Under the pieces are notes generated by a model. The model was given only the letters and a program-made list of their open reading frames with translations, was not told the DNA's origin and ran no database searches. A program made the position numbers and the translations under genes. From Octopus sinensis (Eukaryota), in NCBI RefSeq assembly GCF_006345805.1, contig NC_042998.1, positions 188,604,001-188,668,000 on the forward strand: a stretch of DNA of 64,000 nucleotides, given 5' to 3'. Position 1 is the stretch's first letter. Every line of letters begins with the position of its first letter. Below are positions 1-64,000 of this stretch, one piece after another.

Positions 1-174
1 GTGGTATTATGTATAAAGTCGTTGACTCGAATTTGATGTTTGTTCTCTGATCAATGTTTTTTTTTATCTGTCTCAATTACACTTGAGCACTTCATTTTTT
101 GCAGTCTTATAAACCCTTTTGTCTCCATAAAAAGAGGAAGAAAGTATATTTATATATTATATATATATTATATA

Positions 175-210
<36 letters not shown>

Positions 211-213
<3 letters not shown>

Positions 214-410
214 CCTGTCCGGCACTTGTCACATGATAGATCGTTAGCCACTACACACATTTTTTTTCTCTCCTTGTTTTTTTCTGTGTCCCTTTCTGTA
301 GAAGCGCGTAGGCTTGAAATGTAAAAGACGTTTTCTACTCCTGAGCGTTATACTAAAATGTTTGTTTTGTACACCACTGTATTCGTTTTTGTTTTTTCGT
401 AAACTCTCCT
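211..410 (+). mobile_element. Short (TA)n-embedded non-autonomous element (HHR-bearing family H1; Penelope pLTR-like)
   Basis: Near-identical to 48200-48415 and reverse-similar to 17350-17535 and 60788-60995; flanked by (TA)n; carries an HHR-like motif at 292-327. Confidence 0.65.
292..327 (+). ncRNA. Degenerate minimal type I hammerhead-like motif
   Basis: CTTT-CTGTAGA-A-GCGC GTAG GCTT-GAAA-TG-TA-AAAG; stem I CTTT/AAAG; A6->U and stem II/III mismatches. Confidence 0.45.
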
Positions 411-466
411 CTATATATACATCTATATTATATATATATATATATATAATATATATATATATATAG

Positions 467-519
<53 letters not shown>

Positions 520-1187
520 TACATACACACACACACACCACACGCCACACACGCATATATATATACTTCTTGCATACATTTAACTATTGTATCAATTTTT
601 TGATTAAGTATTGTATTCAGAATACTGAACCAATGAGCATTTTATCCTGTGGTTGCATCTGATAACTCTTTCGGAGTACCTATTCGCATGTTCATCTGTA
701 CATATTAAAATGCATAGTGCTTCCTCGGAACAGAGATAGTAAGATCTTATTTTCTGTCATTTATCTATTTAAATATCCTTTACGGATACTATAGAATTTT
801 TTATGTATACCAAGTAACCAATGAGTGAGGTGGAGCTTAATATAGCATTCTATATGGTTTACATCGTAAACCGCAGCCTAGTCCTAAGAGTGACTGTATT
901 TACTTACCACAGGATGGAATACCATGGATTATAAATACATAGGTACACATCCAGTAGTATGTTGGATATTCTAATATCCTTTAGATGGTTCCTTAATCTT
1001 TAACTCATACATACACACACACAACACACACACACACACCCACACACACCCAACACAACCACACATATATATATATATATAGTTATATATATATATATAT
1101 ATATAAACACTTGCAGCATGGAAGGTGTTTATAAGCCATTTAAGAAACACACAAAACTGTTAGATTCACTTCAACATTTAAATTTTA

Positions 1188-1237
1188 TTTGTCAAAATAT
1201 TTTCGTTGCTTTGAGACCGCGACTGTTCACTGACAAA
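1188..1237 (-). ncRNA. Minimal type I hammerhead-like motif, G3:C8 core variant (inverted copy)
   Basis: Reverse complement reads TTTGTCA-GTGAACA-GTCGC ggtctcaaa GCAAC-GAA-AATATT-T-TGACAAA. Confidence 0.6.
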
Positions 1238-1259
1238 GATTCGAGATGCAGCAAGAAAC

Positions 1260-1310
1260 TTTGTCAGTGAACAGGTCGCGGTCTCAAAGCAACGAAAATA
1301 TTTTGACAAA
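1260..1310 (+). ncRNA. Minimal type I hammerhead-like motif, G3:C8 core variant
   Basis: TTTGTCA-GTGAACA-G-GTCGC ggtctcaaa GCAAC-GAA-AATATT-T-TGACAAA; 7-bp stem I, palindromic stem III. Confidence 0.6.
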
Positions 1311-1466
1311 TTAAATTTAAATGTGAAGTGAATCTAACAGGTTTTGTATGTTTCTTAAATGGCTTATAAACACCTTCCACGCTGCAATTGTTTTTGTTCC
1401 AGCACACGATCTCAGATCAAGTCACTTGCTATGCAAGTACATCTCCGTAATATATATATATATATA

Positions 1467-1506
<40 letters not shown>

Positions 1507-2396
1507 TATATATATATATTATATATATACATATATATTATATATTACGTGTGTGCGTATAATGTCTCTCTCTCTCTCTCTCTCTCACTATATATATATA
1601 TCTTATAATACATATATTTCTTTGAAAAGGGCTACCTCGATCTCGAAAGTTCCAGAGGAAAATCTAATTCCGTGGAAAGCGCCATAACTACGGGAGGTAA
1701 GAAAATGTGTTTCAGATTTTTATTAATTTTTGAAACCCTTATTATATTCATCGCTTTATGAGACATGTATTATTTTTTCAATTACATTTAATAAAATCAC
1801 GTCTATTAAAACTGGTCACGTGGTTACAATTTTATAGTTTTATTGGAAACTGTAACTGCATCTATTACAATATTCCTGGGACATTACACATCGCACCCAG
1901 TGAATGTTTTGCTTTGGTTTAGTAACATTGAACAAATTTAGTTTAAATTGTTCTCTGGTTAGATAAGAGACTATATCTCTTTAAAATTAAAATTTGCGAA
2001 GATGTTATAGCTATTTTCAAAATATTAGGTAACGGAAATGATTAAACTAAATGATCTAGAAAGACAAATCTAAGTGCATAACTGCATTCAATTTAAACAA
2101 AACTAGCTCATCACTGTTCGTATCTTGAACATATATACTGATATATTGCTTGGTAAGGAACTGACAGAGAAATAACATATTTTGGAATATCAAAAGTATT
2201 CAGGCCAAACTAATTCTCATTTTCTTTTGAAAAATTCTTTATAGTCGCTAAATTCCATGAATTCAAATTATTACGAAATAAGTCAGCCCAATCGGAACCT
2301 TTGGATTTCAAACAGACATTTAAAAAGTGAAACGAGAATAACTTAAAACACTGTCAACTACTTTTTATTCCTTTCACGGTATTTGAATCAGGAGAA

Positions 2397-2811
2397 GGCG
2401 GCGAGCTGGCAGAAACGTTAGCACGCCAGGCGAAATGCTTAGCGGTATTTCGTCTGCTGCTACGTTCTGAGTTCAAATTCCGCCGAGGTTGACTTTGCCT
2501 TTCATCCTTTCGGGGTCGATTAAATAAGTACCAGTTACGCACTGGGGTCGATATAATCGACTTAATCCGTTTGTCTGTCCTTGTTTGTCCTCTCTGTGTT
2601 TAGCCTCTTGTGGGTAGTAAAGAAATAGGTATTTCGTCTGCCGCTACGTTCTGAGTTAAAATTCCGCCAAGGTCGACTTTGCCTTTCATCCTTTCGGAGT
2701 CGATAAATTAAGTACCAGTTACGCACTGGGGTCGATATAATCGACTTAATCCGTTTGCCTGTCCTTGTTTGTTCTCTCTGTGTTTAGCCCCTTGTGGGTA
2801 GTAAAGAAATA
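2397..2811 (+). mobile_element. tRNA-derived SINE family A, one head plus two tandem bodies
   Basis: Head GGCGGCGAGCTGGCAGAAACGTTAGC, B-box-like GAGTTCAAATTCC, body of about 184 bp repeated twice; 15-bp TSD GGTATTTGAATCAGG at 2378-2392 and 2812-2826. Confidence 0.9.
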
Positions 2812-3029
2812 GGTATTTGAATCAGGTAACTTTTGTCGTATACATATGAATAGTGAGTTCAAATACAGGAGATGATATTAGCAAGTAGTGGACAAAAACA
2901 TCTTTTATGAGCTGTTTCAAGCTTAGAACAAAATTCACAGGAGATAATCCAACAGAGGATATACTTCGCTGCGACATCTCTGTTGTTTACACCAGTTAGT
3001 TACACAACCAGGTCCACTATGTTGGTTAT

Positions 3030-3333
3030 CACGTGATCACGTGACTGACCAGTCCATCAGATGTTGTTACATATCGCTGGTCACAATGCGTTCGCATTGT
3101 TTTAGCCTTCGAATGACGCCACCCCGCTGGCTAAGCGAGCAGACCAACAGTAGAAAGAGCGGGAGAAAGAGTGGTGAAAGAGTACAGCAGGGATCACCAC
3201 CCCCTGCCGGAGCCTCGTGGAGCTTTTAGGTGTTTTCGCTCAATAAACACTCACAACGCCCGGTCTGGGAATCGAAACTGCGATCCTACGACAGCGAGTC
3301 CGCTGCCCTAACCACTGGGCCGTTGCGCCTCCA
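3030..3333 (-). mobile_element. tRNA-derived SINE family B (tail type 1)
   Basis: A-box-like CGGCCCAGTGG and B-box-like GTTTCGATTCC on minus strand; TSD ATGTTGGTTAT; homologous to 20507-20757 and 36377-36680. Confidence 0.9.
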
Positions 3334-4064
3334 CATGTTGGTTATACTATCCAAAAGTATTGATTCATTTAATTACCTCCCTTGCTTGTTGCTTTGGCTT
3401 TGAAACTCTCCTATAGGAAGTATCTAACTACTAATTGCTTTGATAATTTCGGTTGATCGACATTATCCAACCCAAATCATTATATATAGGAGAACCTAGC
3501 ATATTTGTATGTAGTATGTAGAATGCTCCGTTGCACTATTTTTTCTCAGCCACCTCACGAGCGTACAAAATAGATTATACAACATACAATGCGCAAATTT
3601 ACATATATATCGACATCCATCAACTTAAAGCAACATGCAACTCGATTTTGTAGAACATATATTTTAAAAAAAGTCTAAGGGAGGTAATTCTTAACGGGAA
3701 ATATTTTGAGTGATCTTTAAACATAGACAGTGTTTTAAACATAGACTTTAAACATAGACAGTGTTTTAAACCAAGAAAATTGAATAATCTATTATTTTAT
3801 TTTCTTTCATTACACATCTAAACTTTTCTTCTAAATTCCGCTATTTTGGGGTGTGGTACGTAAAAGCTATTACGAAAGAACAGGAATCTTATAAGAATCA
3901 AAATACCGGTGCATATTAGGAAATCCCTCATAAAGATGTTGCTTAAAATAACTACCATTTTTGATAGCGCATGCATTCTAATTAATTGCATTATGAACAA
4001 TTAAATATTATTTAATAAGAATTGTAATGATTATGACACTTAACACGTGTTTTTTTTTCTTCAG

Positions 4065-4309
4065 TTTCAGAGGAGACAGGAGATATGCGCCCAGCTGCTG
4101 TCGTCCAAAATAGTTTATATTTTCAGCAAAAGACTGCTCGGTTATCTGCCCCTGAAATTTCCGAGCAGCCATTGCTGTGTCGTGCAAGCCTAGAAAATGG
4201 GAAAGTGCGCCATAGCATGTGTCACCTGCAAGATTTGTCTTTCGAAGAATTCCAAAAAGATGGAGATTTATTTGATCATCCACCACAATGTGTCTATAAT
4301 ATTTGCTAG
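4065..4309 (+). CDS. Candidate terminal coding exon of an unidentified host gene
   Basis: Strong acceptor TTTTTTTTTCTTCAG ending at 4064 (phase 1); open non-repetitive frame SEETGDMRPAAVVQ...DHPPQCVYNIC*; no homology recognised. Confidence 0.45.
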
Positions 4310-5129
4310 AGTGAAACTCGTGTACAATCATGTATATAATTATATAAAACAAACAAGCATAACAAGCGCACCTCCCTATACGTATTTGTATGTGCGTGTG
4401 TGTGTGTTCATGTGTTTATGTATGTATGTATGTATGTATGTATGTATGTATTTATGTGTGTATGTGTGAGTGTGTATGTACGTATGGATGTATGTATTTA
4501 TGTGTGTATGTGTGAGTGTGTATGCATGTATGCATGTATGTATGTTTGTATGTATGTATGTATGTATGTATGTATGTATGTATGTGTATATTGATGTGTT
4601 TGATCATCCACCACAATGTGTCTATAATATTTGCTTACAATCAGTTATGAAATTACGTAATTAAAACAGTCATAACAAGCGCACTACCCCATATGTGTAT
4701 GATTGTGTGTGTACACATGTTGCATGTTTACACATACACATATATATACACAAAACACACGCACAAGCACACTCATATGATTTATATTATATATGCGCGT
4801 AACGCATTCATACTTTAATACATGTATTCTTGCATACGTATATGCATACATACTTACATACATAAATGCATACATACATACATATATACGATTTCAGTTA
4901 ATTGGAATGCATCGGGATATCGAGATTGGAACACAAACCGAGGATACTGCATGATTATTCGTGTAAGTACTGGCTCAAAAAGATAAATCTATGAGTCCAA
5001 TTCTTGCTCATTGATCAACAGAAGAACTTAAAGGAATTATGTCTGAACTGCCATCTATATATATATATATATATATATATATGTTACTAGTTTCAGTTTG
5101 AGAGCTGTAGCCATGCTGGAGCAGCGCTG

Positions 5130-5925
5130 TTAGCTTTGCAACACTTTAACCACTTGAAACCTCTTCTGATATGTGCCATTTGGTGAACGTGGGAGATTGA
5201 AGTTGCTGCATTCATCTGCGTTTCCTGCCGCGAGATAGGTTCAGCCGAAACTCTAGATAGGAGGAGATTTAGATTTGCTTTGAAGATGCCTAGATCCATC
5301 CCAATGTTGGGAGGATACAGAAGAGCTGTGGGCCCTTGAAACTAAACCTGTTGCAGTATGTGGTCTTGAATGTCGCAGTATGTAATGTAATGTAGGGATC
5401 GTTGACACTATATAATGAATCGCTGTTCTGCTTTTTGTGAAACTTTCAATGCCAAAGTTTGGTACAGGCCGTTACAGGATTTTCCAAATGCATATTACTA
5501 CATATATTTCCCATCTTCGTTCTAGCCTCTCCCAGTAGGTGACTTGTTGAATTGAGATGTCTTTGTGTGGCTTCGCTGGATTGATTCGAGTTCTGCTCTT
5601 AATTTTACACTGCGTGGTGATCAAAGATTGGAACATTAATTTAAACGGTTGAGGACAAATCTCACAGTTTCCTGTTCTCTCATTCTAAAACTTCTAAGAA
5701 TCCATCTGGTCAGCCGCCCAGTAATATTCACCTGGAAAGATGCATCATTACTCATGTCAATGCCCAGATTGCTCACTGTTTTGATTCAGGGATTGAAATT
5801 CCTCCTGGGCCAGTGTATTCATTCAGCTTCGTGTGCAGGTAGCACAGGGTCTGGAATTCTCCAGCATTAAAATGCATGTTATTCTCTTCAGTCCACCTGT
5901 ATACAGCGTCCAATACTAGTTGCAG
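5130..5925 (-). pseudogene. Decayed CR1-type LINE, ORF2 C-terminal part
   Basis: Minus-strand fragments VYRWTEENNMHFNAGEFQ, NLGIDMSNDASF, WILRSF, YWERLERRWEIY..IWKIL, YCN..FKGPQLF.ILP, IFKANLNLLLSRV; frameshifts and stops. Confidence 0.75.
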
Positions 5926-5928
5926 ATG

Positions 5929-6020
<92 letters not shown>

Positions 6021-6030
6021 CAGATAGATA
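5929..6030. repeat. (GATA)n microsatellite
   Basis: Direct reading. Confidence 0.98.
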
Positions 6031-6729
6031 GGGATACAGATTATGCTACCCTTATTTCGCATTACAAGCCCTCCGTCGATCTGTGTTGACCTTGCATCTG
6101 CATGTGTATATGGGAACCTAGGAAAGATATTTTGTGAAAGACTGGCAGTTGCACATATAGATAAATCTCTTCGGCTTGGCACCAGTATCTGAACACTAAA
6201 GCTGGGGCAGATACCGAAAGGTTTCTCAGCTGACCCTCAAACACTTCCCCGTATCCATAGCCCTGGATTGATACATTTTTATTGACCCAAAAACATAGAA
6301 AGCAAAGATGATTTCAAGAGGATTTGAAACCGAATCGTAGAAAGTCAGAGCAAATACTGTGAGGCAATCTACCCAAAGCTATATGTTGCACAGTTCGCAA
6401 CATTCAAAACAGAGTGGGAAAACGCTAAGTTGGGAACTAATTCATTTTCACTAATTTCCACCAATCCTTCCACCACTAAATACGTTTTCACATCGGAGAG
6501 CTCATAATAGCTATTTTTCCTTTTATTATAAAAAAATTAGAATACTATTCATTTATTCTGACTTGAAAGATATATGTTGCACTAAACTTCTTTTATTTAA
6601 AGAATTATAGTCAATATCAGATTTAAATGAGATCAGCAAATAACAGAAGTTATCTTCGTGTGTTCCACTCAAAAATATATCGCTTAAACTCACAAAAATG
6701 AGATATTCCAGTTTGCTGGAATTTTATGC

Positions 6730-6880
<151 letters not shown>

Positions 6881-7438
6881 TATCATACATTCATACATAT
6901 GTGTGTTTGTATGTGTGTATTTGTGTATACCAATGGATGAATGTAAATATAATTGTGTGTTTGCATGTACTCACACACATGCACACATACATACAAACAT
7001 ACACGCACACACATATATATACACATATACATATACATATACATATATATATATACATACATATATATATATAATGAATATGTATATAATGTATATATAT
7101 AAAAATAAATATGTATAAACCTAGAAAATGATACAATGTGATCTTAGGGAAACTATATTCATATTTGTTGCATAGATTACATTTAATCACATTCAAACAT
7201 AACACAGTCAAACATGCATATGTTTGATTGTGTATCACTTAGATGTATCTGCGCATATTTGTGTGCCTAAACACATGCATGATTGCAGTGTAAATAGCAT
7301 ATGGTGTATGGGGTCCACTAAAAGAATACGTCCAAATTCAGTCGATTATGTCATCCCTCAGACATATTAGCAAAAGTTTCAGTTTGACTAACATGTCTGA
7401 CGGATGACATTTATATGCAAGTGAATGGAAAGATGGAT

Positions 7439-7822
7439 GGAAGCACTCCGTCGGTTACGACGACGAGGGTTCCGGTTGATCCGAATCAACGGAACAGCCT
7501 GCTCGTGAAATTAACGTGTAAGTGGCTGAGCACTCCACAGACACGTGTGCCCTTAACGTAGTTCTCGGGGATATTCAGCGTGACACAGAGAGTGACAAGG
7601 CCGGCCCTTTGAAATACAAGGTACAACAGAAACAGGAAGAAAGAGTGAGAGAAAGTTGTGGTGAAAGAGTACAGCAGGGATCACCACCATCCCCTGCCGG
7701 AGCATCGTGGAGCTTTATGTGTTTTCGCTCAATAAACACTCACAGCGCCTGGTCTGGGAATCGAAACCGCGATTCTATGACCGCGAGTCCGCTGCCCTAA
7801 CCACTGGGCCATTGCGCCTCCA
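7439..7822 (-). mobile_element. SINE family B (tail type 2)
   Basis: Same head as 3030-3333 with a different 3' half; near-identical to 15946-16330. Confidence 0.9.
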
Positions 7823-8079
7823 CGAATGAAAAGATGACTACATGCGTATATGCATACATAAATGTGCAGACTCTCATTCAATCGAAGCTTAAATTTTGTT
7901 TGATGCCGCCACCATATTAACACTAGCTGAGTCGGCATAGATTATTCAAACACCGATTGAAAAATCTGCGGATATGTCCGCAGCATAACTATAGTATATA
8001 GAACAGAGAATTCTATGAGGTGAAATTCTTTATCCATCCTTGCGGTGCTGAGAACTCATTTTCTAGTTCGTCACTAACG

Positions 8080-8110
<31 letters not shown>

Positions 8111-8399
8111 TGTGTGTGTGTTTGTGTGTATGTGTGTGTGGCGTGTGTGTGAAATCTGACAAAAACTAAGTTTTGGATTTCAAAAAGCATAACCTCTCCA
8201 AAGAGTGTCCTCTCTCATTCGTCCGACACAAATAAGCGTACATCCGTGTGCTTGCAGGTGAATGCATGTGTGTGTGCATGTGTGTGTGGGAGTATATATG
8301 TGTGGGGGCCGTGCGTGTGTTCGTGTGGTACACGTTTGCTAGTCAGTGATTGTCTATGCATGTATGCATGTATATATGTATGTATATGTACACACAACA

Positions 8400-8592
8400 C
8401 ATACATATATATTTATATATATATATATATTATATACTATATATATATATATATATATAATCCATACATATATTATATATATCTTATGTATATTATGTAT
8501 ATGTTATATATGCATATATTATGCTATACATAATATGTATATATATATGTTATATATAATAATATATATATATATATATATGTTATATCTTT

Positions 8593-8632
<40 letters not shown>

Positions 8633-8663
8633 TAGATATATATTGTATATATATATATTATAT

Positions 8664-8706
<43 letters not shown>

Positions 8707-9125
8707 TATATGTATTATATCATATGGATACATATTTTATATATATCACACAGATATATATCATATATATGTTATATACATATTATATATGTATATATAT
8801 ATTATATATATATATATAATATATATATTATATATGTATATATATATTATTATAATACATATTATATTATATATAATACATATTATATATATATATATAT
8901 ATTTCATATATATATATATATATATATTATTATATATATGTATTATAATATATAATAAAAATATATATATTTATATAATATATATAATATATATATATGT
9001 ATAAAATTATACTATAATATAGTATCCAATACATATATATATATATCATATATATATAATACATATATATATGTATGTATGTATAATTATATACGTATGT
9101 ATGTTATAATATGTTATATAATATA
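8400..9125. repeat. Long degenerate (TA)n tract
   Basis: Direct reading. Confidence 0.95.
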
Positions 9126-9348
9126 AATATGAAGTTAGTGTTTCAAAAAATACAAAATGACAAGTAAAGTTCACTCTTCCCCGAAAATGAACTCAGTACA
9201 GGCGTAGAATCCAAATATTTCATTAGGCAGAACTACAAGACAAATGTGACTTTGAAGTTGGGTCAGTAACGGCACATGAGACACTCTAACGTGCCGTCAA
9301 CGGCCAACGTTCGATATCAATCATCTGCCGCATCAAATATATATATAT

Positions 9349-9410
<62 letters not shown>

Positions 9411-9923
9411 TGTATGTACGTATGTATGCACGTATGTATGTATGCACGTATGTATGTATATATGTATGTATAATTATGGAAATGTTGCTGTATTTGTGGA
9501 CATATCTAAACTCTTTTAAAAGGAAAAAGGAAAAGCTAGCAATGCATTCAACTTGTGCACTTATCCATGTATCTCTGTATACAAACAGCTTCTGAAATAA
9601 TCGAGTCATTGTATACATATTGATGTATAATCTATGGTGTGTTTGTTTAGGTTTTATAAAAATGTATGTATAAAAATGTATGTATTAATATTTCTGTCGT
9701 ACAAGTGATTAAATCTATGTACAGTATATGTCAAACTCTACTTATTTCGGTATGTTGCTTGACTTTCGTGTATGTGTGTGGGGGGAAGGGGTGGCGTGTG
9801 TGTGTGTGTGCGTGTTTGTGTGTGTGTGCCTGTGCGCGCGTGCGTGTATGTCCCTTTAATTGAACTTATATAAACGATAATGTCTTCAAAACATTCACAC
9901 GCATACACACGCACACGCACACG

Positions 9924-9964
<41 letters not shown>

Positions 9965-10088
9965 ACGCACACACACACATATATATATTAATCTCGAGAA
10001 ACGTTTTCCACCTATCCAAACATATCAAAATGCATTCGTGGGCGTGTGCTTACGTATGTGTGCGAGTGTGTTTTCGTGTGTTTGTATA

Positions 10089-10136
<48 letters not shown>

Positions 10137-11040
10137 CGTGTGTATAAAATTGTGGTGTGTGTGTGTGTAAAAATTAAATGTATCGACTGCACAAAAATGT
10201 AGCTATATTTTGAAGTTGAATTTCTTTTTGTGATAAATGTTTATAACGGAAAAATTATATTTCCTTAGAACTTTATTAGGATAATTCTTTCGTATATGCT
10301 TAACAGTTTTATATTATTTAAATCAAATTAAATGAGATCGTCTAATATTTGATGTCTTTTTATAAAAACGTATTGACGATGTGACCGAACTGAAGAGAAT
10401 ATGTATAAAAACAGACACTGGTTTATTTTTAAAAGATTAAGTTTTCTGTCAGTGTTTATTAAATATATATTTCTTACAACAACAACTATAACAACAACAA
10501 CAGGAACTACAACAACAACAATAATAACAATAACAATAACAATAATAATAATTAGTTCTTACATAGGCGCAAGGGCACACATTTTGTGAAGGTGAAATGT
10601 CGATTTCAACCAAATGAAATTCTGAGTCAACCCAAGTCAAATTTGAACTTTAAACGTAAGTTATCTAACTAAATGTTTGATGCTCAAAATTACGACTTCG
10701 ACGGTTTGAACATCTACGGAAATGCTGTTAGGAGGGCGATAGTTGAATATTTCTTCATAATTAATAGGAAAATTGCATTTGAAAACCGCTAAACATTTGT
10801 CACATTTCAGCTTCATTCATTAGGTAATTCTCCACCTTTGCTATCTCAAAATAATCCAGAAAACACAATATTCTGATTAGAAAGTATTCTGTTCAAACTC
10901 AAAATTGTAAATGCACTTATTTTCCGTTTCAATGATCTTAATATATCAGCAATATACAGTTTGTCAAATCACAGAGGACAAGCAACTAATCTTATTGTTA
11001 CATTTAGATTTGAATCATCCGCTAACATCCGTCTCTGTTA

Positions 11041-11137
11041 TCTTCTCTCTCTCTCTCTCTCTCTTCCTCTTCTTCTTCTTCTCTTCTTCTTCTTCTTCTT
11101 CTTCTTCTTCTTCTTCTTCTTCTTCTTCTTCTTCTTC
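11041..11137. repeat. (CT)n-(CTT)n microsatellite
   Basis: Direct reading. Confidence 0.98.
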
Positions 11138-13537
11138 ATAACCCGTCTCTCTGTTATTCATCTTTCTCTGCTTTTATACATCTCTTTGCTGTCAAATGTT
11201 TAAATACATATTCCAACAGAATGCCATTGTTCTTTTTCTTTTACTCTTTCTTTGACGCAAATATTTCAAATGCCACCTTTTCTTTAGATATAGCTTTCAG
11301 TTATTTGGAAACCATTACACTTTTTTACAGATTTACTTTCAGATGTTTTGCAGCATGTTTAAATTTTTGGAACACTTTTCAGAATACTTTCACCGGACCC
11401 AGTTCCTATACCAGCAACTGTGCCTCTTATTAGAATGATAATTGATGCGCTATCAATACCACACACTCATAAACTCCCTTATGTTGATTTGCCGATTAGT
11501 TTCTTAATATTTAATTTGAAAATTTTTAATTTCAATATTTTTTCCACAGGGAAAATAGAATTGTCTAGTATAGATCAGACTAGTTTAGACTAATTATTTC
11601 AAGATTGGAGCCATGAGATGATTTTGGTCAATTTTCAAATCGAATTATAAACGCATACTTATTTTTTACTTTAAAACAGGAATTCTACAAAATCAAATTC
11701 AAAAGTTTAAGGAGTGGTCTGAATGATATTTAAGTTTCAATAACTTAAAATAAATTTTTGTCTTATTGAATTGTCTAAGTGAAATTTGTTTTTTCAAATT
11801 ATAAAATATTTATTATTGCTAATGTATCATATATATTTACATAACGTCTCTATTTGTTGACCACTTATCTTTATTATCCATCACAAGAATAAGTTCGTGA
11901 CTGTAAATACGAAAAAGTCGAAGCTTCGATCAATGTTAATTCAATGTTTTAATCGCTAAGAGATATGTTAGTTACCTACTTTCCTGCTGATTTTAATTAT
12001 TTATGAATCGTACGTTAAAAATTAGAGATATTCGTAATCATTATGAGTGTTTTTGTTTTAATTAGTTAATGGTTTTCAATTTGCTTCAATTAACCAAGTT
12101 ATATTTTGTTCAGTAATATTGATAAGCAATGAGATATTTGTTAACAAAATGCATCCTTGGCGACCGCTGTTCGTCCATCTGTGTGTTCTACACATTACAA
12201 AGGCTTTGTCCTCCGGGTATCGTATATTGCATATTTCCATGCTATGACTTGGATCAAGTTGTTAATGATTTTTGTTTATTATATTTTTTTTACTTTTTGT
12301 TTATTTACTCGGGTGCCTACAGCTAGTTTCTAATATACGATAGGTGCTAAGTATTTATCTCTGGTACATTGGATCTTTACACAATAATGCATTTCAGAAC
12401 AAATGTTCATGAATATACATGTGGATTTATGAGTGTCTGTATAAATTACATGCAGCTAAGGTCCATTGATTTATTTCTATAAAGTATCAACATTCCAAAT
12501 GAAAAAATACTTCGTCTTTTAGATTTCAGATTTCTATGAGTCCACACTTATATAATAAAGATTTCAAGTAAACAATTTTCAAAAATACATTTATGGAGAA
12601 ATGGTAATCTGACTACAGAGGGGCAAATTACTGGTACAGTGAAACTGATCATGCAGTAAAATTGGAAACTGGTCGAGAAGGCCATTATTTTAACAACCTC
12701 ATACACTTGTAATAGTTTGAGTAGTTGTTCAACACCTTAGAGGCTGCCTTATCATTGCAGCTAATCTCTGCGGAATATGAGTTTTGTGAATGAGAGAATT
12801 TGAATCCGAGAACTTCTGAATGCTCTAAAATATGAATAAATTTTCTGAAATTTTCTTCACCCTCGAAGCCAATATTAACTTTAATCAAATAATCAAATTT
12901 GTAGCATATTTTCCACTGAAGAACAAGTAGCAATGGAGAGCCTTTGTAGACGGGAGTAGAAACTTCATGTTCGAAATAAGAATGGCCTTCTTTTCGCTAT
13001 TGATCAATCGTATCGAACACAAGAATATAGATGCATCGTGAGGATCTTTGACTCTGTTCCAAACGTACATACATAAAAGTTCAATACTGATGCTGACACA
13101 GCTACTAACTTGATGGGGAAAATATAAATTTGTCAATATTTATACGAATAAATATATAAATATTAATAAGCATACACTCGCTTCAGCAAGCATACACAAA
13201 CATATACTAATAAATATACGTACGCATATACATATGTACAAGGACACGTTGATGCATATACAAACACTCACGCACACATGCACAAAGAGACACACATACA
13301 CACACTCACAATAATATATATAATGAGCATTTATATATTAATTTCATATCCTGCATCACATATAAGATCTATGAAAATACTACATACATATATATGTGTG
13401 TGCGTGTATGTAACTTTTACTGTAACTTTTACATAGTTTACACACACATACACAATCAGACACACACACAAACATGCAAACACACACATATATCTATGCA
13501 CATACATACATAAATATATATATAAATATATATAAAC

Positions 13538-13576
<39 letters not shown>

Positions 13577-13633
13577 TATGTGTGGTGTCTATATAAATAT
13601 ATATATATACATATATATGTATATATATAAATA

Positions 13634-13674
<41 letters not shown>

Positions 13675-14140
13675 TGTGTGTGTGTGTGTATAAATCTAAA
13701 TATATACATATATATACGTATATATAGAGATATAAATATATATGTATATATACAGAGATATACAGATAAATGAATATATATATAAGTATATATTATATAT
13801 AGATATAGATATATATATATAAATTCTTTATATCTAAATATAAATATACATATATAAATAAATATATATATAAGTATATTTATATATATTATATATATAT
13901 AATAAAATTATATATATATACATATATATACAAAATAAGAAATGGAGAAATACATCTTAAACAATAATCAACTACCAGATAATGCCCAATCACATAATTT
14001 ATTAAACCACTTCATATGAACATTAAGGTCAAACAAAATAATATAGAACAAAACAATGTACATCAATGAGTAATAAGATACAATAAGTACAGTATGTATA
14101 AGTGAATATAAATAAATACAAGTATAAATATAAACTAAAA

Positions 14141-14263
14141 CTTACAGCTGTTTCAGCCATGCAGATATGGGTGCTTCATTATGCTCATATTAACCATGTG
14201 TGATAGGTTAATATGTAGTTATAAATGAGACACTTACAAAACTGTCCCAAGGCCTTTTCAGAG
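14141..14263 (-). ncRNA. Hammerhead-like motif with extended stem II inside a (TA)n-flanked element (about 13930-14640)
   Basis: Minus strand: CT-CTGAAAA-GGCC...long insert with hairpin CATATTAACC/GGTTAATATG...GGCT-GAA-ACAGCTGT-A-AG; palindromic stem III, GUA site; G8->A. Confidence 0.5.
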
Positions 14264-14780
14264 ATTATGAAGAACAAACTAAATTAAATATGAAAATCAG
14301 AGGATACACCAATACAAGAGTGGGTACATACCCATAATATATAATATACACATACATATGAGTGCATATGCCCATACTCCTATACATATATATATACATA
14401 TACATAATAATAATATACAGCAATATACATACATATTTTCTATATTCAATGTTACAGTTGGTCAAAACAATATATTAGAATATTACAATATAGAAACATA
14501 CGCATATCTATATTCAAATGCAGATATACAAAGTCAAGAGTTAAGTTACAAATTGCCATTAATATTACCATCATTACTATTACCATTGCCACTATTGCTA
14601 CTAATATCATTATTATTATTATTAATAGCATTTATATTTATATATACATGTATATATATATATTATATAATATATATAGATATATATATATATATATTAT
14701 ATATATATATATATATGTAAATATATATATGTATATATATATAATATATATATAATATTATATATATATAGGTGTATATA

Positions 14781-14846
<66 letters not shown>

Positions 14847-15001
14847 CAAAGGAATTCCAACTCTGTTTTTTATGTTTTATTTATATTCTTTATAATATTA
14901 ACGTAGAATATAGAATATATAGTATAAATAGTATATATAGTAAAATGAAATGAAATATTGATTGTCTTATTGAATAGATGAAATACTGAATATGAAATAT
15001 T

Positions 15002-15049
15002 AAGGGACTAGTTTACTTTCTTGCATTAAAGCAGTCTTCAAGGTCCCTT
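15002..15049 (-). ncRNA. Hammerhead-like motif with 1-nt core insertion
   Basis: Minus strand: AAGGGAC-CTTGAAGA-CTGC tttaat GCAA-GAA-AGT aa ACT-A-GTCCCTT; perfect 7-bp stem I; element lies between (TA)n tracts. Confidence 0.55.
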
Positions 15050-15064
15050 GTTGTGACAGGAGTG

Positions 15065-15117
<53 letters not shown>

Positions 15118-15945
15118 TAATGTGTATATATATTAATATTTATATATATTTCTTCATATGCTTGCACTCATTTCTGCAAGCATTCTGTTATGGGAAAACT
15201 AAATTGCTAAAAGCGGTCTAATTATTACTGTTTATATTCATTATTTATTATCTATAGGCGTGCTTACTACTTATTCAATGCAATAATAGACAACTTGGTA
15301 ACCTCACCATAAAATTAACTTAAATCTACAATCGTCAATGAGAAGTAAAAAAGAAATTTAAGAAAAAGGAATATATCAGAGACTGAAAGATTGCTACTAT
15401 TGAAACGGCAAATACACGCAGAGACACACGCACAAGTGCTAACACTTTGAAAGGCACACAGACGAAAATGCACAAAGACACCAAAGTCACCCAGATTATA
15501 TTTGAAAACAACTATTATGATGAAGATAATATCATTATTATTATTATCTTTCTTATTGTTAACGTTCTTGATAACCAATTTAATATTTACTTACATTTCG
15601 TCATAAAAACAACATAAACAGAAATCATTTTTCAGTTTTATACCTCATGTCTGTTAAAGATAAGATTGAATTCCCTTTCAGGCCCAATTTGCTTGATACT
15701 CTTGTGAATTACTCGCGAGAATAATACGAATAATCGTAGCGTGTATCACCTTTATTTTTCTTTAATTTTAACAAAAATGCCTTTTATTCTTTATAGCACT
15801 TTTTCCTCTGTCTCCAGTAACGACAGAACCAAAATTGTATGTAAAACTTATAAGTGGATATGAATGAGTCAAAATTGATACCGAACGTAAGGTGTTATTG
15901 AAATACTGTTTCATATAGTTAAACGATTCAGGTTTGTACACAAGT

Positions 15946-16330
15946 TGGAAGCACTCCGTCGGTTACGACGATGAGGGTTCCGGTTGATCCGAATCAACGG
16001 AACAGCCTGCTCGTGAAATTAACGTGTAAGTGGCTGAGCACTCCACAGACACGTGCACCCTTAACGTAGTTCTCGGGGATATTCAGCGTGACACAGAGAG
16101 TGACAAGGCCGGCCCCTTGAAATACAGGTACAACAGAAACAGGAAGTAAGAGTGAGAGAAAGTTGTGGTGAAAGAGTACAGCAGGGATCACCACCATCCC
16201 CTGCCGGAGCCTCGTGGAGCTTTTAGGTGTTTTCGCTCAATAAACACTCACAACGCCCGGTCTGGGAATCGAAACCGAGATCCTATGACCGCGAGTCCGC
16301 TGTCCTAACCACTGGGCCATTGCGCCTCCA
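15946..16330 (-). mobile_element. SINE family B (tail type 2)
   Basis: Near-identical to 7439-7822; 11-bp TSD TGTACACAAGT at 15935-15945 and 16332-16342. Confidence 0.92.
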
Positions 16331-16919
16331 CTGTACACAAGTAAGAGTTCAAACGAAACGTTAACGATATCATTTCCACCGATCTACGAAAGCTATGACC
16401 ACATCCCCTTCTTCAAGACGAAATGAACGAAACAAAAAAATATCCCTAAATAGCAAAGTGGGGGAATTCTTGAACAAAATTGATTGGATGTTACTGAAAT
16501 GTAGCAGCTGCGAAAAAGTCAATAATGAGTGTAACATTAGAATTTTCGAAGATTATCAAACTGGAAGGAAAAATATATCAACACATAAAAAAAAAAATGC
16601 TTTCAGTGCACTTTTCAAGCGAATAAATAAGGAAATATTGTCTATTTTTAAAATCATAAGCCCAAAATGGAATGAACTTATTAAAAGGATTGACTATCAA
16701 TATTTAAACCGTACAGCATGCATAATTATTGGTACCTGGTATCTGAGATTGAAATAAATCAACTTAATAGAAAAAAAGCAAGTTTTTTTTAGTAAGAATC
16801 GCGAAAATTATTTCAAGCAGAGGACATCATTACGTGTTCTATAATTTTGAAAATCATGCGATAAGGTGAGTGGGTGTAGCACACACAAAAGCATATATAC
16901 ACACACACACCTATATATA

Positions 16920-16962
<43 letters not shown>

Positions 16963-17058
16963 ATATATATATATATATATTACATATATATATTATATAT
17001 AATATATATATATATATACTTATATATATAATATATATATACATACATATATATATAT

Positions 17059-17092
<34 letters not shown>

Positions 17093-17173
17093 ATTATATG
17101 CATATATATACATATATATATACACACATATATATATTATATATATATAGATGTGTATATATATATTATATGC

Positions 17174-17234
<61 letters not shown>

Positions 17235-17349
17235 TATACATACATACATGTATAATCATTATTATTTCTAAATCACTCAAAGAGATATTCAATAACAGAT
17301 CTTTAAAGTAAAGACTATTTGACATATATACACATATACATATATATAG

Positions 17350-17533
17350 TTCAGATTTATAGAAAAACAAAGACGAAGACAGGTGTAGGAACAACACGCA
17401 AGTGTTTTAGTGTATTAGTTTGATGCTCGGGAAATGGAAAAGTCTCTTACTTTTCAAGCCTTGGCTCTTCGATAGAAAGGAATGAGAGGAAATAAACAAA
17501 GAGAGAATGAAAAAAATGTGTTGATTTCAGTGG

Positions 17534-17535
<2 letters not shown>
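17350..17535 (-). mobile_element. Diverged family H1 element with decayed HHR-like motif (17444-17479)
   Basis: Minus strand CTTT-CTATCGA-A-GAGC CAAG GCTT-GAAAAGTA-AGAG; similar to 48200-48415; between (TA)n tracts. Confidence 0.55.
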
Positions 17536-17588
<53 letters not shown>

Positions 17589-17662
17589 GTTATATATATA
17601 TATGTTATATATATATATATTATACATACATATATATATATATATATATATGTTATACATAC

Positions 17663-17711
<49 letters not shown>

Positions 17712-18670
17712 AACATATATATATAACATATGTATATATATAATTATATATATATATTATTATATATATAATATATTTATATATATATAATTATCAAAGT
17801 TAAATGGTGATATCGTTAGAAAAAAATTTTGTAAAATAAGAATAGTTTTAGAATTTTAAATTATTTTAAATGTACAACTTTTCGCCACGAAAACGAACAT
17901 GCGCCCGTGCTGTCAAAGCTACCTCACACCCCCTGTCATTAATGTGTTGCCATTCTCCCATTATCCTACAATACGCCCGTTACAATATTATCTTACAATT
18001 TGCTGTGACCTGTGCTGTGTTATTTCAGGACACCCACCACCAAATTTCAAGCAGGAGCATAACAAAAGTTTTCCATTCTGATTTGTGATTTATAAAGAAT
18101 TTGCCATTTTCGATGGGTGTGCAGCGCACATCTAACACACCCGGAACGTACACCCCTGCAAAGTTATAAATTCACATTTATACGTATAATAATTGGTACA
18201 TCAGGTTTTCTAGTGACAATTTGGAAAAAGTTAGAAAAAGTAATCAACTGGCTAACACGCTTATTACAAATATATCATTTACCCCTACGTAAATTTCACC
18301 ATTCTGGTTGTTTAGAAGTTTGCATTAGATGTTCTTAGTGCTATTCGATGCTTCACCACAACGGGTCATCGGGTAACTCTTTATTGCGTTATGTTACAGA
18401 ATTGTTGCATAATCCACAATTCCAAACAACAACATTGGTAAGCTTACGAAGGAACAAATGATTTAAACTTGTTTTCCGTTATTTTTCCTACATATATATA
18501 TATGTATATTTGTTTATGGTGATCACATGTATGTGCTGTACATTAGCTCACCTCTTCCGGATGGTATACTACACGCCAAGTGTTGAATTGATCGCAGATC
18601 AACTTGAGATTAAATATTTTGCAGAAGAACACAAAGTATCCCTGGTCCAGGAAATGAAACTACGATTTCG

Positions 18671-18717
<47 letters not shown>

Positions 18718-18719
18718 TA

Positions 18720-19030
18720 CAGGATGCAACAAAATAGATGTACACAACCCTTTTCAATAGGAGTTGACTCAACTGTGGAAAATGAAAAAGATGAAATTAA
18801 TGCCAAATTTTGTTGCGTCCTAGGATACAGTATCAGAAGGCATGAAGAAGAGTATAGACAATAGGAATAGAGTGCCCAGTGGACATGTTACAAAAGATTT
18901 GCCTCCTTGGCGCATCCAAAATCATCAGGAATGTATTAGATATTTGAAAAGAACAGAAAACATGATACTGTAGGCTGCACATAGCTAGTCACTATGCATT
19001 CAAGACTCCACCTCCAGCTCTTAGAACGGT
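18720..19030 (+). pseudogene. R4/Dong-type LINE 3' fragment (decayed)
   Basis: Fragments ELTQLWKMKKMKLMP and IGIECPVDMLQKICLLGASKIIRNVLDI* parallel the C-terminus of the 62558-63373 ORF; similar to 30056-30275. Confidence 0.65.
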
Positions 19031-19219
19031 GCTATTTTTATGTACGCACATATTTTAGATTGTACTCGTAATAAAACCACTAGGCTAATTAGCAATGATT
19101 TTCAATGTTATAATTAGCTGTTTCAAGGAACAGAGGTTGTTCGGAACTAGCTAAAAACGTATCACTCATATTCAGATCTAACCGATACAGCCGTAACTCT
19201 GCCTCTTTTCTTCTATACC

Positions 19220-19451
19220 TATTTCGTTACTACCCACAAGGGGCTAAACACAGAGAGGACAAACAGGGACAGACAAACGGGTTAAGTCGATTATATCGAC
19301 CCCAGTGCGTAACTGCTACTTAATTTATCGACCCCGTAAGGATGAAAGGCAAAGTCGACCTCGGTGGAATTTGAACTCAGAACGTAAGAAGCAGACGAAA
19401 TACTGCTAAGCATTTCGCCCGGCGTGCTAACGTCTCTGCCAGCTCGCTGCC
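19220..19451 (-). mobile_element. SINE family A monomer
   Basis: Homologous to 2397-2811; TSD CTTTTCTTCTATACC on both sides. Confidence 0.9.
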
Positions 19452-20439
19452 CTCGAGCTTTTCTTCTATACCGGTTGAGCCCTACTCACCCAGTAGACTC
19501 ATCACCAATTACTATATTCATTCTGTTATTCCTAGAATTTCAGCGTTCTGGTATTTCCTTCCCATCTGTGTTCTGCCTGCAAATATCAACAACATCAATA
19601 TCAATAATATCCGAGGGACTGCGAATGTCATGGCTATTTTTTTTCTTCCTTTGACTAATATCCGAGTAAAACAAATAACAGGATAAAGCAAGTAATGATA
19701 ATCATAGACTAACTTGTGTCATAGTGACGAAATTAAATCCTTTAGTATTTTATAAGTGGTATTGTAATTGATTCCATATTTGATTCATCGTACTACACTC
19801 TATTTTATGCCACAAAGATAAAGTCTGTAGTTTATTTTATTTTGATTGGGTATACTTCTATTTATGTGAGAGCCTATAGTATTTAGCTGCTGCCTCAGAA
19901 AAGTTCTAGTAATAATTTTATCGCTTCCCGAGCGGTTTGATCTGAAAACAGTGCGACAACAAACGAAAGCAACAATATCAAACGGTTTTCGAATGAATTT
20001 GCAAATTGATATTAATATTTCAATAGATATAAATTATTGATATTTCATGGAAATATTAAACTGAAGATGTAAAGACTAAAATATTTTTGATACGGAATAA
20101 TTCATAGATTTTGAAAATTTTAGTACATACATAATATATAATACCAAGTCAATAACACATTGTTTGTAAAATATTTCGTAAAATATATTGTGTATTTATT
20201 CAGATATATAACAGAGATACGAATGCAAATTGAAGAACCAGGAAAAGTCTTCGAAAAAGTAAAACATCTTGAGTATACAAAAAGATTTGGAGATTTCCAT
20301 GAATAAATCAAAGCGCCTGGAGGTTTTCTTCTTAATAAAGTAAAATTCCCTTGTCATTCATCGCCTCAACCATATTTGACAGGCAAAAATGGTCTATAAT
20401 AACATTAGACTGCGTACATATGCACCAGATGCATATACA

Positions 20440-20503
<64 letters not shown>

Positions 20504-20506
20504 CAC

Positions 20507-20757
20507 GGAGGCGCAATGGCCTAGTGGTTAGGGCAGCGGACTCGCGGTCGTAGGATGAGTGTTTATTGAGCGAAAACACCTAAAGCTCCACAACGCTCCG
20601 GCAGGGGGTGGTGGAGATCCCTGCTGTACTCCTTCGCCACAACTTTCTCTCACTCTTTCTTCTGTTGGCCTGCTCGCATAGCAAGCGGGGTGGCGTCATT
20701 TGAAGGCTAAAACAATGCGAAGCGCATTGTGACCAGCGATGTGTAACAACATCTGAT
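20507..20757 (+). mobile_element. SINE family B (tail type 1), B box deleted
   Basis: GGAGGCGCAATGGCCTAGTGG head joined directly to GAGTGTTTATTGAGCG. Confidence 0.85.
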
Positions 20758-21081
20758 ATATATACACATAGATAGATACACACTCATGTGTGTGAGTGTG
20801 TGATTGTGTGTATGTGCGTGTGTGTCAGTTTGTGTGTATTTGTATGCTTAATACATATAAACATGCATAAACACACGCACACACATATTTAAGGATTATA
20901 TTTCTACTTCGAAGTTAGCTGGTTTCTTACCACAACCATTCAGGTACACCGACCAACTCAAGTCTCCTCCTCTCGTCACTGTTTTTAAATGGATCATTGA
21001 CTGCATTAAACTAACTGGTCTTTGATGGCCTGCAGATGTCATGAGCATTGATCCTTCTTCAAACTCAACAAGTTTCGTGGT

Positions 21082-21502
21082 ACTCTTTTACTCGTTTACT
21101 CTTTTACTTGTTTCAGTCATTTGACTGCGGCCATGCTGGAGCACCTTCTTTAGCCGAGCAAATCGACCCCAGGACTTATTCTTTGTAAGCCTAGAAACTT
21201 ATTCTATCGGTCTTTTGCCGAACCGCTTAAGTTACGGGAACGTAAACACACCAGCGTCGGTTGTCAAGCGATGTTGGGGAGGGGGACAAATACAGACACA
21301 CAAACACATATACACACATGCACACATATATATACATATATACAACAGGCTTCTTTCAGTTTCCGTCTACCAAATCCACTCACAAGGCTTTGGTCGGCCC
21401 GAGGCTATAGTAGAAGACACTTGCCCAAGGTGCCACGCAGTGGGACTGAACCCGGAACCATGTGGTTGGTAAGCAAGCTACTTACCACACAGCCACTCCT
21501 AC
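21082..21502 (-). mobile_element. tRNA-derived SINE family C (CORE-like centre, internal TG/TA microsatellite)
   Basis: Head GGAGTGGCTGTGTGG, GGTTCAGTCCC, CORE-like GCACCTTGGGCAAGTG, tail GTAAAAGA repeats; many copies in window. Confidence 0.9.
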
Positions 21503-21505
21503 ACC

Positions 21506-21852
21506 TAGGGTATTATTAATTAGGGAATTATTACTGATCATGAAACCACAATATTACAAGACAAGCTTGTTAACCACACAGTCATATCTGTGCATATGTA
21601 TCTCTTTATAAACATACAATGTTAATCACACTGGGAAAAAGTTAAGAACGTGACTAACCCCATAAGTCTTATTTCTCTGTTAACAGAAACTCTTTCTGTA
21701 CACAGAAAAAGCGCGATCAGTCTAATTAATTTCTACTCTTCTCAAAGATTTATCAACTAACGTATAATGTCTACAATTTTGGGCTCTAATTTGTGTAGAA
21801 GTGCCTAAGCTGACAACCCGAATATATTAATTCCCTAATTAATAATACCCTA
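21506..21852. mobile_element. MITE-like element with perfect 25-bp terminal inverted repeats
   Basis: TAGGGTATTATTAATTAGGGAATTA (21506-21530) is the exact reverse complement of 21828-21852. Confidence 0.65.
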
Positions 21853-22149
21853 AACCACATTCGTGAATAATTTGAAATTTAATATTGTGTAAGACATGCC
21901 TGCTGTGAAAATTAAATAAAATGATTACAACATACCATTTTAAGACAACAGAAAGCTAGAAGCTGTTAGGATGTAGTAATTTTTACACGTTTCCCACCAT
22001 CAGAAAACGTCGTATCATGCACAATAAATGAATTAATTAATCCACGCTGTCAGCATTATGTAAATTATTCTTCAGTTTAGCTGAGTACGGGTTTGTATGC
22101 ATTATAAAGAGCTACAAGCCATTAATCTCTGTGTGGATACACTTTACTT

Positions 22150-22374
22150 TCTCTCTTTTTTTTTTCTTGCTTCAGTCATTTGACTGTGGCCATGCTGGAG
22201 CACCGCGTTTAGCCGAGGAAATATACCCAAGGACTTATTCTTTGTAAGCCTAGTACTTATTCTATCGGTTCTCTTTTGCCGAACCGCTAAGTTACGGGGA
22301 CGTAAACACACCAGCATCGGTTGTCAAGCGACGTTGGGGGGACAAACACAGACACACAAACATACACACACACT

Positions 22375-22412
<38 letters not shown>

Positions 22413-22586
22413 ATATATATATATACGACGGGCTTCTTTCAGTTTCCGTCTACCAAATTCACTCACAAAACTTTGGTCGGCCCGAGGCTATAGTAGAAGA
22501 CTCTTGCCCAAGGTGCCACGCAGTGAGACTAAACTCGAAACCATGCGGTTGGTAAGCAAGCTACTTACCACACAGCCACTCCTGCG

Positions 22587-22590
<4 letters not shown>
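22150..22590 (-). mobile_element. SINE family C
   Basis: Full-length homolog of 21082-21502. Confidence 0.9.
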
Positions 22591-22628
<38 letters not shown>

Positions 22629-22705
22629 TGCATGTATGTATGTACGTACTCGCGCACAAGCATACATACACATACAGTTCTATATTTAAGAGATGTGGAA
22701 TTATG

Positions 22706-22840
22706 TACATTATTTACATTATTTACAATTGATGGATATTTGTCCTCATCTTGTTTGTTGTTATGCCCACGGCATATGGCGTTGTGGTTAAGAGCGCGGG
22801 CTACTAACCCCAAGACTCCGAGTTCGATTCCAGGCAATGA

Positions 22841-22891
<51 letters not shown>

Positions 22892-23107
22892 GAAGAAGAA
22901 GAAGAAGAGAAGAAGAAGAAGAAGAAGAAGAAGAAAGAAGAAGAAGAAGAAGAAGATCGAAAGATACCTTAGGAATGAGAACCCAGGTTCGAAATTTCCC
23001 CCAAGACACCTCATGAAGGCTGAAGGGTATATCAGTCGAAACGGTGTGTTAACAACAAACAAGATGAGGACAAATATCTGTCAATTGTAAATAATGTAAA
23101 TAATGTA
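22706..23107 (+). mobile_element. Chimeric element: tRNA-like head + (AAT)n(AAG)n + HHR-like pLTR, bounded by 58-bp inverted repeats
   Basis: IR arms 22706-22763/23050-23107 (2 mismatches); A box TGGCGTTGTGG, B box GAGTTCGATTCC; HHR-like motif 23006-23049. Confidence 0.75.
23006..23049 (+). ncRNA. Minimal type I hammerhead-like motif (mutated copy)
   Basis: ACAC-CTCATGA-A-GGCTGA agggtata TCAGTC-GAAAC-GG-T-GTGT; stems I and II intact; G5->C and U16.1->G. Confidence 0.6.
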
Positions 23108-23759
23108 TACACACACATGTATAAATAAGAAACACCTTTCAATGCACTCGATGACTTACAATGAATATAATCGAAGAATATTTGGAATCAATAAAAATGT
23201 TACACCAAGGTTATTGGTTGTGTCAAGTAAAGATACTATCGTTGCCTCAAGGTTCCATTGGCTTTCTTTTACCGCATTTACTTCACTTATCTCGGGGAAT
23301 ATATTACCCTTGGGCAATCTTAAGTAATTGTACTAAGAAATCAAAATACTGTCGTTATATGTAATCTTAATTAGTTTATTATGTGTCAAATATAATTAAG
23401 CGAAAATCTAAACTTTGTATAGTTCGCCATGAAACTAACCTCCAACTAGAACTGATTTGATTGAATCAGATAAATAAGCATTAAAGAATTAACATCATTT
23501 ACAGTCTTTGAGTATTGATTTTGTATCCTCTTGTGAAAGGATAAACAGTCATAATAGAAAATGCATGCCTCATCTCATAGATTTTGTTGCGACCATAAAA
23601 CAAAATGGCTGAATAATGCTTTTAAAGTCAAATTTGAATTATTTATTAACGTATACATATATATGAAAGCACCATCGTCGAATACAACAAAGAAAAATGT
23701 GGTATATTGATAATAATATTGGATATTTAGTTAGAGGAGGAAGAGAAGTGTTTAGGAAT

Positions 23760-24330
23760 TTTACAGGCACTCTCAGACTGGTGAAATGGATGCTGTTGAA
23801 ATCCATCTTGAAAATAAGGTTGGAGATGAACACTGAAAGGTGTTGTTCTGAAGCAGAAACATATACGAGGTGTTAAATGCAGAGTGAGTGGTGAGGCATG
23901 ACACGGGTAATTTCTATAGGAGAAGCAAATGTACAGATTATGCTTGAGGGTTGGCATAAAGCGGGATACTTCATAAAAACAGATGCCGTTACAATGGCAG
24001 TGGAAAGCAGAAAGACAATAGATAGCTTATTTTTGAGCCAATAGTTGTAGCGTATGGGTGACTGAAGCTTTGGTAGTTTGTCGAATGGCCTTTATTGGAT
24101 GCAGTCGAGGATATTTTCGTGTGTAGCAGCGGTGCAGTGTCAGATACGTAAGCGGCACATTAGCGCTAATTTTACTTGATCTTATAAAGATGAGTCAGTA
24201 TCTAATCAAGTCTGAAGCACTTTGTAGTCTTTAAAATGTCATTTTGGCAGGTAGTGGGAACAATATAAAAAATCACGCGTGGTTGATAGGCGTTGAACAT
24301 TTTGTGATGTTTTTCATATAGGTATTATAA
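23760..24330 (-). pseudogene. Highly decayed L2/CR1-group LINE 3' end
   Basis: Minus-strand remnants ILDCIQ..., LQLLAQK.AIYCLSAFHCHCNG and ..LQPYF/FKMDFN resemble LINE ORF2 C-termini; many disruptions. Confidence 0.4.
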
Positions 24331-24357
24331 AACAGTGGCAAGGTGAGCTATTTTATA

Positions 24358-24470
24358 CAGTGTAATTTCAGTTTACGAACGCCTCTCATCACGAACAAAT
24401 CTGTTTACGAACAATTTTTCGAACATAAAATATCTCGAGTGACAAACGGTGTCTCGAGTAACGAGCACAC
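24358..24470 (+). mobile_element. Tigger/pogo-like DNA transposon end
   Basis: TA-CAGTGTAATTTCAGTTTACGAAC start with repeated TTTACGAAC/TCACGAAC subterminal motifs; partner TIR not found. Confidence 0.45.
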
Positions 24471-25580
24471 AAACCAGCACCAATGGTTGGCAACAAGCTG
24501 GGGATATCGGCAGGAGGGGGTCAGTTATTATATAGCTTTCGCTCAGGGCATATCCCTGCTCGAAGATGTTTCCTTGATCTCTATTCATTGGAGCGATACT
24601 AGCCTCTCGTAAAGTATATGCTCTAGATATGGCAGACACCACATCTTAGAGCAAATTTGAAACATATAATGTAGCTTAAAACACTTAGAAATACATAGAA
24701 ATGCACTTAGTGAGGTTTGCTGTGCAGAGAAGCAGTGTATGCAGAAAAGTGAGAGATGTCAGAATGGCTTGCAGGTTGGACTGATGTCTACTATTGATGA
24801 TGTGAAAGAAATTGCACTGGATTATATGTCAGCTCCGTAATTAATTAAAACTACTCTTTAATTTTTAACTTGTTTCAGCAATTGGACTGTGGTCATACTA
24901 GGGTACCTCTTTGAAGAGTTTAGTCGGTCTTATCAACCCCACTACTATTATAAGTCTTGTACTTATTCAATCGTTTTCTTTTTACCGAACCTCTACGTTG
25001 CTGCAATATACAAAAACAAACACTAGTTGCCATAATAACAAGCACAAAGGTGCACACGTTTGCACAGATACACATACATACACAAACACGCACAGGTGAA
25101 GATCACACTCGACTTAGAAAACATAAATGTATAACTTATCATAGACGGAAATTGAACAGTGAAGTAAAATGCAAGATTCGATAAGTTCTGTGCCAACAAC
25201 GTACTATTGAAACTTCATTATAGTGTTTCAATTATGCATGTTTCAAATCAACCCTGATGGAGTAGTCTTATGATCAAAAGTGTTGTTGTCATAGCACATC
25301 TAGCACTACAACGTCATATGAACCCTAATTCTTTAAAGAAGGTACGGTGTAATTGGATGATAATGCGACAGCTCTTTCCAGCAGATCGAAGGTATAGAAC
25401 TTTTTTTAATCTTTTCAAGGATAAGATACAAATACTGTTCAGTATTTTCACCACCATTCGATCTTCTCCGTTTCACTGGTTTAAAGCTCCCTTCCTCGGA
25501 ATGAATGGAAATATATTAAATTTGAATTTAATTTATATAAAATGACCATGTAGAGGTAGGATATAAGTAGTTAAAAATTC

Positions 25581-25737
25581 GGTGCGCTGACATGGCCGTG
25601 TGGTTAAGATATTTGCTTCGAGTTTTCCGGTTCAGTTCCACTACATGGAACCTTGGGCAAATATTGTTATTATAGCTCCGGGGTGATCAATGCCTTGTGA
25701 GTGAATTTTGGTAGAAACTGTATGGAAGCCCGTCGCT

Positions 25738-25740
<3 letters not shown>
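25581..25740 (+). mobile_element. SINE family C, diverged 5' half
   Basis: TGGCCGTGTGG, CCTTGGGCAAA and GCCTTGTGAGTG motifs. Confidence 0.7.
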
Positions 25741-25769
<29 letters not shown>

Positions 25770-25841
25770 ATGTGCTGTACCGTGTCAGAAAGATCAACAA
25801 AAAAGTACTCCATCTTGTGAGAGATAAATACATGTCTTTAA

Positions 25842-25896
25842 GTGCTACTAATAGTTTCATATGTTGAGAAATATCTCAGTCATATTCATCAGGCAC
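25842..25896 (-). ncRNA. Type I hammerhead ribozyme, canonical core, in Penelope pLTR
   Basis: GTGC-CTGATGA-ATATG(acTGAGAtattTCTCAa)CATAT-GAA-ACT att AGT-A-GCAC; all core nucleotides canonical, GUA cleavage triplet. Confidence 0.8.
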
Positions 25897-26101
25897 AAAC
25901 TACATACCATAACGAACTAAAAAAATTGAATAAGAGAAGAAATACGAAAAATCTGAGAAGACAGCACATAGAAAAAGTAGAAGGTCAAAATAAAACGGAA
26001 AACGAAAACGAAAACGTAACAATTAAAAGGTAAAAAGTAAAAAGGCAAAAGAGTTATCCTCCTTAGACCTTAAATTATAAGGCTGGAAAGATATCAACAA
26101 G

Positions 26102-26464
26102 TTAGTCAAGTGTAGGTGGAATTTCAGACCTGTATTTCAGTAGAGAGTTAGAGATCTTTGATCTGAACCGGACCTGAGCTCTTACAGCTAAACATAGCCT
26201 AAATTTATTCGATTCATTAACATAAGATATGGATTTCTCAATTATTTTCCACTTAATCACACGTGGTGTTTCGTTATCTTTCAAAGTCCATACGTAGCTA
26301 GCCAGCTTAGTAGCTTTGCTTTTGTCCCTATATCGGAAGGAGGCTATGTGATTGGTGTAGCGATTTTCAAATTCTCCTTCATATAATCCAATATAGGTCT
26401 TATCTGTTGTATTATCATTTAGGGTTGCAGTAAATTCTACCTCATATATGACATATTTAATCAT
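26102..26464 (-). pseudogene. Penelope-type GIY-YIG endonuclease domain
   Basis: VIYEV...TYIG...FENRYTNH..SF.....KATKLASYVWTLKD.....IKWKII...FRLCL. Confidence 0.88.
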
Positions 26465-27039
26465 ACATCGTTGGACAGGATTCTGGGTTGCGACGGTTAC
26501 AACTGGATTTAAGCTCTTGGTACTGACTTCGTGTAACGATACTCTTCATATTGGGGTTGTAGTTATATGATAGAACGCCTATTAAATATTTTCCGGTATC
26601 TATAAGTTACTGGAAAGTGCTTGTCAAGGAGAAACAAGAATATTTTACCCATGTCAGATTTTCTATTAAGGTAAAAAGGAGGAGCGAACCAAATAGTTTT
26701 CCTTGACCCATTTTTAGGTCACTTAATATTATTATTTTGGCCCAGGATCTTATTCACTTTATGTCAGAAATTTTCAGCGGTTGTATACATATGTATAAAT
26801 ATATTTTGAAGAATTGGAAAATTCTGCCTATACCTGACTAACTTGTTGATATCTTTCCAGCCTTATAGTTTAAGGTCAAAAGAGGATAACTCTTTTACAT
26901 TTTAGTTGTTACATTTTCATTTTCCGTTTTACGTTTCAGTGTGTTTTCAACCTTCCGCATTTTCTATATGTTGCCGTCTCAGCTTTTTCGCGTCTCCTCC
27001 CTTATTCAATTTTTTTTAGTCCGTTATGATATGTGGTTT

Positions 27040-27094
27040 GTGCCTGATGGATATGTTTGAGATATTTCTCAATATATGAAACTATTCGTAACAC
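27040..27094 (+). ncRNA. Decayed hammerhead in the inverted pLTR
   Basis: GTGC-CTGATGG-ATATG...TATAT-GAAACTATTCGTA-ACAC; A9->G and stem mismatches. Confidence 0.6.
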
Positions 27095-27190
27095 TTAAAG
27101 ACATGTATTGTGTCCTTTTAATAAATAATGCATACACACAACACATACACACACTTGTATATGTGCGTATGTGCGAGTGTGTGCATGTGT

Positions 27191-27253
<63 letters not shown>

Positions 27254-27348
27254 CTATATATATATATATATATATAATGTGCTGTACCGTGTCAGAAAGA
27301 TCAACAAAAAAGTACTCCATCTTGTGAGAGATAAATACATGTCTTTAA

Positions 27349-27403
27349 GTGCTACTAATAGTTTCATATGTTGAGAAATATCTCAGTCATATTCATCAGG
27401 CAC
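27349..27403 (-). ncRNA. Type I hammerhead ribozyme, canonical core (duplicate)
   Basis: Identical to 25842-25896. Confidence 0.8.
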
Positions 27404-27608
27404 AAACTACATACCATAACGAACTAAAAAAATTGAATAAGAGAAGAAATACGAAAAATCTGAGAAGACAGCACATAGAAAAAGTAGAAGGTCAAAATAA
27501 AACGGAAAACGAAAACGAAAACGTAACAATTAAAAGGTAAAAAGTAAAAAGGCAAAAGAGTTATCCTCCTTAGACCTTAAATTATAAGGCTGGAAAGATA
27601 TCAACAAG

Positions 27609-27971
27609 TTAGTCAAGTGTAGGTGGAATTTCAGACCTGTATTTCAGTAGAGAGTTAGAGATCTTTGATCTGAACCGGATCTGAGCTCTTACAGCTAAAC
27701 ATAGCCTAAATTTATTCGATTCATTAACATAAGATATGGATTTCTCAATTATTTTCCACTTAATCACACGTGGTGTTTCGTTATCTTTCAAAGTCCATAC
27801 GTAGCTAGCCAGCTTAGTAGCTTTGCTTTTGTCCCTATATCGGAAGGAGGCTATGTGATTGGTGTAGCGATTTCCAAATTCTCCTTCATATAATCCAATA
27901 TAGGTCTTATCTGTTGTATTATCATTTAGGGTTGCAGTAAATTCTACCTCATATATGACATATTTAATCAT
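27609..27971 (-). pseudogene. Penelope-type GIY-YIG endonuclease domain (duplicate)
   Basis: Same protein as 26102-26464 except E->G and V->I. Confidence 0.88.
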
Positions 27972-28697
27972 ACATCGTTGGACAGGATTCTGGGTTGCGA
28001 CGGTTACAACTGGATTTAAGCTCTTGGTACTGACTTCGTGTAACGATACTCTTCATATTGGGGTTGTAGTTATATGATAGAACGCCTATTAAATATTTTC
28101 CGGTATCTATAAGTTACTGGAAAGTGCTTGTCAAGGAGAAACAAGAATATTTTACCCATGTCAGATTTTCTATTAAGGTAAAAAGGAGGAGCGAACCAAA
28201 TAGTTTTCCTTGACCCATTTTTAGGTCACTTAATATTATTATTTTGGCCCAGGATCTTATTCACTTTATGTCAGAAATTTTCAGCGGTTGTATACATATG
28301 TATAAATATATTTTGAAGAATTGGAAAATTCTGCCTATACCTGACTAACTTGTTGATATCTTTCCAGCCTTATAGTTTAAGGTCAAAAGAGGATAACTCT
28401 TTTACATTTTAGTTGTTACGTTTTCATTTTCCGTTTTACGTTTCAGTGTGTTTTCAACCTTCCGCATTTTCTATATGTTGCCGTCTCAGCTTTTTCGCGT
28501 CTCCTCCCTTATTCAATTTTTTTTAGTCCGTTATGATATGTGGTTTGTGCCTGATGGATATGTTTGAGATATTTCTCAATATATGAAACTATTCGTAACA
28601 CTTAAAGACATGTATTGTGTCCTTTTAATAAATAATGCATACACACAACACATACACACACTTGTATATGTGCGTATGTGCGAGTGTGTGCATGTGT

Positions 28698-28764
<67 letters not shown>

Positions 28765-29769
28765 ATGCATGCATGCATGGATGAATGGATATGAACTTAT
28801 TTCACTGCTGCTTGGCAACCGGTCGGTTTATTTGCATCTACGTTATTTAATGATTCGTCAAAAGAGAACAATTAGAAAAAGTACTAGGCTTTAATACAAT
28901 AAGTCGTGAAGTCGATTGAGTCGAAAAACTCTTCATTATGGTCGCAGTCCAATGACTAAAACAAGTAAAGGAATAAAAGAATAAAAATATACAGGAACAA
29001 CAATCAGTATAATCTGCATTTAGAAAACAAAATGTAAAATACACAAACGTAAGAACAAACCATACTTTTCTCAAAGGGATTCGTAAAGGAAGAGAAGTTA
29101 GAGAATAACATCGTGACTAAAACAATATCGTGGACTCGGCTTATCGGGAACTTTAATCTACTCCATATCCATGTCTTTAGCATAAAGTATAATGTAAAAC
29201 TTGTCCAGCGTCTGTGATTTTATCACTCATGTTTTTTTCTTTCTAGTATGATTGATGCAATTAAGGTTATCGTTTGCAACGTAAAACAATCTCTACAGCC
29301 CATACAACCGTATGTCTACATGGATTAATTACGCCGCCTGTTCCTTTATCCTTTACATTTAAGCAACTTGCCGAGGTATCTAGTAATATAAACAAACATA
29401 AACGAGACTAAATGTCATTTAAAAGATTCATCCATCCAATTTCCAATTACCAATTTGTTTTTATGCTTATTTATTGTGTACCGCGAAAAACAAAATCTTA
29501 CAACTTTCTTTAATTCTATATTTCATTAGAGCTTAGCCTACAGCGTCTGAATCTCTCAACCTTTTTTAATTTGATTAGAACCATGTCCACAAACGTATTT
29601 ACACTTTCCTACACACGCACAGAATGTATCAGAATGTTAATATATTAGATTCAGCATATTCAATGTTGGGAGTATTTGAAGGCTAAGTAAGCAGTAGTGA
29701 AAAAATAAAGACACTGTTAAGTCAATGACTAATATAATACTGTTTGTCTCAGCAAGTACCGGACCTAGT

Positions 29770-29810
29770 CGCGGCCATGTTTTGGTCTTATTAGGACCTC
29801 AACAGCAATG
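29770..29810 (-). ncRNA. Possible decayed hammerhead-like motif
   Basis: Minus strand CTGTTGA-GGTCC taata AGACC-AAAACATG; two core changes and weak stem I. Confidence 0.3.
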
Positions 29811-30055
29811 TACAGCTTTCATCATTCTGGCTGAAGAAGTAATCGAATGATGGATCTCCGTGGTTTGACGAGGATTCATAGGTTCTATCAACAGAATTAT
29901 CTGCCCCTGATTAACATATAAATGGTTGAGTATTCCACACACGCACGTATACACTTAACATAATTTTCAGGCAGTATGAGCGTGACACAGTGTGTGGCGA
30001 ATAAGTACAAAATAGCCCGGCTATGGAAAATGATGAAGATGAAGATAGTGTCAAT

Positions 30056-30275
30056 TATAGTTGGGTCCTTAGGAATAATTGGGAAGGTACGAAGATGAAT
30101 ATAAAGGAAATTGGAATAGAGTTCACAGTAGAACTGTTACAAAAGGTTTGCCTCCTTGGCACAGCCAGAATAATCATGAAAGTATTAGTTAGCTGAAAAG
30201 AGCGGATAGTATAGCACCGAAGGCTGCAGGTAGCAAGTCCACTACTCATGCAAGACTCCAGGGGGCTCCAACAAG
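30056..30275 (+). pseudogene. R4/Dong-type LINE 3' fragment
   Basis: IVGSLGII...KEIGIEFTVELLQKVCLLGTARIIMKVLVS* followed by a 3' UTR similar to 18950-19030. Confidence 0.7.
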
Positions 30276-31095
30276 ATGCCATACAGTGAAACTGAAGCTG
30301 GGACCATGCGGTTGGAAAGCAAGCTTCTTGAGACACAGCCACGCCTGCACCTATAAAAAATAGAGTTGCATTTTATTTTTATGAAAATGAAAAGTATGCC
30401 TTGTCTTTAAGGAAACAGATGTCTTTCACTATTAAATACAGTAATACGGAAATATGATAGATTAATACTCGGACGTTGTAACCACATTGTTTGTATAATG
30501 ATGCTAATATATGTGTATACATGTATGCAACCAAAATTCTTTGCAACCTACCTGGATAATTTTAAATGGTTGTAAAAATGTTTAAAAATCCAATTTTAAT
30601 GAAAATGCTGCTTTTATATTCCATTCCAATGCAATTTTTGCCCCAAACCCACACTTCTCTACAGTTTTTATTCGCTTTGATCACCACTTCTCAAAACTTC
30701 TAGTCTCCATCTTTAAACCTAAGTTCACTTCCTTGTCACTTCCACCCGATAGTCTAATTTTTTAGAAGGAATTCGTCCTAAACCGGAACTGCCATGTTAT
30801 GTTGCCAAACAAACTTTACTACAAAGTACTGTTGCTGAATATCTCACGTTGTGAGATTTAAAAATACTAATTTTCTAATTTATAGATCAGTGACTAGTGT
30901 CACTTTGAAGACTATATATTTCGACCGGGAATTTGGCAGCGCCACCTCACCCGAACAATTTTTTGTTTTTGTTTTTGGAAGAACTCGAGCCGAATTTTTG
31001 GTTCGAGGCCGCCATTGTTGGGTGGTGGTGAATAACTGAGAAAACTGAGAAGTTATCCAGAAACTACTGGAGATCGAGTTCTCCTACACCCACGT

Positions 31096-32400
31096 GTGCT
31101 GAAACAGGAGATGTTACAGTGGAATGGAGAGATGATAAAGAAATATCGTAGTATGGTAGAGAAGGAAGGATCAAATATAAAAATGACCCTGCCAGAGGAG
31201 GAAAAAGTGAAAGTAGAAAAGAAGACAGTCATATTCGGAACATTTTCAAATAAAAATAGAATTGAATACACGCTGCAAGAAGAAATAGAAGAAATTTTGG
31301 AAGAACCTATAGGGGACAGCATAACGTTCTTTACGAGAGGAAAGAGATATACGTCTATAGTTGTAACCTTTATATTAGAAGAGGAGGCGGAAAAGAAGCT
31401 GATACAGGAAGAAAAATGAACTTTGATGTCAAACTATTTGGACAAAAGAATAGTCAGAATTAGGGTAGGAAGAATCCCACCGTGGGTAGATCCAGAGTGG
31501 ATAATAGCTGCAATTTTTTATTCAGAGATGAGGAAGGAAAGCGAAGACGTGAAGATGGGCATGATAAGCCAAACCCAACAAGTGAAGTGCTGGGGTTACG
31601 GATTAGAGATAATCTGTGCAGTGAGCCCGAAATATTACAACGAAATACCTGAAACTTTAGAGCTACCATATGAAGAAAAACTGGAGATAATGTTGGAGGG
31701 GAAACCCCGGAAGTATTAGGAATGTGGTGAAAGAGGGCACTTGAGAAAGAAATGCCCTAGAGCAGCAGTGGAAAGTGTAGAGGAGAGCATTCAGGGGGAT
31801 ATAATGGTAGAGAGACAGCAGAAACAGATAACAGAAGAAGGCGGGAATTTTGCGGAAGTGGAAGCAAGAATAAGAGAGAGGAGGAAGTCACAAATGAAAG
31901 TGGAATTGAAGAAGTACAAAGCAATAGAAGAGGAAACCCAACCTATGATGAGAAACGGGGAAGATTTACCAGTAGGATCACCAGTAAAGGACTTACAGGT
32001 ACAGAAACATTCAAATTCACAGACACTCAAACACACAGACATGCAAAAGCACAGACGTATAGACGAACAGAAACAAGATAATTCAGAATTACGGAAACCT
32101 AAAGACATAGACACACAGACGAAACGCAGAATTACAGTCAAACGAACACACTCACAAGCATACAGACACAATCACAGGGAAGCCAAGAATTACAGAAATA
32201 CAGAGCCAAAAGAGAAACAAACACGCAAGATACAAACAGAAGCAAGAATTTTAAATGAAGTAGGACACCCTAAATGTTAAAAGAATTTCAAAATTGAAAG
32301 GCATTATGAAAGAGTGAACCCACTGAGGCCAGAGGTGGAAGTTGAACCTTGCACCTCGGTGGTGAATTATATTGAGGAAAAGGAGAAGGTGAAGTGGTAA
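31096..32400 (+). pseudogene. L1/Tx1-type ORF1 (gag-like), interrupted by stops
   Basis: Collinear same-frame ORFs 31096-31419, 31423-31719 and 31741-32280 with a zinc-knuckle remnant KY*ECGERGHLRKKC and C-terminal PEVEVEPCTSVVNY. Confidence 0.7.
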
Positions 32401-32425
32401 GTCGTGATTTATTTGAAAGACTGAT

Positions 32426-32890
32426 TTTCTTTTATTTACCCACAAGGGGCTAAAAATAGATGAGACAATACACACATGCGGGAACAATCAACACATGAAA
32501 GAATGGAATAGTGAAATTATACAATGAAGATGGAACGGCCACCCCAGCCCCGCTCCGGGGTAGTTACATCATTTCAATTATTTCAACAATCTTCAGCAGT
32601 TCTTTTCAAAATAAAACTCTACTTACCGTTTTATATAGTTCTTAATTTTCTCATAGTTCACCACTGGAGCACTGGGTTCGAAATTCACCTCGGGCACCAG
32701 TAGGTTTTTATCAGATGGGAAAACCTCTTTTAACTTTCTATACTTATCTTTTTCCATCAAAATCTATTTCTTCTCCTTCTCGTAATCCCCCGAGAGGTCC
32801 ACTTCAACAATGTCTTTCATTTCAATTATTTTCCTTTCTACTTTTTTTTTTTGTAATGACCGATATGTTATCAAATATATTCTGTTCCTG
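32426..32890 (-). mobile_element. 3' part of an ORF1-only (HAL1-like) element with SINE A-type tail
   Basis: Minus-strand peptide LVPEVNFEPSAPVVNYEK, homologous to the ORF1 end at about 32330-32375, followed about 200 bp later by TTTAGCCCCTTGTGGGTAAATAAAAGAAA. Confidence 0.55.
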
Positions 32891-32899
32891 TGTACCCCT

Positions 32900-33498
32900 C
32901 CCCAAAAAGCTGCAAAGGAGGTGAAAGAAAAAAAACCCCAGAAAAACCGGAAAAACGCTTCAGAGAAGAAGGAAGAAAAAGTAGCTGTGGAGAAGAAAGA
33001 CACAAATGAAGAAGTGCATTTTACCACAGTTACACACAAACAAAAAAAAGACACATGTCTCTGATTCCCCCTCCCAAATCAAAAAAATCAACAAAGCACG
33101 CAACAGACGCACATAACCAAACACCCCAACCCAACCCCACGGTAAAATCATTTATCAACTCCCCGCCACCCAAAACACGCGAAAAAACAGTGACCTTTAG
33201 AGAGAAAAATGAAGCGCTGTCTAAAATAATTAGAGCACACCAAAAGGCACGTATGCACAAAATATTGAAAGACACACCGACAAGCATTAGATTTGCAATA
33301 ATGGACGAAAGCCTATTGACAGACCTGAAAGCGCGTTACTGGGACGATATAAGAGATTTCAGTACTGAAGTGGCAGAGGGAAAATTAATTGTAAGCCCGG
33401 CAGTCACACCAATGAAAAGCCCAGCGGCTACACCAGTAAAAGAAAAGGATGGAGAAGCAGCCGAATTTGTGCAGCTCATCCTCAAACTTAAATTGTAA
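32900..33498 (+). pseudogene. ORF1 C-terminal part of the Tx1-type LINE
   Basis: Lys/Pro-rich frames 32900-33064 and 33055-33498, ending 26 bp upstream of the ORF2 ATG at 33525. Confidence 0.55.
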
Positions 33499-33524
33499 GT
33501 AATTCCTTTCTATAAATTTTTATC

Positions 33525-35708
33525 ATGTCGACTAAGCTAGGGTAGATAAATGCGCGTGGGCTGAGGTCGAAATAGAAACAAGCTTGTTTCCTGGACAACC
33601 GCGACTTTCGGCACGTGAGGCGGAATGCTGCGGAAGTTGGAACGAGAAGCGTGGGGAATCCCTAAAGCGCTTCCTCGCCGGTTGGCCGCGTCTCTCGGCA
33701 CGTGAGGTGGAATGCTGTGAAGGACTGATTACACCTGCGAAGGTCAAAGACGTGTTGGCCGAGTGCGCCAGGTTCAAGTCGCCGGGGCTGGATGGTCTAC
33801 CCTATGAGTTTTATCGTAGTATACCGGACTTGTTCGGGGACCTCCTGGCTAGCGTCTACACAAACTGGCAACAGAATGGGAGGATTCTCGGCTCTGTGAG
33901 TCGGAGAGTGGTGGTGCTGACCCAGAAGGACCCGAGCAAGGGGAACATTATAAGTAATTACAGATGTAGAGTTAAAGATTTTGGTCAAGGTGTTAGCCAA
34001 AAGGTTGAGCGTGTCGTGGAGATGCTCGTCGGGAAGTCGCAGACATGCACCATCCCAGGCAGGTCAATCCAGGACAATCTTCACCTTATACGCTACACCT
34101 TAGACAGGTTGGATAAATTAACCGGCAAAGGTGAGACACTGGTCCATTTAGACCAAAGTAAAGCGTTTGATAGGGACCTCGAAACGGCTGGGCTGGGCCC
34201 GGACTTCCGTAAATGGATCTCCGCAATGTATAGCGGCATCAAATCCACCGTCGGAGCCGTTTTCGATCAAGCGCTCAGTTCGTCAAGGGTGTCCACTGTC
34301 TCGCTTCTGTATGTGTTGGCTCTTGAGCCATTACTGCGGAAGTTGGAGAATTTGGGGCGCACCTCTAATGTAATCGAATGCGGTAAGTCGGTCTCTGCTT
34401 CTGCAGATGACGTTTCCATCATCGTGTCTAATGAAGCGCAACTACCTTGTGTAGAGGACGCTATCAAAGGATACGAGGCGGTGGCAGGGGCAAAAGTTAA
34501 CAGGGACAAGTCCATCGGCTAGCGCCTTGGCACCAGGAGAAGCAAGTCGATATCGTCCAGTGTCGTGGGTCACTTGGAAATAGGTTCTGTTAAGTTGCTT
34601 GGAGTTTGGTTTGGACCGACTCTCAGACTGAGAAGAACTGGAGCGAGGTAGCAGTCAGGTTGGAGGCCCTAGTCCGGAGTTGGTCCAGACGGGATCTGTC
34701 CCTGAAAGGAAGGGCGGAGGTGGTACAGGTGTTTATTGCTTCTGTAATCACCTACCGCTAACCTTTGTCCCCTGCCCCGTCTCATGGCTAAACAAGTTGG
34801 AGCACTTCCTCTTCTGCTTATTGTGAAAAGGAGGAAAGCCACTTGTGAGGCGCTCTGTCTGCTGCCAAGAACCGTTAAAGGGTGGGTTAGGGATGCCCTG
34901 GCTAATGATGCGCAGACATGCGTTGAGGCTGAGACATCTCTAGCGCTACCTGGAAGGTGACAAGGTGTGGAATCCGCTGGCAGAGGAATTCTTTCCGCGA
35001 CCAGTCTCCTTGGAGAGATTCAAACCCGGTTTCATTAAAAGACGCAATCTGACAGAATGGCAAAAGGAGTGTCGACAGGCACTCGTGCTTATCCACAAGA
35101 TGGACAAGGCCGGTAGTGGGAATACCACCTCGGTTTTGTATAAAGGACTGGTAGAGTATAAAAATTATGACGTCCTAGAGGGGCTCTGGAGTTCGACGAG
35201 AACCTTCTTGCCAACCTGTTCCAAAAAACTTTCAGACCAGGGTATTTGGAACGCTTTACCGGTTCGCGAGAAGTTATCTGGACACGGAATGTCAGTGCCA
35301 ACAGCATGTCCAAGATGTGGACTGGACGATGAAACTGTCCAGCACGCTTTTGTACAGTGCCGGAAGCTTTCAGGCTTGGTAATTTACGTTGAATTCGTGT
35401 TGTCACACCTAAGCAAAGTACAGCTATCAGCTGAGTCTATAATAAAGATTGTACCGCCAACCGGACTCTCAAAGGAAGGTGAGGCATGTTTTCTCTGTTC
35501 AGTTGCAGTGTTGAAAGAGTTCGTGTGGAAGACCAGATTGCAAGGATTCGTGACGGGATCCTTCATCTCTGGCTCTAGTTTGCTGACATACTTCAGATCT
35601 CATCTGAAGAGCACGATAGGGCTGGATAGGAGATGCCTGTTGCGAGGTGTGTTCGAGAAAAGATGGAAGGCTATGATAAGAAAGGTGGGTGCAAGTGACC
35701 CTGCTTAA
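33525..35708 (+). pseudogene. L1/Tx1-clade LINE ORF2 (RT, C-terminal Cys motif; APE endonuclease largely deleted)
   Basis: MSTKLG*INARGLRSK APE start, then KSPGLDGLPYEFY, PGRSIQDNL, LDQSKAFDR, SVRQGCPLS, ADDVSI, CPRCGLDDETVQHAFVQC; frameshifts and stops. Confidence 0.9.
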
Positions 35709-35999
35709 TCCTCATGGGAAAGGGAAAATGTATAGACGCTGAGCTTTTCAGCCCATCAGGTTTAATCCTCTGCAGAACGTCAAATTTTAATTATATATCA
35801 TTTTATTTTTTTTTCATTTTATCTAGTTTCAGCTCACGTGCTGTGGCCATGCTGGGGCACCGCCATCATTCAATATTTTTTAAAACTAAGTATCATGCGA
35901 ACTCATAATAACAAGAATTGTTTGTATTGTCCTGTTTTGTCCCCTCTAGGTACGATATGAATTATCATAATAAAATATTCACCTCTAGCCGAACAATTA

Positions 36000-36046
36000 T
36001 TCTGTGCTGATGAAAGGAAATAACACGGAAATCGCGATACACAGAA
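36000..36046 (+). ncRNA. Minimal type I hammerhead-like motif, stem II decayed
   Basis: TTCTGTG-CTGATGA-aaggaaataacacg-GAA-ATCGCGAT-A-CACAGAA; 7-bp stem I, canonical core, palindromic stem III. Confidence 0.65.
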
Positions 36047-36376
36047 ATTGTTTTGAGCTGAGTGAGGGTGCTAGATTCCCTCGTTCGAAAATATTAGGAC
36101 ACGGGTCGTGTCGTATAGCCAGCTGTTGACGATGTCCCCTGGGGCTAAATTACAGCAACATTCGTCATAAACTGGTACTGTTATTTTATGTTGGCAAACA
36201 ATCTTTACTACAAAGTATTCAAGTATTTCAGCATTTCGCTATTTTATAGCTTTAGTTATTTCAAAGTCATGTTAATTATTTTTCATTTCTCTTTCATAAC
36301 GATATTTTCCTCTTTTATATATATTTCGATCTTAGAAATGCTTGGAAATTATGTTTTCCTTTCATATTGCAATAAC

Positions 36377-36680
36377 TGGAGGCGCAATGGCTCAGTGGTT
36401 AGGGCAACGGACTCGCGGTCGTAGGATCGCGGTTTCAATTCCCAGACCGAGCGTTGTGAGTGTTTATTGAGCGAAAACACCTAAAGCTCCACGAGGCTCC
36501 GACAGGGTGGTGGTGGCGATCCCTGTTGTACTCTTTCGCCACAACTTTCTCTCACTCTTTCTTCTGTTGGCTTAGCCAGCAGGGTGGCGTCATTTGAAGG
36601 CTAAAACAATGTGAAGCACATTGTGACCAGCGATGTGTAAACACATCTGATAGCCTGGTTGGTCACGATGATCACGGTGA
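36377..36680 (+). mobile_element. SINE family B (tail type 1)
   Basis: Full head and tail; TSD ATTGCAATAACT. Confidence 0.9.
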
Positions 36681-37999
36681 TTGCAATAACTAGATCTATG
36701 TCATTTTACATTTAGTGTCCGCACTTGTATATAAATGTTAGCAAGGCACTTCCGTGGTAATTTTTTTAACTTCACCTCCAACGTTTTGTGCATTTTATAT
36801 ATAAAACAGAATGGTCTTCGGAGTGGGCTTAAGATTTTCGATTTGGCTTCCATTTTTTAAAAATATTTTTACTTTCATGAATATAAAAATTACTTTTTGT
36901 AGATATATTTCGATTGCATTAAAAGTGTATAAGTTTTTTTGCTTAAACTTGTAATTACATTTTCTTCCTCTGTAATTTAAACAACAGAATTTTAAATTTT
37001 CAGGAACTCAAACGGTACAATTTAAATACTTTCATTATTGAACGCATGCATATAATTTTGAAAACTGATACAGCAATAAAAGTTATTCGTATTCTTTATC
37101 GTTATAATCAACATATAAATACATTTTATAAATGCAAATATATGAAGTATTGGGTTGTTATTATATATTATTGCTTTCAAAGATATTTATATTATCATAG
37201 TTTAAAAAAATATATTCAAAACATGAAGACTAGTTTTAAAAAAAAACTGTGAAGAGCGCAATAAAAAAGAATCCCGAGGTGGGGCAAAACCATCCAGATC
37301 TAAATGAATAATTATGAGGTCTCTATACTCTTTTTTGTAAATGTCCAAATATCTTGTCACCTAAAGATAAGGCAGGACATTTGATAGACTGATGAGGCAT
37401 ATTGGAATGAACTCCCTTTCTCATTTACACTTGGTACCAGTAGTCAAAAAGCGATGGCTATAACTTTTTTAGAACCGGAGAAACTGCAATAAATCTTGAA
37501 TTTGCCTTGTATTTTTATCTTTTACTAATTTCAGCAAGAAGCTGAGGCCTTACTGGAGTATCGTCTTTAGGTGCGATTGGGTTTCTTTTCTGTATTATTT
37601 CTGGTGATGTAGCAAGTTTGGCGGAGTTGTACGTCTTTCTACTTCCTGCTACGATGTGCGTTCATTTGGTGTCAGAGATAAAAACTTATCCTGACGCTCT
37701 TTCAGAACCTCCACATCTACACCTCGCAAACCTCTAAAGATGTCTAGCAGAATGTTGAATAGTTGTGGACATTTGAAATCCCAGCCGTTACAGTATTTCG
37801 TCCTTATTCTAGTTGAAAAGGACGAGAGCTTTGTTACTATGTAGTGCCGTCCAATCTAGCGGTTGGTACAACTTGTACACCCGTCTACCGGGAAGTATGC
37901 AAACAAGCAAGTCCGATGAGATATTCGACCCTTCAGATCTACAATGGCCGTTGATGAGATGAACACGAACCTAGATGGATTTCCGCTGTTCTTTTACAG

Positions 38000-38089
38000 A
38001 CATGCAAGAAAGCTCTCGCAAAACTAATGCAGATATTTTTCCAGATATTTTTCCTTGCAAATGGAAACTCCCCAAATTGTTAAAAGAAG
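38000..38089 (+). CDS. Candidate 90-nt internal exon (phase 1-1)
   Basis: TTCTTTTACAG acceptor, AAG/GTATGA donor, open frame MQESSRKTNADIFPDIFPCKWKLPKLLKE; no homology recognised. Confidence 0.25.
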
Positions 38090-38154
38090 GTATGATATTG
38101 CCTGACCATAAAGGAGGATACAAAACAGATGCTAAAGATTACATATATATATAC

Positions 38155-38220
<66 letters not shown>
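38155..38220. repeat. (GATA)n microsatellite
   Basis: Direct reading. Confidence 0.98.
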
Positions 38221-38222
<2 letters not shown>

Positions 38223-39147
38223 TTATATATATATATATATTATTTAATAAACATACACGCACACACACATACACACACACATATATTAGTTAATAAAGTC
38301 AGTGTTATAAGATTGATGCTCAGACGGCAGTATAATCGTACGGGCTAGTATAGCGTGCTGTATATTATCCTGTAATTGTTCAAGTTCAATATACAAATGT
38401 GTTTGTATGTGTGTGAGCATATTTGTAATATTTGTGTATGTACGTTTTGGGGTAAACGTATTGGAGATTGCTCTTAAGCAAAAAGGATGGCATCCGGGGA
38501 AACCGAGTCTGTAATACACTATCCATTTCTTATTGAAGCTGTCATGTACATGTACAAAAGGCATGAAAATATCAAAATCCAGTTTTTCATTTCCCAAGCT
38601 GTGGGCACTGGATGTTCCGTTGAATGTAAAAATAATCTAATAAACTTATACCTGTTGTACGGGAGCCATAAAACTATAGTTACGCAGCCTGTTTTTTCAT
38701 TTTCATATAAAAATAATTACTTTCATTAAAACATTAAGAAAAACAGTATCCTCACCATTTGCTAATTCCCTCTCACCGAATCTATAGCAAATAGTGTTTT
38801 AGTCATCTCTTTGTCTATCCCTCTCTCTCCACATATTTGTGTATGTGTGAGCATGCATGTGTGTGATGTATGTATGTGTGATTAATATGTATAGCTTTGC
38901 GTAAAAAATTGCGAGTAGGATCAGCATTAAGCCATTTGAAGTCTTTATTGTCGGTTCCCGTAATACATATGTTATCCATAAAATTAAAAAGAAAGAAGAT
39001 ATAAAGTGAAAAAGATATCTCCATCTGCTCACCAGATTAAACAATCAATTTACGTCTCCTCCTGAGTGTTTGTTTTGCTCTGCCTTTTGTCTTTCTTTGC
39101 TATTTGCTTTGTTTTGTTTTAATTTTTGTGTCATCTTTTATTTGTAA

Positions 39148-39548
39148 CTAGCAGTATCGCTCGGCGTTGCTCGGGTTTGTAAGGGGAATAACTATATAAG
39201 CATTTTTAGAGAGTTATAGCAAAAAAATAGCAAAAAAATGCACTAAAAATGGAAAAAGAATTATGGTAATTTTTTTTTTTTAATCGTTGACTCATCGTAG
39301 ACATTTTTAGAGAGTTACTTCCCTTATATAATAGCGAAACAATGCATTAAAATTGAAAAAAATGATGGTAAATTTTTTTTTTTAAATCGTAGACTCATCG
39401 TAGACGCGCGCTAATACCCAGAAGGGCTCAATATGAATCACGACTATAAGATACCTGGTTTTGGTTAAACTGCACCGCAAAATGTGGGAGTAGTTAGGAA
39501 TCTAAATCGTAGGAGACAGACACACAACTTCACTTTTATATATAAAGA
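39148..39548 (-). mobile_element. Non-autonomous Helitron
   Basis: Minus strand starts TCTTTATATATAAAAG and ends CCCGAGCAACGCCGAGCG-ATACTGCTAG (imperfect hairpin); inserted between A and T with no TSD; internal duplicated blocks. Confidence 0.8.
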
Positions 39549-39784
39549 TGATGAGAAAAAATGAGGTGAGTTAGTAGAATCTTTAGAGTCGAAAATTGGG
39601 ATATTTCCTCCGACTCTACTTTCTGGGTTCAAATCGCGCAAAGGTCAACTTTACCTTTCATCTCTCGGAGGTCAATAAAATAAAGTACCAGTCATGTACT
39701 GAGTTCGATATAATTGACTAATCCCTATCCTCATATTATTTCTAGCCGAAGGCCAAAAATCACTTGTTGAAGCAATACGTTGTT

Positions 39785-40507
39785 GTTTGTTCCTTCGCGA
39801 GTCATGCCTGGCTCATAAGGGCCAGTTTCCCGGTTACATTGGCATATAGGTTCCCCGCCTGGACAGGACGCCGGTCCATCGCAGGTGAGTTGCTAGATGC
39901 AGGAGGAAAGAGTAAGAGAAAGTTGGGATCTTTTCAGTTTGAACGGCAGTTTTTAACATAATTTCTAGGTAACTAAAAAAAATTAAACTTCGTATACTAG
40001 TAGAATGTGTTTATAAAACATCTTTTTCTCTTGGCTTTATTGAGAAAATTCTATGGTTTGTAAGATATTTGTAAGATATTTTCTTCAATTTCTGCAATTT
40101 CAACCAATCAGTGACGTCTATTGTGTTAAAAAGCATTCTGTGCCGTATGAATATGTCCCTCGTTTAAGAAACAGATTGGGTTTATTTACATTTGTGAGAA
40201 AAAAAAAGATACCCTTCCCCCACCCCTAACCCTAACCCTAAAAGAGATTGAAATGCAATAGATCGATTCTAGTGTCATAATTATGGGTGACCATTTCATA
40301 TGACACCGCTAGAAAAAACTGCCGTTCAAACCGAAATGTTCCGAAAGTTGTGGCGAAAGAGTCAGCAGAAGTTCGCCCTTACAAACCAGAGCCGCATGGA
40401 GCTTAGGTGTTTCGCTCATAAACACACACATCGCCCGCTCTGAGATTCGAACTCGCGATTCCTCAACCGCGAGTCCGCTGCTCTAATCATAAGGCCATAT
40501 GCCTCCA
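39785..40507 (-). mobile_element. SINE family B (tail type 3), split by a MITE
   Basis: Head at 40440-40507, tail at 39785-39925; homologous to the uninterrupted copy at 57611-57893. Confidence 0.85.
39926..40342. mobile_element. MITE with about 28-bp TIRs, 8-bp TSD and internal (CCCTAA)3
   Basis: GGATCTTTTCAGTTTGAACGGCAGTTTT ... AAAACTGCCGTTCAAACCGAAATGTTCC; TSD GAAAGTTG at 39918-39925 and 40343-40350. Confidence 0.9.
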
Positions 40508-40745
40508 CCGAAGCAATGAGTCAGATTCATGGAATTGCTTGAGCGTCGGGCAAATAACTTGCAGTATTTCTTATGATTCTGTACTGTGTTCAAATACTGC
40601 TTAGGTTAACTTTGTCTTTCATGTTTTCTGAGTCGATAAAATAAAGTACTTGTCAAGTACTGAAGTGTATTAAACCTACTAATTCCTTCCTCTCAAATAT
40701 CAGAGCCTGTCCCATTGCTAGAAATAGCTGTTTCTAATATGCATA

Positions 40746-41195
40746 CAGTTGTTGGACAAAATAATGGAAACATCTTGAAATATCAAATTTATTTTAATAT
40801 GGGGTGGGACAGCCTGTGGCAGTAATTACAGCTTGAATTCTACGAGGTATGGATTCGTACGAAGTTTGAATTGTTTCCAAAGGAATTTATATCCGTACTT
40901 CAGTTAAAGCAATCTCCAGTTCTTGTAGTGATGGTGGTGGAGGATATCGACTCCTTACTTGTTTTTTTCTAAAATGCACCATAAATGTTCAATAATATTG
41001 AGATCTGGGGACCGTGGGTGGCCAAATAAGATGCTCAACTTCACTAGAATGTTCATTATGCCATTCATTAACAACTTTAGCTGTGTGTATTGGTGAATTA
41101 TCATCCTGAAAGATTACGTTTGTCTCTGGAAACAGTTCTGCAACCATAGGATTAATTTGATCTGATAAAATGCTTAAATCGTCTTGACTATTAAT
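40746..41195 (-). mobile_element. Tc1-like transposon 3' fragment (DD34E transposase remnant plus TIR)
   Basis: FQDDNSPIHTAK...LIWPP/SPDLNIIEHLW...SIPRRIQAVITATGCPTPY*; terminus TA-CAGTTGTTGGACAAAATAATGGAAACA. Confidence 0.88.
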
Positions 41196-41204
41196 TCTGT
41201 ATCT

Positions 41205-41435
41205 GTATATTCTGTGTGTGTATATGTTTGTGTGTTTGTGTTTGTCCCCCAACAGTGCTTGACAACCGATGCTGGTGTGTTTACGTCCCCGTAACTCAGC
41301 GGTTCGGCAAGAGAGACCGATAGAATAAGTACTAGGCTTACAAAGAATAAGTCCTGGGGTCGATTTGCTCTACGCAAGGCATTGCTCCAGCATGGCCACA
41401 ATCAAATGACTAAAACAAGTAAAGAGTAAAGAGTA
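41205..41435 (+). mobile_element. SINE family C, 3' half
   Basis: Matches the tail of 44967-45430. Confidence 0.85.
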
Positions 41436-43885
41436 TTCATTGCAAATACCAATCCCTCTGTCTAACCTTGTAGATAAACACTATCTACAGATACAACTAG
41501 CTAAAATTAAAAGATACATATTTTGTATTTGCCTTTGTAGAGAAGGCGATGTATATGCCTATGTGTATGATTGAGTAAACGTGCAGGAATGGCTCAGTAT
41601 TTTAGACGTTCGCTTCCCAATCGCGAGGCCTTCGGTTGCATTCTGTCTTGGGTCTCTAAGTTTAACCATAGCTTCGGTTCGATTCCAGCTTTGGGAATAA
41701 AATTGGATGAACAGAAACTTTGTGGAAGCGCATCGAATGGATTACATAAAGTGTATAAATTGTGTGAAACACTCAACCACTTGTTCCGTGTTTTAAACGA
41801 TTAGGCAATTCAATTGAGATACTTCTTGTCGTACCGGAGCAGATACATTAATGTTCTGTATATGTATGTGAGTGTGCGCGTGCTTGTGTATGCATGTGAG
41901 TGTGTATGTGTACGTGTAAGTGTATATGTGTGCGTCTGTATGTGTCTATCTTTGTATGTCTAGGTATATGTGTATGTAAGTCTTTTATATTTAAACCAAA
42001 TGTTTGATTTATACGAGGACCAAAAACCTGTTGGGACTAAGACACATGTCTTTTACTAGTTACTTTTATGCCATATCTGCTCAACGGAATTCACTTTTCC
42101 TTTTACCGTCTTTGGAGAAGACATTAATCTTTTCGACGTTTGTCAACACTATCTTGTAGTGATTATCAAATAAGCATGACAGCACAACTGTTGTTATTGT
42201 TGTCGTGGTCATTGTCATCGTCGCTGCTGCTGCTGCCGTTTAGTTCGTGTCAGCTCTGAACCAGCAGATCTATGATCGAATGCATTTCAAGCTTTTCATA
42301 TAGTTCCTTTCTGCAGGGAATTCAGAACTAAAAAACACGACACGTTAAAAAAGAAACGTGTCTTTTTTATTATTTTTTAAAGATGGTAGGCTGCGGCTGA
42401 AGATGTGGCTGCTAATTCGAGCAGATCGTGTGACCATGTAGTAACAACTTTATCTTTAAAGTTAGCAATTAAACTTTTTTCCATGAATTTTAATACATTT
42501 TCCCAAGCATACCATGTTATCTACAACGTTGGATGTCTTCGTCAGAATTGAACAAAATAAAGGAGTCTGGGGTTATGTTCAACTCCTTGAATTCTTCTTG
42601 GTCATTTTCACCATTTTACATTTGGATTAATAAACTTATGACAACTTGAGTTTCCTCGAGTTTATGTAAATTACGAAGAAATACAACAATTGAGAAAATT
42701 AAGGAATCAGTTTCCTGATTGAAACAGTTGTGTGTCTGGTCGCTGCCTTGGGTTTTAATGTTTTATAGTCACTAGGGAAGGGGAATTTGTTTCAAAAACT
42801 TAATTGCTTACACTTGTAAAATTAAGTTACACCTAATTAAATATATAAGAATGAATAAGTGTTTGAAGAATTATGCGAATTGCAATTTAATATTTATTTT
42901 CATTCTGTTATTCGACTGATTTCTATCGATTCAGCAAATAAACACACAAGGTACACAGAAAATGTCTTCAGTATAAAAGTTTAGAATTTTATTTTCTTGA
43001 TATTCTGCTGTAAGTGCAACCGAAGCCACCAGCCTCTAGATATTTTGTGATAAAATAAACTACACACACAAAAAATATCGATTTAACCATAACAGTTTCA
43101 TTATATTATTTAGAAATGAATGTTTGCATAGCTATTATAATCTCGGGTCTTCACTGCCTTAGTTTCTTATAAAATTTTCTTGATTTTTAATGACCAGCTG
43201 AATACAGGATTCAATAAATGTGTTTGATTATATAATATAGAAGCCCAATCTTCCGCATTGCATTTAATATAAAGAATCAGAAAATGATTTTATCGATAAA
43301 GTGTCGATGTCCTGACTCTGTTGCATTATATTTTGGGGTTAGCAATAAGTGCTTCTGCATGTTTGCTCTGCCTGATAGAAATAGAAGCTAAGTTGCCTTC
43401 GAATTTCCCTCACTGTCTTTAAAAAAGAATCAGACAGGCAGAGAGAATAGCTGTAGTCTAAACGCCTTTGATTAGGTTTGCTCAGTGAGAACATATCTAT
43501 AATCAGCCTGGGGTTAAATTATAATAACGTAACGACACCAAATGATATATACAAATTCAGGTCTTTAATGTGGTACTTTTCATTGGTCAAAAACTGCTAT
43601 AGTGCAGTAGTTTTCTGCTGTGTCCCTGTACAGAAAATTCTCACTACTTAAGCGTATATGTTTACAAAGACAAAATAATTATAACCATATTGGCTTATGA
43701 TTTGATGGAGCAAGAGGTCATACGAAAATAGAAAACTAAATAGACGATGTAATTTATAACCACTAGCTAGATTTGACCGTTGAAATCTTCTATTACTGTT
43801 TACTAAGTAAAGCAAAATATATGTATATTTAATTACAACGCAGATATGTCACCACATCAGTTTAGTTTTCGGTATTTCAGTTCAC

Positions 43886-43888
<3 letters not shown>

Positions 43889-43929
<41 letters not shown>

Positions 43930-44115
43930 CACATTCATACATACAAGCATACAATCATATGTGTATATATGTATAAATACATATGTATACGTATACATAT
44001 ACATATATACAAATATATATATGCATGTATGTATGTATGTATGTATATATATATATATATATATAATATATATATATATGTATATATATATATAATATAT
44101 GTATGTATGTATGTA

Positions 44116-44166
<51 letters not shown>

Positions 44167-44239
44167 ATATATGTATATATATATATATGTATGTATGTAT
44201 ATATATGTATATATATATGTATGTATGTATGTATATATG

Positions 44240-44303
<64 letters not shown>
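43889..44303. repeat. (TA)n/(TATG)n tract
   Basis: Direct reading. Confidence 0.95.
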
Positions 44304-44307
<4 letters not shown>

Positions 44308-44315
44308 TGACTCAC

Positions 44316-44378
44316 TTTGCTGTGTATATGGTGACTCAACGCATCGAAAAGATTGTTGACTTTTTTAAACGACTCCAT
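44316..44378 (-). CDS. Candidate first coding exon
   Basis: AAGATGG start context, [21 protein letters not shown], then GTGAGT donor (phase 0); no homology recognised. Confidence 0.2.
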
Positions 44379-44966
44379 CTTATTGATTTTCTTCGTTTTT
44401 TTTTTTTTTTTTTTGTTGCATCTGCTAATAATTTCAGTCGCGTCAACATTTATCGTGCTGCCATAATATAGAAGAATATCGTCATTCCTGCATTTGATAT
44501 TAGCATTTGTGTAAGCAAATTCTATATTCGTCAACTTATGTTTTGAGTTGTGATTATAAACGGATTTATCATAGCTGTAAATTTAAATTATCTGTAATAT
44601 TCTCCTATCACAAGAATTATTTTTATCATCAGTTCTTTTCGGCCAACAGACAAATCTTACTTTATAATAAACTTCGTGTAAATTATGCATTTAACTGGCT
44701 ACATCATAGTGTCTTCCAAATATTCTACGCATTTTCTCATTTGTTTTCGTTTCATTATTTACTCGTTGGAAGAAGGGCGGCGCTTATGACCTTTGCAATT
44801 CCTCCAACACCAGTTAATTTGTGATGTGGCATGTGAGACACCATACGGACAGTGATAGGAGAAAATAAGACGCATCTAGTGGGCATAAGCGGTTGCAGAT
44901 GCTAAGCTTGTTACTTTAGATATCTGGAAGTCATAAAAGTGGTGGAAGAAAAAGACGCTGTGTATA

Positions 44967-45430
44967 GGCGCAAGAGTGGCTGTGTGGTAAGTAGCTTGCT
45001 TACCAACCACATGGTTCCGGGTTCATTCCTACTGCGTGGCACCTTGGGCAAGTGTCTTCTACTATAGCCTCGGGCCGACCAAAGCCTTGTGAGTGGATTT
45101 GGTAGACGGAAACTGAAAGTAGCCCGTTGTATATATGTATATATATATGTGTGTGTGTGTTTTTGTGTGTTTGTGTGTGTGTGTGTGTGTGTGGTGTGTG
45201 TGTGTGTGTGTGTGTGTGCGTATATGTTTGTGTGTCTGTGTTTGTCCCCCCAACATCGCTTGACAATCGATGGTGGTGTGTTTACGTCCCCTGTAACTTA
45301 GTGGTTCGGCAAAAGAGACCGATAGAATAAGTACTATGCTTACAAAGAATGAGTCCTGGGGTCGATTTGCTCGACTAAAGGCGGTGCTCCATCATGGCCG
45401 CAGTCAAATGACTGAAACAAGTAAAAGAAT
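44967..45430 (+). mobile_element. SINE family C
   Basis: Full-length copy with internal (TG)n. Confidence 0.9.
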
Positions 45431-46459
45431 TATCCAGATAGTATATGGTGGATATGTTCTAAGATTTTTGCGCGTGTATCTGAAGCAGCACCGCCAATAT
45501 GGGAGCAATAATGTAGGTTTTAGTACGGATTTGTAGACGGTTAAAATATTTTCTAGCCATGAAGAGGAAACCTAGCTGTAGAAATGTAAATGAAAATATC
45601 TTATATATAAGGCCACAATCACTAAATCGTTACAAACTTCGAGACCGAACATTTGATGTGAATTTGGTAGTATTAGCTCTGCCTGTTTTGTTTGTGTTGC
45701 AAGATGTAGTACAATTATATTTTCTTGATGTGTGTAATGTCTTTCATTGTACTGTCGAGGCTACGTTGTTTTGGGGGTCACTGTTCATAGAAATGAGGTG
45801 TAATTTCTCTAGAGTGTGTGTAAATGAGATCTACGTGCAAAGGGTGTTAAAGAAATGAAGGGAGGTAGAAACTGTATGGTAGTGTGTGAGGTGACAAACT
45901 TGCAGAAGGAACATTGAAGCCCACAAGGATTAATATAATATGGAGGGTAGAGAAGCACATAGAGAGAGGGTAGAGATAGATCGATAGATAGATAGAGAGG
46001 GGGTAAGGGAGAAATAGAGAGAGATCTGTGAGTGCGCGCGTGCACTCGCGTGTGGCGTGAAAGAAAGGAGGTTGAGTTTTGTGGTTGAACGCCGTAATGA
46101 GATGTCTAACAAGAATATTTTAACTCAAGACACCGGAACTGAATGAAAATTATATCCTGGAATCGTATCTCAGAAATTCTCTTCTGTGACAGGGTTGAAG
46201 TATTTGATGAGATCAATAACACAACTTCCACTAAAGTTTTCAGCAGAACGATGGTGACTCGGATGACAGAGATACTGAATCTGCTATATCAGAATACATT
46301 GCCGTGAAGAGTAAAACGTCGAAGAGTTTGAGAGCGACGCAAGCTCATTCTAAAATGTACGGTTTAATAGAAATTCAAGGAATACCTTCAGAATCGGTCA
46401 TCGTAGGATGAACAGAAATGTCTTTGAACATACTGATGAGATAAAGTGGGGAGAATACT

Positions 46460-46692
46460 TATTTCGTTATTACCCACAAGGAGCTAAACATAGAGGGGAC
46501 AAACAAGGACAGACATAGGTATTAAGTCGATTACATCGACCCAAGTGTGTAACTGGTACTTAATTTATCGACCCCGAAAGGATGAAAGGCAAAGTCGACC
46601 TCGGCGGAATTTGAACTCACAACGTAACGGCAGACGAAATACCGCTAAGCATTTCGCCCGACGTGCTAACGATTCTGCCAGATCGTCGCCTT
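46460..46692 (-). mobile_element. SINE family A monomer
   Basis: Homologous to other A copies; TSD GGGGAGAATACT at 46448-46459 and 46704-46715. Confidence 0.9.
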
Positions 46693-48199
46693 GAAAAGGG
46701 TGGGGGGAGAATACTACGTGCAAAAGTATCTTAGCTGGGGAACTACAGGTAAAAAGACTCTGCAGAGTGGATAAAGGTCGTTTAGAGAAGCAATCATATG
46801 GTCCAGCTGCAATTTTGGACGCAAAAGTGTTTGTAGGTAGCCTAATGCTTGTAATCACCTCTTTCTTTACGATATGGCCATGTTAGGTGAATAACAGTTA
46901 GTGATTGTAGACTTTGACTTTTGTTTGTAGATATTGCAAGCAACATAGCTGTGAACAGACCTGCGACATAGCTGGGAATAGACCATTTGGACATTTTGAA
47001 GTTGGAAATTTTGGTTCCATAAAGGACGAAAGAGAGCTAGACATCTTCAAGAGATTATCAATATCTGCATTTACGAGATTCTGAAAGAAAGACATTTAGA
47101 AATTTAACTTAAAATAACCTAGAAGGTAAGGAGTAAAACAGAATAAAAGAATTCTCGTTGATTCTTGAACCGATCGGAAGGATAGTCAGATTTCACATAT
47201 GTAAAACAAAACATATATGTATAACATAGATAGAGTGAAAATACTCACAGAACTACAGCGTGAGTATTTGAGAGAGAAGAGGGAGGGAGGGGGGAGGGAG
47301 GGGGAGTAAGATAGAATGGGATGCGTGGGATCATGAAAATCGTGGTTTAAAGTTTGGATTGATATAGATCGGTGAGCAACAAAAGCTTTTCCAAATTTTG
47401 AAATAAAAAAATATTCGATTCTATCAAAGCAACGATATTTAGTATATTAATATAAACCAAAAAAATTTCTCTCACAGTTTAGGTACAACTGCCTTCAAGA
47501 GGACCCTCGAACTCAAAATAGCTGGAAATATTTTACAATTCTAATTGCATTAAAAAAACCAAATTAATAAAATGGTTAATCGAAAAATACCGAAATGCAA
47601 AATCAAAATTGATTAGATCAAAAATGGAAATAGAGAATCGAAATAGAAACTAATCACATTTTCATATTTCCGCAAAAACCACATGTCCCTATTAATTGAT
47701 AAATTACAGCAAGGTATTTTGAAATCTACTGACTCAATTTTCCAATATCTTGAAAAAGTTAGGAATTTTGCAGGTGTTTCAAATTTTGGATCGGAATTAC
47801 CTACTACCTATCAACATACATACATACATACATACATACATACATACACATATACATACATACATACATACATGCATGCATACATGCATACAAACGTACG
47901 CACGTACACACATGAATTTACGCATATATATATATATATATATACATATGTAAATATGTATGTACATCGCCTCCCCCACCTCCCAACAACATCACACCAC
48001 ATCACAACACCCCACCCGCACATCAGCACTGACCAATTCCCATCCCCACATTTTCACACCTACACATACACACACGCACACATCCAGACCACCAGCCCTC
48101 TTTCACACGCACATACGTACTCTCTTATACACACATGCACCTTCGTTTGAGGGTCATCTTTACTTTGTTATTTTCCCTACTTCTTCGCGCTCCTGTGTG

Positions 48200-48415
48200 A
48201 CCCTTCTGTCCGGCAGTCGCCATCATAGGACGGTAGCCACTACACACATTTTTTTCTCTCCTTGTTTCGTTCCTTTTTTTCTGTGTCCCTTTCTGTAGAA
48301 GAGCGTAGGCTCGAAACGTTAAAGACTTTTTCAATTCCTGAGCGTTATACTAATACGTCTGTTTGTTTTGTACACCACCTGTCTTCGTCTTTTGTTTTTT
48401 TCATGAACTCTCCCT
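48200..48415 (+). mobile_element. Family H1 element with HHR-like motif at 48289-48324
   Basis: CTTT-CTGTAGA-A-GAGC gtag GCTC-GAA-ACGT-T-AAAG; all stems intact, A6->U. Confidence 0.7.
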
Positions 48416-48443
48416 ATGTATGTATATATATATGTATGTACAC

Positions 48444-48503
<60 letters not shown>

Positions 48504-48544
48504 GTACATATGTATCTATATATATATGTATATATCTATCTATC

Positions 48545-48580
<36 letters not shown>

Positions 48581-48647
48581 CATATGTGTATATATATATG
48601 TACATATATATGTATGTACATATATATATATATATACGCGTGCGTAA

Positions 48648-48679
<32 letters not shown>

Positions 48680-48688
48680 GATATATAC

Positions 48689-49110
48689 GGCATTGTGTGT
48701 AAGAACCTTGCTTTCCAAGCATGTGGTCAAGGGCCCAGTCCCTCTGTGCAACACCTTGGGCAAATGCCTTCTAAAATAGCCCTGGGCCAGTCAAAGCCTT
48801 GTGAATGGATTTGGTAGACGGAAACGTAAAGAAGCCCGTTGTGCATATTGTATGTGTGTGCGTATGTGTGCTTAGTTGTGTGGGAGGATGCGTGTGTGTC
48901 TTTTTGCTTGTGCTATATTTATCTCTCACCATCCCTTAACAACCGGTACTGGTTTGTTTACGTCCCGTAACATTAAAGGTTCGACAAAAGTGACCGGTAG
49001 CGTAAATTCCGGGTTGTAAAATAAGTATGGGGGCCGATTTGTTCGACTAAACCCTTCAAAGCGGTGCCCCAGCGTGGCCAGAGTCTAATGACTGAAACAA
49101 GTAAAAGATA
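48689..49110 (+). mobile_element. SINE family C, diverged
   Basis: Collinear with other C copies. Confidence 0.8.
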
Positions 49111-49178
49111 AATACGAAAGTCCCTTTGCAAATAGCATTATATGATCCTTAATCACGATGAACAAATCCTATGACATA

Positions 49179-50737
49179 TATTTCTTTACTACCCACAAGG
49201 GGCTAAACATAGAGGGGACAAACAAGGACAGACAAAGGGATTAAGTCGATTACATCGACCCCAGTGCGCAACTGGTACTTAATTTATTGACCCCGAAAGG
49301 ATGACAGGCAAGGTCGACCTCGGCGGAATTTGAACTCAGAACGTAGCGACAGACGAAATACCTATTTCTTTACTACCCACAAGGGACTAAACATAGTGGG
49401 GACAAACAAGGACAGACAAAGGGATTAAGTCGATTACGTCGACACCAGTGCGAAACTAGTACTTTATTTATCGACCCCGAAAGGATGAAAGGCAAAGTCG
49501 ACCTCGGCGGAATTTGAACTCAGAACGTAACGGCAGACGAAATACCTATTTCTTTACTACCCACAAGGGGCTAAACATAGAGGGGACAAGCAAGAACAGA
49601 CAAAGGGATTAAGTCGATTACATCGACCCCAGTGCGTAACTGGTACTTAATTTATTGACCCCGAAGGATGAAAGGCAAGGTCCACCTCGGCGGAATTTGA
49701 ACGCAGAACGTAGCGACAGACGAAATACCTATTTCTTTACTACCTATTTCTTTACTACCCACAAGGGGCTAAACATAGAGGGGACAAACAAGGACAGACA
49801 AACGGATTAAGTCGATTACGTCAACCCCAGTGCAAAACTGGTACTTTATTTATCGACCCCGAAAGGATGAAAGGCAAAGTCGACCTCGGCGGAATTTGAA
49901 CGCAGAACGTAGAGACAGACGAAATACCTATTTCTTACTACCCACAAGGGACTAAACATAGTGGGGACAAACAGGACAGACAAAGGGATTAAGTCGATTA
50001 CGTCGACCCCAGTGCGAAACTAGTACTTTATTTATCGACCCCGAAAGGATGAAAGGCAAAGTCGACCTCGGCGGAATTTGAACTCAGAACGTAACGGCAG
50101 ACGAAATACCTATTTCTTTACTACCCACAAGGGGCTAAACATAGAGGGGACAAGCAAGAACAGACAAAGGGATTAAGTCGATTACATCGACCCCAGTGCG
50201 TAACTGGTACTTAATTTATTGACCCCGAAGGATGAAAGGCAAGGTCCACCTCGGCGGAATTTGAACGCAGAACGTAGCGACAGACGAAATACCTATTTCT
50301 TTACTACCTATTTCTTTACTACCCACAGGGGCTAAACATAGAGGGGACAAACAAGGACAGACAAACGGATTAAGTCGATTACGTCAACCCCAGTGCAAAA
50401 CTGGTACTTTATTTATCGACCCCGAAAGGATGAAAGGCAAAGTCGACCTCGGCGGAATTTGAACGCAGAACGTAGAGACAGACGAAATACCTATTTCTTT
50501 ACTACCTATTTCTTTACTACCCACAAGGGGCTAAACATAGAGGGGACAAACAAGGACAGACATATGTATTAAGTCGATTACACGGACCCCAGTGCGTAAC
50601 TGGTACTTAATTTATCGACCCCGAAATGATGAAAGGCAAAGTCGACCTCGGCGGAATTTGAACTCAGACCGTAACGACAGACGAAATACCGCTGAGCATT
50701 TCGCCCAGCGTGCTAACGTTTCTGCCAGCTCGCCGCC
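49179..50737 (-). repeat. SINE A tandem array: one head plus eight bodies of about 184-199 bp
   Basis: Units start at about 49179, 49363, 49547, 49730, 49929, 50111, 50294, 50492; single head 50690-50737. Confidence 0.93.
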
Positions 50738-51082
50738 TCGAAAATGAAGATGCCTCCCAACCGAACAGTGAGTGAAGCTGATGTTCCGGTCAATGCCTGG
50801 CTGGGCTAGACAGGAGACATATTCGAATTCCATGCTTGAATATCACTGCTACACAAGCTACCTCCCTTTTGAATAAATCTCATTAAAATACATGAGGAAA
50901 AAACGTCATTTGATATTCTCTTCTGCAACAATTCAGGAGCAGCGGATTAGAAAGTGCGAGAAGAACAAAAGCAACAACTTCCTCTTAACATTGACCTCAG
51001 TGGCTGTCCATCCCCTCGACAAGAGCACATCTCGTCTCTGTCATCACAGCCATCACTATGGCAACCGAATCTACATATCCAT

Positions 51083-51129
<47 letters not shown>

Positions 51130-51338
51130 GCCACTACTAGTACTACTACTTACTGCCTCTACTAGTACTACTACTTACTGCCACTACTACTACTATTACT
51201 ACTACTACTACTACTTACTGCCACTACTACTTCTACTACTACTACTACTACTACTACTACTATTACTACTACTACTACTACTACTATTACTACTACTACT
51301 ACTACCACTACTACTACTAATTACTGCCACTACTACTG

Positions 51339-51370
<32 letters not shown>

Positions 51371-51416
51371 GCTACTACTACTACTACTACTACTACTACT
51401 TGCTGTCACTACTACT
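51083..51416. repeat. (CTA)n degenerate microsatellite
   Basis: Direct reading. Confidence 0.97.
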
Positions 51417-51555
51417 AACACGTCTACCAGCTAAGAGAGATGACTTTCATTTTTCTCCACTGTTTAAAGCCTACAAGCACCTCCAAAGTTCTTTGAAGAA
51501 TGCCTCAACAAAATCAAATCCTTCCATCAAAATTACAACTCCGGAAATATACTAG

Positions 51556-51820
51556 GAATCTTTTCAATCTGACCGACAGATTTTTAATTAATTTTTTTTT
51601 TAACTAAACACTTTGAAACTTCGGATACTGGTAGAATGTGTCACATAGAACAGGGTTTACTCTTAACGTTTTTGACAAAAAAAAAAAACGTATTTTAGAA
51701 GTTATTTCGTGTTAAAGTTGTCGTATTTGGGTAATTTTAACCAATCAATGACGTGTATTCAGCTGAAGAAATTACTGCTGCTGTTTGCGAACAACAACTT
51801 TCGGGTCCACTCCCCTAACA
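51556..51820. mobile_element. Diverged partial relative of the (CCCTAA) MITE
   Basis: GGAATCTTTTCAATCTGACCGACAGATTTT, ATACTGGTAGAATGTG and AACCAATCAATGACGTG blocks shared with 39926-40342. Confidence 0.6.
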
Positions 51821-52137
51821 AAATCCTTTAATAACCAAAGATGTTTTTATAGCAACATAGGTTTGCTGGGATTCCTTTATAAATCCCAATATTTGGAATA
51901 TGGATACTTGCTATCTTTTATTCTTTCAACTTTTCTTTAACGTTAACTGGATCTAATAGAAACCACCCACCCTGGCTCCGTTCACAGTATTTCAGTTGAA
52001 AAAACTCTCCTCTCAGACCACGACATAATACTCTGTAACTTCGATTTCCGGCATATCAAAACCAAACCAGCCAATCTCACTCCATTGCATTTATTTGACA
52101 ACATAAACTTCTACAAAGCGGACTGGGGAGCAATCAG

Positions 52138-52562
52138 GGATCTTTTCAGTTTGAACGGCAGTTTTTAACATAATTTCTGGGTAACTAAAAAAATTTAAAC
52201 TTCATATACTGGTAGAATGTGTTTATAAAACCTCTTTTTCTCTTGGCTTTATTTAGAAAATTCTATAGTTTGTAAGATATTTGTTGTTTTTTTCTTAAAT
52301 TTCTGCAATTTCAACCAATCAATCACGTGTATTGAGGTAAAAAACATTCTGTGCCGTATGAATATGTCCCTCTTTAAGAAACAGATTGGGTTTATTTACA
52401 TTTGTGAAGAAAAAAAGATACCCTTCCCCCCACCCCTAACCCTAACCCTAACTAACCCTAAAACAGATTGAAATGCAATAGATCGATACTAGGGTCATAA
52501 TTATGGGTGACAATTTCATATGACACCGCTAGAAAAAACTGCTGTTCAAACCGAAGAGATCT
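52138..52562. mobile_element. MITE with internal (CCCTAA)n, second copy
   Basis: Same TIRs; TSD GCAATCAG/GTAATCAG at 52130-52137 and 52563-52570. Confidence 0.9.
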
Positions 52563-52566
52563 GTAA

Positions 52567-52872
52567 TCAGTCATTAGACCGCGGCCATGCTGGAGCACCG
52601 CCTTGATGAATTTTTTAGCAGAATGAATCGAACCCAGTACATTTTTTTAAAAGCCTGTTACTTATTCTATCGGTCTCTTTAGTCAAGCCGCTAATTTTAT
52701 GTATATAAACATATATACGACAGGCTTCTTTCAGTTTCCGTCTACGAAATCCACTCACAACTATGTTTTGGCTGGCCCGAGGTTATAGTAGAAGACTCTT
52801 GCCCAAAGTGTCACGCAGAAGGACTGAACCTGGAACCATGTGGTTCAGAAGCAAGCTTCTTACCACGCCTGT
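52567..52872 (-). mobile_element. SINE family C, diverged with internal deletion
   Basis: Head and tail motifs present, middle missing. Confidence 0.7.
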
Positions 52873-53601
52873 ATTCACGTTTTGTATAATTCTGTATCTG
52901 TTCATTGATGTTTCTAACCACAAACTCCCTCTTCGAAGTTCCACTCCCTAAAACACTTCAACCAAACCCCGCACTGTAAACATTCACACACCCACCTAAA
53001 CTATAGGGGATCATTAGCAACTCTAAAAACTCAGACTCCTTTCGAATTCATTCACATATCTCGCTCAACCCATTTACAAAAATGCTTCTTCCTCTTTCTT
53101 CATCCACACATTTACATTCTGATATCTACACCCACACAGTTCAGAATCCATACCTCCCTCTCTTCTCCTTCACCCTTACCACACTTCTCTCTTTCACTCA
53201 CAACCAAGCACACCGCATCACCATCCCCTTTCCTTTCCCATCCATCATTTATTGCCTTTCCCAAATTGTTCTAGTACATGAACTCCGATTCACCAAGTCA
53301 GTAGCTATTATTAACTGGTTAGTTGAAAAAAAAAACATTTGCCATTTTCGCAGTGAATTATTGGTTACTACAAACAAACCCCGGTACATTTCACATGCAT
53401 ACGCACAGATTCTCCTATGGATACACAGTTACACTAACATATAAAAATATACACGCAGAATCACACTTGCTTTCGCTCCCACACTCATGCACTCATATAT
53501 AAGTTCACACACACATAATTATCATTAAAAGTGATTAAAATTTGAATATGAGAATGTGCGCAATAAGTCTATCATTAAATTTTTTTTTTTGCATTGCAAT
53601 C

Positions 53602-53603
<2 letters not shown>

Positions 53604-53632
<29 letters not shown>

Positions 53633-53845
53633 TGTATTATGTATGCATGTATGTACGTATGTATGTATGTATGTATGTATGTATGTATGTATGTATGTAT
53701 GTATGTATGTATGTATTATGTATGTATGTATGTATGTATGTATGTATCATGCATGTATGTATGTATGTATGTGTGTGTGTATGTATGTGTGTATGTATGT
53801 ATGTGTGTATGTATGTATGTATGTATGTGTGTATGTATGTATGTA

Positions 53846-53876
<31 letters not shown>

Positions 53877-54195
53877 ATGTATGTATGTATGTATGTATGT
53901 ATGTGTGTGTGTGTGTATGTATGTGTGTGTATGTATGTGTGTATGTATGTATGTATGTGTGTGTGTATGTATGTATGTATGTATGTATGTATGTATGTAT
54001 GTATGTATATGTATGTATGTATGTATGTGTGTGTGTATGTATGTGTGTATGTATGTATGTGTGTATGTATGTATGTATGTGTGTGTGTATGTATGTATGT
54101 ATGTATGTATGTATGTATGTATGTGTGTGTATGTATGTGTGTATGTATGTATGTGTGTATGTATGTATGTATGTATGTGTGTATGTATGTATGTA

Positions 54196-54226
<31 letters not shown>

Positions 54227-54462
54227 ATGTATGTATGTATGTATGTATGTATGTGTGTGTGTATGTATGTGTGTATGTATGTATGTGTATGTATGTATGT
54301 ATGTGTGTGTGTATGTATGTATGTATGTATGTATGTATGTATGTATGTATGTATTATGTGTGTATGCATGTATGTATGTATGTATGTATGTGTGTATGTA
54401 TGTATGTATGTATGTATGTATGTATGTATGCATGCATGCATGCATGCATGCATGCATGTATG

Positions 54463-54496
<34 letters not shown>

Positions 54497-54510
54497 CGTA
54501 CGTATGTATA
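53604..54510. repeat. About 900-bp (TATG)n/(TG)n microsatellite
   Basis: Direct reading. Confidence 0.99.
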
Positions 54511-55069
54511 CTCTTTTACTCTTTTACTTGTTTCAGTCATTTGACTGCGGCCATGCTGGAGCACCGCCTTTAGTGTATGTATGTATGTATGCTTGACAGA
54601 ATATATGCACGTATGCATGCATGTATTAATGCTTGCATGCGTGCGTGTGTATGTATGTATATATGTATTTATGTATGTGTGTATGTATGTATGTATGTAT
54701 GTGTGTATGTATGTATGTATGTATGTATGTATGTATGTATCTATGTATCTATGTATCTATGTATGTGAGTGTGTTGTGACGTGCTTTATGTTTTGCCTAA
54801 CGGCTTTTTCAACCAGCAGAAAGAACTGTCAACAAATTTTATAAATTTGTCTCTACTTTTAGTATTGAATTTACTTATCGGCAAATGTTCCATTGTAATT
54901 CTTTAAATAGCTTTAAAGCAATAATCTTCAGTAAACATATATCTGTCTACGTATCTGTGTGTGTGTGTGTGTGTGCGTGCGTATTAACTCATACATATGC
55001 ACACTTACACACATACATACATACATACATACATACACTAATATATTGGAACCAGTGTCTTCATCTTAA

Positions 55070-55123
<54 letters not shown>

Positions 55124-55125
<2 letters not shown>

Positions 55126-55638
55126 TCTTAACTGATTGGAAGTGTTATCATGTACATTGTTTTGTCTTGGTATAAAAGATGGGCTACAGCAAAAATTCTG
55201 CTCAATACCACAGATCTGCTTGTCAGTTGTTTGACCTTAACCAGTTGAGCATGTCCCTTAGTGGCTGACGATATGTGCATCTCTGATCACGAGCAGAAGT
55301 AGTGGGGGAGCATCATAGCCATGTGTTGAGAGGGATTCTTTGGGGTTTGAATAGTTCACCTCTGGAAACATGGGTGGTTCTTTCAACATCCTTAAACAAC
55401 CTTTATTCAGGGACCGTTTGAGCGGGATGGGCTACTCAACCTGAAGAAAATTCTAACTGGGCCCCACCTGCAAGGTCATGTGCTGTTTATCTTGATATGA
55501 GATCACCATGTCGCGCACATATGGTTGTGATGCATGTGCCTGGTGTACCTTTATCAGACGGGTAGTCATGATGGGTATATTGGGCTTCGTATATTTTACC
55601 CCAATGTCACTTTGATGGCATGAACTGCTCTCTCACTC

Positions 55639-55639
<1 letters not shown>
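55124..55639 (+). mobile_element. Unclassified insert flanked by (AAT)n on both sides, probably a retroelement 3' region
   Basis: Higher-GC non-coding block between (AAT)n 55070-55123 and (AAT)n 55640-55698. Confidence 0.4.
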
Positions 55640-55699
<60 letters not shown>

Positions 55700-55700
<1 letters not shown>

Positions 55701-56235
55701 AATTATTGTATACAGTGCTCAGGTGCACCACAACTTGTCAAAAGTGCATATAAAGTATATGCAGTGATGTACAAATGTCTAGAAAGTGAACAGTGTATGA
55801 GTCAGAAAGATGCTTGCGTGTGTATGGAGGGGGGGATCTGGTGTAGTGTTGGCGAATCTCAGGAAGCATGGAAGTTTTGAACGATGCAGTGCTCCGACAA
55901 CTAACAACTGATGCCGGCAGTTTGTTCCATACTTCAGTAACTCTTAGCGTGAAAAAAATGTTTCCGAAAGTCATGGGAGCTGTGCTGTTTTCTGACTTTG
56001 TAAACATGTCCATGGGTGTTAGACAGGTGGAATTTGAAAAGGTGCTCACAGTTATTGTTTGTAAGAGGGTTAATAATTTTATGGGTATCTGCCAAGCCAG
56101 CTGCCAGACGTCGGAGTTTCAATGTATCCATGCCCAGGGAAGTAAGGCGTTCAGAATACGGCAAATGCGTGATGGAGGGTATTCACTTGGTTGCACGTCA
56201 CTGAACAGCTTCCAGACGATTAATATCCTGGGCAA
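55700..56235 (-). pseudogene. CR1-type LINE 3' end
   Basis: LEAVQ.RATK..., PYSERLTSLGMDTLKLRR, NTHGHVYK, FFTLRVTEVWNKLPASVV...SFK; ends in (ATT)n. Confidence 0.85.
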
Positions 56236-56262
56236 CGTCTTTCAATTGACTATTATATTCAG

Positions 56263-56307
56263 TAACCCGAAGAAGGTCGAAGAGTCAGCAGCCGAAATAT
56301 TTTGGCT
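56263..56307 (+). ncRNA. Possible decayed hammerhead-like motif
   Basis: TAAC-CCGAAGA-AGGTCG...CAGCC-GAAATATTT-TGGCTA; U4->C and imperfect stems. Confidence 0.3.
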
Positions 56308-56351
56308 ATAACAACCATGAGGAGAACATGACGTCTTAATAATTCAGTGTA

Positions 56352-56565
56352 CAGTAATCCCTCGACTATCGCAGGTGTTACGTTCCAAAACCCCAAGCGA
56401 TATGTGAAAATCCGCGAAGTAGAAACAGCATTGTACTGCATATTAATTTTTGTTATTTTTATAATTTGTATATATTTATTTTATTATAAATGCAAAAAAC
56501 ACCACAGAGGAATCAACTTAAGCTTAAATAATAAACCACGATAAGTGAACCGCGATATGGCGGGT
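56352..56565 (+). mobile_element. Tigger-like MITE
   Basis: TA-CAGTAATCCCTCGACTATCGC start; degenerate inverse end CCGCGATATGGCGGG. Confidence 0.6.
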
Positions 56566-57610
56566 ATAGTAATAGTAATTCTTTATCGCAGAAATTTACG
56601 TGTGTATATGTGTATGCATGCAGGTGCGCGCGTGTTATGTGTATACATTTATGTATTAGTCTGCGTGTGCGCGCGCTTTCAACATTGATCAATAGCAGAG
56701 TATGTTATAAAGATTTTAATCTATTTCTCTCTCTTAATGATGTGGAAAAAAATGTTTTCATTCATAATGTCAGTTGGATGTTATTACACGACCCAAATTT
56801 ACCTCTGTAATTAATTTGTCAGTATATGTGTGCGCGAAAGTGTGATTATGTGTGTGTGGGTGTATATTTGTGCCTGTATAACATTATTTGAGTATGCGAA
56901 TGATTTTGCTGAGTGGTAATAAAAGACGGATAAAATTCTGGTTTGAATATCTCTTGTAGTATTTTGTCATTTTTCAGTGTCCTGGACAGGAGAAAGCGGA
57001 CAAAATTTTATCCGCTTACGTACCTTTTTATTGTTATTTCAAACCCTACTTTGATCTTTCCAAGTTAGATTTTAAAAAAAAGTTTCTGCATGTTTTGCGA
57101 TCAATATAATCGACTGTACGGCTGATGATGCCAAAGTCTTATGACTGAAACTATCAAAAGAACAAAAGAAGAGATATCAAAATTGACAGCAGTAATCATT
57201 GTAAATCTCTTAACGTATTTCATGATAACGAACTACTCAGCTTCCTTTGTCATTCAACTGTTATATCTGCAAATTTGCTTCCCCAGTCTGTCAACAATAC
57301 CCGTTTCTGCTGCCAACATTCATCCAGACTCAGAATATAAATATACCACGTATTAATTCATCGTCTCGCTTTTTGTCTCTACCCGTTAAATCTTTGACCG
57401 ACTCAAAAGTTATTTGCTCACCTCTTGAGACAAAGATGACGTCGGCTCACATCCACTGAAAATGGACAGCAAAACTATTATGAGTGTGTCAGGTATATAC
57501 CATCACTTCTACAGCAGTTTAGTGTCTTGAAAGCCGTGTGGAATTGTTGTATACGACCACAAATATCGAATTAGTTTAACAAGGAAGAATGCCTCAGTAA
57601 TCATGTATGT

Positions 57611-57893
57611 TTGTTCCTTCTCGACCCATGCCTGGCTCATAAGGGCCGGTTTCCCGGTTTCCTTGGCGTATAGGTTCCCCACCTGGATGGGATGCCAGTC
57701 CGTCGCAGGTGAGCTGCAAGATGCAGGAAGAAAGAGTGAGAGAAAGGTGTGGCGAAAGAGTCAGCAGAAGTTCGCCATTACCTTCTGCCGGAGCCGCGAG
57801 GAGCTTAGGTGTTTCGCTCATAAACATACACATCACCCAGTCTGAGATTCGAACCCGCGATCCCTCGACTGCGAGTCCGCTGCCCTAACCACT
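57611..57893 (-). mobile_element. SINE family B (tail type 3, V-domain-like)
   Basis: Minus strand CCTGCGACGGACTGGCATCCCATCCAGG...GAAACCGGG behind the family B head. Confidence 0.85.
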
Positions 57894-58280
57894 TGGTATG
57901 GTATGGTATGGTATACATAGGGTACAATCCGGAATCCAAAGAAACTGTTGATGGTCTACAATAGGGAACAGCTAATGTACAGAAGAGTTTGTGGAAGAAT
58001 TTAGTAAATTTAATTGCCATGAGGAGTGAAACATTTGGTATTTTGGGCTTTTCTCAAAGTGTGAGAAAGATCGGGTAAGTGATATCAGTTTCATAATAAA
58101 GTAAGAAATGATGGCTGGAATACAGATAGGGTGTAACATCGGAGAAGTAGGGGATGTTTGGGGAGAGCTGGTGTGAGAGTATCAGGAACCGGAAGTAGAA
58201 GGTGGGTACAGGTAGGGAAGTTGGAACCAGAAAAGGAAAGTGCACCTCTTCTCTGAACATGAACATACTGAACATGAATA

Positions 58281-58643
58281 GGCGCAGGAGTGGCTGTGTG
58301 GTAAGTAGCTTGCTAACCAACCACATGGTTCCGGGTTCAGTCCCACTGCGTGGCATCTTGGGCAAGTGTCTTCTGCTATAGCCCCGGGCCGACCAATGCC
58401 TTGTGAGTAGATTTGGTAGACGGAAACTGAAAGAAGCCCGTCATATGTATATATATGCATGTGTGTGTATATGTTTGTGTGTCTGTGTTTGTCCACCCAA
58501 CATCGCTTGAGAAACGATGCTGGTGTGATAGAATAAGTACTGGGCTTACAAAGAATAAGTCCCGGGGTCGATTTGCTCGACTAAAGGCGGTGCTCCAGCA
58601 TGGCCGCAGTCAAATGACTGAAACAAGTAAAGGAGTAAAAGAG
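58281..58643 (+). mobile_element. SINE family C
   Basis: Full head and tail with a short internal deletion. Confidence 0.9.
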
Positions 58644-60340
58644 ATACTGCCGCATCCATCTTCACAACTCCAACCGCAAATTCTGTAGACTTTTCCTTCC
58701 TTGTCCCAGTTCCTCCCCCACTTCTTTCATGTTATACTTATATTCCTATCACACCAACTTTACAGCATCCTACATCACACCCTCTATACTCATATTTTGC
58801 GTCCTTGCAACCGAAACAAAACTGCTTTCTCCCTAATGAAACGTCAGAATCTTCACTCACCAATGGCAAATTAGCTTATTGGACTCCCTCAAGAACCCTT
58901 CTATGATAAGCAATGTTTTATGGAATGTAATTCGGTTTGTCTGTTTTGAGAAGTTCATTTTATATGACTCTGAATTGATATTGTGTTGCAATCAGCTTCG
59001 ACTTGCATCCTATCTACCAGCAATATTCCACTAAGAAATCGAGGATTATCAAATCAACAAGGCACCAGTCTATCAGTGAAGAAGACCATATACTCTTTAA
59101 ATTTCAGAGATATATAGTTTACAGTGGGCTGATTTACAGTGAAGAGTCAAAAACCCCTGTTTTGAGTACTTGAACTTCTTCAGAGAGAGATCATAGAAGT
59201 TTTAACATTACAACCACAGAATTACGAATGGGAAATGGAATAAATCAGTTGTATAAATATTAAAGAGAGATGGTAAAAAAAAACTCTGCATGAGAGGTAT
59301 GATGAAGGGGAAAAGTTAGTAGTTAGAGCTTAGCCAATTGCAATGGGTAGGAGGGGTTGGGGTGGAGAAAATAAGATTAAATGTATTAAGAGATAAGAAA
59401 AGAGCCAAAGCAAGGCACCATTGGATCAAAAGGAAATATACACGATAACACAAATGTACAAATGAAGTTTACTTTCTCAGCTTAGGAATTATAACCGACC
59501 AGCCCAAATCTCTTCTCTAGCTACGAGATCTATGAAGTGTTGTAACAGTAACTTAATATATTTACAGAAGTCTAATCACCATTACTTTTGACCAGGTATA
59601 TCGAATATGTGTCCCCCTCTATAGATTTACATTATGCATAATCTATTGATAATAACATTATTAAATTGTCGCGTTTCATCTATGCTCTTCTAAGATACAT
59701 ATTAGATGTATCTTAGAAGATGTTTCGTACTTATCTAAGAACTGGGAAATTTGAATGCAACTTACTTGATCATTTTTCAAGGTTTGAGTAAGCAACATAA
59801 TGTCACTAATCTTTGCTTGTCTGACAAATAACTTGGCAATCTAGTTTCGATTTCTAGATCAGTCCAGTTACACTTAAACATGTCCTTAACGTCCTTAAAA
59901 TAGGTTTCAACACTAAGCCTTTGCTAATTTGTCTATATTCATGTTAGATATGAAATTGTTTAAATTGCATAACAAGAAGCCAGTAATCGCCGTTATTCTT
60001 CAATGCATGCAAGTGGCTGCATTAGAAAAAAATCAGAATAGTTGAAATCGTTATGGCATACAGTTGGGGAAAATATATATGAAATATACTTGTGAGAATT
60101 TGAAAAGTTTTTAAAAAAATGACAGCAAATTAATAATTGGGAACTGAAATTAACGGTGTTTGCTAAAGAAATAAAAGAACGTATAATTCATGTAATGAGC
60201 ATCAAACAAAGCTTATAATTACAGTCCATTAACCTTTGTCGTCTACCTCTCTCTAAATTTCCTTTTACTAAAGCACATACGTCATCACACATATCATTCA
60301 CACACATAGAAATACACACACACACACGTGTATATATATA

Positions 60341-60411
<71 letters not shown>

Positions 60412-60702
60412 ATTATATCGTTAATTTAAATTAAATAACGATCTTATCAAGTGGCCAGCATGGAAATAAGAACCTTCAAAGGTAATAATTATTATTAAAA
60501 TTATAACTTAGGGTATCTACGAAATCCCGCCATGCTGAAAACAGCAGCCATGATCTGACTCTAAAACCACCTTAAGTGTTCATATAGCACAAGGAGAAAA
60601 GACAGAAAGACAAAATAAAACTAGTAAAAAATTACTGGATAATTCCAAATCCTGGATTTCTGACTTTGCATTTAGGAATGCATTGCCTCATACGCAGAGA
60701 GA

Positions 60703-60758
<56 letters not shown>

Positions 60759-60787
60759 ATATGTATGTATGTATGTATATATATATA

Positions 60788-60995
60788 GTTAATCCAAACA
60801 TGAAAACACAAAGAGAAAACACAACAACGCGAGGACGTGGAACAAATATAGTATTATTGGACGCTCAGGAAGGAAGGGAAGAAGGAGGGTTTTACGTTTC
60901 GAGCGGAGCTCTTCGTCAGAAACATAGGAAAAGGAAAGATCCAGAGAAGGGAAGACAGAGGGAAAAAAATCGCCAACGGTACACACGCGGTCACA
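60788..60995 (-). mobile_element. H1-related element next to (TA)n
   Basis: Minus strand shares TTCCTGAGCGT..AATAC and the HHR block with 48200-48415. Confidence 0.65.
60889..60923 (-). ncRNA. Minimal type I hammerhead ribozyme, canonical core
   Basis: GTTT-CTGACGA-A-GAGC tcc GCTC-GAA-ACGT-A-AAAC; palindromic stem III, GUA site. Confidence 0.75.
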
Positions 60996-61177
60996 CATAC
61001 TTACATATACGAACCTATACATACATATATATGCACGTATGCATCATGACTAGTTTAAAATGCCCGCTTCTTAATTCCGTGTGCTAAGCTGCTAAGCTGT
61101 CATGCTCTGTTTTATAATGATAAATTTATGAGTGAATTTTTCTGTTCTGCTAATTGTTTGTTGTTTTCTTTTTTAAT

Positions 61178-61898
61178 ATGCTTCGCACTTGTATGAATAA
61201 GGCAGACAACTTCTGCTACATTTGTGGTGAGGTGACCTTTGCATCGCAGAAGCGCTGTATAACAGCTATGGTTAGAAGGGTATATCACCTTTATTTTGGA
61301 TGCAAGATTGGCGACCAGGATAAGAAGTGGCTTCATCTCATGAGCTACAACACTTGTGCTGCTAGCCTTCACCAATAATTGAACTGAGAGATGAAAGAAA
61401 TGTTATTTGTTGTGCCAATGACGTGCCGGTAGCCAACAGACTATACCAACAATTGTTATTTCTGCACTGTACCTCCAGTAAAAAAAGAAAAAAGAGGCAT
61501 GTCAAAGAAGAAAAAAGAGTCTATTGAATATCCAAACATTCTATTAGCTATTCGCTCAGTTCCTGATGCACCAACTTCGATATTCTTCGAATCAGATGAA
61601 GAAAGTGGTGAAGGAGGAAGCAGAGAAGGATGACAGTGCTGGATTACAGAGTAACCCAAATTTTGATGAAACACACTCCCCTAGATCACATCTCATTATA
61701 CTAGGGGAACTCCATGACACTGTCAAGGATCTACAACTACCTGAGAATAAGGCAGAGCTACTAGGTTCTCGTCTTCAACTGTGGAATCTCCTAATAACTG
61801 ATGTGAAGATTTCAAAATTTCATGACCGTCAGCAGCAGTTCAGCAATTTCTTCATAATGGAAGGTGATTTATTGGCCTGCAACAATATTCGTTATTGA
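61178..61898 (+). pseudogene. DNA transposase N-terminal relic, probably Chapaev3-like
   Basis: CMNKADNFCYICG...YFGCKIGDQDKKW..., CYFC, YPNI..AIRSVP, ELHDTVKDLQL..KAELLGSRLQLWNLL; Cys/His pattern like the Chapa zinc finger; stops and frameshifts. Confidence 0.65.
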
Positions 61899-62051
61899 TA
61901 ATGTCTGACGTTTTCCTGTCATTACCATTACTTTTTTCTATCATTCATATGGCATTTTCTTTCTTCCACTACTTTACAATAGTTCACATTCTTCTATTTT
62001 TAGTTGCCGTAAAAATAATTATTTATTATTCAACAAGAAGGGATGCGCGTG

Positions 62052-62190
62052 AGTTCCAATTCTGCCGAGGTTGACTTTGCCTTTCATCCTTTAGGGTTCA
62101 ATAAAATAAGTATCAGTGAAACACTGAGTTCGATGTAATTGACGAGTCCCCTCCCATGAAATTTCAAGCCTTGTGCCTTTAGTTGAGAGG

Positions 62191-62231
<41 letters not shown>

Positions 62232-62420
62232 TATTAAGGCAGCGAGCTGGCAGAATCGTTAGCACTCCGGGCAAAATGCTTATCAATATTTCGCCCGTTG
62301 CTATGTTCTGAATTCAAATTCCGCCGAGGTCAACTTTGCCTTTTAACCTTTCGGGGTCGATAAACTAAGTACCAGTGAAACACTTTGGTCGATGTAATTG
62401 ACTACTCCCCTCCCCAAATT
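62052..62420 (+). mobile_element. Two SINE A-related copies separated by (ATC)n
   Basis: GCCGAGGTYRACTTTGCCTTT central block twice, head at about 62237; the tail differs from other A copies. Confidence 0.75.
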
Positions 62421-62423
62421 TTA

Positions 62424-62457
<34 letters not shown>

Positions 62458-64000
62458 GTTCAGTAGTTTTATTTTTATAGCGTGCTTTCACTTCACTACC
62501 GAGCGCAGCTCTGTGTGCCTTGGGTATGTGCTGTGATTTGTTGTGATGCTCTGATGGTTATTGTATGGAAAGTGTTCTGCGTAGGATGTGTGCAGTGCCT
62601 AGTAGTGCAATTTTCTGTATGTTATATGTGTTTGTAAGTCCTGGTGTTTTTGTTATGTATTTGTCTGAATATTTTTTTATCATGCCTAATGCACCTACTA
62701 TGATAGGAATTGTTTCTGTTTTCAGGTTCCACATTCTAGTTATCTCTATTTCCAGGTCTTTGTATTTTGAGAGTTTCTCCATTTCTTTTAGAGACACGTT
62801 GTCATCTGCCGGTATTGATACATCAATTAGAAAGCATTTTTTTTCTTCATGATCTCTGACAACTATATCTGGTCTGTTGGCCTTAATTTCTCTATCTGTG
62901 TGTATCGGCATATCCCAGAGTATGGTTGCTTTCTCGTTTTCTGTGACCTTTTCTGGTGTGTGCCTATACCATCTTTTTTCTGTTGTTATTCCATAATGTT
63001 GGCATAGCTTCCAATGTATGTAGGTTCCAACTCTGTCATGTCTGTGAATATATTCCTTCTTAGCCAGGACTGGGCAGCTAGAGATAATATGATTTATTGT
63101 TTCTTGTCCATCTCCACATATTCTGCAGTTACTTGTAATATTTCTTTTCATTACATGTTTTTGGTAATTTCTGGTGGGGAGGCTTTGGTCTTGTGCTGCA
63201 ATTAAAAATCCCTCTGTTTCTGCTTTGAGTCCTGAGCTTCTCAACCATTGCTGGGATTTTTCTTTGTCTATTTCTTTTGCGTTTAGTTTAGTGCAGTATT
63301 TACCATGAAGGGGCTTTTCTTGCCATCGTTTTATCATGGCTCGTTGCTGTTCTATTTTTAGTTTGCATTTCATTTGTTTTATAGCTTTTGTTGTTTCTTC
63401 ATCATCTTCTTCTTCTTCTTTGTGTTTATTAGGTGGTATGATTTCTTGTTTGTATTTGTCAGCTTCCTTAAATACTGAGAACAGTTTTTTGTTTTGCTCG
63501 TGTTTTGCTGCTATCTGGATCAGTTTTCCTTCCTTCTGAAGTAGGTATTTTTGCAGTCCTATGGTGGTTATTTTATAGTAGTTTTCCAGCTGTATAAGGC
63601 CTCTACCACCTTCTATACGTTGTATATATAGTCTTCTATGTCAGATTTTGGGTGATGCATCCTAGATCCTGTCAGTATTTTTCTTGTTTTCCTATCTATT
63701 TTGGACAGTTCATTTCGTGTCCAGTTAAGGATATTGTAGCTGTAACTTATAACTGGGACAGCTAAAGTGTTGATACCTATTATCTTGTTTTTAGCATTGA
63801 GCTCTGTTTTTAGTATTGATCTAACTCGTCTATAATATTCTTTTTTTATTTTCTCTTTCATTTGTGTGTGTTGTGTCTTATCTAGTTCATGGATTCCTAA
63901 GTATTTGTAAGTTTGGCTTTGGTCTAATTCTTTTATTTCATTGGTTTTATCTAGTGTGATGTTGTTACTCTTAACTAGTTTTCCTCTTTTCAGGGTTATT
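62458..64000 (-). mobile_element. R4/Dong-clade non-LTR retrotransposon, 3' part (continues beyond window)
   Basis: YKYLGI...GGRGL, CCHC CRICGDGQETINHIISSC, RHD, RPDIV...IDVS...KYKDL restriction-like endonuclease; ends in (TAA)n at 62424-62457. Confidence 0.93.
62558..63630 (-). CDS. RT C-terminus, zinc knuckle and PD-(D/E)xK endonuclease of the R4/Dong element
   Basis: ORF track 62558-63373 plus in-frame upstream sequence; one apparent 1-nt frameshift near 63630. Confidence 0.85.

What the first reader, a model, noticed from the sequence alone, without database searches (positions are those of the whole stretch)
1111..1449. 277-bp palindrome holding two back-to-back hammerheads with a compensatory G3:C8 core swap
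Seen: both arms read GUGAACA instead of CUGANGA, inside an otherwise good fold (7-bp stem I, AAUAUU palindromic stem III, one C-A mismatch in stem II). Known: positions 3 and 8 form a tertiary Watson-Crick pair in the active hammerhead, so a double change preserves it. Inference: a natural covariant ribozyme family that canonical searches would miss. The inverted structure would also give long dsRNA if transcribed.
Basis: partly seen in the sequence, partly recalled or inferred. Interest (0 to 1): 0.8.

Follow-up and report, generated by a model that had tools for sequence, protein, structure and literature searches.

The report
Retroelement hammerhead with flipped core pair
This palindrome is the leftover tail end of a Penelope-like jumping gene, pasted in once forwards and once backwards; its predicted self-cutting RNA motif has the key C3-G8 pair flipped to G3-C8 throughout a family of thousands of copies, while two sister families use C-G and U-A, which suggests the cutting geometry is likely still under selection.

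Summary
The palindrome (1105-1393, 92.5% arm identity) and both GUGAACA cores are real. The unit is the ~210-nt 3' end (pLTR) of an RT + GIY-YIG Penelope-like element: 24 of 30 ORF copies carry it about 1 kb downstream, one copy keeps a 1042-aa open frame, and at least 5,741 genomic matches exist. The inverted arm with a ~60-nt tail on one arm only (24 of 25 pairs) is the known Penelope insertion signature, so the two hammerheads are one motif on opposite strands; a transcript through the locus is predicted to fold into a plain hairpin. G3-C8 is fixed in the family (79 of 100 listed copies exact; no C3-G8 sublineage). Sister families in the same genome have C3-G8 and U3-A8 at the homologous site, with compensatory changes in stems I-III; a metagenome relative is canonical. 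Natural U3-A8 is published and an engineered C3G/G8C partly rescues a Penelope hammerhead; I found no natural G3-C8 in print, but could not read Lunse 2017. Cleavage is untested: copies do not start at the cut site, and one sister family fixed A9C. Verdict: new variant of a known kind.

The parts
1105..1242 (-). Inverted, tail-less copy of the pLTR unit (left arm)
   Evidence: shares the minority stem II allele with the right arm, so both arms likely came from one template in one insertion
1188..1237 (-). Minimal type-I hammerhead motif, left arm: G3 at 1230, C8 at 1225; has lost the extra G between A9 and G10.1
1243..1393 (+). Sense copy of the pLTR unit, from the family's usual 5' boundary (G-AGATGC at 1243-1249) to the short 3' end
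1260..1310 (+). Minimal type-I hammerhead motif, right arm: stem I 1260-1266/1304-1310, G3 1267, C8 1272, A9 1273, extra G 1274, stem II 1275-1279/1289-1293, G12-A14 1294-1296, palindromic stem III 1297-1302, U17 1303 (predicted cut after 1303)
1394..1450 (+). About 60-nt 'tail', on one arm only: the Penelope-like insertion signature
   Evidence: 24 of 25 distinct inverted pairs have it on exactly one arm, none on both; signature described in PMC8557442
1065..1104 (.). (TA)n target, left flank; the right flank from about 1451 is also (TA)n, so no target-site duplication can be read here

Best explanation
The feature is a 5'-truncated insertion of a recently active RT + GIY-YIG Penelope-like element, made of one sense pLTR with its tail and one inverted tail-less pLTR, and its minimal hammerhead carries a family-wide G3-C8 swap that likely keeps the motif able to cleave slowly as a dimer or with protein help. 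Shown: the family link, the insertion anatomy, the fixed G3-C8, and the three different Watson-Crick pairs at 3:8 in three related families. Inferred: the element's protein copies its RNA into (TA)n targets and a template switch makes the inverted arm. Also inferred: purifying selection on the active-site pair acted in the master copies, and two same-sense motifs would pair through AAUAUU to build stem III and cut after U17. This particular copy is probably inert, because a transcript through it would fold into one long hairpin.
For: Partner element: L159 shows inverted arm with tail, then RT-thumb-GIY-YIG ORF, about 1 kb microsatellite-rich 3' UTR, then the motif; Pfam GIY-YIG above cut-off. 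24 of 30 best ORF copies have the unit on the same strand about 1 kb downstream; one copy has a 1042-aa open frame. Anatomy: adjacent inverted arm in 28 of 40 copies picked by position (13 of 25 after removing 15 copies of one composite repeat). Tail on exactly one arm in 24 of 25 pairs; 13 of 49 insertions show clear 9-13 bp duplications. Core fixed: 79 of the first 100 of 1,586 matches read GTGAACA with the core left open (hand count). Only 181 matches lack G3, and none of the 100 listed has C3+G8. No other letter reaches 3% at 1267-1276 in 4 runs labelled as 4 organisms. Subfamilies change loop II but keep core and stem II. Covariation: sister family B has C3-G8 (89 of 100 listed of 2,345), family C has U3-A8 (78 of 100 listed of 1,314), metagenome relative L211 is canonical; stems I, II and III change on both sides. 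A, B and C are each 100/100 clades. Literature: extra nucleotide between 9 and 10.1, palindromic stem III, natural U3-A8 and low dimer-dependent activity (PMC4209133); an engineered C3G/G8C partly restores a Penelope-like hammerhead (PMC11167929).
Against: No cleavage, strand or expression data: only contigs of runs guessed to be RNA were available. Copies do not begin at the cut site: 1 of 30 copies anchored on the 3' part starts within 2 nt of it, and 2 of 109 arms fall in the 55-66 bin, none exactly at it (that sample is biased towards intact 5' ends). So the RNA that gets copied is uncleaved. Sister family B has fixed A9C, an uncompensated core change, yet reached over 2,300 copies, so core integrity may be dispensable. 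The AAUAUU duplex alone is barely stable (-0.2 kcal/mol) and the predicted dimer minimum does not form stem III. The extra base is G, where the published consensus is H. The tree does not resolve the root among A, B+C and the two metagenome rows, so the ancestral state rests on L211, L222 and the published consensus.
Confidence: 0.78

Rival explanations
1. Same Penelope-like origin, but the G3-C8 motif is no longer catalytic. It survives as a folded protein-binding or RT-positioning signal, or as a recently dead relic carried by a successful master copy.
For: No 5' ends at the cut site; A9C fixed in an active sister family; hammerhead mutants did not affect insertion in vitro and no reads ended at the cut site for the Anolis element (PMC11167929); Naiads thrive without canonical hammerheads (PMC8557442).
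Against: The only core positions changed in families A and C are 3 and 8, and both changes restore Watson-Crick pairing. That pair has a known role in the cleavage-active fold. A rough neutral estimate is about 1 in 230 per lineage (1 of 78 position pairs among 13 core bases, times 1 in 3; my arithmetic, no call).
Confidence: 0.17
2. The palindrome itself is the functional unit: a foldback or MITE-like element, or a selected dsRNA and small-RNA source with two paired ribozymes.
For: A near-perfect 289-nt hairpin is predicted (-198.6 kcal/mol); inverted pairs are common in the family.
Against: Inverted arms are truncated at many different points, the tail is on one arm only, many copies are single, and the unit is the 3' end of an RT-encoding element. 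Opposite-strand motifs cannot pair as a hammerhead dimer in one transcript.
Confidence: 0.04
3. The hammerhead reading is a chance match within an AT-rich repeat.
For: No Rfam hammerhead among the listed matches; two further GTGAACA words in the window have no such context.
Against: 8 of 20,000 shuffles; a homologous motif with covarying stems lies at the same place in three related lineages.
Confidence: 0.01

Closest known systems
Minimal type-I hammerheads (min-HHR) in the pLTRs of metazoan Penelope-like elements (Cervera and de la Pena 2014, PMC4209133)
   Same: Position in the pLTR of an RT + GIY-YIG element; extra nucleotide between 9 and 10.1; G10.1-C11.1; palindromic stem III; U17; mostly solo truncated copies; pairs on opposite strands (against 27, 44, 95).
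   Different: G3-C8 instead of C3-G8. None of the rows I saw in their Figure S3 alignment has G3 (and passages). Extra base G (their consensus H), and a 7-bp stem I, longer than most.
Natural U3-A8 hammerheads (Perreault 2011, PMC3088659; Schistosoma Cercyon family in PMC4209133)
   Same: Natural covariation of the 3:8 tertiary pair; family C in this genome is itself U3-A8.
   Different: Here the swap is a double transversion that puts the purine at 3 and the pyrimidine at 8.
Engineered C3G/G8C double mutants (Frangieh 2024, PMC11167929, citing Martick and Scott 2006)
   Same: Identical core change; partial rescue of cleavage, shown in a Penelope-like hammerhead that needed the element's protein.
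   Different: Those are laboratory mutants; this is a genomic family of thousands of copies, not assayed.
C-terminal EN+ Penelope-like elements, Nematis-like by eye (Craig 2021, PMC8557442)
   Same: RT then GIY-YIG; short CxxC linker close to the GIY motif, as in the Nematis rows of their alignment; inverted truncated 5' copy, one-sided tail, (TA)n targets.
   Different: Tail about 60 nt rather than 30-40; about 1 kb microsatellite-rich 3' UTR. The clade was not tested with reference sequences.
Animal non-LTR retrozymes (Li, Clavereau and Pollet 2026, bioRxiv 10.64898/2026.07.22.740005)
   Same: Short non-coding hammerhead-bearing repeats related to pLTRs.
   Different: Retrozymes are head-to-tail arrays; these copies are solo or inverted and are simply the ends of the coding element.

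Membership tests
Penelope-like elements (EN+, canonical) | Single ORF with RT and C-terminal GIY-YIG endonuclease linked to the repeat | tested here: met
Penelope-like elements (EN+, canonical) | Inverted 5'-truncated copy next to a sense copy | tested here: met
   28 of 40; 13 of 25 without the composite repeat
Penelope-like elements (EN+, canonical) | Tail extension on one end only | tested here: met
   24 of 25 inverted pairs
Penelope-like elements (EN+, canonical) | Hammerhead motif in the pLTR near the 3' end | tested here: met
Penelope-like elements (EN+, canonical) | Direct tandem pLTR upstream of a full ORF | tested here: inconclusive
   The 1042-aa copy L191 has no upstream pLTR within the stretch held; L207 has a same-strand unit upstream of a partial ORF
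Nematis clade | Placement of the RT with Nematis references; reduced cysteine linker | tested here: inconclusive
   Linker spacing resembles the Nematis rows by eye; no tree with reference sequences was built
Hammerhead ribozyme (minimal type I) | Three-helix junction: stems I and II, palindromic stem III | tested here: met
   in the majority-type copy L166, predicted P(stem II) 0.995 and P(stem I) 0.84, but P(stem II) is 0.02 in the window's mismatched unit
Hammerhead ribozyme (minimal type I) | U4 G5 A6, A9, G12 A13 A14, A15.1-U16.1, H17 | tested here: met
Hammerhead ribozyme (minimal type I) | Literal C3 and G8 | tested here: not met
   G3 and C8 are fixed
Hammerhead ribozyme (minimal type I) | Watson-Crick pair between positions 3 and 8 | tested here: met
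   G-C, C-G and U-A in families A, B and C
Hammerhead ribozyme (minimal type I) | Site-specific self-cleavage after H17 | not testable with these tools
   No raw RNA reads; copy starts do not pile up at the site
Non-LTR retrozyme | Head-to-tail tandem units, each with a hammerhead | tested here: not met
   Copies are solo or inverted; the few same-strand neighbours examined repeat together with flanking DNA
MITE / foldback DNA transposon | Fixed terminal inverted repeats, symmetric ends | tested here: not met
   Variable arm length and one-sided tail

The most novel reading that the evidence does not exclude
The first natural, self-cleaving G3-C8 hammerhead. It belongs to a small retroelement clade in which three sister families in one animal genome have settled on three different Watson-Crick pairs (G-C, C-G, U-A) at the active-site 3:8 position. 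That is phylogenetic evidence that the slow Penelope hammerheads are kept for catalysis in vivo, and a sign that CUGANGA/CYGANGA censuses miss a whole layer of genomic ribozymes.
Probability: 0.42. Interest if true: 0.68.

Novelty: new variant of a known kind. Interest (0 to 1): 0.5.

Why it matters
Whether the minimal hammerheads of Penelope-like elements really cut RNA in vivo is open: they are slow, and mutants did not block insertion in vitro. The 3:8 pair has no place in the secondary structure and matters in the cleavage-active fold. Its flip, with the rest of the core intact, is therefore sequence evidence of selection on catalysis. The three sister families give ready natural wild types and swaps for a clean assay. 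Searches built on CUGANGA or CYGANGA would miss this family of at least 5,741 matches. The palindrome itself is ordinary.

Tried and rejected
Rfam scan: no hammerhead among the listed matches, only microsatellite-driven miRNA noise. The first Penelope-like RT found near a copy (L034; 781-aa family) is not the partner: none of its 30 loci carried the unit. Five same-strand or close pairs fetched as possible full elements were local duplications or a composite repeat, as was a ~4-kb array. MAFFT alignment of the four pLTRs was useless (one row on the wrong strand), so stems were read by structure from single copies (its last line, for family C, matched the wrong place and is ignored). Sequencing runs: no RNA holder listed on record; contigs only, so strand, cleavage ends, editing and splicing could not be read, and no splice joint was seen. 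Metagenome scan gave 2 relatives, 1 with a 3' UTR. Earlier scan findings: none by sequence, place or the specific words; 8 shown of 401 for 'hammerhead Penelope', none about a 3:8 swap. Papers not held: Lunse 2017, Przybilski and Hammann 2007 (52), Martick and Scott 2006 (76), Arkhipova 2017 (91); they or their supplements could hold a natural G3-C8. Searches that found no natural G3-C8. File 1 of the PMC4209133 supplement could not be searched.

Full report
Observation. Between two (TA)n runs sits an inverted repeat, 1105-1393, with arms 92.5% identical; the right arm continues to about 1450. Each arm holds, on its own strand, a 7-bp stem I, GTGAACA, a 5-bp stem II, GAA, AATATT and U17. A relaxed descriptor that accepts any Watson-Crick 3:8 pair hit 8 of 20,000 shuffles of the unit. 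Rfam listed no hammerhead (150 of 168 matches shown), but it also missed a canonical minimal hammerhead at 60919.

The family. The unit is a dispersed repeat. With the seven core bases left open there are 1,586 exact-flank matches, control 0; 79 of the first 100 read GTGAACA, 96 have G3, 94 have C8 and none has C3+G8 (hand count). A looser pattern gives 5,741 matches, control 1; subfamilies differ in loop II but keep the core and stem II. Only 181 matches lack G3, and the 100 listed are scattered changes with no C3-G8 sublineage. In contigs of 4 runs labelled as 4 organisms, no other letter reaches 3% at 1267-1276, while CpG sites in stem II show 3-16% transitions. G at 1291 is 92-95% of depth, so the C-A mismatch is a minority allele. 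Both arms here share that allele, which points to one template and one insertion. The left arm has also lost the family's extra G between A9 and G10.1.

What it belongs to. Copies have two 3' ends about 60 nt apart. An adjacent inverted arm of variable length is present in 28 of 40 copies chosen by position (13 of 25 after removing 15 copies of one composite repeat). Of 25 distinct inverted pairs, 24 have the tail on exactly one arm and none on both. Of 49 insertions the script flagged 19 duplications; 13 are clear 9-13 bp repeats and 6 are (TA)n-like. Craig 2021 describes this inverted-copy-plus-one-sided-tail pattern for Penelope-like elements (passages). Widely spaced inverted pairs led to the parent: L159 reads inverted arm with tail, RT-thumb-GIY-YIG ORF, about 1 kb of 3' UTR, then the motif (GIY-YIG above the Pfam cut-off). 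Of the 30 best ORF matches, 24 carry the unit on the same strand about 1 kb downstream, and one keeps a 1042-aa frame. Those copies are of a sister subfamily, about 89% identical to the window unit; units closer to the window's also follow more decayed ORFs (L202, L203, L223). No ORF remnant of these families lies in the window. The cysteine linker resembles Nematis by eye.

Covariation. Two related families in the same genome, with about 54% identity in the C-terminal part of the protein, have a homologous motif at the same place. Family B reads CTGATGC: C3-G8 but A9C (89 of 100 listed of 2,345; 3 have A9), and a diverged B-lineage copy has the full canonical core (L222). Family C reads TTGAAAA, U3-A8 (78 of 100 listed of 1,314). 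A metagenome relative, about 43% identical, reads CTGAAGA (L211). Across one natural copy each, stem II position 3 is C-G, C-G, U-A; position 4 is G-C, A-U, G-C; the inner pairs of stem I and the second pair of stem III also change on both sides. A, B and C are each supported 100/100, B+C 91/99, and the root is open (15 rows). These are three or four independent lineages, not thousands of data points.

Mechanism. Shown: origin, anatomy, fixed G3-C8, covariation. Inferred: the element's protein copies mostly short RNAs into (TA)n, and a template switch yields the inverted arm. In master copies two same-sense motifs would pair through AAUAUU and cut after U17, slowly. This fits PMC4209133, which reports the extra nucleotide, palindromic stem III, natural U3-A8, opposite-strand pairs 100-700 bp apart and weak dimer-only cleavage (parts 1-2 of 4 and part of supplement 2 read). 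It also fits PMC11167929, where G8C and C3G kill a Penelope-like hammerhead, the double partly rescues it, and protein is needed (passages). This locus is probably inert: in the full palindrome the motif's stems have predicted probabilities of 1e-27 or less, and stem II is 0.02 even in the isolated unit, against 0.995 in a majority-type copy.

Against. Nothing here shows cleavage. Only 1 of 30 copies anchored on the 3' part starts near the cut site, so the copied RNA is uncut. Family B thrives with A9C. The predicted dimer minimum does not form stem III. No run was on record as RNA.

Prior art. Natural U3-A8 is published (PMC3088659, passages). G3-C8 appeared only as a laboratory variant (PMC11167929; PMC3884650, passages). 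Searches found no natural case, and none of the alignment rows I saw in PMC4209133 has G3. PMC6765202, PMC13481778, PMC10085705 and PMC6155905 (passages) and the 2026 retrozyme preprint (part 1 of 5) added none. Lunse 2017, the most likely place for one, was not held, nor were three other relevant papers. That any Watson-Crick pair at 3:8 can support cleavage (Przybilski and Hammann 2007) is recalled, not read.

Verdict. Observation confirmed; reading partly supported. It is an ordinary Penelope-like inverted insertion carrying a probably unreported natural variant of a known ribozyme, with unusually clean three-way covariation among sister families. New variant of a known kind; interest 0.5.

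Noticed in passing
L192-L200, L217, L221 (family B), e.g. L217:2134-2140: An abundant sister Penelope-like family (2,345 matches) has fixed A9C in an otherwise canonical hammerhead core, with an imperfect stem III palindrome; an uncompensated core change in a successful family.
   Followed up: partly
L213, L215, L219, L220, L206 (family C): Third sister family with a U3-A8 minimal hammerhead and a 4-nt palindromic stem III, 1,314 matches.
   Followed up: partly
window 1243-1249; L125, L126, L131, L151, L158, L159: 5' ends of short copies pile up at AGATGC. In long copies this is preceded by a branch-point-like word, a pyrimidine run and YAG, like the intron end next to helix I in D. virilis Penelope. 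9 of 16 short arms have G just before it, against C or T in 6 of 6 long arms: a cap-derived G at a start site, or a very short first exon.
   Followed up: partly
window 60896-60926, minus strand: A canonical-core minimal hammerhead (CTGACGA, 4-bp stem II, palindromic ACGT) of another repeat family; a near-identical one in L037.
   Followed up: no
L034, L035, L066 and 14 other loci: One inverted insertion of this element, fixed inside a larger repeat, has been multiplied as a composite (15 of 40 sampled copies share one junction).
   Followed up: no
L156-L157 (G000:C1:72548000-72567800): Array with a period of about 3,990 bp, each unit holding several nested and inverted pieces of the element, no ORF match.
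   Followed up: partly
L036-L065, e.g. L053:664-3006: A different, very abundant Penelope-like family with 781-aa open frames (11,615 candidates); my descriptor found no hammerhead in the first few hundred bases held downstream, which contain short repeated units.
   Followed up: no
window 1247-1315, plus strand: ATG at the 5' boundary opens a short frame through the hammerhead that ends after about 22 codons in majority-type copies; no evidence that it is used.
   Followed up: no
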